Shown: positions 1-64,000 of the stretch, piece after piece
Numbering within the stretch: the stretch's first letter is position 1
Layout of the letters: the number at the start of each line of letters is the position of its first letter
DNA from: Macrostomum hystrix
Lineage: Eukaryota > Animalia > Platyhelminthes
Length of the DNA stretch: 64,000 bases
Direction: 5' to 3'
NCBI GenBank assembly: GCA_950097015.1
Contig: CATNEN010000035.1
Span: 1 to 64,000, forward strand
Notes under the pieces: model-generated
The model's input: the letters and a program-made list of their open reading frames with translations, nothing else
What the model was told of the DNA's origin: nothing
The model's database searches: none
Translations under genes and position numbers: made by a program

Positions 1-121
1 GGATTTTATTCTTGGTTTGTAAAATGAAAGAAAAATGCTACCACTTCATTAGTATCATTAAGTTATAATTAACTGTTGATCGGAGGACTACCTGAAAAGC
101 AGCTAAAATATCAAACCACTC

Positions 122-805
122 TAATCTTCAGGCCCCACACCCAGCCCGATCTTCAGGCCCCACACCCAGCCCGATCCTTAGGGCCCACACCCAGCCCGAT
201 CCTCAGGCCCCACACCCACCCCAATCTTCAGGCCCCACACCCAGCCCGATCTCCAGGCCCCACACCCAGCCCGATCCTCAGGGCCCACACCCAGCCCGAT
301 CCTCAGGCCCCACACCCACCCCAATCTTCAGGCCCCACACCCAGCCCAATCTTCAGGCCCCACACCCAGCCTAACCTTCAGGCCCCACACCCAACCAAAT
401 CTTCAGGTCCCACACCCACCCCAATCTTCAGGCCCCACACCCACCCCAATCTTCAGGCCCCACACCCAGCCCGATCTTCAGGCCCCACACCCAGCCCGAT
501 CCTCAGGGCCCACACCCAGCCCGATCCTCAGGCCCCACACCCACCCCAATCTTCAGGCCCCACACCCAGCCCAATCTTCAGGCCCCACACCCAGCCTAAC
601 CTTCAGGTCCCACACCCAACCAAATCTTCAGGTCCCACACCCACCCCAATCTTCAGGCCCCACACCCACCCCAATCTTCAGGCCCCACACCCAGCCTAAC
701 CTTCAGGTCCCACACCCAACCAAATCTTCAGGTCCCACACCCACCCCAATCTTCAGGCCCCACACCCACCCCAATCTTCAGGCCCCACACCCAGACCAAT
801 CTTCA
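122..805. repeat. Minisatellite, 25-bp unit (CTTCAGGCCCCACACCCAGCCCGAT), about 27 copies
   Basis: Units start at 126, 151, 176, 201 and so on; explains the Pro/His-rich ORF 76..699. Confidence 0.95.
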
Positions 806-1146
806 GAATTTGGCATAGCAACTAAGCTGCAGAAGCCGATGGAATTCAACAGAAAACTATATCAGCCCTGCAGGAATGCTACAATGTCTTTTGCTTCTAT
901 TATCAGCAGCCTTTCAAAGGGTTCAATGATAACAGAGTGTGTTGCATCTGGCATTGCCTGACTGCTTTTAAAATATTTCATATTTTTCTTTCTGTTCTTC
1001 ATCGAACAACGAACCTACAGTAGAATGCGGTGAGCGGTTTTGTAAATCGTTTTGTAGTTTTAAAGCTAGCCTGCTTTTTTGTAAGTAAACTTAACATTAC
1101 GTTTTAGCAAACTCCTTTTTTTCCACAAAAGAATTGTTGAAATTCA

Positions 1147-2162
1147 ACTGTCATTCAGATTCTGTCATTCATATTCTGTCATTCAGGTTGTGTCATTCAG
1201 ATTCTGTCATTCAGATTCTGTCATTCAGGTTGTGTCATTCAGGTTATGTCATTCAGGTTGTGTCATTCAGGTTGTGTCATTCAGGTTGTGTCATTCAGGT
1301 TGTGTCATTCAGGTTGTGTCATTCAGATTCTGTCATTCAGATTCTGTCATTCAGGTTGTGTCATTCAGGTTATGTCATTCAGGTTGTGTCATTCAGGTTG
1401 TGTCATTCAGGTTGTGTCATTCAGGTTGTGTCATTCAGGTTGTGTCATTCAGATTCTGTCATTCAGGTTGTGTCATTCAGATTGTGTCATTCAGGTTGTG
1501 TCATTCAGGTTGTGTCATTCAGGTTGTGTCATTCAGGTTATGTCATTCAGGTTGTGTCATTCAGATTCCGTCATTCAGGTTGTGTCATTCAGATTCCGTC
1601 ATTCAGATTCTGTCATTCAGATTCTGTCATTCAGATTCTGTCATTCAGGTTGTGTCATTCAGGTTATGTCATTCAGGTTGTGTCATTCAGGTTCCGTCAT
1701 TCAGATTCTGTCATTCAGATTCTGTCATTCAGATTCTGTCATTCAGGTTGTGTCATTCAGGTTGTGTCATTCAGATTCTGTCATTCAGATTCTGTCATTC
1801 AGGTTGTGTCATTCAGGTTATGTCATTCAGGTTGTGTCATTCAGGTTGTGTCATTCAGGTTGTGTCATTCAGGTTGTGTCATTCAGGTTGTGTCATTCAG
1901 ATTCTGTCATTCAGGTTGTGTCATTCAGATTGTGTCATTCAGGTTGTGTCATTCAGGTTGTGTCATTCAGGTTATGTCATTCAGGTTGTGTCATTCAGAT
2001 TCCGTCATTCAGGTTGTGTCATTCAGATTCTGTCATTCAGATTCTGTCATTCCGGCTGTGTCATTCCGGCTGTGTCATTCCGGCTGTGTCATTCAGGTTG
2101 TGTCATTCAGATTCCGTCATTTAGATTCTGTCATTCAGGTTGTGTCATTCAGGTTGTGACTC
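1147..2162. repeat. Minisatellite, 14-bp unit (TGTCATTCAGGTTG / TGTCATTCAGATTC), about 72 copies
   Basis: Direct tandem units; stop-free in all three + frames, giving spurious ORFs. Confidence 0.97.
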
Positions 2163-2537
2163 AGATTTGAAAAGTTCGATAAAATTCCTGTCTAGGCAGA
2201 AAGCAGGACTCGCAAATGTCTTTGCAGTTGAAGTCTCAGTTTTAGTAGCAATATTGCATCGCAGTGGTGTAACTTCCATCAATAAGTCTCACCTGAAACG
2301 GAAGGGCGAGAAGAATCGTATATCTCTGACTCGGAGTAGGAGTTTCGCTCAGCTTAGAAGGCATTGATTCCATTGTGCATTGATTTCTTCGGATTGAGTT
2401 GAGAACCTGGGTTGGGGCACTTTTTGCGTGTGAGTTCTACTTCTTTGCCATTCAACACTACTGATTCGCTTAGTGCTCAAACGACTAGGTTAACACCATC
2501 CATTGCTATCCTCCCAGATCCTCAATGCATCCACAGT

Positions 2538-3070
2538 ACTTCTCATGTCCACCTCACCTCTTCTCATGTCCACCTCACCTCTTCTCATGTCCACCTCACC
2601 TCTTCTCATGTCCACCTCACCTCTTCTCATGTCCACCTCACCTCTTCTCATGTCCACCTCACCTCTTTCTCATGTCCACCTCACCTCTTCTCATGTCCAC
2701 CTCACCTCTTCTCATGTCCACCTCACCTCTTCTCATGTCCACCTTATCTCTTCCCATGTCTATCTCTTCTCATGTCAACCTTATCTCTTCTCATGTCCAC
2801 CTTATCTCTTCTCATGTCCACCTCATCTCTTCTCATGTCTATCTCTTCTATTGACCACTTCATCTCATGTCTATATCTTCTCATGCCCGTCTCTGCTCAT
2901 TTCTATCTCGTCTCATGCTTATCTCTTCTCATGTCAATCTCATCTCTTCTCATGTCCACCTCATCTCTTCTCATGTCTATATCTTCTCATGCCCTTCTCT
3001 GCTCATTTCTATCTCTTCTCATGCCTATATCTTCTCATGTCCACCTCATCTCATGTTTGTCTCTTCTCAT
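2538..3070. repeat. Minisatellite, 21-bp pyrimidine-rich unit (TCTTCTCATGTCCACCTCACC), degenerating toward the 3' end
   Basis: Tandem units; 7-aa periodicity (SSHVHLT) in the ORF track. Confidence 0.93.
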
Positions 3071-4755
3071 ATCTGCTCAGCTGTACATATAGTTTCTCAA
3101 ATTTCGCTGCATATTTTATGGTAACGTATTACAAAACTAAAAATTGACATATTTTTCAGTTAATTATTGAACAAATGCCCACACCTGGATTTAAAAACAA
3201 GGTGTGGGCAAATAACGTTTGACACAGTCTACTGTGAAAATTCACGAGATAAATAGATCATTTTCATCGCAGCTTAGAATCGATAATGTTGATTAATTGC
3301 ATCTGAGCTTAAAAGATATTTTCCATCTCTAAATATTACGTCACCCTGTCCAGGTGAAAGGCTGCCGTGTATGAGATATGGAGACAGATTGCTCGTATTA
3401 GATTTCAACGCTTGTTATGAAATGAAGATGAAGATGAGATTGAAATAACTATAGGGGCCTCTTCACTAGGTCTCATGAATGGTTAAAAAATGAACAAATT
3501 TCAGCGTAAAACAATTTTTAACGAATATTTTTAATTGATTATAAAAAATAAGGATTATGAGATTAGTTGAAAGGTTGGTTGGAAGCTGCAAAACAAAAGT
3601 TTATTTGATTATTGCAGGCAGTCTATTAGCAGAATCACTTAAGTAAATGATTCAAGTAATCAAGTAATTACACACACAGTACAGCAAGCACAACACATAT
3701 ATGTAATGTAAGTTTTAGAAAGAAAAAAAGCAATTGCATAGCATAGTTAGCACCACAACATCAATGATTCACAGTGACTGAAGGCTTATTGTAGTCATAC
3801 TAAACAATATTAGTTAGTTTTAAGCGCAAGCTTAAAGCACCATCGTAGAATCGTCTTCGTTGTCCGAGTATCACCAGCCCTCCTGTCGGAGTTAAGAGGA
3901 GTGGGTAGGAGATTGTAGATAGCTGAGGAATCGGGATGGCATTGCTACACTGCCTGATGATAATGATGCGCGAGAATGATCGAGGCGCTAATTAATTTGT
4001 CTTCTACTTTTGTCTGTTTTCTTTTCTTGATTCCGAAAGATAAAACCGATGTCACCAACACAAACATGAGTAGCAAAATGATTTCGCTAATAGCACCTTG
4101 TTAGTCAGTATCCCTCGAAATTGTCACCTGTCATTTGACTTCAGCATCTGCATCGACTGCTAAGCGTTCGGTTGCAAAATTTCACTTTAATTTCCGTGCT
4201 TTTTTGCTCGGAACTGTGGCTTCTGCCTACTCAGATTTCCTAATCCAATTTCTAATCTCTACGAGCGTAGTCCCAAGATCTTGTCACGTTTTCTCGTGAT
4301 TTTCTCGACAATTCAGATCTGAATATTTCTGACAAGGTGAAATTAGAAGAAAATGTGAAAAATATGTTAACTCTGGAAAAGTATGCTTCGGAAAAGTGAA
4401 AGTATTTGAGCGCATAAAATTTCAATAAGAAATGACACTTTCCACTGCAGTAGGGACTCACACACGACAATGCATGGTTGAAAACAGTCCTGGAAACAAC
4501 AAAATTGTGAATTTTAATGAGATAACACCCGACTTCACAGATGGTTAAGTGAACAATTCATTCTGTGCAGTCGAAACAACTTTTTACAAGCAAGTGAGAC
4601 AAATATTTGAGTTAAACTCCAGCTAAGAGTCTTACTCTGAGCCGCCTGATGTCTGAAGACACTGAATTTCGCTGTCTATTCTGCCGAATGGGAGACTGTT
4701 AGATTCACAGCCGATGAGTGAGACGGCATTTTATGGCACCTTACTGACCGCATTT

Positions 4756-7700
4756 TTAGATTTGGTAACAAACATTTACCTCATCAGGCAGCAGATACTG
4801 CTGCTGCTGTTGCTCTAGAATCTGCTGCTGCTGCTGCTGCTGCTGATGCTGAAGGTAATGAAGGTGCTGATGCTCCATCATCGGCACAGGCTGCATATCA
4901 AAAGTGCTGCCATTGTGACAGAAAGTAGTCAACGGAAAGTGCCCCTCGGATCGCTTCACTGTGCCTCGCATCGTTCCCGGGTGATACGCGACGAACATGG
5001 GATCGCTTGTGTCTGGACCGGGGTGCGAGCCGAAGTACTGGCACTGCACCTTGCCGAACTCGGGACTCGAGCTCAGAGAGCCGACGTAGTCGCCGTGACC
5101 GCCATTGACGTCGTGACCATCGGCATCGCCGCTGCTGCCGCTGCTGGCTCGACTCTGCGAGCGACGTCGGACGCAAACTATGGCCAAGACAAGACCGACG
5201 CTGACCAGTCCAGTCAGGACGATCATGCCCAGTATGATTGACAGGTTCACCTGGACATCATTGGACTGGCCGGCTCCAGAGACATTGATCAGCAGGGAAG
5301 TTTGCTCTGAGCGGCTGTACAATACGTTGTCGTCGGCACGGATTATGAGCTCATGCTGACCGGGAGTGACGACACGAATTAGTCGTACCTGAGAAAGACA
5401 ATGCGAGAAAACATGGTTTCATTGTCTAATTTCTAATTTCTAAGACACTCGATTAAATATTGAGAAACGATCCAACTCACCTGTCCCGTGAATTTGTCCA
5501 GCGCAAAGAAGGCACTCCCGGAGCCGCCCACCAGCGTGTAGGTGATGTTGGCGACCTCGTCTCGGTCGCGAGCTTCGATACGGGTCACCTCGTCGCCAAC
5601 CCGATGGCCAGCACTGATAACAATGCTGGCACCTCGTCTAGCGGGAAACACAAACTCTGGCCGATTGTCGTTCTCGTCCAGCACTTGAACAGTGATCTCA
5701 GACACAGAGCTGAGCTGTGGACTTGCCACGTGGTTGACAATGGCCACAGTGAGCTGGTACTCGTAGAACTCCTCCCGATCGAGAGACTCTCCGGCACTGA
5801 TCTGGCCGGCCTCCGTGACATTCAGGGGCCAGAATCCCGGTCGGCCGGGAATCGGAAAGGCGACTCGATCACCAGACGCATTGCGGCCGTACAGAGCGAG
5901 AAGACGAAATGCGACTCGCGCGTTGATGCCCTGGTCGGCGTCACTGAAGGCAATGTGGCTCCCAGCTCCGAGCAGTCCCGAGGTGGCCAGGGCGGGCGGC
6001 TTCACGTTCTCTTGGAGCTGGAACATCTGGAGCGGTCGGATCTGCGGCTCGTTATCGTTGGCGTCGATCACGCTGACGGTGACAGTGGCAGTGGCGGTGT
6101 GATGCGAACTCTCAGCACCCTGTGTATCCGCGACCATCACAGTGAAGTGAAGCAAGTCACCAGGAGCGTTCAAGGTGTCGCGGTCGATTGTGGTGGCAAC
6201 GCGGATGACGGCAGTGGCCATGGTTGCACTGAGCTCCTCAGAATAGCCGGTGGTGTTGTCCGCGATGACTAAGAACCTGTGCGAGTGAAAATGTACAGTG
6301 CTTATGCAGATTCGACTTTGATGTGGGAAGTGTTCCGCATGCATTTTTCATTTACAGCATTAAAAAGTTGTCTTGGCAATGTTCCCGAAATCACGAACCT
6401 CGAGTGCGGCCCGTCCAAATGGAAAATCAGCCTGTCGCCTCTGTCCTTGTCCTGCGCAGTCACGGTGAGCAGGTGGTCGCCTGCTCGCACCCCGCCGCCT
6501 GGATGAGTCTCCTCCACCGTGACAAAGAACGCCTTATCCGGAAGTTCGATTTTGGGCGGGAACTCGTTCTGGCCGATGACTCGAACCCGAACCAACTGGC
6601 TGGCGTTGAGCGGTGGGTTTCCAGCGTCGTGACACCGGATCTCCGCGGTGAGTTCCGGAGTGAGCTCAAAGTCGAATTGGCGCGTGTTCTGGAGAAAGTA
6701 GTCGCTGGCTGAAGACTCTCTGAGGCGGAAGTTGCTGCCGCCCCTCGAGCCGGGGGCCAGGCTGCAGGTGACTCGGGCGTTCTCTCCCAGATCGCCGTCG
6801 GTAGCCTGTTGGATGTCATATCGGGCGATTTCACGGTCACTGTGGAATGCGTTTTATCCCATCTCTAAGAGAAGACTAAGGGGAGATCTGCCCAGATGTG
6901 TACTGGTACAATGAACAGGAATCGATCAGTACTTAAGAGGACAAACTGCAGTGTTCATTGGAAATACTCCGTTTTAAATATCTCTCTAACAGGTATCCCA
7001 ATCCGTCCCTTATTGACTGGTTACGGCAATGATTAGCAATCGGCTTCTGTTACCTGAATAAAGGCAAGTGTCTGGTCGATGAGGCTGCCTTCAGCAATGC
7101 TGACCGAGTCTGAGCCACCACCTCCGGGCATTGGTGTCACCGTGATCTTCGGCGCGTGATCGTTGACGTCAATGACCCGGAGACGGAATTTGATGGTCAC
7201 CTGTCGCTGAGGCACGCCTCCGTCGGACACCAGCACTGGAATGTCGTAATCGGATTTTGTGCGGGCGTTCAGCCGCCTTCGCAGAGTCATTTGACCTTTG
7301 GAGTCGATGGCGAACGTTGCCGCTGCTCGACTGTCGGTGATGGTGTAGCTCAGCTGGCCGTTCAGCCCGCTGTCACGATCGTGGGCGTAGATTCGAGCGA
7401 CCAGGTCGCCAACAGCCGCGGACTCGTTCACATCCGGGTTCCAGATTTGAGTCACGTTCGGCTGGTTGTCGTTGCGATCACGCACTCGCACCAGCAGCAG
7501 CTTGCTGGCACAGCGCTCCTCTCGGCCACCGTCGCAGGCTTTCAGGGTGAGGTTGTACTGGCGCTCCTGCTCATAGTCTATGACTGGGGAACCTTTGAGC
7601 ACAAGGCTGAGCAGGTCACGTTGACTGCGGTAGAGAGCGAAAGTGTCTTCATCCTCCTGCAGGAAGTAGCGGCCCCGTGTTGCCATGCCGTTGTCTCCGA

Positions 7701-8282
7701 TGTCGGCGTCGGTGGCCAGGTCGAGTGGGTGGCTGTGGAAGTGAAGGCAGGTGGAGCGATACATTGATAATTGTGTGTTGGAATGGAGTTTTCTGCTGGT
7801 TCTGCCCATTTCATTTTCCTAATTGAATTTTGTGTCATTAACCTATTCTCTCACCTGAATCTCTGATCGCCCTCCTCGATGTAGATCTCTTTGATTAGTG
7901 ACTTGAATGTTGGCGAGTTGTCGTTGATGTCGTTGATGGTGACCTTGACGACGACTCGCGTGGAGCCGTTGAAGGCGTTGAACTCGATGACGCAGTCGGT
8001 TGTCTCGGAAGCGTCGGGGCAGGCGGCCGGGTCTTCGCGGTCGATGCGACTGGCGATGCGGACGTTGCTGTCACGGTCGATGTAGAAGTAGGGCGAGGCC
8101 GGAATGATGCGGAAATCCGGCGAAGGAGGCGGGCGTCGCAGGCTGCTCCACACGTTGCCCACCGTGGCCTTTAAGTCGGTCTCCTCGTCGATGCGGAAAG
8201 CCACTTCGTAAGCGAGCGCAGTCAGGATTAGAGCGACCGCTGTGGCCAACTGGAGCAGCTGATGACAGACCCGCTTGGCCAT
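4756..8282 (-). CDS. PCDH: Protocadherin, 7 extracellular cadherin repeats (delta1-like), about 980 aa. Exons (minus): 8282-7855, 7732-7054, 6805-6399, 6276-5481, 5388-4756
   Basis: Signal peptide (MAKRVCHQLLQLATAVALILTALA); cadherin motifs DRED, DINDNSP, ATDADIGDNG, DYEQE, DRNDNQP, DRDSGLNG, DVNDHAP, ATDGDLGENA, DANDNEP, DENDNRP; TM helix LSIILGMIVLTGLVSVGLVLAIVCV; polyQ tail. All four introns are GT-AG with consistent phases (2,0,2,0); summed CDS is 2943 nt = 981 codons. Confidence 0.93.
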
Positions 8283-10944
8283 AGACGCTGTCTTTGATGG
8301 CTACGGAGCTGAAAGGAGAGGTGAATGAGGAAGACTGTAGCTGCTTCATGTACCTTGCAACAGGCCTGACGCAATGGTTCTCAGAAGCAGAGGGCAGTGC
8401 AATGTCAGCTCCTCTACTTGTTATCCCTGTTGGTTCTCAGTCGTCACACAACGCTGCTTCTTGGGACCCGTTAAAATAGGGTCTCAGTGTTAAAATAGAG
8501 ATGTTGAGCACAGATAGAGATGCATGAGCTCATCGGCGATGAGTTTTGTGCGGGAGGGAGAGCAATTGTGATTAAACCACTGACCCGGGGCTGTAATATG
8601 GCCTCTTCGCATTCCCGCTTGCAGCCTCTGTCCTTCATCAGGAACACCGACCTCGGATTCGATGTTGCGAATGGGGCTGAAATTGACCCGCTTTATGATT
8701 GTCTCCTCACCGCCTGTTTTCTCCTCCGCACATCCCACATTTTCCAGTGCTCCGTGCCTCGAGGGTTCGGATAAGGTTTTGGGATTCTAGCACAGACAAC
8801 AGGAAAGACGGGGCGAGATAGGGAGAAAATTTCATCACGGAGAGTTCAGAACTGACTCTAGCAATGCTCTCATGTTGCACCAATGCTCCAACAATTTTGG
8901 GGCACTTTTTGCATTCTAATTCAGCTTGAAAGTGACTGTGAGCTGGTGTGAACCAATTTAAAATAATAATTATAGAATAGGTATGCAGGAGACTCAATCC
9001 ATGTCAAAGTTGAACAGAAATATCCCATAAAATCCCTGAGACTGAAGCAGTTGCTGCGTGACTGGCGTTACACAGCCACCTGAACCTGGATGGGACTTTG
9101 GAGACTTGGGATTTCGGGAAACCACAGGAAGTAGTCGAGGACAATAAGGGCCGCTCCCCAGTCTCGGCTCATTGCCCTACCTGAAATTCAATTTCTTCCC
9201 AAACCCCATTTCTCCTCTCACTCTCTGTCAAAGAATTCAGAGTTTTTTAATATGGCTTCTGATTGAGAAGACTTGGAGCAGAATTGAGAAAGGTGAGGGC
9301 GCTGCAGAAATTCATTGGGCGATTAAACTGTAGGGAAAATATTGCATACTCTGAGAATATGAGATGAGAATGCAGCCTCTCTGAGCCAGCAAAGTTTGAG
9401 TGCAACTGTTTCGGCACAACGACCTGGGATCAAACGAATCAAGCAAACTGCAGAATCCCCGATAACGGAAAGGAACTCCCTCCATGTCCACTGCTGGAGT
9501 CAACATCCCTGATAGGGTGAAGCCAGAGACGGGGAAAATGATTTCATTTCTTGAGCAAGGAGAGTTTGGTCCAAACTGGATTACAGCCAGACCAGAACAG
9601 CCAATGCAAAGCGGCAGCAAGTCAGATTTAAGGGGATTTCAAATCTCACTGAGCTCCGACATTTTCTGTCCCCATTGCAGTCGGTCTGGTCTATTAAGCC
9701 AACTGAATAAACGGACGGTATTCGATAACGGGGCGTGAGTAATCCTCACGGATGGGATCTAGCTTGTGAGGTTGCAACAGGGAGGTCAGGTCAGGGAGGG
9801 TGGGGGGTGTCCACCGGTTTTGGCTTCGTTTGCGTGAGCTTTGTTTGCCTCGCTGATGCAAGTTGCGAAATGCCGCTGGATTTGCCTTGGCCTTATCAGC
9901 CAGCACTGCTTGGCAACAACAGGACTCAGACTGCCAGCCTAGTGCAAGCTGTCAACGAATGAAATCCTTGAGTTCAGACTCTCTTTGAGTTCTACTGTCG
10001 GACAAGACTGCGCTGCTGACATCTGTTGAATATTTTCTGTCAGCAACTGCTTCCGACTGGATCGTTAATGAGATCTGTGAGCTGCGCATTTCATAAGGTA
10101 ACGCTGGCTATGGAGCAACTACACTAGCAGTGAGGAGGCAAAGTAGAGTGACTGCAAACATCCAAGTACTCGACTGCTCAGGACGCTAGGAGCTCAGTGT
10201 TGGACTTGGCAGTTGAGAAGCTTTTTCGGAGGCGGTCCAGAGCAGATCGTCTCAAGGGTGCTCAGAGACTGAGGGAGTGGGTGCAGAGCAGTCAAGCGGT
10301 GGGAGTCAGTGCAATGGGAATTGTCGGAATGAGTCAAAAGAATCCTAAGCCACTCAATAAGAAGGTAGCGCGCCAGCTCAAGAATAGAGAAAGTTTTTGA
10401 GCAGCAAAACAGAAGAGAAGCTTTGCAATGGCTGCGAAATTCGCAAACTACGAAGCTGCCTTTGCGAAAAGTTTTCAACATCGGCGACCGGCAGAATTGT
10501 TATTGCTGCAAACATGTAGCCAACCAGAGAGGGCTTTGAAAACTGGGATTTAAAATAGTTGTGGGGATCAGTACTAAATCTGTGATTATAAGGCTGCACG
10601 CATGCTCACTGCTTTAGGCTAGGCTGCAGGAAAGACGGTAGTGGAAGGTGGAGGTAGGGCATTTTACTAGAACGGTACGATTCTGGTCTCCAGGAGTGCA
10701 GTGCCCCGCCCAGAGCCAAATAATTTTAGTATTCCAGCTCACGACACAGCCTGCCAATGCACACACGCAACACTCTTTGCCAGTTCTGGCAATCACTGGC
10801 GCACACAATGCAAAATTATGCATGATAAACTGAGCAGTCACTGTTTGCCAAGGACGCTGGCTTGTACACACTGACTCGCATGAGCAATGAGCGCTGTGGA
10901 TTTTTGTTTAATCGCTTGCTTTGCTCAGCTGAGTTCGTCACACA

Positions 10945-11530
10945 TGAGAGACGGGAGGGAGGAGAAATTTGAGAGAGGAGAGAAGAGAGAGAGGAGAGAA
11001 GGGAGAGAGGAGAGAAGGGAGAGAGGTGAGAAGGGAGAGAGGAGAGAAGGGAGAGAGGTGAGAAGGGAGAGAGGTGAGAAGGGAGAGAGGAGAAGGGAGA
11101 GAGGAGAGAAGGGAGAGAGGAGAAGGGAGAGAGGTGAGAAGGGAGAGAGGAGAGAAGGGAGAGAGGAGAGAAGGGAGGAAGGAGAAATTTGAGAGAGGAG
11201 AGAAGGGAGAGAGGAGAAGGGAGAGAGGTGAGAAGGGAGAGAGGTGAGAAGGGAGAGAGGAGAAGGGAGAGAGGAGAGAAGGGAGAGAGGTGAGAAGGGA
11301 GAGAAGAGAAGGGAGAGAGGAGAGAAGGGAGAGAGGAGAAGGGAGAGAGGTGAGAAGGGAGAGAGGAGAGAAGGGAGAGAGGAGAGAATGGAGGGAGGAG
11401 AAATTTGAGAGAAGAGAGAAGGGAGAGAGGAGAAGGGAGAGAGGTGAGAAGGCAGAGAGGAGAGAAGGGAGAGAGGTGAGAAGGGAGAGAGGAGAAGGGA
11501 GAGAGGAGAGAAGGGAGAGAGGAGAAGGGA
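10945..11530. repeat. Polypurine GA-rich minisatellite (GAGAGGAGAGAAGGGAGA-type units)
   Basis: Almost exclusively G/A on the + strand. Confidence 0.93.
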
Positions 11531-12524
11531 GAGTCTGTGCTCATGTTCTGGTCAAATCATGGTCTGTGCTCACAGTCTGCAATGGTAGGTGCAGTTTTGT
11601 TTTTCATTTCGCATTGCTTCGCTCAGTCTCAAAATTTCAAATCTGTCACCTACAAAGTGTAAAGAAATCAGCAACAGCTGTTCACCAGTGCATGCCGGAG
11701 GTCCGTCTCACCCCGCAGCTCTCGGAGGTCAGCCGCGGGTTGCACAGTGGCACAAAGGAGCGGCCGTGGCATAATGCAATTTCTATCAGGCACTTCTCTC
11801 TCCACCCCCAATCAATCAGCTGCATGCGGAGGTGAGAAAGGGACCGCATAGAGACGGGCAGAATGAGGGGATAGAATCCCGTCTCAGCCTTGGCAATTGT
11901 GTCCTTAAGATTTGTGTGGCTGCAGCTCTGTTAGAAGCACTCTGTCTCAGTCAAGGAGGCATTTCTAAGAAATAAAAATGCTGCAAATGAAAGGCTTTGA
12001 CTGGCCACAGTCCCCACACAGGCATGCAACAGAAATGCTTTAATATAAGTCTTCCTCGTTTCAAGCTTGAACTCATATTTTCTCATTTCCAAGTGGCTAG
12101 GCTGTTCTCAAACGCTTTGAGCATCATCTCACTGGTTGCACCTCCTATACTCACATATGCAATTCCCAAGGAACCATCGCTCCGTCTCTTTCACCATCCT
12201 ATCCTGATTTATCCACTATTGAGTCCTTGCAACTGTGCGGCATTGAGTATGCAAGTGAAATTAATTGGAAAGTTGCGTTACTGACTCGCTTCTCATTCTC
12301 TAGCTGGGTTTCTAAGACCCCAAATACGACTGAGGGCGATTCCGTTTTGGTGGCTGCGCGAAGATGGACGGAGACGAAACAACTCGAAATGGCTTGGCTT
12401 TTTCAATACTGAGCACTGATTACAGATTAGCTTTTGGAGCATTTCGGTTTCATAAAGTACTTTTCTACTTCTTGTGCATCTAGGTTTCTTGGAAATTAAG
12501 CTCGCGGAAAATCAAATATACGGG

Positions 12525-12990
12525 CGTTCGGGTTTCAGAAAATTCAGATTGCAGAACATTTGGGTTTCAGAACATTCGGGTTTCAGAACATTCGGGTTTC
12601 AGAACATTCGGTTTTCAGAACGTTCGGGTTTCGGAACGTTAGGGATTCAGAACATTCCGGTTTCAGAATATTCGGGTTGCAGAACATTCGGGTTTCTAAA
12701 CATTCGGTTTCAGAACATTCGGGTTTCAAAACATTCGGGTTTCAGAACATTCGGGTTTCAGAACATTCGGGTTTCAGAACATTCGGGTTTCAGAACATTC
12801 GGGTTTCAGAACATTCGGGTTTCAGAACATTCGGGTTTCAAAACATTCGGGTTTCAGAACATTCGGGTTTCAGAACATTCGGGTTTCAGAACATTCGGGT
12901 TTCGGAACGTTAGGGATTCAGAACATTCGGGTTTCAGAACATTCGGGTTTCTGAACATTCGGGTTTCAAAACATTCGGTTTTCGGAATAT
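12525..12990. repeat. Minisatellite, 16-bp unit (CAGAACATTCGGGTTT)
   Basis: Direct tandem units. Confidence 0.95.
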
Positions 12991-15234
12991 TCGAGTCTCT
13001 AGACAAATTTATTACACTTTGTTTAACTTATTAAACAATGCTTACCGTTAGAAATATTTGTTTAGAAACTACTTAAAAACATTTTTATCATACTACTGAG
13101 TTTCAAAAAAACAATTAATAGTTTTCCTTTAATAATTCGAAGATCCCATTGCTAATCATTCAGTACAGAACTCACAATTAGATACAGCATTATGGAATCT
13201 AAATGAGCCCTGACCATTTAACTTCCTTTAATACTTCTTTAATGTCATCCCATTCAAAGAATCATTTTTCAAACTTCCCAACCGCAAATAGCCAGCAAGA
13301 GCTGGGCCATAAAATGTCTCAGAGACGCTGTAATAAATGGCAAACTCGACTAGCTCCGATCGTTAAAGTGCAGTCTGTTAAAATAGCCTTTCAATCTCTG
13401 CAGAACGCAGCGAACGATTGCAGCAGAAAATTGCTCCACACGGAAGAAAGATTTATTGTGAAGGGCCGCTTTTGGAAGAAGTGAAGAAAAAGTGAAACCC
13501 CTTACCGGCTTTTGGTCATTGAAAATGCTTCTGGTTCTCTTACGCTCTTAGCAACTACAGGAAATGCGATTGCAACAAACTCCTTCCCGATTTTGATGGC
13601 GCCTTTTTAGGCAATGATCCAGGTACAAGTACTTTGATCCCATTCAGCTATTTAGTTAGCTCTCCCAAAATATCCCCAACTTTGCCATTGTCTCGCTGGC
13701 GAGTCCATTTCTTGGGAAGTTGAATTTTCCCATTTATTTCTCCAATCCCATCTCGATTCGGGATCAGTGATTGCACTGACTTTCAGCCTTCTCTAGCCTA
13801 TAATGTTGAGGCATTGCTTGTTGCTAAGTCTGTTGGGATTTCACTTTCAGCAAATCAACTCTGAGGGTCTCCAATAATCGAAATTAATTTTAAGACAGGA
13901 ATGAAATGAGAAGATTGAAAAAATGACATTCGATTTCTCACAGCATTTCCTGGGAAATTCAATGCCGTGTTTTCTAGTGCTAATCCAACTTGGGATTACA
14001 GTTTAATCTCACAGAAAAGGCTAATTTATTTTTACACCTTTGGTCCTACAGATTAATGAATTGTCACACAATGGGAACACGAACACGGGCTGTAATAAAC
14101 TTTGGGCTGTGGAAATAAATGACTCAAACGAAGCTTGCTCAGGTTCAGAGGCACAGAGATGAAGAATGGGAAATAAAAACTTAGTTTAGTTTCTGATCCC
14201 TGCCAGCTGGTTGTAAAAAATTATTATTCTAAATTTATTCTTATAAAATGCACCAGAAACTGGTGCACTGCCTTCTGTGACGAAACATATCGAGGGAAAG
14301 TTTTGTTGAGTCTAGTTGAGTCTTGAACTCGATCACTCCAGCTTCATGGCCATAATTTTATCCCATCCCGAAAATCTTGTGAATCCCAAATTCAGAACTA
14401 TATCGATGCTTATCACTCACAAACCAATGCTTTATTCTGCCAATGGATTCAAGAGTCAAAAGACACGACCTGCATTAGTTAATCCAGCAGAAAGCTAATT
14501 ATCAGCAGACTCATTCCATTAAAACAAAGAAGAATGAAAGCAGGACAACAGGAGATAGAAACACGCTGATAAGAATTGAATTAGCCCCAATTGAAAACAG
14601 TTTTGAGCACAATTGAGAACAATTAAGCAAAACACACTCACCTTTGTATTGTTCAGGTAGAATGAAGCTTTCAGTTCAGTTGGCCAATCTTGAATTGAGC
14701 TGTGACTGATGTTGCTGATTTCTGCTTCAATTATCTTCCGATTTCATGCTGGATTCTGTGGACAAAGGGCAGAAGATGGTGGGAATAAAGCCAGTCAAAG
14801 ATGCGGCATTACATTGGATTTGGGAGTTATCTAAATACAGTGGGATTTTGTCCGCCCTTGGACTGCTGATCTCTCAATCTCTCGGATCCCTTTTGCTGTC
14901 TTGTGCTGCTGTCTATATGCCACAGGGCCCACCACCTCCACACGCCAAAGTCCCCTCCAACCCCAAAATTACAAATGAGGCCAGGGTTGACCCTGCAGGT
15001 CTGCGCTGATTGGCCAATGACTGCAGCTGTGTGGAGCGACGGCCCAGCCAATGGCAGAGGGCGGAGAGGACTTTGGGGAAAGCAATGGAGGATCAAAGTG
15101 CGACTTGTCACGCCTTTCATAATCTGTGCCGAGATATTATTAGTCCATTAAATATAAAATCACTAATCTACTAGAGCTGCTTTTACAAAATCTGAAAATA
15201 TAGTGGTCCTAACAGGACACTGAGAATGAGATTA

Positions 15235-15510
15235 GAGATTCGGAGACTGGGGAGATTCGGAGACTGGGGAGATTCGGAGACTGGGGAGATTCGGAGACTG
15301 GGGAGATTCGGAGAATGGGGAGATTCGGAGACTGGGGAGATTCGGAGAATGGGGAGATTCAGAGAATGGGGAGATTCAGAGAATGGGGAGATTCGGAGAA
15401 TGGGGAGATTCTAAAAATATAGAGATTCGGAGAATGGGGAGATTCAGAGAATGGAGAAATTCGGAGAATGGGGAGATTCAGAGAATCGAGAATTTTGAAA
15501 AGCAGGATAT
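15235..15510. repeat. Minisatellite, 17-bp unit (GGGGAGATTCGGAGACT/AAT)
   Basis: Direct tandem units, degenerating toward the 3' end. Confidence 0.9.
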
Positions 15511-16024
15511 TCTGAAAGTGGGGAATTCAGAAACTGGGTAAATGTAAAAGATAGGAAATCGAAAAACGGATATTCGGAAATTCTGTGAATTCCTCTGTAA
15601 GGAAAATGATGAATGAGGGGATAATTTTCTAATTTCGACACTTGGAGACAGTCGCGATTTTCAGTTGCCACCCTGACTAAAAAAATTCCGCTAAACACTT
15701 CAAGGGGATTATCTGGGTCTTTCGAGGGCGCCTTGAAATTTAATTCAAAGCAATGCGGTGCACAGTTTCCTAATCCCGTAGCTGTGAAAGAAGTTGACTT
15801 TTAAGCTAAAATGTCGAATTGGGTGAATATTAGGAAGCAAAACTGTTTAAATTAGCGATATATTTGCTTATCGGATCATCAGTCCATCAGTGACCGTCAT
15901 CACCCTATTATCAAAATGCATCGATCCATTATCTGCTTGTATCTGGGTCGGACATACTTTTACTGTGAATTAAGCTGCCTGAACTTCAGTTCAATTTCTG
16001 ATATCATCCACCTTTAAGCTTGCC

Positions 16025-16470
16025 TGTAACGCTTCTTCTCAATCTCCCTCATCCGTCCTTTCTCCTCTCTCCTCTCCCTGCTCTCTCCTCTCTCCTCTCC
16101 CTGCTCTCTCCTCTCTCCTCTCCCTGCTCTCTCCTCTCTCCTCTCCCTGCTCTCTCCTCTCTCCTCTCCCTGCTCTCTCCTCTCTCCTCTCCCTGCTCTC
16201 TCCTCTCTCCTCTCCCTGCTCTCTCCTCTCTCCTCTCCCTGCTCTCTCCTCTCTCCTCTCCCTGCTCTATTCTTTTCTCTCCTATCTCCGCTCTCGTTTC
16301 TGTTATCCTTTGCGTCTATCCACTCTACTTTTCTCACCTGTCTCTCGTCTTATTTTTCTCTCTCCTCTCTCACATCTGCTCTCTCTTCTCTCCACTCTCC
16401 CATCTCCTTTCTCCCCTCTATTTTTGCCCCTCCTTCCCATTTCTTACCCCTTCTTTCTCATCTCCCAAGC
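16025..16470. repeat. Polypyrimidine CT-rich minisatellite, 23-bp unit (CTCTCTCCTCTCTCCTCTCCCTG), with a degenerate flank
   Basis: Tandem units at 16060-16265, then degenerate CT-rich sequence. Confidence 0.9.
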
Positions 16471-17340
16471 TCGCGTTTCTGTCTCTGCACATTATTCTTT
16501 CACTTCAACTATTTCTGCCTTTTGAATGATGATGACCCGATTGGCACTTTAGAAGAACAGAAGCTGCTGTTAGAATACAGACAAATCCTTTCAGGCCTGC
16601 AACGGTATTCGCTGTCTGCTAAAATGGCCCAAACCTGCACTTGTCCCCTCAGTGTGACAGATGACTCCAGCTTGTGAATGCTGCCAAATTTGAAATGCAG
16701 TGACTGTTGAATCTGGGAAGAGGCCAAGATTGCAGAATCTGCAGTCTAGTTAGTGAATCCATTGAATCTACTATTATTGACCTCGGGCTAAAAATGGCAC
16801 AAAAATCTAGAATGAAAGAACGAATCAATAACAAGCGAAGAGTTTCTATTGTGAATCCGGACCTGAAATCTCACTGCTCCGCCCATTTTTGAAGGGCCGA
16901 GGGTCACCGAAGCAGCTGAGACCATATGTCCCTCGAGGGCTGAAGGTGCTAAAGGAGACAGGAAATTGGGAGACAATATAGTGCCCTCCCAATTGAGTAG
17001 GGATAATTTTAGTGCCCTTCCGTTCCTCCCAGTCCATCTTGTTGCGCAAGCCGGCAGTGAAAAGGATGAGCTGGGATAGACAAAACTAGTCAAACACACA
17101 CAGCCGCACGTGTCCACACATTTAGGCATTGCACAGCCAACCCAAGGTAGGGGGAGGCCAATAGTGTCTGTTGAGAACTGTGCTCAATGATAAACTCATC
17201 CTGCTAGCGGTCCCCACAGCGTTCCGCGTTGCGCAACAGGCCAGCTGGTGGTGGCGGGCTGAGCCAGTTGAGCTGGTTTTTGTGCTCATAAAATTCTCTT
17301 GAGTACGTGCCATTTTTTACCTCACAAAGTGCAGTTTTTA

Positions 17341-17832
17341 TATATTGCTTCTCCTGATATCTCCCATCTTCAATCCTCAAGATCTTCACCTGTCATTTCA
17401 CCTGTGTCTATTACTATTACTATTATATTGCTTCTCCTGATATCTCCCATCTTCAATCCTCAAGACCTTCACCTGTCATTTCACCTGTGTCTATTACTAT
17501 TACTATTATATTGCTTCTCCTGATATCTCCCATCTTCAATCCTCACGACCTTCACCTGTCATTTCACCTGTGTCTATTACTATTACTATTATATTGCTTC
17601 TCCTGATATCTCCCATCTTCAATCCTCAAGACCTTCACCTGTCATTTCACCTGTGTCTATTACTATTACTATTATATTGCTTCTCCTGATATCTCCCATC
17701 TTCAATCCTCACGACCTTCACCTGTCATTTCACCTGTGTCTATTACTATTACTATTATATTGCTTCTCCTGATATCTCCCATCTTCAATCCTCAAGACCT
17801 TCACCTGTCATTTCACCTGTGTCTATTACTAT
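17341..17832. repeat. Tandem repeat, 83-bp unit, about 6 near-identical copies
   Basis: Units start at 17341, 17424, 17507, 17590, 17673 and 17756 (TATATTGCTTCTCCTGATATCTCCCATC...). Confidence 0.96.
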
Positions 17833-20800
17833 TTGTCTCGCACTATTTTCCTGTACGATCCCCTCGTTCCTCAGCCCACATTCTCAATTCCCCATTCCAC
17901 TTGCTCTAAACTGACCAATTGGGATAACTTCCCCTTCCTGCAGTGGACCCTCCCACTGGGCTGTGAGAGGCTTTTGAAAAAACTCCCACCGGCAAAGGGA
18001 CGGGCAGTTGCCATTCAAACAGGTTAATTGTCTCCATTGCAAGGAAGTCTTGCGCTGGCCTGGTTCTGCTGGTGACTTGTGAAGTGTTTTTGGCTCGATG
18101 CCATTCACAAACTCGCAAGCCGCACACCTTGCAGGGAATTAACAGTTTTACTTCTGCTTTTGCCAGCAAAATAAGCCTTTCTGCATAATTAATGAGCTGC
18201 TCCGCATTTCGCCTCATTCGTGGCAAAATGATCTTTTCCTACCTGCTAATTTGGACTGTCACTTTATCCCAAGTGTCTTCTATAGGCAATAGCAGATTCT
18301 GCAACTGCCCAGGTCAGTCTGTGTTTCTAGGTTCTCCCATTCTTAGTTGTCAGTCATTTTACAGTGAGAAAGTGTTGAGTCAAGCAAGGTTAGTTTGAGA
18401 ACAAATTGTTTGACTTTAACTAGACTTGCAAGTCTTTTAACTATCGCAACGGTTTCATCTGAAGTGGGACATCAGGGCAAAGGGAATTCACTATTAGTTA
18501 ATCCAAATGTGCAGAAACTGCCTCTGGTGGGACCCCCTGTCCATATCACGACTTAGCCTCACTAACAACACCCGCTTCGGGGCAAGTTGTGGGGTGGAGG
18601 TTCAACAGACAATGGGACTATGAGCAGAAGCATGATCCCCACACAGCTCAATGAGGTGCAACAGATAGGGAAGACACGCAGAGGGCCTTGGGGAAAGAAT
18701 TCGCACCAGATCATTCGAGGTAAGGATGACGAAATTCTCGAGTGGAAAACACAGCGGTTCGGACCAGGCAGTCAGCAGGTTTTGAGCTCGAGTCAACTCA
18801 TCCTGGACCGCTTGCTGCGGCCCCATCTCATTGTCACAATATTGTCAGTCGAAAGTCAACAATGGGTTCATCCCATAAAGGATTCAGTGGATGCTTGCGC
18901 TCTGGGGAGTTTATCAGATTTTCATATCTGCTCTCATTGTGCATATCGGTGATGTTGAGTCAGGGGCAACAAGTGGAAACTGCCTCAAGATTGCCAAATT
19001 TGAATTGCAATTTATTGCCGATACAGTAGGCCTATTGTGTAACTCGATTGAAATCAGGTATATAATATTCTGTGCTAACATAAAAATGTTCTCCATTTCT
19101 CATTCCTGCAAGCCTAATTGATTTCGCCCACGTGTGCAAGAAATCCAATTGAGTCTCATTGGAATGAAGATGTGTTTGGACTGAGAAGGCCCGGATCACT
19201 CAGGACAATGAGAAAGGAAAGTCTGCGCCAAGAACAGACTGGCTGCGTATTGACCCCACAGCAGACAGACATTCTGGGAGGGGAATCAGGTAAAGGGAAA
19301 TCCTCAAAGGAAAGCCCATTGAGCATGTTGAGTCGTCAATGTCATTGGGTCACGCAGCAGTTCTTACATCTCAGACAGTTGGCGGCTAAATTACAGCGGT
19401 GAGTTTAGTTGGACTTACTGAAGACCCGCCTGTGCCGCTCCAGACAGACTGGGGTGACTGACAGACAGGGAATAAGATTGTCGCCACTTTGACCCGCTCT
19501 GAGCAACCAACTCAGGCCATGGAGACAGAGTGGATACCTGCAACTGAATGATCAGAGAGACGGGCAGTGAGATGTTAGAGTGAGTTCAGGAGAGTTGTTA
19601 GCTGAATACGTGGGCTGAAGTCTTGTATCCTAATCATTTCTAACGATTCCTGCAGATAACTCATAATGCAAATGTGAAGCATACCAGGCAACACAGATTG
19701 TCAGGCCACATGCAGTACGAATTTCATTCCATCGCCACTCCCCGCTGACTCAAACGGACACACCAGCGGCTGAGCACAGCATGAGTCGAAGGACTGACAC
19801 CTTTAGCGAGTACACGTGACAAGATTTGAGCAAATCTCAGACTATCTTTGAGTCACCCGCTGGTTCACTAAGCTACTGAACAATGGAAGATCACAGAATG
19901 CGATGTACAAGAAGCGAACATTGCGTTGATTGTCAGTCAATTAGCGATCGGAGTTGCTAAACTAAGAAATGGAAATTGATTTCACAGCAATGATCACTCA
20001 GATAATAATGAGACCATGCGATGCGGGCAGCTCAAGGTGAGGAAACTCAATTTAAATTGAAAGTCAACCTAATTAAAGACAAAGTGGTGACATTGTGAGG
20101 GCATTACGGTCATTGCCAGCGGGGTTCCTAAATGTCAAAGCTGGAAGGAGTTAGCGGAGTGCTTTGAGTTACGAAGGAAATCTGATCAAAGCTGAGCTCT
20201 GAGTTCCTGCTGCAATGAAATTCTTGGCCAATTTGTGATCGCTGATGGCAAATTGTAGGCAGTAACCGACTCGAATCAAATTAATTTCGAATGAAAATAA
20301 CCTGACGGATTGGGGTCCAAAATTCCAAGTGAACTCGCTTGAATATCCACCGTTAAATCCAGTGCCAGAAGCTGAGTGACTGAATACATTTGTTGGGTTA
20401 CATTTGCACGCAGGGCTTGAGAACAACAGAAAGTTGATAACAAATTGTGCTCTCATTAGCTAAATGGAATGCCGGGGCAGCATAGCAACTAACACAAGGG
20501 ACCAAGGACAATGAAACACGCACACAGACCGCCAGCAGCACACCTGGATTCTTGCAAATCAACTGCAAACGGAAGCTGCAGAGATGAGGCTGAGGTTTCA
20601 GAAGACAGAAACAGCCGTGTAACACTAACAGCAGTTGGACAGGGACTGCCTTCCCTGACCCACCTATCTTTGCTGCCTCCTCATTCGATTTTTCCCAGCC
20701 AGAAACACTGCGACTGAGTTAGAGGGCCATGGAGGAGAAACTTACGGTGTTACGTAATCGAGTCAGCAACTGACATTGGTTAGAATGATTTGGGACAGCC

Positions 20801-22399
20801 TCTCCACCCACAGCATCCGACCTGCACCACCAAAGCCTCACTCCCATCCTCACCCTGATGCGGAACACACGGGACGGATAAGAATGGACTTACCTGGAGG
20901 GTGCAGGCTCTGGTGCTGACTGCAGTTGCAGCCTCAAAGACTCGCAGTTGGAGAAATCGTTAAGCACACAGCGGTTATTGCCGCAGACGAGTTCAGTTGA
21001 AATCGAGAAGACACAATGCGATCGCAGAAGACGCTGTCAGTGTGCTCAGAGAGGCACAGATGAGCTGTGCTGTTTGGCTGAAAAATGCCAGGTTACGAGT
21101 AGATTGATCTTTAATCTTTGTTCTGCGACCTTAAAATATCCGTGTGCGATCTGAAGCCAGCGACTCAGTCCTCAATTTGAGAACCCTCAGATGCAACACA
21201 ATTTACATTTGAAGCATTCTATTATGACTGTCTTGAATTGAGCAAAACTTGTCTTTGCACGCCTGACGCAACGTGACAATGTCTCATCAGTGGAGACAAG
21301 GAGAGAAAAGTGACGCAATTCTAAATAGCCAACTCAGCGACCAAGCCTTGAGCATAGCAAGTTCACTAGAGCACACCTTCGCAGTCATATTGTTATCTTG
21401 AACTAGCATTGTACGCAGCTAAAGCTTTGCTGAGATCACAGATCACAAATTCAGTTGAGAATTAACTACCTGAGAGAGGTGAGGGATAAAAGTGATGGGA
21501 CTACGAGTACAGGTGGTTCACCGTAATCACGGCTGGCTTGCAGGAATAAACAGAAACTGTTAGAAAGTTTTCAGAGTGCCGAGTGAAATAAAAGTCTGCA
21601 GGAGACCAGAGACACCAACAGCACACATGACATGCAGAGTGCATCCTTTGTGTGACACCTCACCTGCGTCCCAGCAGCTCACCTTGTCGTTCAACCGTGC
21701 TTCAAACGCACAATTTGTGTCCGCTCTGCTTACCATTAGCAGGTGCTGTATGCATGGGAATATACAAGGGATAAAGGGGCTGCTTGCATGGCAGCAGACT
21801 GAATGGTTGGTGCTCACGACACTGCGAGGAGGAAGAGGGAGGCGCCGCAGGGACGGAGGGCAGGGCAAAACTTACAAATCCACACGCAGCGGCAGCCGCG
21901 AGGAGCAATCAAGAAAAGGTGGCGGGCTGTCGGGGCTATTTTGAGAACGAGGCAGAGCAGATCAGAGAATAGGAGTGACGCTGGTCGGCAGCCTGGGAGG
22001 TGCTCACATCCGCGCACTGGAGGCAGCGAGGCAGCTAAAACTACAATGCCGAAAAATTAAATGCCACATTTAGGCATCGCATCCGCCGCCACCAAATGTG
22101 GAGCCGCACGGTAACAGCTGCTTCCACAGCTATTGATCCCAGTCAATCAGTTGGTTGTTAAGGCATTTCCTTTGCTCATCTCAATGCTTTCTCATCGCTT
22201 CTGGCCTTGAAATGCGTGCGAGCGACACTGGAGACGCAGCGGGAGTTTTTTCCCTGCGTGGGCAACTCCCGATTCCAGTAACTGATCAATTCTCTCGATT
22301 AGCAGCTCCCCTGTTCAGGTAAGAGAGAGCACCTATGAGCAGTGATTTCGGATACGAATCTAACTAGCGCTTTTAATAGGCTTTTTCCCTCCGTAAAAC

Positions 22400-22732
22400 T
22401 CCAGGGACTCTTGCTGACCGAGAGGTCGGGAGTTCGATTCTCAGCTCAATGGAGACAAACATTTGTCCCTGAGCTAGAGGCTATGTTCCCTAGTGCTTCA
22501 GCTCACCTAGCTGTCAAATGGGTTCCAGCATGGGTAGAAATCGGGATGGGTGGGGCTGCCTCTCCAGTCCACGGACTGAGCAGCTGTACATAGCCAGCTG
22601 TGCCATTGGTTGTACATCTGTCTATGATGTCTATGTCTATGGGTGAGATGTCTGTCTGCCTATAAAATGCCAGTTCTTTGCTAAGCCTCTGACTCGACCG
22701 TCATTGCTACGAGTAATGAGGACTTGACTTGA
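22400..22732 (+). mobile_element. tRNA-derived CORE-like SINE, diverged or 5'-damaged copy, ending in GACTTGACTTGA
   Basis: B-box GAGTTCGATTC at 22430-22440; CORE-like TGCTTCAGCTCACCTAGCTGTCAAATGGG; shares CCAGTCCAyGGACTGArCAGCyGTAC with the copies at 26787 and 58639. Confidence 0.65.
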
Positions 22733-22736
22733 GGAT

Positions 22737-23210
22737 CAGATTCTCAGTTTGAGCTGCCAGCCTCCCAGATCTTCAGTTTGAGCTGCCAGCCTCCAAGATT
22801 CTCAGTTTGAGCTGCCAGCCTCCCAGATCCTCAGTTTGAGCTGCCAGCCTCCCAGATCCTCAGTTTGAGCTGCCAGCCTCCCAGATTCTCAGTTTGAGCT
22901 GCCAGCCTCCCAGATCCTCAGTTTGAGCTGCCAGCCTCCCAGATCCTCAGTTTGAGCTGCTAGCCTCCCAGATCCTCAGTTTGAGCTGCCAGCCTCCCAG
23001 ATCCTCAGTTTGAGTTACCAGCCTCCCAGATCATCAGTTTGAGCTGCCAGCCTCCCAGATCCCAGATCATCAGTTTGAGCTGCCAGCCTCCCAGATCCCA
23101 GATCCTCAGTTTGAGCTGCCAGCCTCCCAGATCCCAGATCATCAGTTTGAGCTGCCAGCCTCCCAGATCCCAGATCCTCAGTTTGAGCTGCCAGCCTCCC
23201 AGATCCCAGA
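22737..23210 (+). repeat. Minisatellite family A, 29-bp unit (CAGTTTGAGCTGCCAGCCTCCCAGATCCT) with 36-bp variants
   Basis: Tandem units; the same family occurs inverted at 24360 and 27735. Confidence 0.95.
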
Positions 23211-24359
23211 TCGGCACCATCAGTGACGCAACAAACAGAAAGCCAGCCATCTAACAATGCTGCTTAGGAAGAAGGAAAGACAATTGAATGAATACTCGTG
23301 TATTGGGTGCTTATTTGAGTTGGCGAAGAGGGCAACACAACTGGACGTCTTACAAAGTGTTGCATTTAGTTAAGCAGCTGATCCCTCAACTTTTCTTGCA
23401 GCTTAATTTCTGGAAAGCAGCGGAACTTCTGTGAGTACTGTTCTCAGCTAGCCTGTGGGTCACTTTCCGTTTACTGCTGGGAGTTTTGCCTACCGTGAGT
23501 CCCGGAATCGAAGCTGCTCAAATCCCACGAGGGCACGCATGTAGGAGGGGATATTTTGAGCTGCAATTGCTAAGGATTTGGGATCAGCAGTTCATCTGGT
23601 CGGCCAAGCCAAATCCCAAACAGACAGACGGAGTAAGCAAGAGCCTAGAATGAAAGACTCACCCTATAATTCCAGGGACTCTATCCTTGCGCTTCGGTAT
23701 TTCAGTTTCCCCTTGCTCAGAAACCTCCAATTTGAGAACGCATCTGTGGATGTTTTCTTTCCTTTGTTGCCCCCCAGTGCTGAAGCGTTCCAGAGCTGCA
23801 CCTTGGTTGACTTTCTGGGCAAGCGATGGTAGACAATTTGACTGACATGAGTTGTTTTTAGAGGCATTACCCACTTGACATCTGCTCAGCTATAGGCAGC
23901 TGGGGTGGCTGCCTTTTGAGTCAATTTTTAACACCTGAATGAGCGAGAAGAAAACTTTGGGAACGGAGAAGAATGTTACAAAATGCTTAGTCTACTCACT
24001 AAGCTTGCGGATTATCTTTCCTGACAGCAGTTTTTTATCACAGCGCGTAGGCGAGCTCGGAAAAGCCTCCCCTGCGGGAGCGAAAGTCACACGCTGAGAT
24101 GCGAAAGCAAAGTTCTGCGCCTCTGCACAATGCTCCCTATGGGACTTCCTGTGGACGCACACACCACCCGGGCCTCACGTCAAAATGGAGCTTCACTGCA
24201 ATAAAATTCACAAATGACATCACCCTCAAAGTGTGAACCGCCACACAGGTGAGAAAGAGGGGGACATTGTCAAAGTGCACGCTTAGTGGCGTGATGAAGG
24301 CAGCACTATTGGCCTGATGAGACGTCTCAGCGTCCACTGCCAGACAGTAAAAAAAACAT

Positions 24360-25078
24360 GAGGATCTGGGAGGCTGGCAGCTCAAACTGAGGATCCGGGA
24401 GGCTGGCAGCTCAAACTGAGGATCTGGGAGGCTGACAGCTCAAACTGAGGATCTGGAAGGCTGGCAGCTCAAACTGAGGATCTGGGAGGCTGACAGCTCA
24501 AACTGAGAATCTGGGAGGCTGGCAGCTCAAACTGAGGATCTGGGAGGCTGGCAGCTCAAACTGAGGATCTGGGAGGCTGGCAGCTCAAACTGAGAATCTG
24601 GGAGGCTGGCAGCTCAAACTGATGATCTGTGAGGCTGACAGCTCAAACTGAGGATCTGGGAGGCTGGCAGCTCAAACTGAGAGTCTGGGAGGCTGGCAGC
24701 TCAAACTGAGGATCTGTGAGGCTGGCAGCTAAATCTGAGGATCTGGGAGGCTGACAGCTCAAATTGAGGATCTGGGAGGCTGGCAGCTCACACTGAGGAT
24801 CTGGGATCTGGGAGGCTGACAGCTCAAACTGAGGATCTGGGAGGCTGGCAGCTCAAACTGAGGATCTGGGAGGCTGGCAGCTCAAACTGAGAATCTGGGA
24901 GGCTGACAGCTCAAACTGAGAATCTGGGAGGCTGACAGCTAAAACTGAGGATCTGGGAGGCTGGCAGCTCAAACTGAGGATCTGGGAGGCTGGCAGCTCA
25001 AACTGAGGATCTGGGAGGCTGGCAGCTCAAACTGAGGATCTGGGAGGCTGGCAGCTCAAACTGAGGATCTGGGAGGCT
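24360..25078 (-). repeat. Minisatellite family A, inverted orientation, about 24 units of 29 bp
   Basis: GAGGATCTGGGAGGCTGGCAGCTCAAACT is the reverse complement of the 22737 unit. Confidence 0.95.
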
Positions 25079-25919
25079 GTGTCTCTTTCCTGCAGGTGAT
25101 TCAACATTGCGTCGGTTCATTGTGTCGCCAGCACAGTGACGTGGAAAATGTACTTTTATCACAGTGACTTAGAATTCCAAGGTACCATTTTGCTTTCAGA
25201 CAAACACGAACTTTACACCGGCCGAATCATTAATTCCTTTACCTGTTGCCGCTCACCTGACTCGACGCATGTCATCGGATGCCATCAAAGGTCTTCAAGG
25301 CACTGTTCCTGCATCTCATTCCATTTGGTCCCTTGGCCCTTGCCTCCATCTGACAATGTACCAATCGGCCCTAAGTGCATTCCAGCAGGCGCTCTCTACA
25401 TTAGATGATGGTTGCTGTGCACTTTGCTTTATATTGGATCGATTCATTCTAGCACAGACAACACTCGGTACAGGGCCGCTGCTTAGGTTGCTCGGGCCCC
25501 ATTATATCCCAATCCACTCACTCTCACCAACTGTGGGTAGAGGAGGAGGCAGCAGATGATGGTCTCAGTCCACTTCTGCGACTGTAGGGCAACCTGAGAG
25601 ACTTATAGAGGCCATGTGAGTGCGAGACAGAGATGACGAGTGGTGTCGAATCAGGAAACTCTGAAGTGTTTGGCCAGTAATTTGATGAGATTGACTCTCG
25701 CCTCGCATTCCCCACCAACTGAGCTTGAGGCTGTGGCTGCACTCACCACACCAGCAGAACTGACTGAGCAAAGCAATGAACATTGCTTTCTCATTCTACA
25801 ACTGCAGTCGGAGCAACTTGCCATTTGACTCGAGGCAGTGCATGTCAAGGTGCTGTCATCATCAGCATCGAGATCAGGAAGCCGAGCTACATGTTTTACG
25901 GACTGGGGAATCGGTCAGC

Positions 25920-26185
25920 AGGTAGCAGTGCCTACAGGTAACAGTGCCTTCAGGTAGCAGTACCTACAGGTAACAGTGCCTTCAGGTAGCAGTGCCTACA
26001 GGTAGCAGTGCCTTCAGGTAGCAGTGCCTACAGGTAACAGTGCCTACAGGTAGCAGTGCCTTCAGGTAGCAGTGCCTACAGGTAACAGTGCCTACAGGTA
26101 GCAGTGCCTTCAGGTAGCAGTGCCTACAGGTAGCAGTTCCTTCAGGTAGCAGTGCCTTCAGGTAGCAGTACTTACAGGTTGCAGT
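25920..26185. repeat. Minisatellite, 16-bp unit (CAGGTAGCAGTGCCTW)
   Basis: Direct tandem units. Confidence 0.92.
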
Positions 26186-26786
26186 TTTCAGCCTCACAAA
26201 GTCTCAAGAGAGTATGTTCGATATGCAATTCTTTTTGGAATAAAATGCATTGCTAAAAGGAAAAAAGTTTTTTAGAAAGAAAAACAAAACTCGAACCGTA
26301 CCTCGCATTTGTCAGCGGTTGCTCTGAAGTGCAGAGAAGAATTTCCTTCCTTCCTTCAGCTCGTGGCTGAAACTTTCCGAGCTGAAAAAACCGTCTCGCT
26401 GAAGCCTGCGTGGCACCGAAGCTTCGCTGGGGTGAGCGATCAGAGACGATCAGTTGAACTGTTTTGAACAAGAAACTCAGTTGAACTGTTTTGTGAGTTT
26501 ACTGGCAGTTAAAATTATAGTGATTGGCGGAGGTGAGGTGGGTGCACAGCGCGGTCCCTTTGAGCTGTGAGCGATCGGAAGGTGCGCCAAGGGGTCATAA
26601 GTCCGCTTCTTGCGCCACCGCGTCAACGAGTGTGATAACGGATAATGGAACAAACTGTCTGGTAGACATTGAAGCTAGCGAGAGGGGTGTGAGACAAACT
26701 GATGTCAGTATCAGACGGGCTGATGAGATGACACCATAATTTCAGCGTCAGCTATTAAGAGTTGCATTGCATTAAGAGGTTGTAGA

Positions 26787-27085
26787 GGTTGCAGCCTTGT
26801 GGTTAGAGCGTCTGACTCACGACTTGAAGGTCGGGGGTTTGATTCGCGACTCCACTGGAACAATTTGTGTACTTTAGCCAGACACTTCACTCTGCATTTG
26901 CTTCAGTTCAACTAGCTGTTAAATTGGTACCAGATCAGCTGGGGTAATTCAGGTTGGGTATGGCATTGTCCCAGTCCATGGACTGAACAGCCGTACGCAG
27001 CCTTCAGATGCGCCGCGCAATATCTGCGGCTATGCTGTCGGCTGCACATCTGGCCCAGTTGGACCAGGTGTAATCAATTATTCTT
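26787..27085 (+). mobile_element. tRNA-derived (Val-like loop CTCACGA) CORE-like SINE
   Basis: A-box-like TGTGGTTAGAGC and B-box GGTTTGATTC; CORE-like TTTGTGTACTTTAGCCAGACACTTCACTCTGCATTTGCTTCAGTT; collinear with 58639-58915. Confidence 0.75.
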
Positions 27086-27734
27086 TGAACTCGTATTAGA
27101 CTAGACCGAGAGATATTGACAAAGTGTCATTTAAGATGCGGCTCAAAATACGGATGCACTTTAAGAGCTACGATCAGGATAGCTGTCACAGCAGATTCAG
27201 TCAAAGGGTATAGGCTCGGAATACGTTTAACCATTGATTAGATCGATGCACAGGTATGCATTCGTGTGTAAGAAGAATCCTCATACTGGCCTAGTCTAAT
27301 CATAGCGACAGAGCATAGCCCACAGACAATGGACCACAAAAATCCCAATTGATCAGTTAGATGCGTTCAGACAGGGGAGATTGTTCAAATAGGTTTTTAA
27401 AGGCGGGAATAAAAAAATTTCCTAGCAACTTTTTGATTCGAATTACCGAGTCCATTAACCAGTGGGAGGCCACTGATGTGGGATCAGTTTTAATTTGACA
27501 CCTGACACTCGCATGGGATTAAAATGCTGCGGACACTGCTCATCCTGAACTGCGAGTTCCTGCACGTGTACTTATTATTAGCCTCACCGGCATAATTGCA
27601 CTCCGCTTTAAACATTCTGAATCTAAATTTCTCTCTCACGGTCACATTGCCGATGAAATCAGAATCATGCTTAACAGGCTAAACTCGTCAATAATCATTG
27701 AATTTTTTATAAGAGGTGCTGCAGATAGATCAAA

Positions 27735-29940
27735 GGATCTGGGAGGCTGGCAGCTCAAACTGGAAATCTGTGATCTGGGAGGCTGGCAGCTCAAACTGGA
27801 AATCTGTGATCTGGGAGGCTGGCAGCTCAAACTGGAAATCTGTGATCTGGGAGGCTGGCAACTCAAACTGAGGGTCTTGGAGGCTGGCAGATCAAACTGA
27901 AGATCTAGGATCTGGGAGGCTGGCAGCTCAAACTGAAGATCTAGGATCTGGGAGGCTGGCAGATCAAACTGAAGATCTAGGATCTGGGAGGCTGGCAGCT
28001 CAAACTGAGGATCTGGGAGGCTGGCAGCTCAAACTGAGGATCTGGAGGCTGGCAGCTCAAACTGAGGATCTTAGATGTGGGATGCCGGCAGCTCAAACTG
28101 AGGATCTGGAGGCTGGCAGCTCAAACTGAGGATCTTGGATGTGGGATGCCGGCAGCTCAAACTGAGGATCTGGGAGGCTGGCAGCTCAAACTGAGGATCT
28201 TGGATGTGGGATGCCGGCAGCTCAAACTGAGGATCTTGGATGTGGGATGCCGGCAGCTCAAACTGAGGATCTTGGATGTGGGATGCCGGCAGCTCAAACT
28301 GAGGATCTTGGATCTGGGATGCCGGCAGCTCAAACTGAGGATCTTGGATGTGGGATGCCGGCAGCTCAAACTGAGGATCTTGGATGTGGGAGGCTGGCAG
28401 CTCAAACTGAGGATCTTGGATCTGGGATGCCGGCAGCTCAAACTGAGGATCTGGGAGGCTGGCAGCTCAAACTGAGGATCTTGGATGTGGGATGCCGGCA
28501 GCTCAAACTGAGGATCTTGGATGTGGGATGCCGGCAGCTCAAACTGAGGATCTTGGATGTGGGATGCCGGCAGCTCAAACTGAGGATCTTGGATGTGGGA
28601 TGCTGGCAGCTCAAACTGAGGATCTGGGATGCCGGCAGCTCAAACTGAGGATCTTGGATGTGGGATGCCGGCAGCTCAAACTGAGGATCTTGGATGTGGG
28701 ATGCCGGCAGCTCAAACTGAGGATCTTGGATCTGGGAGGCTGGCAGCTCAAACTGGAAATCTGTGATCTGGGAGGCTGGCAGCTCAAACTGGAAATCTGT
28801 GATCTGGGAGGCTGGCAGCTCAAACTGGAAATCTGTGATCTGGGAGGCTGGCAACTCAAACTGAGGGTCTTGGAGGCTGGCAGATCAAACTGAAGATCTA
28901 GGATCTGGGAGGCTGGCAGCTCAAACTGAAGATCTAGGATCTGGGAGGCTGGCAGATCAAACTGAAGATCTAGGATCTGGGAGGCTGGCAGCTCAAACTG
29001 AGGATCTGGGAGGCTGGCAGCTCAAACTGAGGATCTGGAGGCTGGCAGCTCAAACTGAGGATCTTAGATGTGGGATGCCGGCAGCTCAAACTGAGGATCT
29101 GGAGGCTGGCAGCTCAAACTGAGGATCTTGGATGTGGGATGCCGGCAGCTCAAACTGAGGATCTGGGAGGCTGGCAGCTCAAACTGAGGATCTTGGATCT
29201 GGGATGCCGGCAGCTCAAACTGAGGATCTGGGAGGCTGGCAGCTCAAACTGAGGATCTTGGATGTGGGATGCCGGCAGCTCAAACTGAGGATCTTGGATG
29301 TGGGATGCCGGCAGCTCAAACTGAGGATCTTGGATGTGGGATGCCGGCAGCTCAAACTGAGGATCTTGGATGTGGGATGCTGGCAGCTCAAACTGAGGAT
29401 CTGGGATGCCGGCAGCTCAAACTGAGGATCTTGGATGTGGGATGCCGGCAGCTCAAACTGAGGATCTTGGATGTGGGATGCCGGCAGCTCAAACTGAGGA
29501 TCTTGGATCTGGGAGGCTGGCAGCTCAAACTGAGGATCTTGGATCTGGGATGCCGGCAGCTCAAACTGAGGATCTTGGATCTGGGATGCCGGCAGCTCAA
29601 ACTGAGGATCTGGGAGGCTGGCAGCTCAAACTGAGGATCTTGGATGTGGGATGCCGGCAGCTCAAACTGAGGATCTTGGATGTGGGATGCCGGCAGCTCA
29701 AACTGAGGATCTTGGATGTGGGATGCCGGCAGCTCAAACTGAGGATCTTGGATGTGGGATGCCGGCAGCTCAAACTGAAGATCTGGAGGCTGGCAGCTCA
29801 AACTGAAGATCTGGAGGCTGGCAGCTCAAACTGAAGATCTGGAGGCTGGCAGCTCAAACTGAGGATCTTGGATGTGGGATGCCGGCAGCTCAAACTGAGG
29901 ATCTGGGAGGCTGGCAGCTCAAACTGAGGGTCTGGGATGC
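27735..29940 (-). repeat. Minisatellite family A, inverted, 28/29/36-bp variants with a 993-bp higher-order duplication
   Basis: 27735-28205 is repeated at 28728-29198. Confidence 0.95.
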
Positions 29941-30817
29941 TAGAAACGTAATTTAACCCACAATAGAATAGGCCAGAAAAACAAGCGGGTATAAGCTCAC
30001 AAGTAGTTAAATAGTAGTTTAAAGCTAAATTTCTATAGTTAATTATTGTAAGATAGGTTTACTGGCTTAACTATACTGTTAAATAAGTATGTGCCAAGAA
30101 GTCTTTGTTAGATATTTCACATCTTTATAAAACTTCCCTGACCAGTAAAAAGGGGGCATCCAGCAAGAATAGATATGAGATTTGGTGACTGCTATTGATA
30201 GTCTGTACGAGACAACACCGATAAAGAATTCATAGCTGACCAAGCGGGTTGCGTCTAGTTTTGTTACTGTAAGTAGTGCACAGAGAACATAGCCATCTAA
30301 AATATGCAATTTTAAGTCGTACAAAAGAGGTCTAAAAAGGAAACGATGAAACGGACATGTAGAAAACTGATTTGATCAATAGTTAGCATGAAAGCTGGAT
30401 GTAGGCATAATTTGCATTTGAATATTTAAAATTGGACGAAAAGCCGAACAATTTTCAATGTTGCAGTAAAATGCCATCTCTTGCCGACACCGTCAGCATA
30501 ATATGGAAATTCAAAGAAATGAAACCTAGGACTGCAAATCGGGCTTCTGCTAAAGATGCTCAGAAATTGTACAAAAGTCTCAGTGTCAGAGTACTTTGAG
30601 TCAGCGGATGAGTCTAGAACACGAGAAAGAGCAATTATCAATAATAGACAATGCATTAGTAAAAAGTTACTTCATAATAATAAAGTACAAGTAGTTGATA
30701 TTGTCATACATGGCCTGTAAGTAACCGTAAACACACTCTCTGTCCTATTCAATTTAATCCAATTCTGCTTCCGTGCGATAAATTAATGAAGATTTGATGC
30801 AGGATCATAATTATGGG

Positions 30818-31115
30818 ATCTAGTGTGGGATCAGAAGTGCGGGATCTGGTGTGGGATCAGAAGTGTGGGATCTAGTGTGGGATCAGAAGTGTGGGATCTA
30901 GTGTGGGATCAGAAATGTGGGATCTAGTGTGGCACCAGAAATGTGGGATCTAGTGTGGCACCAGAAATGTGGGATCTAGTGTGGCACCAGAAATGTGGGA
31001 TCTAGTGTGGCACCAGAAATGTGGGATCTAGTGTGGCACCAGAAATGTGGGATCTAGTGTGGCATCTGAACTGTGGGATCTGAACTACGGGATCTAGTGT
31101 GGCTTTAGAATTTTG
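30818..31115. repeat. Minisatellite, 26-bp unit (GGGATCTAGTGTGGCACCAGAAATGT)
   Basis: Tandem units immediately 3' of the TIPE stop codon. Confidence 0.9.
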
Positions 31116-31210
31116 GGATCTCGTGAGGGGTCAGGAGAGAATTCGTATCGGACCAAGCGTGGGATTGGGATCTAATGAAATCTCATGAAATCGTTCGAGA
31201 TGGCCTGCAG

Positions 31211-31767
31211 CTAGATGACACCCCTATCAAGCAGGTCCTGAATGTCATCGCAGACGCTGTCCATCTGAGCCGCCAGCGGGGAGGCCCTGTCGAAGAGCGC
31301 ATTCATGAAGGCCGGCTCAGTGAAGAAGGCGGCGCAGGCTCGAACTCCGGCCTGCGACTTCTCGCTGAGGTGCCGGCGAATGAGGCGCAGGACGAGCTGC
31401 TCGCAGTCGCGGAATTGGCGCACCAGAGCGGCCTGATCGAGGGCCACGCGGCGCTTCTGCATGCGGACCAAGTCGCTGGTCAGGTCGTTGAACTTGTCGT
31501 GAAACTCATCCGCCATGGCGCGCTCCTCCTCGCTGAAGATGTCATTGAGGTAGAGCACGCCGATCTTCATGTTCAGCTTGATGATCTGCTTTAGTAGCTT
31601 CTGCGCGGCCTGTCTGGAACCGGTGTGCATCTTCACCAGCTTGTAGATCTTGTCGAACACCCGGGCGGAGGCGGCGTCAATGAAGATCTTTACCGACTTC
31701 TTTGTTGCTAACTTGCTGACAATCTTCTTCTGGGCGCGCAGGCTGAACGACTGCGCGCTGAAGGCGC

Positions 31768-31798
<31 letters not shown>

Positions 31799-34700
31799 GC
31801 CGCTGCTTCCGCCGCCGGCACCTTCGTCGCCTCCCCCGGCTGTCGCACCAGGATCAGACTCACCTATTGATTTTCCAGGAGGATTGGATGAATTGGGTGT
31901 GGGATCTATTTTGTGTGTGGGATCTATTTTGTGCGTGGGATCTATTTTGTGTGGGATCTATTTAGTGTGTGGGATCTATTTAGTGTGTGGGATCTATTTT
32001 TGTGGGATCTATTTAGTGTGTGGGATGTATTTTGTGTGTGAGATCTATTTTGTGTGTGGGATGTATTTTGTGTGTGAGATCTATTTTGTGTGTGGGATCT
32101 ATTTTGTGTGGGATCTGTTTTGTGTGGGATCTATTTTTTGTGTGGGATGTATTTTATGTGTGGGATCTATTTTGTGTGTGGGATCTATTTTGTGTGTGGG
32201 ATGTATTTTATGTGTGGGATCTATTTTGTGTGTGGGATCTATTTTGTGCGTGGGATCTATTTTGTGTGGGATCTATTTAGTGTGTTGGATCTATTTAGTG
32301 TGTGGGATCTATTTTTGTGGGATCTATTTAGTGTGTGGGATGTATTTTGTGTGTGAGATCTATTTTGTGTGTGGGATGTATTTTGTGTGTGGGATGTATT
32401 TTGTGTGTGGGATCTATTTTGTGTGGGATCTATTTTGTGCGTGGGATCTATTTTGTGCGTGGGATCTATTTTGTGTGGGATCTATTTAGTGTGTGGGATC
32501 TATTTTGTGCGTGGGATGTATTTTGTGCGTGGGATCTATTTTGTGTGTGGGATGTATTTTGTGTGTGAGATCTATTTTGTGTGTGGGATGTATTTTGTGT
32601 GTGGGATGTGTTTTGTGTGTGAGATCTATTTTGTGTGTGAGATCTATTTTGTGTGTGGGATCTATTTTGTTTGGGATCTGTTTTGTGAGGGATCTATTTT
32701 TTGTGTGGGATGTATTTTATGTGTGGGATCTATTTTGTGTGTGGGATCTATTTTGTGCGTGGGATCTATTTTGTGTGGGATCTATTTAGTGTGTGGGATC
32801 TATTTAGTGTGTGGGATCTATTTTTGTGGGATCTATTTAGTGTGTGGGATGTATTTTGTGTGTGAGATCTATTTTGTGTGTGGGATCTATTTTGTGTGTG
32901 GGATGTATTTTATGTGTGGGATCTATTTTGTGTGTGGGATCTATTTTGTGCGTGGGATCTATTTTGTGTGGGATCTATTTAGTGTGTGGGATCTATTTAG
33001 TGTGTGGGATCTATTTTTGTGGGATCTATTTAGTGTGTGGGATGTATTTTGTGTGTGAGATCTATTTTGTGTGTGAGATCTATTTTGTGTGTGGGATCTA
33101 TTTTGTGTGGGATCTGTTTTGTGTGGGATCTATTTTTTGTGTGGGATGTATTTTATGTGTGGGATCTATTTTGTGTGTGGGATCTATTTTGTGTGTGGGA
33201 TCTATTTTGTGTGTGGGGATCTATTTTGTGCGTGGGATCTATTTTGTGTGGGATCTATTTAGTGTGTGGGATCTATTTAGTGTGTGGGATCTATTTTTGT
33301 GGGATCTATTTAGTGTGTGGGATGTATTTTGTGTGTGAGATCTATTTTGTGTGTGGGATGTATTTGTGTGTGAGATCTATTTTGTGTGTGGGATCTATTT
33401 TGTGTGGGATCTGTTTTGTGTGGGATCTATTTTTTGTGTGGGATGTATTTTATGTGTGGGATCTATTTTGTGTGTGGGATCTATTTTGTGTGTGGGATGT
33501 ATTTTATGTGTGGGATCTATTTTGTGTGTGGGATCTATTTTGTGCGTGGGATCTATTTTGTGTGGGATCTATTTAGTGTGTGGGATCTATTTAGTGTGTG
33601 GGATCTATTTTTGTGGGATCTATTTAGTGTGTGGGATGTATTTTATGTGTGGGATCTATTTTGTGTGTGGGATCTATTTTGTGTGTGGGATGTATTTTAT
33701 GTGTGGGATCTATTTTGTGTGGGATCTATTAGTGTGTGGGATCTATTTAGTGTGTGGGATCTATTTTTGTGGGATCTATTTAGTGTGTGGGATGTATTTT
33801 GTGTGTGGGATGTATTTTGTGTGTGGGATGTATTTTGTGCGTGGGATCTATTTTGTGCGTAGGATCTATTTTGTGTGGGATCTATTTTGTGCGTAGGATC
33901 TATTTTGTGTGGGATCTATTTAGTGTGTGGGATCTATTTTGTGCGTGGGATGTATTTTGTGCGTGGGATCTATTTAGTGTGTGGGATGTATTTTGTGTGT
34001 GAGATCTATTTTGTGTGTGGGATGTATTTTGTGTGTGGGATATATTTAATGTGTGGGATGTATTTTGTGTGTGAGATCTATTTTGTGTGTGGGATGTATT
34101 TTGTGCGTGGGATCTATTTTGTGTGGGATCTATTTAGTGTGTGGGATCTATTTAGTGTGTGGGATCTATTTTTGTGGGATCTATTTAGTGTGTGGGATGT
34201 ATTTTGTGTGTGGGATGTATTTTGTGTGTGGGATGTATTTTGTGTGTGGGATCTATTTTGTGTGTGGGATCTATTTTGTGCGTGGGATCTATTTTGTGTG
34301 GGATCTATTTAGTGTGTGGGATCTATTTAGTGTGTGGGATCTATTTTTGTGGGATCTATTTTGTGCGTGGGATGTATTTTGTGCGTGGGATCTATTTTGT
34401 GTGTGGGATGTATTTTGTGTGTGGGATGTATTTTGTGTGGGATCTATTTAGTGTGTTGGATCTATTTAGTGTGTGGGATCTATTTTTGTGGGATCTATTT
34501 AGTGTGTGGGATCTATTTAGTGTGTGGGATCTATTTTTGTGGGATCTATTTAGTGTGTGGGATGTATTTTGTGCGTGGGATCTATTTTGTGTGGGATGTA
34601 TTTAGTGTGTGGGATGTATTTTGTGTGTGAGATCTATTTTGTGTGTGGGATGTATTTTGTGTGTGAGATCTATTTTTTGTGTGGGATGTATTTTATGTGT

Positions 34701-35285
34701 GGGAAGTATTTTGTGTGTGGGATGTATTTTGTGTGTGGGATCTATTTTGTGTGTGGGATCTATTTTGTGTGTGGGATCTATTTTGTGTGTGGGATCTATT
34801 TTGTGTGTGGGATCTATTTTGTGTGTGGGATCTATTTTGTGTGTGGGATGTATTTTGTGCGTGGGATCTATTTTGTGTGTGGGATGTATTTTGTGTGTGG
34901 GATCTATTTTGTGTGGGATCTATTTAGTGTGTGGGATCTATTTAGTGTGTGGGATGTATTTTGTGTGTGAGATCTATTTTGTGTGTGGGATGTATTTTGT
35001 GTGTGAGATCTATTTTTTGTGTGGGATGTATTTTATGTGTGGGAAGTATTTTGTGTGTGGGATGTATTTTGTGTGTGGGATCTATTTTGTGTGTGGGATC
35101 TATTTTGTGTGTGGGATCTATTTTGTGTGTGGGATCTATTTTGTGTGTGGGATCTATTTTGTGTGTGGGATCTATTTTGTGTGTGGGATGTATTTTGTGT
35201 GTGGGATCTATTTTGTGTGGGGATCTATTTTGTGTGTGGCTCTTAGTTTACCGGCTCTTCTAGATCTGAACTGCCCCATCAACAT
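31211..35285 (-). CDS. TNFAIP8: TNFAIP8/TIPE family protein, about 228 aa. Main exon 31863-31211; candidate first coding exon 35285-35252 (MLMGQFRSRRA)
   Basis: FSAQSFSLRAQKKIVSKLATKK, FDKIYKLVK, KQIIKLNMKIGVLYLNDIFS and LIRRHLSEKSQAGV match the TIPE helical domain. The ORF extends upstream of the track start through a poly-Gly tract to acceptor CAATAG (31864). The phase-1 donor GCCG|GTAAAC at 35252 fits. The main exon is secure; the first exon is inferred. Confidence 0.88.
31897..35240. repeat. 3.3-kb minisatellite of 16-18-bp units (GTGGGATCTATTTTGTGT and variants) filling the TIPE intron
   Basis: Direct tandem units with internal higher-order blocks, e.g. the GGGAAGTATT variant at 34701 and 35041 (340-bp period). 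Confidence 0.97.
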
Positions 35286-36249
35286 CTCCGTATTCCTTGC
35301 GCATCAGCTGCTCAATTCCTCTTTAGCTGCTACCGCACAGCGATTGAGTCAGCCAAGGCTACTCAACCCGCTACTCCAAAAGCTCGTCTCGCAAAAGAGA
35401 CTGTCTCAGGTTTGGTTCTAGAAGTTCGACGTCAAAAGCTTGCTGAGGTTAGATGGGATTAAAAGTTCCTCTATTCCCCGTTTACCGAGAGAGAGAGCTT
35501 CTGAGATGATCCGCAGAAGAATAGGGATTAGATGAAGGCATCTCGCGTGGGAATTCGCGCAAGGTCATGCTGGATTAGTGTATGATTGTACTTTTATTTC
35601 TCTGGAGTGGGAAATCCGCTGCAGCTGATGAGGAACGAAAAACTTCACTGCACTCTAGTCTGAAGTGCTGTCAATGACTAAATGAGGAGAGTAAGTCAAG
35701 GTTGCAAATCGATGACTGAATCGATGCCACCACACTGGTACACGCAGGGTAGTGCTCACCTGACTGACTGTCCGACATGCGATTCAGTGGCTTCTGTTGG
35801 CCAGCTTTGGATGGCAAAGCCTTTGACAAGCGGCTTTGGGTTCGCAGTGTGCTGGGGCAGAGAACTTTCTGAGTCTGGGCCTTCTGAAGCCTCCCTTCTC
35901 CTGCATTCTCTTGTGCGTCTCCAGCGGGAATTCTTATCCCCCCTGGATGTCTTGCCTTCCCCCACAACTCTCTCCCCCAGTCTGCTCCGCACTCGCTGTC
36001 GACTTCCTGCTCCAATCCGCCTTCCCCAGAGCGGCCATTCTCCCCACCGTTGGCAATCGAGAGTACAATTGTTACTCCCTGCCTGTGGAGCGGCCAGCCC
36101 AGTCATGAACCAACGGAGCTCAGATGAATCGGTGGGTTGGGGCTGAAAGGACAGACCTGAAATATTTTTGTCAGGTAGCTTCAGCTCGGACTACTGTAGA
36201 CTAGCTAACTCAGTAACGGAACCCCCATGTACCAATCATTAACGCTACT

Positions 36250-37755
36250 TTAAGAACCAGTAACGGAACTGCACATTAACGCTACTCTGAGAATCAGTGA
36301 CGGAACTGCACATTAACGCTACTCTGAGAACCAGTAACGGAACTGCATATTAACGCTACTCTGAGAATCAGAAACGGAACTGCACATTAACGCTACTCTG
36401 AGAACCAGTAACGGAACTGCACATTAACGCTACTCTGAGAATCAGTAACCGAACTGCACATTAACGCTACTCTGAGAATCAGTGACGGAACTGCACGTTA
36501 ACGCTACTCTGAGAATCAGTGACGGAACTGCACATTAGCGCTACTCTGAGAATCAGAAACGGAACTGCACATTAACGCTACTCTGAGAATCAGTGACGGA
36601 ACTGCACATTAGCGCTACTCTGAGAATCAGAAACGGAACTGCACATTAACGCTACTCTGAGAATCAGTGACGGAACTGCACATTAGCGCTACTCTGAGAA
36701 TCAGAAACGGAACTGCACATTAACGCTACTCTGAGAATCAGTGACGGAACTGCACATTAGCGCTACTCTGAGAATCAGAAACGGAACTGCACATTAACGC
36801 TACTCTGAGAATCAGTGACGGAACTGCACATTAGCGCTACTCTGAGAATCAGAAACGGAACTGCACATTAACGCTACTCTGAGAATCAGTGACGGAACTG
36901 CACATTAGCGCTACTCTGAGAATCAGTGACGGAACTGCACATTAACGCTACTCTGAGAATCAGTAACGGAACTGCACATTAACGCTACTCTGAGAATCAG
37001 TAACGGAACTGCACATTAACGCTACTCTGAGAATCAGAAACGGAACTGCACATTAACGCTACTCTGAGAATCAGTAACGGAACTGCACATTAACGCTACT
37101 CTGAGAATCAGAAACGGAACTGCACATTAGCGCTACTCTGAGAATCAGTAACCGAACTGCACATTAACGCTACTCTGAGAATCAGTAACGGAACTGCACA
37201 TTAACGCTACTCTGAGAATCAGTAACGGAACTGCACATTAACGCTACTCTGAGAATCAGTAACGGAACTGCACATTAACGCTACTCTGAGAATCAGTAAC
37301 GGAACTGCACATTAACGCTACTCTGAGAATCAGTAACGGAACTGCACATTAACGCTACTCTGAGAATCAGAAACGGAACTGCACATTAGCGCTACTCTGA
37401 GAATCAGTAACCGAACTGCACATTAACGCTACTCTGAGAATCAGTAACGGAACTGCACATTAACGCTACTCTGAGAATCAGTAACGGAACTGCACATTAA
37501 CGCTACTCTGAGAATCAGAAACGGAACTGCACATTAGCGCTACTCTGAGAATCAGTAACCGAACTGCACATTAACGCTACTCTGAGAATCAGTAACGGAA
37601 CTGCACATTAACGCTACTCTGAGAATCAGTAACGGAACTGCACATTAACGCTACTCTGAGAATCAGTAACGGAACTGCACATTAACGCTACTCTGAGAAT
37701 CAGTAACGGAACAGCATATTAACGCTACTCTCAGTATCAGTGACGGAACTAGCTA
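36250..37755. repeat. Tandem repeat, 37-bp unit (CAGTAACGGAACTGCACATTAACGCTACTCTGAGAAT), about 40 copies
   Basis: Period 37 (e.g. 37146 to 37183); no spacers. Confidence 0.97.
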
Positions 37756-38394
37756 TAATGTCTCATGTAAGAATCCAAAATGCGGGACTAATGGCCATTA
37801 AGCAGTGAAGTCGAATGGGGGTAAACTATAGTCAGTGTGATGAGATTCCTCATTTGCAAAGCCTATTACCACAGACACTGAGCAGCAGCATTTGCTCAAA
37901 CAGACTGTACATAGCACTTATAGTTTCATGCAAGGCTTTAAAGGGCCCGGGGGCGCAACAGTTAATAATGCATGAGTAGTGTCGCCCTAGATAAGATGAA
38001 GCACAGTTGTGATGAAATGCAGCCGAATCGCATGAGCGACGCCGGGAAATTACATTTTTTTCTCTAAGCCGCAGCTCTGAATGGCATTTGCTGATGGGGC
38101 GAGAAAATGCAATAAAAGCAGACAGTAACACACACATCACAACGTCCCGCATGTCTCGAGTGAGGCAGGCCCGGAGGCAAATGAGAAGGCGACAGGAGAT
38201 CTACAGTGACGGCATAAGCCAGAGTCCGGTTCGATGAGATTGCCGCAGGCCGGCAGAGGTAATGCAGGATGTAGTATGAAGGTTACGAGACAGCAAAAAC
38301 ACAAAGGACATCGGCAACAGACTGGGATAAAAAAGTGCATTTCTGCAACTGTGGGTAATGAACAATTAGTAGATTCCTTGGCATTGGTTATTCC

Positions 38395-38570
38395 CTTGTC
38401 ACTCGCTCTGAATTCTTGTCACTCGCTCTGAAATCTTGCCACTCGCTTTGAAATCTTGTTACTCGCTCTGAAATCTTGCCACTCGCTCTGAAATCTTGTC
38501 ACTTGCTCTAATATCGTGTCACTCGCTCTGAAATCTTGTCACTCGCTCTGAAATCTTGTCACTCACTTTA
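38395..38570. repeat. Minisatellite, 20-bp unit (GTCACTCGCTCTGAAATCTT)
   Basis: About 9 tandem units. Confidence 0.9.
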
Positions 38571-39138
38571 AAATCCATTCGCTCGCTTTATGTTGTATTT
38601 TCATTTCGTTTTTTTCATCCCACAGTCCTCCCTCAGTGCTGTCTTCCCTTTCCTGCAGTATGCACAGCGGATAAGACACAAATGCTAGACTATCTGCTTG
38701 AACTTACCAGCAAAATGCACTTATAGCGGGATTCACTAAAGTGTAGAGAGAACTTTATAATCACAAAATGACTCTTCACATAAAACATTGCTGTACAGTA
38801 GTGAAACAGACGCTGTGCTGTACATGAAGTACGAACACCGTCCCAACAACGCGGAGAAGGCTTTCAGTGATTAGAAGGCATAGCCCCACTGACCAATCCA
38901 ACCAGGTGACTCCATACAGCTGTACCGTCCACTTTTGCTTCCTTTGCAAAAAATCTATGAAGGTAGGATTGAGGATGGGACGACACAAGAAGCATCAAGC
39001 CTTCTTTAACACAAAAATAGCGGTTAGAGGAAACTTCAAGTTCGGGGATAGCTAGCGTAACTATAGGACCTTTGTAAGTTAAGACAGATAAGCCTTTTTG
39101 CACATTCAGCTCCTGACACCGCGAAGGAGACGACAGAA

Positions 39139-39765
39139 ATGGAAGATCAACAAATTACAATTGAGCACGAACTAATAGCTAGCAGCGACTGCCAGCAGAA
39201 GAGACACCAACATCACTATCGGCCGCCACCGATACAACAGCTGGCGAGGCAATCTCGCTTCAGCGAGCGCGAGCTGCGCCTTCTCTACCGTGGCTTCAAG
39301 CAGCACTGCCCCTCCGGCCTGGCCACCGAGGAGCACTTGTGCTCCGTGTTCGGCCTGCTGTTCCCATTCGGCAATCCAGCTCCGTTCGCCCGCATCGTCT
39401 TCAACTGGCTGGACGTTGACCGGCGAGGCGAGCTGCCGTTTCACCGCTATGTCGTCTGGCTGTCCCAGCTGGCCCGTGGAGGCCTTCAGGAACGGCTGTC
39501 GTGGATCTTTCGCCTCTACAATCTCGGACAGGAAGGTGGGGAATTGAGCGGTGAAGATCTTCGCCAATTCCTGCAGTCAGTGTACGAGCTTCAGGGCGTC
39601 GGCAATTCACGGCGCGCCAAAACGCCGCAGGAGCACGCGAACGAAGTCTTCCGTCAAATGGACTCGAGCGGCAGGGGTCGCGTCGATTTCGAAGATTTTA
39701 GACGCTTTTGTACAGAGTCTGATGACATTGTACAAGGTCTGGAGGTGTTCGATACCTGTCTGTAG
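39139..39765 (+). CDS. KCNIP: KChIP/calsenilin-type neuronal calcium sensor (NCS family), 208 aa; may have an additional 5' exon
   Basis: FSERELRLLYRGFKQHCPSG, FPFGNPAPFARIVFNWLD, RGGLQERLSWIFRLY and TPQEHANEVFRQMD align with KChIP core motifs. An acceptor (TTTTTGCACATTCAG, 39109) opens in frame just upstream; a phase-compatible donor lies at 38258. Confidence 0.9.
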   Translation: MEDQQITIEHELIASSDCQQKRHQHHYRPPPIQQLARQSRFSERELRLLYRGFKQHCPSGLATEEHLCSVFGLLFPFGNPAPFARIVFNWLDVDRRGELPFHRYVVWLSQLARGGLQERLSWIFRLYNLGQEGGELSGEDLRQFLQSVYELQGVGNSRRAKTPQEHANEVFRQMDSSGRGRVDFEDFRRFCTESDDIVQGLEVFDTCL

Positions 39766-42700
39766 ATGCTAATATAAGAAAAACATTAAAAATCGAGCAT
39801 TAAAGGAAACTTTATAAAGTTAACTCGCACAAGTAGAAATATTTCTTGTCTCCTCTACTGTTTTTTATGGTTTTACGACTAATGGGCAATAAATAAATAC
39901 ATTTCAAATGGGTTGATTTTCGTCCCCTGGGCCTTATTTGTACATGCTTTTAAAAAAGGAAAATACATTTTATCAATTCGTTTTTGTTTCAATAAAAGAA
40001 ACAATATTTCGGAATTGTCATGTTAAATATAAATAGATAATTATATCGATCACAAAACTGCTGCTATTTACAATAAGGGCTTATTATAGTTACGGAAATC
40101 ATGCAGTTTTTATGCACTTTCACAAACTTGAACATATACATGATAGCTATATTTAAAAGATTATAGAAATAAACATTCATACCTTGCATGCCGCTATTAG
40201 TTCGACAATAATTAGAAAATTAGTAGGTCAAAATTTAAATAATAACAATTAATATCTCAATTTATGAGACATCATTTACATTACAGATATGAAGTATATA
40301 CCATGTTATTTAATAAATATATCGACAATGACGAATCGACTGCATTTGCACTAAAACTCAGTGTTGGCCTATTTATTATTTTATTGTTTAAAAAATAAAA
40401 ATGAAAAGTGAAGGTATATAATATTAATTGAAGTTGTAAACTAAATTGCATGAATTTTGTTTAAACACCTCAATTTTAAACAACTTTAAATGTTCGCTGT
40501 GTCGTCGTGGTCTTTACTACTACCAACCTTGATGACTTGCAATGGCGACAGCACCTTTAGTATAATCATAAGCGCAACTTGCCTGTTTAAAACTATTTTA
40601 ATTGATCGAAAAATATCTTAAGCCCTTTTGTCAACCGTAAATTATTTAAAATAGTTTCAATTTTACTGTTTTTGTTTCGCTTTCGTGTGACAGTTTGCTC
40701 AATTAGTATTGAGTCTGCTGGCAGCTGGATCTTAAGTTTTTTGCCCTGTATAATTATGGTAATATTAAATTTAGTTTTTTATAATCAAGGTATTATCTAA
40801 TGTCATCACATCATTCATCACCGAGTCATATAATAAAGCAAGCTTCATTCTATTGCCACCAAATGTAAAATTCTTGATCCTACTCTTACTTCTTTGCTTT
40901 GACTCAAATTTTAACATGACATACCACAATCCCAAATCACCTTGGCAAATGTCATTACAATTTAGTTATTTTATTGTCTTTCAAATAAAGAAAGAATTTC
41001 AATTAATTTTTAATTCTTTATTCTCTAAAGATAGAGCTTTGACACAGTTTTTATGTACCTTTGTTTGTTGAATTATCATTTGCTTAAAAAGTTTTAAGCT
41101 AATGAACAAGATTTTCTTTCTTCTTACACTTGTTGGAGTCTTCTCAGTGTGCACTGTCCTTTCCATTATTTAACATCATGGTCCTGTGCAACTAGTGCTG
41201 AGTTGTGCTGACTTATCCACATGGATCCATGCCAATAATGCCCACCTTATCCACACAGCAGCCTGCTAGAATAGGCCACCATGTATATCTTAGCCATGCA
41301 AATGCCCTTTTTTAAAAAAATATTTGTTAGTAACTTTTTTACTTGATTCAATTAAGTTTTTTAAGTGTTTATGATTGAGCTTTTTTTAACTTATGTTTTT
41401 CTTAAACCAAATAGCTATTGGACCAATTAAACCAATGACCCTTAGAGCATTTAGCAATATTCAAGTGACTAAAATATGTAAAACTGGCATTAAGTTTAAG
41501 TCTGTGCTGATAATATAGTTTTGAACATTTAAGTATAACAAATTAATTTATTAAATGCATCACAAGTTTTCCAATTAAAAACAAAAAGCACAATTCAAAA
41601 ATCTAAAATAATTGCTACAAGTATAAAAAGTTTTTTAATGTCTTTACAACACTTTAAGTCAAGCTTTATATTGATTCCACATTGAAGTTACAATGACTTA
41701 TTTTCCTTGATTCATACACTTAAATAAAATATGGCATTTGCATGTTAAGGATATACATTTACAATGTGTTAAACTATTCTATTAAGCTGCCATCCTGATA
41801 ATGTGGGCATTATTGGTACGAATCTGTTTAGATAAAGTTGACACTATTTATATAGGACTGTGCCATTAAGCACTGCCTCTTATTTACAAAACTAGTTAAA
41901 TTAACAAGAACTAGACAAAATGGGAACATTTGACACACTATTTGAGAGCTAAATTCAGGAGTTTATGTGGTTCTTTATTCATAAGAATAGCAATCAGGCT
42001 TTCAGAACCATTCTATACTAGATTTGACATCACTACAGTTGATATGGTAACTGGCTCTAACCTGATCACTAAGAACTAACTAATACACTAACTCTATAAC
42101 TATTAAACTTTGTAATAGTACATTTTAATTCCATTAGTTCCATAAATGAACAACTGCAAAAGCCAGTAACAAAAACAGATTTAGGTAAGTTTGATAGTCA
42201 AGAAAGTATAATTCCTTGCTTAAAAACTTTTTCTTTTAACTAAAATATTTGACAAACAAAAATATATTATAGTCAGATTTCTCTGTATTATATAAAGTCT
42301 AAAATACAACTAAGTGAAGGAAATACACTTTAACCATGTACTTACAAAGAAATGAAGAGAAATTAAATGTAATTTTAACTTTACCAAATTATTTTATATA
42401 ATTTCCAAATCAATAATATGATACATTATTACATGATACATACAGTATAAATTTCTAATTATAGCCATTTTAAGAAGAAAGCTCTAGGAAGAAATGACCT
42501 AGAAAGTATTTTATAGGAAAAAAGTTTTTTCATGGCATTGGTATGTGTTGCATAGTGTATTTAAGTCTATTTTTCTGTCCCAATGCCAAAAATCTGCCTT
42601 AGTTCTATAGAATTTTAAAACAAATTGGAATCAGAAACAGACATTTATAGTTAAAAAATACAGTTCTTCATTTGCAGTCTTGTTGAATGTTGATGTCCTA

Positions 42701-43539
42701 GTAATTGCATTGTGCCTTGCCCTGCCCATGTCCTGCACTTGCCCTACCCCATCCTGGTCAGTTTTGCCTTGAATTTTCCATGAAAAAGCCACCTTCCAAA
42801 TTATGGTTAGTGTGGATGCGCACTTCAGAATTAAGGATTGAGAGAGGTGCACTTAAGTGTAGCACCACCCCATGGTCAAGGTGCACCAAAGATTTTCGAT
42901 TGTGTTCTACTGTTTGTGCCTGTCTTTGTGGCCAGTCCATGCCTGCTTGCATTGTGGCTGCTCAAGTCTTTTCAAGTAGCAGTTAAGTAGGAAAAGCATG
43001 TGCTGCACTTTAGAAAAATCCTAAAATTACACCAGATGCCATCAGTGGATTGTCAACTTTGATATGTGACCTGAGTCAGAGTCAGGTCACATACAAGAAA
43101 TGTATAAAATAGAGTTAAGTGCTAATATTTTTGCAAAATAGGTTAGTTTGATTGTATATTAGTGTCATACAACTTACAAGTTGTCTCAACTAGTTTGCCT
43201 TCATATTTTGATTTGAAATTAGTTTTTTAATGCAATAAATGCTATAAAGCTTTAAAATATAAATTTTTACATAAAAGATAATTAAAAAAACCTGATTAAT
43301 TTAGCAATTTTGATAAATTGATTGGTAGTTCAAATTTGCCTGATTGTTTTGCCAATCAATCAGGCAAAGTTAAACTCTTAGTATTTGTTTGAGCATAAGT
43401 TTCTAATATCTGTAGCTCATTTTCAACCTCATACTGTCGCGTCTTTTTTCGGGGCAATCATGCCACGATTGCGAACTTAGCTGCTTTAGTTCCTAGTAAT
43501 AAATTTGTAATTGTTTTTACACATTTGTAAAACTTTCAG

Positions 43540-44787
43540 GCGCAAGCAGCAGCAGCAGCTAAGGACCCGCACCAGTTTGTGGGTTTGAAGGATGTCAGCC
43601 AGCAGAAGCTGGTGCGCGCTGTTGCCGCCTTCCTAAAGAAGACTGGCAAATTGCCCGTGCCGGAATGGGCTGATGTGGTGAAACTGTCCTCAGCCAATGA
43701 GCTAGCCCCCAACGACTCTGATTGGTTCTACGTGCGCGCTGGCTCCATTCTGCGCCACTTGTACATCCGCGCTCCGGTTAGTGGCTTAGTAGCATTTGTG
43801 TCCGCATTCCGCTTTTACTTGACACTGTAGAATAATATTTGCACGGCTTTGGGCACAGGCACGTCATTTGGTGACAGTAGACCTATTGCCAGCGAAAGGC
43901 AATCCTTGTTACTTAAATATTTATTTTGACCTCCAGGGCGTTAATCAAGGACGACAAGCCTCCATTCTATTTTTTTCTGGTTCTTCACTTTCACGACTCT
44001 CGTGTGGGCTCTTTTCTGGTTCTTCACCTTCACGACTCTTGTGAGGGATATTTTCTGGTGCTTCACCTTCACGACTCTTGTGTGGGATATTTTCTGGTGC
44101 TTCACCTTCACGACTCTTGTGTGGGATATTTTCTGGTGCTTCACCTTCACGACTCTTGTGAGGGATATTTTCTGGTGCTTCACCTTCACGACTCTTGTGA
44201 GGGATATTTTCTGGTGCTTCACCTTCACGACTCTTGTGAGGGATATTTTCTGGTGCTTCACCTTCACGACTCTTGTGAGGGATATTTTCTGGTGCTTCAC
44301 CTTCACGACTCTTGTGTGGGATATTTTCTGGTGCTTCACCTTCACGACTCTTGTGTGGGATATTTTCTGGTCTGTTACTTTCAAATTTCCAGTCTTTTTA
44401 TTCCTTCAATTAATACTACTCAATCATCACATTCTTGCTATGCTTGGACCACAACAAGTGCATACTCTTACATGCCTACTGAGTGGGCAAAACTGAAGTA
44501 ATAAATTTAGGGCTTCATTACCTCTTTTTATCGATGTAGCACCCTTCACTTGGCAGGTCGGAGTTGGCGCCCTCACCAAGGTCTACGGCAAGGTGAAGCG
44601 GCGCGGCCATCGGCCCAATCATTCGTCTCGCTGCTACCGAGGCCCGCTGCGCAAGTGCCTTCAGGGCCTGGAGTCCATGGGCCTGGTTGTCAAGGATGAA
44701 TCCGGCGGCCGCTTGCTCACCAGTCAGGGCCGGCGCGATCTGGACCGCATCGCCTACCAGGTGCTCTCTGAGGGCCGAAAGAAGTGA
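43540..44787 (+). CDS. RPS19: 40S ribosomal protein S19 (eS19). Exons 43540-43776 and 44557-44787; start codon not located
   Basis: [68 protein letters not shown] and [17 protein letters not shown]; phase-0 GT-AG intron 43777-44556. Confidence 0.97.
43985..44372. repeat. Minisatellite, 39-bp unit (GGGATATTTTCTGGTGCTTCACCTTCACGACTCTTGTGW), inside the RPS19 intron
   Basis: About 10 tandem units. Confidence 0.95.
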
Positions 44788-45659
44788 AAAACATTAGCGT
44801 GAAGAACTCACCGCTGGACTAGCGGAACTGGTAGCGAGAGTGCCTGATTAGAAAAGCTGCAGCTTTGGCAAGCGACTGTCCAGTGTTTGGAAACATTATG
44901 AAATATAATTCTAGTGCTAATTGACAACTTGGCACACACCTAACAGGTGTTTCTCCCTGGCCGCTTGGGGAGTTTTGGAAATTTGTCCCGCTTTTGTTCT
45001 GGATTCTTAGTTCTTTCGTTTTTCGTTCAAAATCCAGTTTTGGATTTCTGCTTTCGTTGCCGGTAGGCACCAGACGGGACCGTATCAGGGAGTCATTGCC
45101 ACCTTGGCAGGATCCCAGGATTCGAACCCGGGATCCTGCTGGCCCTACCTAAATTTTCTAAATCGGAAAAGTTCACTGCTATATCTGTGCATTATCTATG
45201 TGCCGATTGCCATTGTCAACTTACTTGTACTCTTAACTCTATGCGGCGCTTAATGATCTATTGCGGCCAATCTGCGACTTGACATTCGTGTGCCTGTTGC
45301 CATGGCCAGCGACAGCTAGAACAACTATTGGCTGCCGGCCTAGCGGACTGGACAGCTGCTGATGCTGAGCCGGGGTCGTTTTTACGTGTGTCTCGCTAAT
45401 GCGATTCGCAATGCCACTAGACAGCCGCTGCTAGTGATTGATTGTGCTTTGGAACACGCTAGACGAATTTGACTAGGGCCTACAGCCTCATTTTCTCCCA
45501 TAACTATATTTGCCTGCTTGCCTTTATGCCTTAGCTCTATTTCTAGCAGTTTTAAACATTATGCCTGGCTTTTAAAACCTTTAAATGCAGAGGCCAGAAA
45601 ATTAGAAACTCCGTTCTTGGTCAGAGGGGCTGAAATCGCATTGGCAGATAGTTAATGCC

Positions 45660-46380
45660 CAACACCCTCTGTGTTCTCTGAAACACCCTCTGTGTTCTCT
45701 GAAACACCCTCTGTGTTCTCTAACACCCTCTGTGTTCTCTAACACCCTCTGTGTTCTCTAACACCCTCTGTGTTCTCTAACACCCTCTGTGTTCTCTAAC
45801 ACCTTCTGTGTTCTCTAACACCCTCTGTGTTCTCTAACACCTGTGTTCTCTAACACCCACTGTGTTCTCTAGCACCCACTGTGTTCTCTAACACCTGTGT
45901 TCTCTAACACCCACTGTGTTCTCTGAAACACCCTCTGTGTTCTCTAACACCCTCTGTGTTCTCTAACACCCTCTGTGTTCTCTAACACCCTCTGTGTTCT
46001 CTAACACCCTCTGTGTTCTCTAACACCCACTGTGTTCTCTAACACCCTCTGTGTTCTCTAACACCCTCTGTGTTCTCTAACACCCTCTGTGTTCTCTAAC
46101 ACCCACTGTGTTCTCTGAAACACCCTCTGTGTTCTCTAACACCTTCTGTGTTCTCTAACACCCTCTGTGTTCTCTAACACCCACTGTGTTCTCTAACACC
46201 CACTGTGTTCTCTGAAACACCCTCTGTGTTCTCTAACACCTGTGTTCTCTAACACCCTCTGTGTTCTCTAACACCCACTGTGTTCTCTAACACCTCTGTG
46301 TTCTCTAACACCCACTGTGTTCTCTAACACCTCTGTGTTCTCTAACACCCTCTGTGCCCTATCCAACACCCTCTGTGCTC
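45660..46380. repeat. Minisatellite, 19-bp unit (AACACCCTCTGTGTTCTCT)
   Basis: Direct tandem units. Confidence 0.95.
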
Positions 46381-47318
46381 CATCTGTAATCTGTTAACAC
46401 TTCACTAATTGGTCTTTAGTCCAGCATTGCCTGCCATGACCTACCGCATGCTACTGCCCACTTGTGTATCGTCTCACACTTGTCTGCAGTGAAGAAGAAT
46501 GTGCGTGATACTGCAGACTCTGAACAATCAATTAGTCATGCAATAGACTGTAGCAGGGTTTGGTGCAGTGCCTTTTTTGAGATGCATTTACAGCAATTTA
46601 ATTGGAATTAATCCACTGCTTCGAGATACTGATACGCAGAACTGCCTAACCTTTAGCTCCTAAATCTAATGGTTTTCGTTTGAGTGGCATTTTACGAAAT
46701 TGGGGACTTTGTGTCGGAATGGTGGGGTTGCTGGCCAGGTGGGTGGCACAGGTGAGACACTGCAAGCCAGTTCTGGGCTAGTCGCGCAATGCACAGCTGG
46801 CAGGTGTCAATCACACGCTTGCAATAGCGCACACCTTGCTAGTTCATGATGCATGAATTAAGGCTGAGAGAGAGACAGTGAATTGAATTGAGTGGCAATC
46901 TATACAGCACTTCAGTGGTCTCTGGGTGTTCGTGCTGGCATTTGGATTGCAATAACTATATACACAGCTGCTAGGCAAAGCTATTCCCTATTCCCTAGGT
47001 CCCTTCTCCATATCTATGTACAGTGTGTTCTGATTAATGTAGGACTTCGCACGTTCAGCCAGCGAAAAAACTAGCCTCCGAGTTTCAATTGGGGCTCAGT
47101 TGTACTTCAATTGGTCGCCTTTGAATGGCAGCGCGTGAGGTCCAGACTGGAGAAATAGCTCCGATTGGTTAAAGCTGGCCCACCCCACTCGCAGCTCTGG
47201 GGGTAGATAAGTTGTAGAGAACTTCATTTTTTTAATATTTTCACCAGCAATATCTCACCGTCCTGAACTCACAGCTATCTGAACCTGTATCCTTGGGATA
47301 TTGTGAAACCCCTGAGAA

Positions 47319-50300
47319 ATGCTCCTAGCTGGAGACCAGTTGATGCTGCTGCACTCAGCGTCCTCGTCTTCATCGTCCTCGCTGCAGCATCCGATGGGCC
47401 AGCAACAGCAGCAGCAGCAGCAGCGACAACTGCAAGCAGTTTTCGAGCCTGCGGCAGGTCAGGATTCAATGGTCTGAGGTTTTTCGTAGGCGTACTTTTC
47501 ATTCCGCTGATTCCTAAGCAGAAAAATATTCCTGTATCTGGCACGGTGGACGTTAGGCTGAATATAATGTACATCCGTACATACTGCTAGACACTAAACT
47601 GCATACCATGAGTAACGAACAGGCTTTGGCCCATAAAAGACAAGCAACCCAGAGTCTTGACCTGCGACAAGCGACGAGTGAAACGTTGGCAGGCAGCGGG
47701 GCAGCGAGGGCATGTGGCTTTTGAGGGCGTGGCAAACGTCAGCTGTTCGAATTCCTGCGAGAATATATTTCAGGCTGTGCCATGTGTTGCCAAGCATTAA
47801 CTGCAAACCTTTGCCTATTTGGCCAGTATAAGAACAAAATCCTGTATTATCTGTGATGTATTTGGGATATTGTGTTTATACGTGTAGGATTCTTTGTAAA
47901 CATTATGCCATGCAGTCCACTAAGTGATCCCAGTTGTTGCGCGGGTCGCGTTGCCTATTGATTTTTACGATTTAAGTTAATTTAAGTGAATGCCTGCAGT
48001 GATGACACAGGCGAGCGGTTATGCAATCCCAACAGCCCGTGAAGCGAGCTGCTAATTTTCTGGGGTTTCGTGGAAAAGGTTATAAAATGGGGATTTTGAA
48101 GATCGTTCGTATACATTCCAGCCATGTGCCGTGGACAATGCCTGTTAGGGACTTGTGCAGAGGGCCACTTTAAAGTTTTCCTGTTCCTTCTTTCAATCAT
48201 CCCCCCAATTCACTAATTTCCCATCTGCATCCGACTCCTCTTCGCAATATCCAAAGCTTTAATTAAAGCACATTTCTTGAGCCAAAGAAACGATTGAAAA
48301 GACCACACGCGCCGGTTAAAGAGATAAGACAGCAAGGATGGAGATGACACAGGAGGGCCGTGAGATGGAAAAGTAGGGAGAGATGAGGAAGTAGGGAGAG
48401 ATGAGACAGGTGAGAGATGAGACAGGCGAGAGTTGAGGGCTGAGGGAGATGAGACAGGGGAGAGTTGAGGCCTGAAAGAGATGAGACAGGGGAGAGTTGA
48501 GGCCTGTGGGAGATGACACAGGGGAGAGTTGAGGCCTGAGGAAGATGAGACAGGGGAGAGTTGAGGCCTGAGGAAAATGAGACAGGGGAGAGTTGAGGCC
48601 TGTGGGAGATGAGACAGGCGAGAGTTGAGGCCCGAGGAAAATGAGACAGTGGAGAGTTGAGTCCTGAGGGAGATGAGACAGGGGAGAGTTGAGGACTGAA
48701 AGAGATGAGACAGGGGAGAGTTGAGGCCTGTGGGAGATGAGACAGGGGAGAGTTGAGGCCTGTGGGAGATGAGACAGGGGAGAGTTGAGGCCTGAGGAAA
48801 ATGAGACAGGGGAGAGTTGGGGCCTGAGGAAAATGAGACAGGGGACAGTTGAGGCCTGAGGAAAATGAGACAGGGGAGAGTTGAGGCCTGAGGGAGATGA
48901 GACAGGGGAGAGTTGAGGCCTGAGGAAAATGAGACAGGGGAGAGTTGAGGCCTGAGGAAAATGAGACAGGGGAGAGTTAAGGCCTGAGGAAAATGAGACA
49001 GGGGAGAGTTGAGGCCTGAGGAAAATGAGACAGGGGAGAGTTGAGGCCTGAGGAAAATGAGACAGGGGAGAGTTAAGGCCTGAGGAAAATGAGACAGGGG
49101 AGAGTTGAGGCCTGAGGAAAATGAGACAGGGGAGAGTTAAGGCCTGAGGAAAATGAGACAGGGGAGAGTTGAGGCCTGAGGAAAATGAGACAGGGGAGAG
49201 TTGAGGCCTGAGGAAAATGAGACAGGGGAGAGTTAAGGCCTGAGGAAAATGAGACAGGGGAGAGTTGAGGCCTGAGGAAAATGAGACAGGGGAGAGTTGA
49301 GGCCTGAGGGAGTTGAGACAGGGAAGAGGTGAGTGAGGAGATCCCAGATTTATTAAAATTAGGCCCTCTGATCTGATCTCGGGGTCTAATCCAGTTAATC
49401 TCATCCGCTCACATGTGTAGCACTTTTATAGTCAATTTTACAATCCGAATTACCAAATCGATTCCAGAGGCTGAAATAAAACTGGCGTTTCACAGCACAG
49501 GCAAACAGTTAACAGTACACGGTGAGTGCCTTGTCTCCATGCGGACTAATATGTGCAGTAATTTTCGATTTTACATAGCACAAAATATTTCTCTCTTATT
49601 CTGAATTTCAGTAATCGAAGCGAGAAATCTTCGATCTCAGAGTGCGCAAAGGTGCAACTCGTTTGTTAGGGTGAGGCTTTGGGATGGATGGATTCAGCTG
49701 GGGATGGATTCAGCTGGGGATGGATTCAGCTGGGGATGGATTCAGCTGGGGATGGATTCAGCTGGGGATGGATTCAGCTGGGGATGGATTCAGCTGGGGA
49801 TGGATTCAGGTGGGGATGGATTCAGCTGGGGATGGATTCAGCTGGGGATGGATTCAGCTGGGGATGGATTCAGCTGGGGATGGATTCAGCTGGGGATGGA
49901 TTCAGCTGTGGATGGATTCAGCTGGGGATGGATTCAGCTGGGGATGGATTCAGCTGGGGATGGATTCAGCTGGGGATGGATTCAGCTGGGGATGGATTCA
50001 GCTGTGGATGGATTCAGCTGGGGATGGATTCAGCTGGGGATGGATTCAGCTGTGGATGGATTCAGCTGGGGATGGATTCAGCTGTGGATGGATTCAGCTG
50101 GGGGGTGAATTCAGCTGGGGATGGATTCAGCTGGGGATGGATTCAGCTGGGGATGGATTCAGCTGGGGATGGATTCAGCTGGGGATGGATTCAGCTGGGG
50201 ATGGATTCAGCTGGGGATGGATTCAGCTGGGGATGGATTCAGCTGGGGATGGATTCAGCTGGGGATGGATTCAGCTGGGGATGGATTCAGCTGGGGATGG

Positions 50301-53300
50301 ATTCAGCTATGGTTGGATCTTATATGGAAGAATTCAGGAAGGGGTGAGTTTAGATGGGGATGGATTCAGGTGTGGATCAGAATTTATTCAACGCATTTTT
50401 ATTTCCCAACTCTGTTATCCCATTCGCTCGCCGCCAGTTGGGTTTCTCACCTGAGTCGGGCAGCAATCGTGGCGCTAAATGGCAGACTGGGCCGGTGCCC
50501 AACACCGACTTCCCGCTATTCGACCGGCACTTCGCTATCGACCTCCCGTCGCAGGCGCCTCCTCTGCCGACATCGGTTGCCGGTGGCGACTCAATGCTGC
50601 GACGCGGACACTGCTTGATGGTGTCGGTCTGGAGCCAGATTCAGAACGGAGGGTAGGCTGGGGAGTGGAAGAAGAAGAACGGGGACACTTAATTCGTTTC
50701 GTGGAAAATTTATTTACTGTAGATAGCTATTGACTAGCTAATATGCTTCATGATAAATAAATGAAAATAAAATAAAGACCAATTATTCGTAAAAAAAGTT
50801 TTTTTTAAATTCGTCCAAGCAACAAGATTTGCAATATATATTAAAAGAACAGCACTGTATCTGCTTCCAATAAAAATGTGGAACCCACAAAAAAAGGATT
50901 TCGTGGGTTTTTTTTCGTGAAAACTGCCTATTATAAATTTTCAAAGAAACGAATTTCTTCTTCTAGTGGTACTTAAGCTGTACCAAAGCTTTCCTGATCT
51001 CAAAGCAGCAGGTAATTATTTCTCTCCTGTTTCGGTTGCAGATTTTCTGAATTCCTCGGCTGTGCCACATTCCCAGTGCAGTCGCTAATCGGAGTGCACA
51101 AGGTAGGCATTGGGGCGAGACAAGGAAGATTTTGGTTGAAATGATGCCCTAATAACTTGATATTAGATTGCCCTGTCAGGTAAGAATACTACAAGAAGCA
51201 ACTGCTTGAAAATAAGCATTTTAAAGGAGGTTCTTTACAGTATAAATAAGACCACAAGGGTACTTGAAATACGCAGTGTTTTTCTGTAACTTAAAAAATA
51301 TTCGCCCAATCGCCATTAAAATCCAGAACACGGGCTAAAATCTTCCGCTCTATCCGATAAAACAACTCAAAGCTCCCAAATCCGGCCCGTTGTCCCTTCC
51401 AACACCAACAGTATCCTGTCTCATCTCTCCCGTGTCTCATCTCTCCCGTGTCTCATCTCTCCCGTGTCTCATCTCTCCCGTGTCTCATCTCTCCCGTGTC
51501 TCATCTCTCCCGTGTCTCATCTCTCCCGTGTCTCATCTCTCCCGTGTCTCATCTCTCCCGTGTCTCATCTCTCCCGTGTCTCATCTCTCCCGTGTCTCAT
51601 CTCTCCCGTGTCTCATCTCTCCCGTGTCTCATCTCTCCCGTGTCTCATCTCTCCCGTGTCTCATCTCTCCCGTGTCTCATCTCTCCCGTGTCTCATCTCT
51701 CCCGTGTCTCATCTCTCCCGTGTCTCATCTCTCCCGTGTCTCATCTCTCCCGTGTCTCATCTCTCCCGTGTCTCATCTCTCCCGTGTCTCATCTCTCCCG
51801 TGTCTCATCTCTCCCGTGTCTCATCTCTCCCGTGTCTCATCTCTCCCGTGTCTCATCTCTCCCGTGTCTCATCTCTCCCGTGTCTCATCTCTCCCGTGTC
51901 TCATCTCTCCCGTGTCTCATCTCTCCCGTGTCTCATCTCTCCCGTGTCTCATCTCTCCCGTGTCTCATCTCTCCCGTGTCTCATCTTTCCCGTGTCTCAT
52001 CTCTCCCATGTCTCATCTCTCCCGTGTCTCATCTCTCCCGTGTCTCATCTCTCCCGTGTCTAATCTCTCTCGTGTCTCACCTCTCCCGTGTCTCATCTTT
52101 CCCGTGTCTCATCTCTCCCGTGTCTCATCTCTCCCGTGTCTCATCTCTCCCATCTCTCTCATTTGTTTTGGGAGCTATCACTAAGTTGGCAGTGGGTATT
52201 TGAAATATCCCAGTTGTCTCTGCCCATGGGGTCTTTCTTAAGCCCTGAGAAGCTCGTTGCAACTCCAGAAAATCTTCCGTACCGAATCTTTAACTACTCG
52301 TTCTGATCTGCACAGCCCAGCAGCTGGTACAGGCTGGTGAACGAGATGACCGCATCCATCACCATCGCCTCCTCTTCGACATCAACTGCCGATTCTGCCG
52401 CCGTTCCGCCGCTACCGACACCGGCACCGGCTGGCGGCGGGTTCGACCTGAAAGAGGCTCTGATTCGCCGAGCCCCGGATCGGGGCCTCGGCTTCACCGT
52501 GGCCGGCTCCGGGCCCTCGCACGTCAGCAAGGTGGAACGCCGCAGTCCGGCTGACGCTGCCGGCGTCCGGGCAGGCGACTACATCCTGCGCGTGGACGGC
52601 AGGCGAGTCGCCGAATCCGACAACGAGACTGTAGTGCGACTGTTGCGCAACACCGGCGGTGCCGCCGCGGTCCGCTTGCTGCTGGGTCGATCCCGCAGCT
52701 GTCAGCACCAGTTGCCAATGACTTCGTCAGCTTCGTCGGCTTCAGCGATTGGCTCGTCATCGTCATCAGCTGTGGCGTCAGCTGTGGCAAAGAGTCCAAG
52801 TCTGCCTTTATCTTATTGTAAGCGGCTTTTAGATAAGCAGAATCAGCAGCAGCATCAACAGCAACAACAGCAGAAGCTACAGAACCAACAACCTACAGGC
52901 CAGACAACAGCTGCAGCCGCAACTGTAATTAAGCGCGATATTAAATCTCTATATGACATTGTAAGTGACTGATTAAACTGAGCGTAAATTAAGTTTTTAT
53001 TTATTGTCTATTTTTAATATTTTTTCTTAGTTGATTTTAAGTTACCTTATTGGAAGTTATTGCTTTATTGAAAGTCTAGTGGCAATTTTTATATTGCAAT
53101 ACACATTAAGTAGTAAAGACGCTATTTATGTTACTTACAGTAAAATTTACGTTTTGATACGCTTCTTTTAAACTGCCGAAAATCCTATTTTTCGTGTAAA
53201 ATTTCCTTAACAACAATTAAAGATATTAGAGAGTGTAGTACTTCTTCCTACATTCCCTAAATTGCAGTCAAGTACTCAGAATGGCCAAATAGCAAGCTTT

Positions 53301-54540
53301 GCTCCGGCTATTGCAGCTGGCTATCAAATGCGATTCTGTTTCATGGATCAGCTAATTGTGCGGCCAAGCGAGATGCTTATGCACTCGGGTCCGCTGACTA
53401 TGGCTGACGTCAAGACTGGCGCAACCACGGCATCCATTCGTGTCTTTCTGTTCCCGGATTTGCTGCTTTTGGCGCAGACGGGCTCCCAATTGCATCCTGG
53501 CCGGGATCAAGATGGCCTAGTCCACGAGCTGCTTCGGGATCCGATTCACATTCATCAAATTACGCAGTGCTTCGTTATTAAAGGCCACTCTGGTAAGAAA
53601 ATAGGCTATTTTTCGATATTTACTACTTTGGAGTTTGAGTTTGGATCCCAGTGAAGGAAGAAATTTGAAATTTTCGATACATATCGGTTAACAGCTTCGA
53701 AAATGATTTATGTTTATAAGTAACAAATGATGACTTCTTATATTGTAAAACGCTAGAATAGCTAAATATCATTACCGCAACAAACAATAGGGATAACAAA
53801 ACGAAAAAGCTAACTTGGAGTACCAGGGCATCGATCCCTGTACCTCTCGCATGCTAAGCGAGCGCTCTACCATTTGAGCTAGTACCCCTTAGTACTAGTG
53901 GTGATATTGATGTAATTTAAATTGTTTAGCGTCTGCAAAACCATCTTTTCGAGGAACCCCGTGGAAACTACATTTCATATCCATTGCTGTCGACATTTTG
54001 AAGCCGTTAAGCTTTTTACTAACTTACCATTTCCAAACAATTCACCACAATAACAAGGCATTACTTTTTTCTATAGAATAATCACAACGCAATGGCAGTC
54101 GTAGCATTTGAAAAAAACCACCTGCTCCCTGCTCCCGTCCCTTGGCTGAGCGTTAATTCACAGCCATAGTAAGCTTAACATTAGATAGAATTCAGTTACA
54201 CATATTGTGTGTGTGTGTGTGTGTGTGCGTGTGTGTATGTGTGTGCAAACTTAGAGCTACTGACGCATAAAAAAACAACTTTAAATGTAGAATTCTGATT
54301 AGAGTACTGAAATAAAAAACCTGAGAGTTAATTTTTAAGTCGTGATACATATTTATTCGTCTAGCGGCTCTAGCCAATACCAATCCGATTCCCAAAAACC
54401 CCGCAGACCTGAGCCTAAAGTACATCGGTGCGGACGGGGGCTCACAGCACCTGCGGCTTCGCTGCCCAGCTGGTGAACGAGACTGCTACGCGTGGTGTCG
54501 TCGGATTCAGGACCGACTGCTGCAGACAGTCATTCTGTAG
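47319..54540 (+). CDS. C2-PDZ-PH protein (RGS3/C2PA N-terminus-like, PsGEF-like), about 543 aa. Exons: 47319-47457 (tentative), 49468-49521, 49612-49670, 50438-50652, 51042-51102, 52316-52960, 53268-53592, 54407-54540
   Basis: Spliced C2 domain: EIKLAFHSTGKQLTVHVIEARNLRSQSAQRCNSFVRLGFSPE...KWQTGPVPNTDFPLFDRHF...LMVSVWSQ...EFLGCATFPVQSLI...SSWYRL. PDZ: RGLGFTVAGSGPSHVSKVERRSPADAAGVRAGDYIL. PH-like: MLMHSGPLTM...VFLFPDLLLLA...CYAWCRRIQDRL. All junctions are GT-AG with consistent phases (1,1,0,2,0,0,1); total 1632 nt. Confidence 0.85.
48360..49330. repeat. Minisatellite, 32-bp unit (GAAAATGAGACAGGGGAGAGTTGAGGCCTGAG), intronic
   Basis: About 30 tandem units. Confidence 0.95.
49681..50375. repeat. 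Minisatellite, 16-bp unit (GGGGATGGATTCAGCT), intronic
   Basis: Starts 10 nt after the GT donor at 49671. Confidence 0.96.
51415..52160. repeat. Minisatellite, 16-bp unit (TGTCTCATCTCTCCCG), intronic, highly homogeneous
   Basis: About 46 tandem units. Confidence 0.97.
53804..53808 (-). terminator. Pol III terminator (T5) 7 nt after the tRNA-Ala
   Basis: AAAAA on + at 53804-53808. Confidence 0.75.
53816..53888 (-). tRNA. tRNA-Ala-AGC: tRNA-Ala (anticodon AGC), 73 nt, antisense within the last intron of the C2-PDZ-PH gene
   Basis: Minus strand reads GGGGTACTAGCTCAAATGGTAGAGCGCTCGCTTAGCATGCGAGAGGTACAGGGATCGATGCCCTGGTACTCCA: 7-bp acceptor stem with G3:U70, AGC anticodon, A and B boxes. Confidence 0.97.
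54207..54245. repeat. (GT)n microsatellite
   Basis: About 19 GT dinucleotides with two interruptions. Confidence 0.9.
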
Positions 54541-56935
54541 GCCTTGTGATCACTGTGAACGCATTATGTTTCATTTATTTAATTCAGGTCTTAATTTTCG
54601 GAGGATCTACATCAGTTGCTTTTTAGTTGCGTAACCTTTAGCTACACAGATGACTCCACAAAGTTAATTTGTTAATTCATTTGCACAATGTCAAAAGATT
54701 CTATTACATTGCAGCGATGCATACGGAAAGTTTTTTATTTCATAGTTATTTAACTATAACATTTTAACTAAAAGTAAGTTTACTATTGTACAGATCAACA
54801 GCTAGCTTAAGTTTCTTATTGTAAGATTGCTTCGATCGTTAAATCGAATAAAACGTCGATGAAAATTTTACTATATATTTTTGAAAATTCTCGTTTTATT
54901 TTCGTATGATGTGACAGCGGCTTTTTAGGTGGTAATAATATTTTTAGGCATTTATTATTCCAATAATTTATATTCCCCTTTCCCTTCCAGATGACTCACC
55001 ATTTTTCCTGTGACCTTGAGCACCAACCCCTCCTCCGGTCGTAAATAATTTGCAGTTTTGTGGTTTTTCTTCGGTCAAATTCACCCACCATATAGCGCCA
55101 TATAGGAGGTGAGGACCATACATACAGTATGTTCTAATGTAAGTCTAATTTACTCGTAGGGTTTAGATAGTCTTGCACACGAGATCACATGGGAGCTCTC
55201 TCTTCATTGTCGTTCCTGCGCGCCAATTTTAAATGCCCGAAAGCTCTAATGGTATTGCTGTGTACCTGGACTGCTTGCTATTTTTGCATGAGGTCGATTT
55301 TCGTACCCGCTTAAATTTGAAAATAGCTTGTCTTTTATACTAATAAAATTAAATAGTTTTAACAAGTACTATACTATCCCCTTATAACATTTTATAGCTA
55401 GACGACCATAAGATGTCCTATAACAATACTACTGAAAAATAAGCAATACGTAGGCCTTGTCTAGCCTACGTAGCATTATATCAGAATATATAAAGATTGC
55501 TCGGGCTCGAGTAGTTGATTGAAGTGCACTTTGAAGGCAATTATACGCAGGTACTGTGGACATTGTGATTGAATTAGAGAACAGGATGAAAATGCAGTAT
55601 GTTTAAATGAAATATATTCTGTTTAAAACATTATATAACGATCTTTAAGAAACAAGCATACAATTTTTTATGAAATATGAAAAAACTATGTGTAAATTTA
55701 TGGACTTTTTACCGGCTCTACCGGTTTTAAAATTTACCGAACACCGGGTGGTGAAAAGGGGCGATATCACACACTAGAAGTGAATAACGATAAAAACAAT
55801 CGCAGCAGTGCTAGAGTTGAGTCAGAGATACAGACTCAATATAAATATTATTCTATTTCGTCTCGTGTTCATCGGTTTAAAATGCTCTGATGTAAGACGG
55901 ATTGAAAAACTGGCAACATTAGACATACTTCAGATGCTGATTTTATCGCCGTAACATTAGCGTTAATAATTAGTAGTAAAAAAGCTAACTATATAAAACT
56001 AACTAACTAACTATCAAACGTAACAAAAGCTCAAAATTTCAATAACGATCTGAAGATTTTACGAGCTCCGAGCTAAATGTTCAAACTTTGGTACAATTTA
56101 TCGAACACGTTTAAAAAGGCGGGTACGAAAAAGGGTTACAAAACGTGGTTCAAATGAAGGTTCAAATGTTCTCTCAAGGCCGCAGTCATTTGACTATTAA
56201 ACTCTGCTTTTCATTCTCTGCCATTGTGTGCCTCCACCAGCTCGGTAGAACTGTTTACTATATTTCTTTTGTGAGAAAATAAAAGGCAATTCGCGTCGCA
56301 AAAACGCTACCTCTATTTATTATTTTTTTAAATGTGAACTCAGAATGAGCATTGAAACTCAAAACTGAAGTTCCCTTTAAAGCAGACATTGATGTACAGG
56401 CTTGTGCAAAAAAGCTTTATTCTCATAATTTAACTTGACAGCATCAGCTGTGGGTGAATTTCAAGTTCGCGAAAACTTCGAACTATACACTAACTAAAAA
56501 ACACCTCATAGCGTTATAGTTCAGCTCTCATTGTCTACCTGTTTATTAGAAATTTCGCGCACTCGAAAGCCGAAGTTCCCTTTTGGGTTTTTGGCAGAGA
56601 AGCTTATGTGACGTTGTCTCTCTAATTTAATGTAAGTTTAATTATATGCTATTTCTAATTAAGTGCATTATTTTCGTTAGCTATATTTGTTAGGGATATT
56701 TCTTTGGTTTTCTATTAATATTTATAATGGTTTTGTTTTTGTGTACTACATAGTCGTTCGTATTCAAATGTGCTAATTAGGCCTTTCCAGGAAGGCCCCC
56801 ACACCCCCCTGGGCTTGTTCTACGACTGCAGAGTGCTGGTTGTTATTTTATCAGTGACTAATCTGAACTGTAGCTGTGTTTCAAGTGAAATCCATTGAGT
56901 AGCTCTGTAACCCATTAAAGATATAGCCAGCATTC

Positions 56936-56954
56936 GCCGTAAAGACGGTCTCTT
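56936..56954 (+). pseudogene. 5' part of a flatworm spliced-leader-like exon (GCCGTAAAGACGGTCTCTT)
   Basis: CCGT-AAAG-ACGG hairpin typical of flatworm SL 5' ends; identical over 19 nt to the Macrostomum SL as I recall it (not database-verified). Confidence 0.65.
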
Positions 56955-58056
56955 GACTCTCTTGGCCACTCTGTCCCTCGGGGCTGAGCATTTCATGAAG
57001 CTGGTACTCTGCCATAGAGTACTAGCGCGAGCCAGCGCTACCGGAGGTGGCCCTGGCGAATGGAAATTAAAAACCTCCAACTACTACTTTTTCCATCATT
57101 TTTCAAAAATAGTATATCACGCTTTTTTTTTCGACAAAAACAATTTTTTTGCCGAAATTTAATCAAAAATTTGCTATCATTCTAAACCAATGGCCTATTC
57201 AGGCCGGAGGTCTAAATTCCAACCTGTGTTTTCAGCGGGGCTTCCCTTAGAGCCTAAAGGTGTTCGGGGTTGCCTTCGTTGCCAAATGGATGCTCCTTTG
57301 AGCCCATTGGCCCCTTGTTGCTCGTAATGGGGTCCAGTCGAGGGACCGGCTTTAGGCTGGGGGCCGGTTCTTCGGTGTCTGAAGTATCCCTACGCGTGTG
57401 GGGCCTTTTAGGTGCTCAGGGGCATCAAATCTCCAAAACTCGGGGGGTTCTCCAGCCCTCTCTGGCCGTCTGTCTGTGGTGCCGTGGCAAGCAGGGGCCT
57501 CCTCCTTGGGGACGGGAGTCCGAGGCTTTGGAGGTTCACTTGGCTCTCAAGTTTCCCGGGAATGGCTGCCTAGCTGCTTAATCCTGTAATTCCCGACCCG
57601 GGGGCGGCCTGAGTGGGTTGGGTGGCCCTCAATAAACTCTTAAAACTCATTTTCTTTTCACTACTCAATACTTATTTTTTCCGGCTCCTATGCGATGGAG
57701 TGTTCAGAGGTCTCGAGAACTGTCTTTGCGGCCAGATGCGTTTGTGCTTGTACCAAGCGTATCCCAAACATTTGTGAGCATTTTTCCAACACTGCGTTTT
57801 TTTAATTCATGCGCAATTTTTTTTTGTTTTTATGCATACCTCAAAATATTTTCGTTTTTCGTTACTTCCAAAATCGTGTAAACTCCCCCCCACACCAGTT
57901 ACGCACTTGTTTTTAGCTTTGTGTTCTCGCACTTCACTGGTGTGGGGGGGAGTACCAACTTGACTGTATCGTGATTCCAAAAAAATAAACGGTAATCAGC
58001 GGCAGAGGCCCGGCTAGGGCCTGATCCGCGGGGGAGACCCCACTACCACTGAAAAA
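56955..58056 (+). mobile_element. Candidate 5'-truncated, decayed non-LTR retrotransposon inserted in the SL-like exon
   Basis: Flanked by a 14-bp direct repeat AAAGACG(G/A)TCTCTT (56941-56954 and 58057-58070). A-tract 58052-58059 at the 3' junction; 18-bp hairpin about 100 nt from the 3' end; weak RLE-like peptide. Confidence 0.6.
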
Positions 58057-58096
58057 AAAGACGATCTCTTAATTCGAAGGCCCAATTTATTGCATG
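58057..58096 (+). pseudogene. 3' part of the SL-like exon, ending in TTTATTGCATG
   Basis: AAAGACGATCTCTTAATTCGAAGGCCCAATTTATTGCATG is 35/40 identical to the recalled Macrostomum SL; conserved terminal ATG; no GT donor follows. Confidence 0.7.
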
Positions 58097-58153
58097 AGAG
58101 TGCTTTCCGCTACAGTTTTTGTAACGATTGATAATTTACCTTGCTTTTAAAAT

Positions 58154-58298
58154 AAACCGAAACTGCTACGCCTATTCGTTGAAACCGAAAATTCGTCATA
58201 CTTATATAAGTCGCAGTGATTCAGCCAGCGTGTCTTGCTTCTCCACGAAGACTTTTCTCAATATCGCGGCATATTTTAACTTTGCTATTTCCTATAAA
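58154..58298 (+). promoter_or_regulatory. Putative VLIG promoter: two ISRE/IRF-E-like motifs and a TATA box
   Basis: AAACCGAAACT (58154-58164), GAAACCGAAAA (58181-58191), TATAAA (58293-58298); strong donor TCG|GTAAGT at 58343/58344. Confidence 0.45.
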
Positions 58299-58343
58299 CG
58301 CGTGAGCAGGAGACGACAAAGATTATTGACGAATAGTCGCTCG

Positions 58344-59103
58344 GTAAGTAAAACTGAAGGAAATCTCTTCTGCTTGCTATAACCGTGGCGCGTGATATCT
58401 TTAAACCGCAGGATCCACTACACTAATGAATATAGATTGTTGAAACATTATATCTTAACTCATCCAACGGTTGTACTTGCAAACAGCACTGTACATATAA
58501 ATTGTACTTGGTATAAAAATTATCTACTTTTTTCTTTGACGAGCGTTTGAGAAGTTTGATGTTCGAGAGGGTATTGCAAAAGGCCCCTTCTAATAATCCC
58601 TTATGACCGGGGATATAATGTGTCTGGAGTTACCTGGTGGGGGTTGTTGCCCAATCGGTTAGAGAGTCGGACTTACGACTTGAAGGTCGGGGGCTCGATT
58701 CCCGACTCCACACAGGAAGAATCAATTTGTGTCCTATAGCAAGACCGCTTAACTCCGCGTTGCTTCAGTTACCTCAGCATTAGCTGGGGTAATTGCGGGT
58801 GGGTGTGGTTTCTCTCCCGTCCATGGACTGAACAGCTGTACGCAGCCTTCAGATGTGCCGCGCAATAGCTGTGTGCTCTAAGCTGCACATATGGTCCAAT
58901 TAATTAGGGCAGGTGTTTTTATGAAATATATATTTTTATTCCTATCTATACTTACACTATACTTATGTAATAGGTAATTACTATTCAATTCAACTGAGAA
59001 ACTGTGTGAATTCACCCGATTACTAGCTCATAATAGTTATAAGTGTTGTAATTTATTTTGAAGACAGCCAACTTTCCTATTCGACTGAATTCAATTCCAA
59101 CAG
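58344..59103 (+). other. Putative 5'-UTR intron of the VLIG gene
   Basis: GTAAGT donor at 58344; acceptor TTCAATTCCAACAG ending at 59103, 15 nt before the ATG. Confidence 0.65.
58639..58915 (+). mobile_element. tRNA-derived (Val-like loop CTTACGA) CORE-like SINE in the VLIG 5'-UTR intron
   Basis: tRNA-like head GGGTTGTTGCCCAATCGGTTAGAGAG...GGCTCGATTCCCGACTCCA; CORE-like TTTGTGTCCTATAGCAAGACCGCTTAACTCCGCGTTGCTTCAGTT; body collinear with 26787. Confidence 0.78.
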
Positions 59104-59118
59104 AGGTTCAGCAAGCCG

Positions 59119-62100
59119 ATGTCCGGAGCAGCCGAGACAGCCAGCTCGCTGGGCGCACTTGTCCCAAAGCTGAGCCTCTCACAATGGCACCCAGGAAAAC
59201 TCACTGTTGAGGAAGCCAACGCCGTCGGTATGACCGACAGCACCAAAGTAGGCCTAAGGCTCATCCGGCAGCTCATTAGCTGTAACGCAAAGGCCAGGGA
59301 TGAAGTCGCACTGCCGCAGCAAGATCAGAACTTGCCAATCATGGAGACGGATCGTCCGGACGATGGATGGGACGAAGACGACGATGAAGCTGCCGACTCT
59401 GGAGTGGACAATCCGGTGGACATCCTGCTAGCAAGCTTCGTGTGCTGCAGCGACGACTTAAAACAGCTGATCTGTCAAAGGCTGTTCATGTGTAAGCTGG
59501 CTTTCCCATTCCTTTATCGGGATGAAGCGAACAAACTAGTGACAAATCATGAAAACCTGCGAGCCATTGCGGTGGAGTACAAGGACCAGCTTGGGCGGGC
59601 TGTGGAACTGCCAGTCTTCTCAGAGCAACCGGTTCTTTGCGTTGCCTTTGTGCGCATCGGCTCACACAGCATATCGAAGTCCAAGATGCTGAACCTCTTG
59701 CTAAACGATGGCAGGCATGAAACGTTTTTCAATCGAGAAAGCGTGAACGGTTCGTCAAGACTGAAGTTCTCGAGAGGACTTGTTGAAGCAGCCATGTACC
59801 TTCCGACAGGTGGCAGCAACAATCCGTTCGTTGCACTCAACTTGAGGGGCGACGTCAGGGAAAATCTGGAGCAAGGCAATGTACTTTCTAAGTGTGCCAG
59901 TGTAGTTGTTTGTTTCGTAGCTGTTGAAGACGTGCTTCAGGACCAGGTTGTTTCACGCCTGAAGGAGCTGGCTGCAGAGTCAAACAACTTGGTCCTCATT
60001 CTTACAAAGCGAGATCCAGAGGCTACAGCCAGCTCTTCGTTGCGAAATAAAATTCTAGAGAGCATGAGGGAGGTGAGCAGTAGGATGAAACTGGTTCTTG
60101 GATTCAAAAACCGCAACTGCAAGAGCCTTCGTGAGGTTCAAGGAGATGTCATGAAGGCCCTAGAAGAGACGGAATGTGATTTCAGAGTGATTGCCGAACA
60201 CGTTCAAGCTACTGGCCTTTTTAGTGACGTCCGTGAGTCAAGCAGCGAAATGTCAGAACTAGCAGCTGGTATTACAAAGAACTTTCACAACTGTGAGGAC
60301 AAGACACACTTCAAGGAAAAGTTTCTACCATTGCACATGAACCTGTGGCAGGAGTACAGCAGATTGCACAAAAAGACTCAGTCCGCTAAATTTGACAAGG
60401 AGGATCTCAGCAAGCTGCAGGAACAAATGCTGACGATCAGAAATAAGCAAGTTGAATCGTGCATGGAGTTATCTCCTATCATCAAGGACCTATTTGCAGG
60501 CCTAAATTCAACACTGCTAGCAGACAAAGTAGAAAAAGCGATTGTTCTTCTTGAAGGAATCAGGCAAAGATTCTATGAGTCGGGAATCAAAGTCATTCCA
60601 CCACTTCAAGGCGCATATTTAGAAGCTAAGAGGAAACTTGACGATTGCTTGAGCAGTACTGAGGCCGAAGCGCTGAAAGAGACTTGTCTTGCTGCGGAGA
60701 GGAACCTAATAAATGCATCGCTTGATTTAATCAGCCTTTTCAGAGAAGCCGGTCAAATCTACGAATCCAGCAAAGAAAACTCAATTGAGTTTACGCCACG
60801 CTTGAAAAGCGAAGTTTCGAACTTGCCGAACACCTTTGCGCAGCTGCTACTACACGGAATACCACTAGAGATTCTGGACGGTGATTCAAGCAACATCCCA
60901 ATCATCTGGATCTCCGAGGTGCTCCGAGCTTGCTACAAACTGGTTGGCGAGAAGAAACTATTCGTAATTTCAGTTCTAGGCGTGCAAAGTTCAGGAAAGT
61001 CCACACTTTTGAACACCATGTTTGGCCTGCGGTTTCCTGTGAGTGCTGGTCGGTGCACCAGAGGAGCCTACCTTCAGATTTTGAGAGTATCCCGCGACTC
61101 TGGCCTACCGTTTGACTATGTTGCCATTATCGATACGGAAGGTCTGAAGGCTCCGGAGCTCGGATCCACAAGCCCTCGACACGACAACGAGCTTGCGACC
61201 CTGGTCATCGGATTAGGCGATGTGTCCATTGTGAACATCAAGGGCGAGAACTCATCTGATATGAGCGAGATACTGCCCATTGCGGTGAACGCTTTTCTGC
61301 GGATGCGTCAGGTAAACAAGAGACTGGAGATTCAACGGAGCTGCGTCTTCATTCATCAAAACGTGTCTGCCGTCTCTGCCAAGGAGAAGATGGAAGAAGC
61401 TACTGTGGTCATGAAGAAGCGCTTGGACGACTTCACTCGTGAGGCAGCGGAAGCAGAGGGACTTGCCGATGTTCGCTATTTTAGCGATGTCATTTCGTTT
61501 GATAGCAAGACAGACATCTTCTTCATGCCGGATTTGTGGTTCGGAGACCCTCCATTGGCTTCAGTGAATCCGGGATATACGGAGAAGGTACTCCAGATTC
61601 GAGAGCACATTGTTTTTAACCTGTCTCAAAGGCAGCAGACGTTTGTCACTTTCCATGATTTTTCAATTCGAATCGGGGACATGTGGAAGGCAATCGTGTC
61701 TGAAGACTTTGTGTTCAGTTTTCGAAACAGTATCGAAATGAAGGCCTACCATCACATGGAGCTTGCTCTTATCGACTGCAAGGATAAGATTGACGACTTC
61801 GGAAACGAATGGCTGCACAAGACGGCATTTGTACGAATCAAAATGACAACTAGCGAGGAACGCCTTACCGAGGAATTCCACAAGCTGCAGCGAGAAATGT
61901 GTCAGGAAATGAGTTGTGCCCTGTCAGACTCAAATGAAAAACTCGAAAAGTACTTTGAGGAAGATTCGTACAAGGAATACAGTGTTCAGTGGAAGCAAGG
62001 AACGTTGCTCACCCTTGAACGGGCCTGCAACACAAAGCAAGAAGAACTCGAGGACAGAATGAAAGATGAAGCAAAAATCCAGCGGCTTGAAATCAGTCAG

Positions 62101-63897
62101 TCTGCCAAGCATAAGCAGTGGGAGAAGCTGGCCCTTCAAAGAGCAAAAGACTTGGCTGAGACGATCACCAGTAGAGAGATCTCAGAAGACATAATCAGTC
62201 AAGGTTTTGATAATATGTGGGAGACGATAATCAGCGAACTGCCTTCTGAACAGCCTCACAGCGGCGTCCCGATTTCAGAACAAATCGCTGCATTGCTGTC
62301 CGACCTGTTCCACAAGGACGCTTCAATTCTAAAACACTCTCTGGAACAGAATCCTTTAAGCAATCAGCTTTCTGAGGATGATGTAGAGCCATTCTTATCC
62401 GACTGCTTAGAAGAAGCGCGATTCGCAAACGACGCGGCCCCTGCTGCGAGAACCAAGACCTTCATAGCAGGCGCCAAGGTGTTCGAATCCGTCAAGCCGC
62501 TTCTGCGGGACATTAGGAATCGAGACTCCGGGTTTTACGCTGCCGATGCAAGGAAGATTCTCAGCGAGGTCATTCGAGTTATCCGAGAAAAAAGAAGCGA
62601 TCTATCAGCTGATGGCGTCAGCCTCACTGTGGCCTTTGAGATGAAAGTTGCAATCGGAGTCTGCCGACTGGCTATGCCCATCTTCACCAAAATTGACCAG
62701 GCTTACAGACAGAAACTGAGCGTCAAGGCGCGACTTGCCGCACTGAAGGAAAAAATCTTTAACCTCTACAAGAACATGGTCGAATGCAAGACAGGAGAGA
62801 AGATTGCTGCAGACTTTGTTGCGGATCACGTGGCCGAGTTGATTAAAGCTGCAGTCTTGGAGAGAATGACCGACAAACTAAAGGTCCACCTCAGGAACCA
62901 GATTGGAAGGCACAAGTACTACCTGATTGTCATGATGCTTAGTGAGTGGGCTAATAAGGACGACTTCCAGTCGGTGATTTCCTACGTAAAGAACTCCAAG
63001 ACGGCAGCTCTCAACTGGCTCACTTCCTTTATTAACCGATTTCTCTTTACTCGAAATGAATCAAACAAGACTGCTTTTGCAGAAATTGTGGTGGCGGATG
63101 TCGCTGCATCGATATTTAAGAAGGCTTACGAATCGTGCGAAGAAGCGAGCAAAGCAATGAAGGGGATATCTGGTCATAAATGCCTGGCGCGCTGGAGCGA
63201 GGATTTTGGGAAGCTCATGTCCCGAGAGCTGGCCGTGAGGGCCGAGGATTTAGCTCCCATTTTCGGCAATCAAATCGGCAACTTTTCCGACTTTGCTGAA
63301 ACTCTGAAAGAAGGCCTGCGTGTCAAGAGTCGGCAGTTGACGGACTGGCTCGGCCAGATGGACGAGACCTTAGTTAAGTGGCAAGGCAGCGCTACTCTAT
63401 ATTCCGCTGTGCTTGAGTGCCTTTGGGGCTGCGACTCTCAATGTCCCTTCTGCAACGAGCCGTGCTCAAATGCAACAGCTGGGCATCATAATGTGGATGG
63501 CGTTTCGCACAAATGCATCCAGCACCGACCGACGTGTGCCTCGGGAATGCAGAACAGAATTACTCAACAGGCCGTCCCAAATACTTGCGGCTACTCTATT
63601 CAAGATCAGAACCGAAGCTTTTCTTGCACTGTATGTGTAAAGAACCGCGTGCATACGGATGAATGCAACCAATTTCGGGCGTATCATCCTTACAAAAACT
63701 ACAAGAAGTTCTTTCCAGCTTGGGACATTGCTCCTGATCCCGCGAATTCGAGTTCCAAATACTGGATGTGGTTTGTGTGGACCTTCAGAGAGCAACTAAA
63801 GGCAGAACACGGCTACAAGATTGACGAAATTCCAGAAGCATGGTCTGCTGTTACAAAGGAGGCCGCAGACAAGAGCCTACGAGATCTGCTTGATTAG
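59119..63897 (+). CDS. GVIN1: Interferon-inducible very large GTPase 1-like (VLIG/GVIN1-URGCP family), 1592 aa, single coding exon
   Basis: P-loop SVLGVQSSGKSTLLNTMFGLRFPVSAGRCTRG; G3 IIDTEGL; HDNELATLVIGLGD; CVFIHQNV; N-terminal NPVDILLASFVC and CKLAFPFL; C-terminal GCDSQCPFCNEPC...HKCIQHRP and HPYKNYKKFFPAWDI...YWMWF. Confidence 0.93.
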   Translation: MSGAAETASSLGALVPKLSLSQWHPGKLTVEEANAVGMTDSTKVGLRLIRQLISCNAKARDEVALPQQDQNLPIMETDRPDDGWDEDDDEAADSGVDNPVDILLASFVCCSDDLKQLICQRLFMCKLAFPFLYRDEANKLVTNHENLRAIAVEYKDQLGRAVELPVFSEQPVLCVAFVRIGSHSISKSKMLNLLLNDGRHETFFNRESVNGSSRLKFSRGLVEAAMYLPTGGSNNPFVALNLRGDVRENLEQGNVLSKCASVVVCFVAVEDVLQDQVVSRLKELAAESNNLVLILTKRDPEATASSSLRNKILESMREVSSRMKLVLGFKNRNCKSLREVQGDVMKALEETECDFRVIAEHVQATGLFSDVRESSSEMSELAAGITKNFHNCEDKTHFKEKFLPLHMNLWQEYSRLHKKTQSAKFDKEDLSKLQEQMLTIRNKQVESCMELSPIIKDLFAGLNSTLLADKVEKAIVLLEGIRQRFYESGIKVIPPLQGAYLEAKRKLDDCLSSTEAEALKETCLAAERNLINASLDLISLFREAGQIYESSKENSIEFTPRLKSEVSNLPNTFAQLLLHGIPLEILDGDSSNIPIIWISEVLRACYKLVGEKKLFVISVLGVQSSGKSTLLNTMFGLRFPVSAGRCTRGAYLQILRVSRDSGLPFDYVAIIDTEGLKAPELGSTSPRHDNELATLVIGLGDVSIVNIKGENSSDMSEILPIAVNAFLRMRQVNKRLEIQRSCVFIHQNVSAVSAKEKMEEATVVMKKRLDDFTREAAEAEGLADVRYFSDVISFDSKTDIFFMPDLWFGDPPLASVNPGYTEKVLQIREHIVFNLSQRQQTFVTFHDFSIRIGDMWKAIVSEDFVFSFRNSIEMKAYHHMELALIDCKDKIDDFGNEWLHKTAFVRIKMTTSEERLTEEFHKLQREMCQEMSCALSDSNEKLEKYFEEDSYKEYSVQWKQGTLLTLERACNTKQEELEDRMKDEAKIQRLEISQSAKHKQWEKLALQRAKDLAETITSREISEDIISQGFDNMWETIISELPSEQPHSGVPISEQIAALLSDLFHKDASILKHSLEQNPLSNQLSEDDVEPFLSDCLEEARFANDAAPAARTKTFIAGAKVFESVKPLLRDIRNRDSGFYAADARKILSEVIRVIREKRSDLSADGVSLTVAFEMKVAIGVCRLAMPIFTKIDQAYRQKLSVKARLAALKEKIFNLYKNMVECKTGEKIAADFVADHVAELIKAAVLERMTDKLKVHLRNQIGRHKYYLIVMMLSEWANKDDFQSVISYVKNSKTAALNWLTSFINRFLFTRNESNKTAFAEIVVADVAASIFKKAYESCEEASKAMKGISGHKCLARWSEDFGKLMSRELAVRAEDLAPIFGNQIGNFSDFAETLKEGLRVKSRQLTDWLGQMDETLVKWQGSATLYSAVLECLWGCDSQCPFCNEPCSNATAGHHNVDGVSHKCIQHRPTCASGMQNRITQQAVPNTCGYSIQDQNRSFSCTVCVKNRVHTDECNQFRAYHPYKNYKKFFPAWDIAPDPANSSSKYWMWFVWTFREQLKAEHGYKIDEIPEAWSAVTKEAADKSLRDLLD

Positions 63898-64000
63898 GAC
63901 AATTTTTTACCACAAGAATTCGCAAATACGTCGTAGGCTTGCTGGAAAAAAGAACTAAGTTATGACTAAGATAGTAAGACTATCGATCCAGTAATGAATT

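What the first reader, a model, noticed from the sequence alone, without database searches (positions are those of the whole stretch)
56936..58096. Spliced-leader exon split by a retro-insertion with TSD and A-tail: candidate SL-targeting retrotransposon in a flatworm
Seen directly: GCCGT-[AAAGACGGTCTCTT]-1102-bp insert ending ...CCACTGAAAAA-[AAAGACGATCTCTT]-AATTCGAAGGCCCAATTTATTGCATG. That is a 14-bp direct repeat (13/14 identical) with an A-tract at the 3' junction, the signature of target-primed reverse transcription. Removing the insert and one repeat restores a 45-nt sequence with the flatworm SL 5' hairpin (CCGT/ACGG) and the terminal TGCATG, closely matching the Macrostomum SL as I recall it. 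Established: CRE/SLACS/CZAR elements in trypanosomatids and NeSL in nematodes insert site-specifically into SL RNA genes. Inference: this is a truncated relic of an analogous SL-specific element in Platyhelminthes. I am not aware of one being described, but cannot check.
Basis: partly seen in the sequence, partly recalled or inferred. Interest (0 to 1): 0.88.

Follow-up and report, generated by a model that had tools for sequence, protein, structure and literature searches.

The report
Spliced-leader-targeting retroposon in a flatworm
A 1.1-kb non-coding jumping element sits at a fixed position inside a fossil copy of the flatworm spliced leader, and it belongs to a small family, driven by an APE-type LINE, that repeatedly lands at this same spot, a targeting habit published so far only for unrelated elements of trypanosomes and nematodes.

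Summary
Window 56955-58056 is an insertion with a 5-A tail, flanked by a 14-bp repeat (13/14). Removing it restores a 45-nt sequence that matches the genome's real SL exon at 41/45 positions.

- The split "SL" is not an SL RNA gene. It is an SL relic inside a 478-bp solo-LTR-like repeat (56607-58200, 4-bp TSD CTTA) with at least 8 uninterrupted paralogues.
- The insert is a full-length, non-coding retroposon, not a truncated relic.
- Its own 5' end is SL nt 1-19. An off-target copy on C3 carries that head too.
- Its 3' tail has two hairpins with compensatory changes. The tail is shared with LINEs encoding an APE endonuclease and RT, not a restriction-like endonuclease.

At least 9 further junctions use the same site (nt 5/6 and 19/20). 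They lie in two LTR families, in the elements' own heads, and in a fragment of a genuine SL gene unit. This is sequence-specific SL targeting that resembles CRE/SLACS/NeSL in function but not in ancestry.

The scan had already found a related intact APE LINE at the SL start in the rDNA-U1-SL array, on other DNA. I found no published description. I rate it a new variant of a known kind. The RT clade is unresolved.

The parts
56603..56606 (+). CTTA, the left 4-bp target duplication of the host solo-LTR-like repeat
   Evidence: The same CTTA follows the repeat at 58201-58204. Paralogues show their own 4-bp TSDs: L058 GTAT, L059 ATAC, L054 ATTA.
56607..56954 (+). 5' part of the host repeat ('family A', starts TGTGACG). 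It ends with the first 19 nt of an SL-like sequence.
   Evidence: It is 84-90% identical to 8 paralogues.
56936..56954 (+). SL nt 1-19, GCCGTAAAGACGGTCTCTT. This stretch is both the upstream target half and the element's own SL-derived head. It has the canonical G at nt 13.
   Evidence: The same 19 nt precede the element at a non-SL site on C3. All family A paralogues have A or other bases at nt 13.
56941..56954 (+). 5' copy of the 14-bp target-site duplication (SL nt 6-19)
56955..58056 (+). Body of a non-coding, poly(A)-tailed, non-autonomous retroposon (1102 bp). It starts GACTCTCTTGGCCACTCTGTCCCTCGGGGC.
   Evidence: A full-length paralogue lies at C3:8380862-8382012 (79%). Partial copies lie on C1 and C24. 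There is no ORF above 103 aa and no coding signal.
57883..57952 (+). Long hairpin with 16-bp perfect arms, CTCCCCCCCACACCAG / CTGGTGTGGGGGGGAG
   Evidence: It is also present in the C3 and C1 copies. Rfam gives only sub-threshold miRNA-like noise here.
58000..58056 (+). Conserved 3' tail: the GCGGCAGAG motif, hairpin 1 (58007-58021), CTGATCCGC, hairpin 2 (58030-58041), CCACTG and A5 (58052-58056)
   Evidence: The tail is shared with RT-encoding LINE copies. In hairpin 1 all 4 variable pairs show compensatory changes, and 97.5% of cells are paired.
58057..58070 (+). 3' copy of the 14-bp target-site duplication. It has the host repeat's A at SL nt 13.
58057..58096 (+). SL-like nt 6-45 of the host repeat (variant AATTCGAAGGCC instead of ACTGCGAAGACT). 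It is followed by AGAGTG, not a GT donor.
58097..58200 (+). 3' part of the host solo-LTR-like repeat (ends TTCGTCATA)

Best explanation
Window 56955-58056 is an old, full-length copy of a non-autonomous, non-coding retroposon. It was mobilised by a small clade of APE-endonuclease/RT LINEs that recognise the spliced-leader DNA sequence itself.

Proposed mechanism, with each step marked as shown or inferred.
- The LINE protein nicks the bottom strand opposite SL nt 5/6 (5'-...GTCTTT^ACGGC-3'). The position is shown by about ten junctions.
- The T-rich 3' end pairs with the poly(A) tail (inferred).
- RT, bound to the conserved two-hairpin 3' tail (structure shown by covariation, binding inferred), copies the RNA.
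- The top strand is cut 14 bp downstream, between nt 19 and 20. This gives the constant TSD AAAGACGGTCTCTT (shown).
- Copies that sit in real SL genes are transcribed from the SL gene's upstream promoter, so element RNA begins with SL nt 1-19. This is inferred from the head carried by the off-target C3 copy and by several sub-families.
- That head can pair with the target's own SL 5' half to seal the 5' junction. This is inferred from the canonical G13 in the window's 5' repeat versus A13 in the host repeat.

In this window the target was not an SL gene. It was an SL relic inside a solo-LTR-like repeat, which shows that the sequence, not the locus, is what is recognised.
For: 1. Paralogous empty sites with an exact 14-nt overlap.

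2. The same two break points at independent places in different contexts.
- Window: LTR family A.
- C24: LTR family B, filled versus intact copies.
- C1:23260210, about 23258950 and 23258753: a tandem nest into element heads and a canonical-type SL.
- C1:23244929 and C1:26428656.
- C1:16045690 and C1:16047910. At the latter, sequence 97% identical to the real SL array unit starts exactly at SL nt 6 and includes the GTAAGACACC intron.
- C1:13634191: an SL-gene remnant.

3. The two elements upstream of the real SL fragment encode APE+RT. ORF2 is 963 aa with Exo_endo_phos_2 and RVT_1. ORF1 is 1123 aa with a CCHC knuckle. They end in the same tail motif as the window insert.

4. Hairpin covariation: 91% of cells are paired, 0/500 shuffles reach the observed covariation score, and the score falls when the partners are slid.

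5. The off-target copy on C3 has its own TSD (AAGTCGCA) and still begins GCCGTAAAGACGGTCTCTT.

6. 5'-truncated LINE copies that lack the head use the same site. The first nick therefore does not depend on the head.

7. A related intact LINE (45% RT identity) sits in the rDNA-U1-SL arrays with TSD cagaatctttGCCGT, so its top-strand cut is at the same nt 5/6 bond.
Against: - No interrupted SL gene was found in the assembled SL arrays on C15/C17/C42. The 'master copy in an SL gene' is therefore inferred, and promoter capture is unproven, because no usable RNA data were available.
- The family is tiny and old. Copies are 72-84% alike, and the C24 copy has lost its tail.
- The window element shares only about 75-130 nt of 3' tail with the LINEs I could read. 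Neither readable LINE 5' end shows the GACTCTCTTGGCC head: LINE1 is cut off upstream by another repeat, and the degenerate C1:23.24 Mb copy begins TCGGTCTAC after SL nt 19. The exact partner is not identified.
- Several C1 junctions lie within 20 kb of each other and may not all be independent events.
- The G13/A13 difference is a single base and could be a later mutation.
- The bottom-strand site TTT^A also fits a generic L1-like preference.
- The RT clade was not determined.
Confidence: 0.8

Rival explanations
1. Homology-driven event rather than endonuclease specificity. Under this view an SL-headed retroposon RNA or cDNA, or an existing copy, recombined with or was gene-converted into any SL-like sequence through its 19-nt head. 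The shared junctions would then reflect homology, not a sequence-specific nuclease.
For: The element carries SL nt 1-19. The window's 5' repeat has the element-type G13 rather than the host's A13.
Against: The 3' junctions are poly(A) followed by AAAGACG, with a duplicated rather than replaced 14 bp. 5'-truncated LINE copies without any SL head land at the same bond and show the same TSD end. Nineteen nt of homology at only one end does not explain a fixed nick at nt 5/6.
Confidence: 0.08
2. Chance landing. Under this view an ordinary, non-specific LINE-mobilised retroposon, with a TTT/A nick preference, happened to fall into an SL relic.
For: The bottom-strand site 5'-CTTT^A fits a generic APE-LINE preference. 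One copy (C3) is at a non-SL site.
Against: About ten junctions lie at the identical bonds, against one off-target copy. SL-like sites number only about 100-150 in 220 Mb, so even one random hit at this exact bond is expected at roughly 1e-6 per insertion.
Confidence: 0.05
3. One reading: a 5'-truncated relic of a restriction-like-endonuclease element of the CRE/SLACS/CZAR/NeSL kind.
For: The target type (SL exon) and the promoter-capture logic are the same (PMC4640811).
Against: The insert is full length relative to its C3 paralogue and is non-coding. The coding relatives at the same site have an N-terminal APE domain and no RLE or zinc-finger hits.
Confidence: 0.03
4. Assembly artefact: the insert was wrongly joined into the repeat.
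For: The host is a multi-copy repeat. No long read or listed contig bridges the 5' junction.
Against: Exact contigs tile the insert at single-copy depth equal to the unique flanks. One contig runs from the insert into the 3' repeat. The TSD, the poly(A) and the same architecture at other loci are not what a chimera would produce.
Confidence: 0.03

Closest known systems
SLACS / CRE1 / CRE2 / CZAR (trypanosomatids) and NeSL-1 (nematodes): SL-exon-specific non-LTR retrotransposons
   Same: They insert at one fixed position inside the spliced-leader exon of a multicopy small-RNA gene. This leaves the first nucleotides of the SL upstream of the element, so the SL promoter can drive it. SL exons are listed among the known target types in PMC4640811. 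Promoter use by SLACS is from my own knowledge.
   Different: Those elements encode a C-terminal restriction-like endonuclease and belong to the early-branching CRE/NeSL clades. Here the coding partners have an N-terminal APE endonuclease plus a CCHC ORF1. The host phylum differs (Platyhelminthes). The TSD is 14 bp. A non-autonomous partner exists.
APE-type target-specific LINEs: the R1 clade (R1, TRAS, SART) and the Tx1 clade (Keno in U2 snRNA genes, Mutsu in 5S, Kibi/Koshi in microsatellites)
   Same: These have an APE endonuclease with sequence-specific nicking, constant TSDs and tandem insertions that sandwich a TSD. Small-RNA genes serve as safe targets (PMC4640811, PMC4494074). That R1 makes a 14-bp TSD is from my own knowledge.
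   Different: In the papers I searched, no member of these clades is reported to target the SL. Clade membership of the flatworm LINEs was not tested. Their ORF1 carries an AlkB-like domain, which I did not find reported for LINEs.
SINEU (snRNA-headed SINEs of crocodilians mobilised by target-specific Tx1-Mar) and R2 'SIDE' internally deleted non-autonomous elements
   Same: These are non-coding elements that share the LINE partner's target site and 3' tail. Their head comes from a Pol II small-RNA gene, and their transcription probably depends on flanking or target promoters (PMC4494074). SIDEs are cited from my own knowledge.
   Different: Here the head is only the first 19 nt of the SL, which is exactly the part left upstream of the insertion site. 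The body is 1.1 kb and has no recognisable small-RNA or LINE-internal homology.
Earlier finding of this scan (s1-084959): an intact APE LINE at the start of the SL gene in the rDNA-U1-SL array
   Same: It is in the same genome and targets the same gene. Its 3' tail is related (AGAGCCCC..GGGCTGA) and RT identity is 45%. Its top-strand cut is at the same nt 5/6 bond.
   Different: That lineage duplicates positions -10 to +5 (cagaatctttGCCGT) and keeps the SL exon whole downstream. The lineage described here duplicates nt 6-19 and splits the exon. It is older, mostly decayed, and has a non-autonomous member.

Membership tests
CRE/NeSL-type SL-specific retrotransposons | Insertion at one fixed position within the SL exon | tested here: met
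   About ten junctions lie at nt 5/6 and 19/20. One is in a genuine SL gene unit.
CRE/NeSL-type SL-specific retrotransposons | Restriction-like (PD-(D/E)xK) endonuclease C-terminal to RT, with N-terminal zinc fingers | tested here: not met
   ORF2 has an N-terminal Exo_endo_phos_2/Exo_endo_phos (APE) domain followed by RVT_1. There is no RLE or C2H2 hit.
CRE/NeSL-type SL-specific retrotransposons | RT groups with the CRE or NeSL clade | not tested
   No reference RT set was available. In the PDB sequence search, L1 ORF2p and R2 scored alike.
APE-type target-specific LINEs (R1 / Tx1 clades) | APE endonuclease N-terminal to RT in ORF2 | tested here: met
   There is also a weak match to human APE1.
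APE-type target-specific LINEs (R1 / Tx1 clades) | Constant target site with a TSD of fixed length, and tandem copies sandwiching a TSD | tested here: met
   The 14-bp AAAGACGGTCTCTT flanks or separates copies.
APE-type target-specific LINEs (R1 / Tx1 clades) | RT phylogeny places the element inside the R1 or Tx1 clade | not testable with these tools
   No Repbase-type references were available. The nearest database proteins are unnamed: 3 at 42-51% identity and the rest at 32% or less.
SINE / non-autonomous LINE partner | No coding capacity, and a 3' tail shared with an autonomous LINE | tested here: met
SINE / non-autonomous LINE partner | Head with an internal Pol III promoter (tRNA, 7SL or 5S derived) | tested here: not met
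   The head is SL nt 1-19. Rfam finds no tRNA, 5S or 7SL in 56600-58250.
Functional SL RNA gene (as the target) | SL exon followed by a GT donor, Sm-site intron and native upstream region | tested here: not met
   TGCATG is followed by AGAGTG. The flanks belong to a dispersed 478-bp repeat. Real SL genes have GTAAGACACC... and sit in 11.6-kb arrays.

The most novel reading that the evidence does not exclude
Macrostomum harbours a clade of APE-type LINEs, with a non-autonomous partner, that has independently evolved spliced-leader-exon targeting and SL-promoter capture. Element RNAs would then begin with the first 19 nt of the SL. The clade's ORF1 carries an AlkB-like RNA/DNA demethylase domain. 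This would be a third, convergent origin of SL targeting, the first in Lophotrochozoa and the first by an APE endonuclease.
Probability: 0.55. Interest if true: 0.75.

Novelty: new variant of a known kind. Interest (0 to 1): 0.62.

Why it matters
In the papers I searched, SL-exon targeting is described only for restriction-like-endonuclease elements of trypanosomatids and nematodes. An APE-type lineage doing the same in a flatworm would be a clean case of convergent 'safe-harbour' targeting of a multicopy small-RNA gene.

The case also offers a natural specificity experiment. The same two bonds are cut in real SL genes, in SL relics inside LTRs and in the elements' own heads.

There is a practical side as well. 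Partial SL sequences next to LINEs and LTRs in flatworm genomes have been read as scars of trans-spliced element RNAs (PMC12582326). Some of them may instead be target halves of SL-specific insertions. A compact protein that nicks a defined 14-bp-spaced site is also of interest for understanding how APE endonucleases acquire sequence specificity.

Tried and rejected
- Rfam, at gathering threshold over the whole window and at E-value threshold over 56600-58250, found no SL, ribozyme, tRNA-like or R2-type element in the insert. Only sub-threshold miRNA-like hits fell on the long hairpin.
- I counted 14-mer pairs with at most 1 mismatch as a chance control. Simple repeats made the count uninformative.
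- I looked for an RT partner downstream of other SL-headed copies. L109 has no RT. L108 has intronless INTS4-like frames that are unrelated.
- I tried to assign the LINE clade through PDB sequence searches. L1 and R2 scored alike, and the EN domain hit only APE1 weakly.
- I looked for target junctions in database contigs encoding the three closest ORF2 relatives (P0001-P0003). None reaches an SL flank.
- I asked whether the 59%-related LINEs in 6.5-kb tandem arrays (C12, C29) are SL-specific. The C12 junction keeps only AAAGA after the tail, and other copies have different flanks, so I make no claim.
I could therefore not read the 16.9-kb irregular rDNA-U1-SL units, the C42 array, or more LINE copies.
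- I considered and rejected trans-splicing of the element RNA as the source of the head. Trans-splicing would add all 45 nt of the SL, not the first 19.

Full report
**Observation**

- GCCGT (56936-56940) is followed by AAAGACGGTCTCTT (56941-56954).
- A 1102-bp insert runs 56955-58056 and ends CCACTACCACTG plus five A.
- Then come AAAGACGATCTCTT (58057-58070) and AATTCGAAGGCCCAATTTATTGCATG (58071-58096).
- After that comes AGAGTG, which is not a GT donor.

The two 14-mers agree at 13/14 positions. The restored 45-mer matches the real SL exon of this genome at 41/45 positions.

The real exon was read from about 20 tandem SL RNA genes on C15, C17 and C42. These carry GCCGTAAAGACGGTCTCTTACTGCGAAGACTCAATTTATTGCATG followed by GTAAGACACCG. 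Their last 35 nt equal the published M. lignano SL (PMC8629364). The genome is 220 Mb in 42 contigs and is a Macrostomum.

**What the target is**

The sequence on both sides of the insert is not an SL gene. It belongs to a dispersed repeat that I call family A.
- Eight other copies have the same upstream flank (..gatatagccagcattc) and downstream flank (agagtgctttccgctaca..).
- Those copies carry an uninterrupted SL-like 45-mer with the same variant, AATTCGAAGGCC.
- BLAST of the window against them gives a left block ending at 56954 and a right block starting at 58057. In seven of the eight, the two blocks overlap in the paralogue by exactly 14 nt. These copies serve as empty sites.
- The alignment and coordinates define a 478-bp unit at 56607-58200, not counting the insert.
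- The unit starts TGTGACG and ends TTCGTCATA. In the window it is flanked by CTTA on both sides. Other copies have their own 4-bp duplications (GTAT, ATAC, ATTA).

I therefore read family A as a solo-LTR-like repeat carrying an SL relic. This fits earlier notes of this scan that several LTR families in this genome carry SL copies. My own survey found many such families as well.

**What the insert is**

The insert has no ORF of note and no Rfam match. A genome search found few relatives:
- a full-length copy at C3:8380862-8382012 (79% identity);
- partial or nested copies on C1 (23.258-23.260 Mb) and on C24.

The C3 copy is the key. It sits at a non-SL site with its own duplication (AAGTCGCA). 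It ends CCACTGT plus A9, and it begins GCCGTAAAGACGGTCTCTT. SL nt 1-19 are therefore part of the element's RNA.

The same SL(1-19) head, followed by GACTCTCTTGGCCACTCTGTCCCTCGGGGC or variants of it, precedes several otherwise different bodies (L009, L075, L091, L092).

In the window, the 5' copy of the repeat has G at SL nt 13, like the canonical SL and the element head. The 3' copy has A at nt 13, as do most of the family A paralogues; the more degenerate copies differ further, and none shows the canonical G in context. This suggests that the 5' junction was sealed through the element's own head. It is a single base, so I mark this step as inference.

**Site specificity**

The same two bonds recur at many places.
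1. C24. An intact family B repeat reads tcgtttgaggtttgG-SL-gcttcaactcgc. The filled copy reads ..gaggattggCCGTAAAGACGGTCTCTT|gaccctcttggcc ... cattgtgc|AAAGACGTTCTCTTACTGCG..GCATGgctacaactcgc.
2. C1:23.258-23.260 Mb. This is a head-to-tail nest. One tail plus A7 is followed by AGACGGTCTCTT and then the next element's body. A diverged tail is followed by AAAGACAGTCTCTT. A third tail is followed by AAGACGGTCTCTTACTGCGAAGACTCAAT.
3. C1:23244929 and C1:26428656. In each, a tail is followed by AGACGGTCTCTT. At the second place the rest of an SL variant follows.
4. C1:16.045-16.048 Mb. Two elements lie in tandem, each followed by AAAGACGGTCTCTT. The second is followed by ACTGCG...TTGCATG|GTAAGACACC and 1.5 kb that is 97% identical to the real SL array unit. 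That homology starts exactly at SL nt 6.
5. C1:13634191. An SL remnant still has 8 nt of SL-gene-like upstream sequence. It carries the 3' end of an array-type LINE at about -10 and the present family's head after nt 19.

Against these I found one off-target copy, on C3. SL-like sites number only about 100-150 in 220 Mb, so chance is excluded.

Some of the C1 junctions are close neighbours and may not all be independent. The contexts are clearly different, however: two LTR families, a real SL unit, an SL remnant and element heads.

**The coding partners**

The two tandem elements at C1:16.04 Mb encode protein.
- The upstream one has two open frames. ORF1 is 1123 aa, with a 2OG-Fe(II) oxygenase (AlkB-like) domain (E = 7e-20) and a CCHC knuckle. 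ORF2 is 963 aa, with Exo_endo_phos_2 (APE) and RVT_1.
- The downstream one is a 5'-truncated copy with 459 aa of RT. It is only 58% identical to the first.

Two diverged lineages therefore use the same site. A 5'-truncated copy with no SL head still lands there, so the first nick is set by the protein and not by head homology.

Within the genome the RT search shows a discrete group at 43-63% identity. The group includes intact copies in 6.5-kb tandem arrays and the intact LINE inside the rDNA-U1-SL arrays (45%). Everything else is at 41% identity or below.

In the protein database only three unnamed proteins are close (42-51%). The rest are at 32% or less. I could not assign a Repbase clade.

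**Shared 3' tail**

The window insert, its relatives and the LINEs all end with GCGGCAGAG, hairpin 1, CTGAYCCGC, hairpin 2, a short spacer and (A)n.
- Hairpin 1 reads GCCC/GGGC, CCCC/GGGG, CCCT/AGGG, TCTT/AAGA, TTTC/GAAA or TTCC/GGAA in different copies.
- All four of its variable pairs show double changes, and 97.5% of cells are paired.
- Over the whole structure, 0/500 shuffles reach the observed covariation score, and the score falls when the partners are slid.
- Hairpin 2 also changes in a compensatory way and in length: GGGG/CCCC, GGGAC/GTCCC, GGGCAA/TTGCCC, GGTCAAA/TTTGACC.

This is the usual signature of the RNA element that a LINE reverse transcriptase recognises. It links the non-coding insert to these LINEs as a non-autonomous partner.

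**Relation to the array LINE found earlier by this scan**

In C17 the intact LINE's 3' junction is ..gtagtaaacat|cagaatctttGCCGTAAAG. Its 5' junction is ..cagaatctttGCCGT|cggtctcgaactcc. It therefore duplicates positions -10 to +5. Its top-strand cut falls on the same nt 5/6 bond that the present family uses for its bottom-strand nick. The U1 gene start (ATACTTACCTGGC) lies about 330 bp upstream, which agrees with the rDNA-U1-SL cassette note. The present finding thus adds a second, older lineage that splits the exon, together with its non-autonomous member.

**Mechanism**

Shown:
- constant nick positions;
- a 14-bp TSD;
- a poly(A) 3' junction;
- a conserved, structured tail;
- APE+RT partners;
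- the head carried to an off-target site.

Inferred:
- priming on the TTT 3' end;
- RT binding to the tail;
- transcription from the SL promoter giving RNAs that start at SL +1;
- head-assisted sealing of the 5' junction.

No interrupted SL gene is present in the assembled arrays. No usable RNA data were available either. Runs X2 and X3 of a second study hold exact low-depth contigs of the insert, but their type is unknown.

**Literature**

SL exons are a known target of RLE-type elements, namely the CRE clade and NeSL. Target-specific APE LINEs are known in the R1 and Tx1 clades (PMC4640811). snRNA-headed, target-specific SINE-like elements mobilised by Tx1 are known in crocodilians (PMC4494074). 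A 2025 survey of parasitic flatworms noted partial leader sequences next to LTR and LINE elements and read them as trans-spliced element scars (PMC12582326). My searches found no description of an SL-targeting element in flatworms or of an APE-type SL-specific LINE.

**Verdict**

The feature is real. It is an SL-sequence-specific non-autonomous retroposon of an APE-LINE clade, inserted into an SL relic in a solo LTR. It works like CRE/SLACS/NeSL but is not a member of those clades. It is a new variant of a known kind, already touched by this scan at another locus.

Noticed in passing
L117:2201-5569 (C1:16037700-16041068); L123:915-3401 (C12); L124:2-2056 (Logan SRR24204725): ORF1 of this LINE clade carries an AlkB-like 2OG-Fe(II) oxygenase domain (PF13532, E = 7e-20 to 1e-22). 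A CCHC knuckle was also detected in two of the three (L117 and L124). The library holds a report of AlkB in orchid Gypsy elements (PMC9289625) but none for LINEs.
   Followed up: partly
L034 and L122 (C17:37755 to about 45035); the same spacing occurs on C42: An intact related LINE (ORF2 950 aa, 45% RT identity) sits in the rDNA-U1-SL array with TSD cagaatctttGCCGT (-10..+5 of the SL gene). Its 5' end reads CGGTCTCGAACTCC, which resembles SL nt 12-18.
   Followed up: partly
L009 1400-1540 (C1:13634108-13634248): One SL remnant was hit by both lineages. The 3' end of an array-type LINE lies about 8-10 nt upstream of the SL start, and the present family's head lies after SL nt 19.
   Followed up: partly
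L107/L108 (C25:4205964, minus strand): Another family A repeat is broken exactly after SL nt 19 (..GACGATCTCTT|cacggcaac..). No 3' half follows within 7 kb. Intronless INTS4-like open frames (627 and 382 aa) lie 1.7 kb downstream. This could be an aberrant event at the same nick site, or it could be unrelated.
   Followed up: partly
e.g. L061-L066, L076, L080, L081 (pairs 7.2-8.4 kb apart on C1, C8, C39): Several repeat families carry a whole SL-like sequence behind a conserved upstream flank (..cttgcgaactttaaaagatcgtgCCGTAAAG..CAATTTATTGCATAGCG..). They often occur as same-strand pairs about 7.2 kb apart, as the LTRs of one element would.
   Followed up: partly
C12:3682558-3697040 and C29:3905083-3931150: LINEs 59% identical in RT, with intact 985-1014-aa ORF2, stand in head-to-tail arrays with a period of about 6.5 kb. 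The C12 junction reads ..cgttttaacaacAAAGA|tttccgtgg. Their target is not established.
   Followed up: partly
L117:1-1994 and C1:23260620-23260920: An abundant repeat of about 2 kb (at least 40 copies, 88-98% alike) ends ..cacactccacatca(a/g)ttt. It lies immediately upstream of SL-LINE material at two separate C1 loci.
   Followed up: no
window 57883-57952: A perfect 16-bp inverted repeat forms a long hairpin inside the retroposon. It is conserved in the C3 and C1 copies, and its function is unknown.
   Followed up: partly
window 53816-53888 (-): A tRNA gene (Rfam RF00005, 54 bits).
   Followed up: no
C17:80492-97374 and C42:26270-43166: Two rDNA-U1-SL units are 16.9 kb long instead of 11.6 kb.
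   Followed up: no
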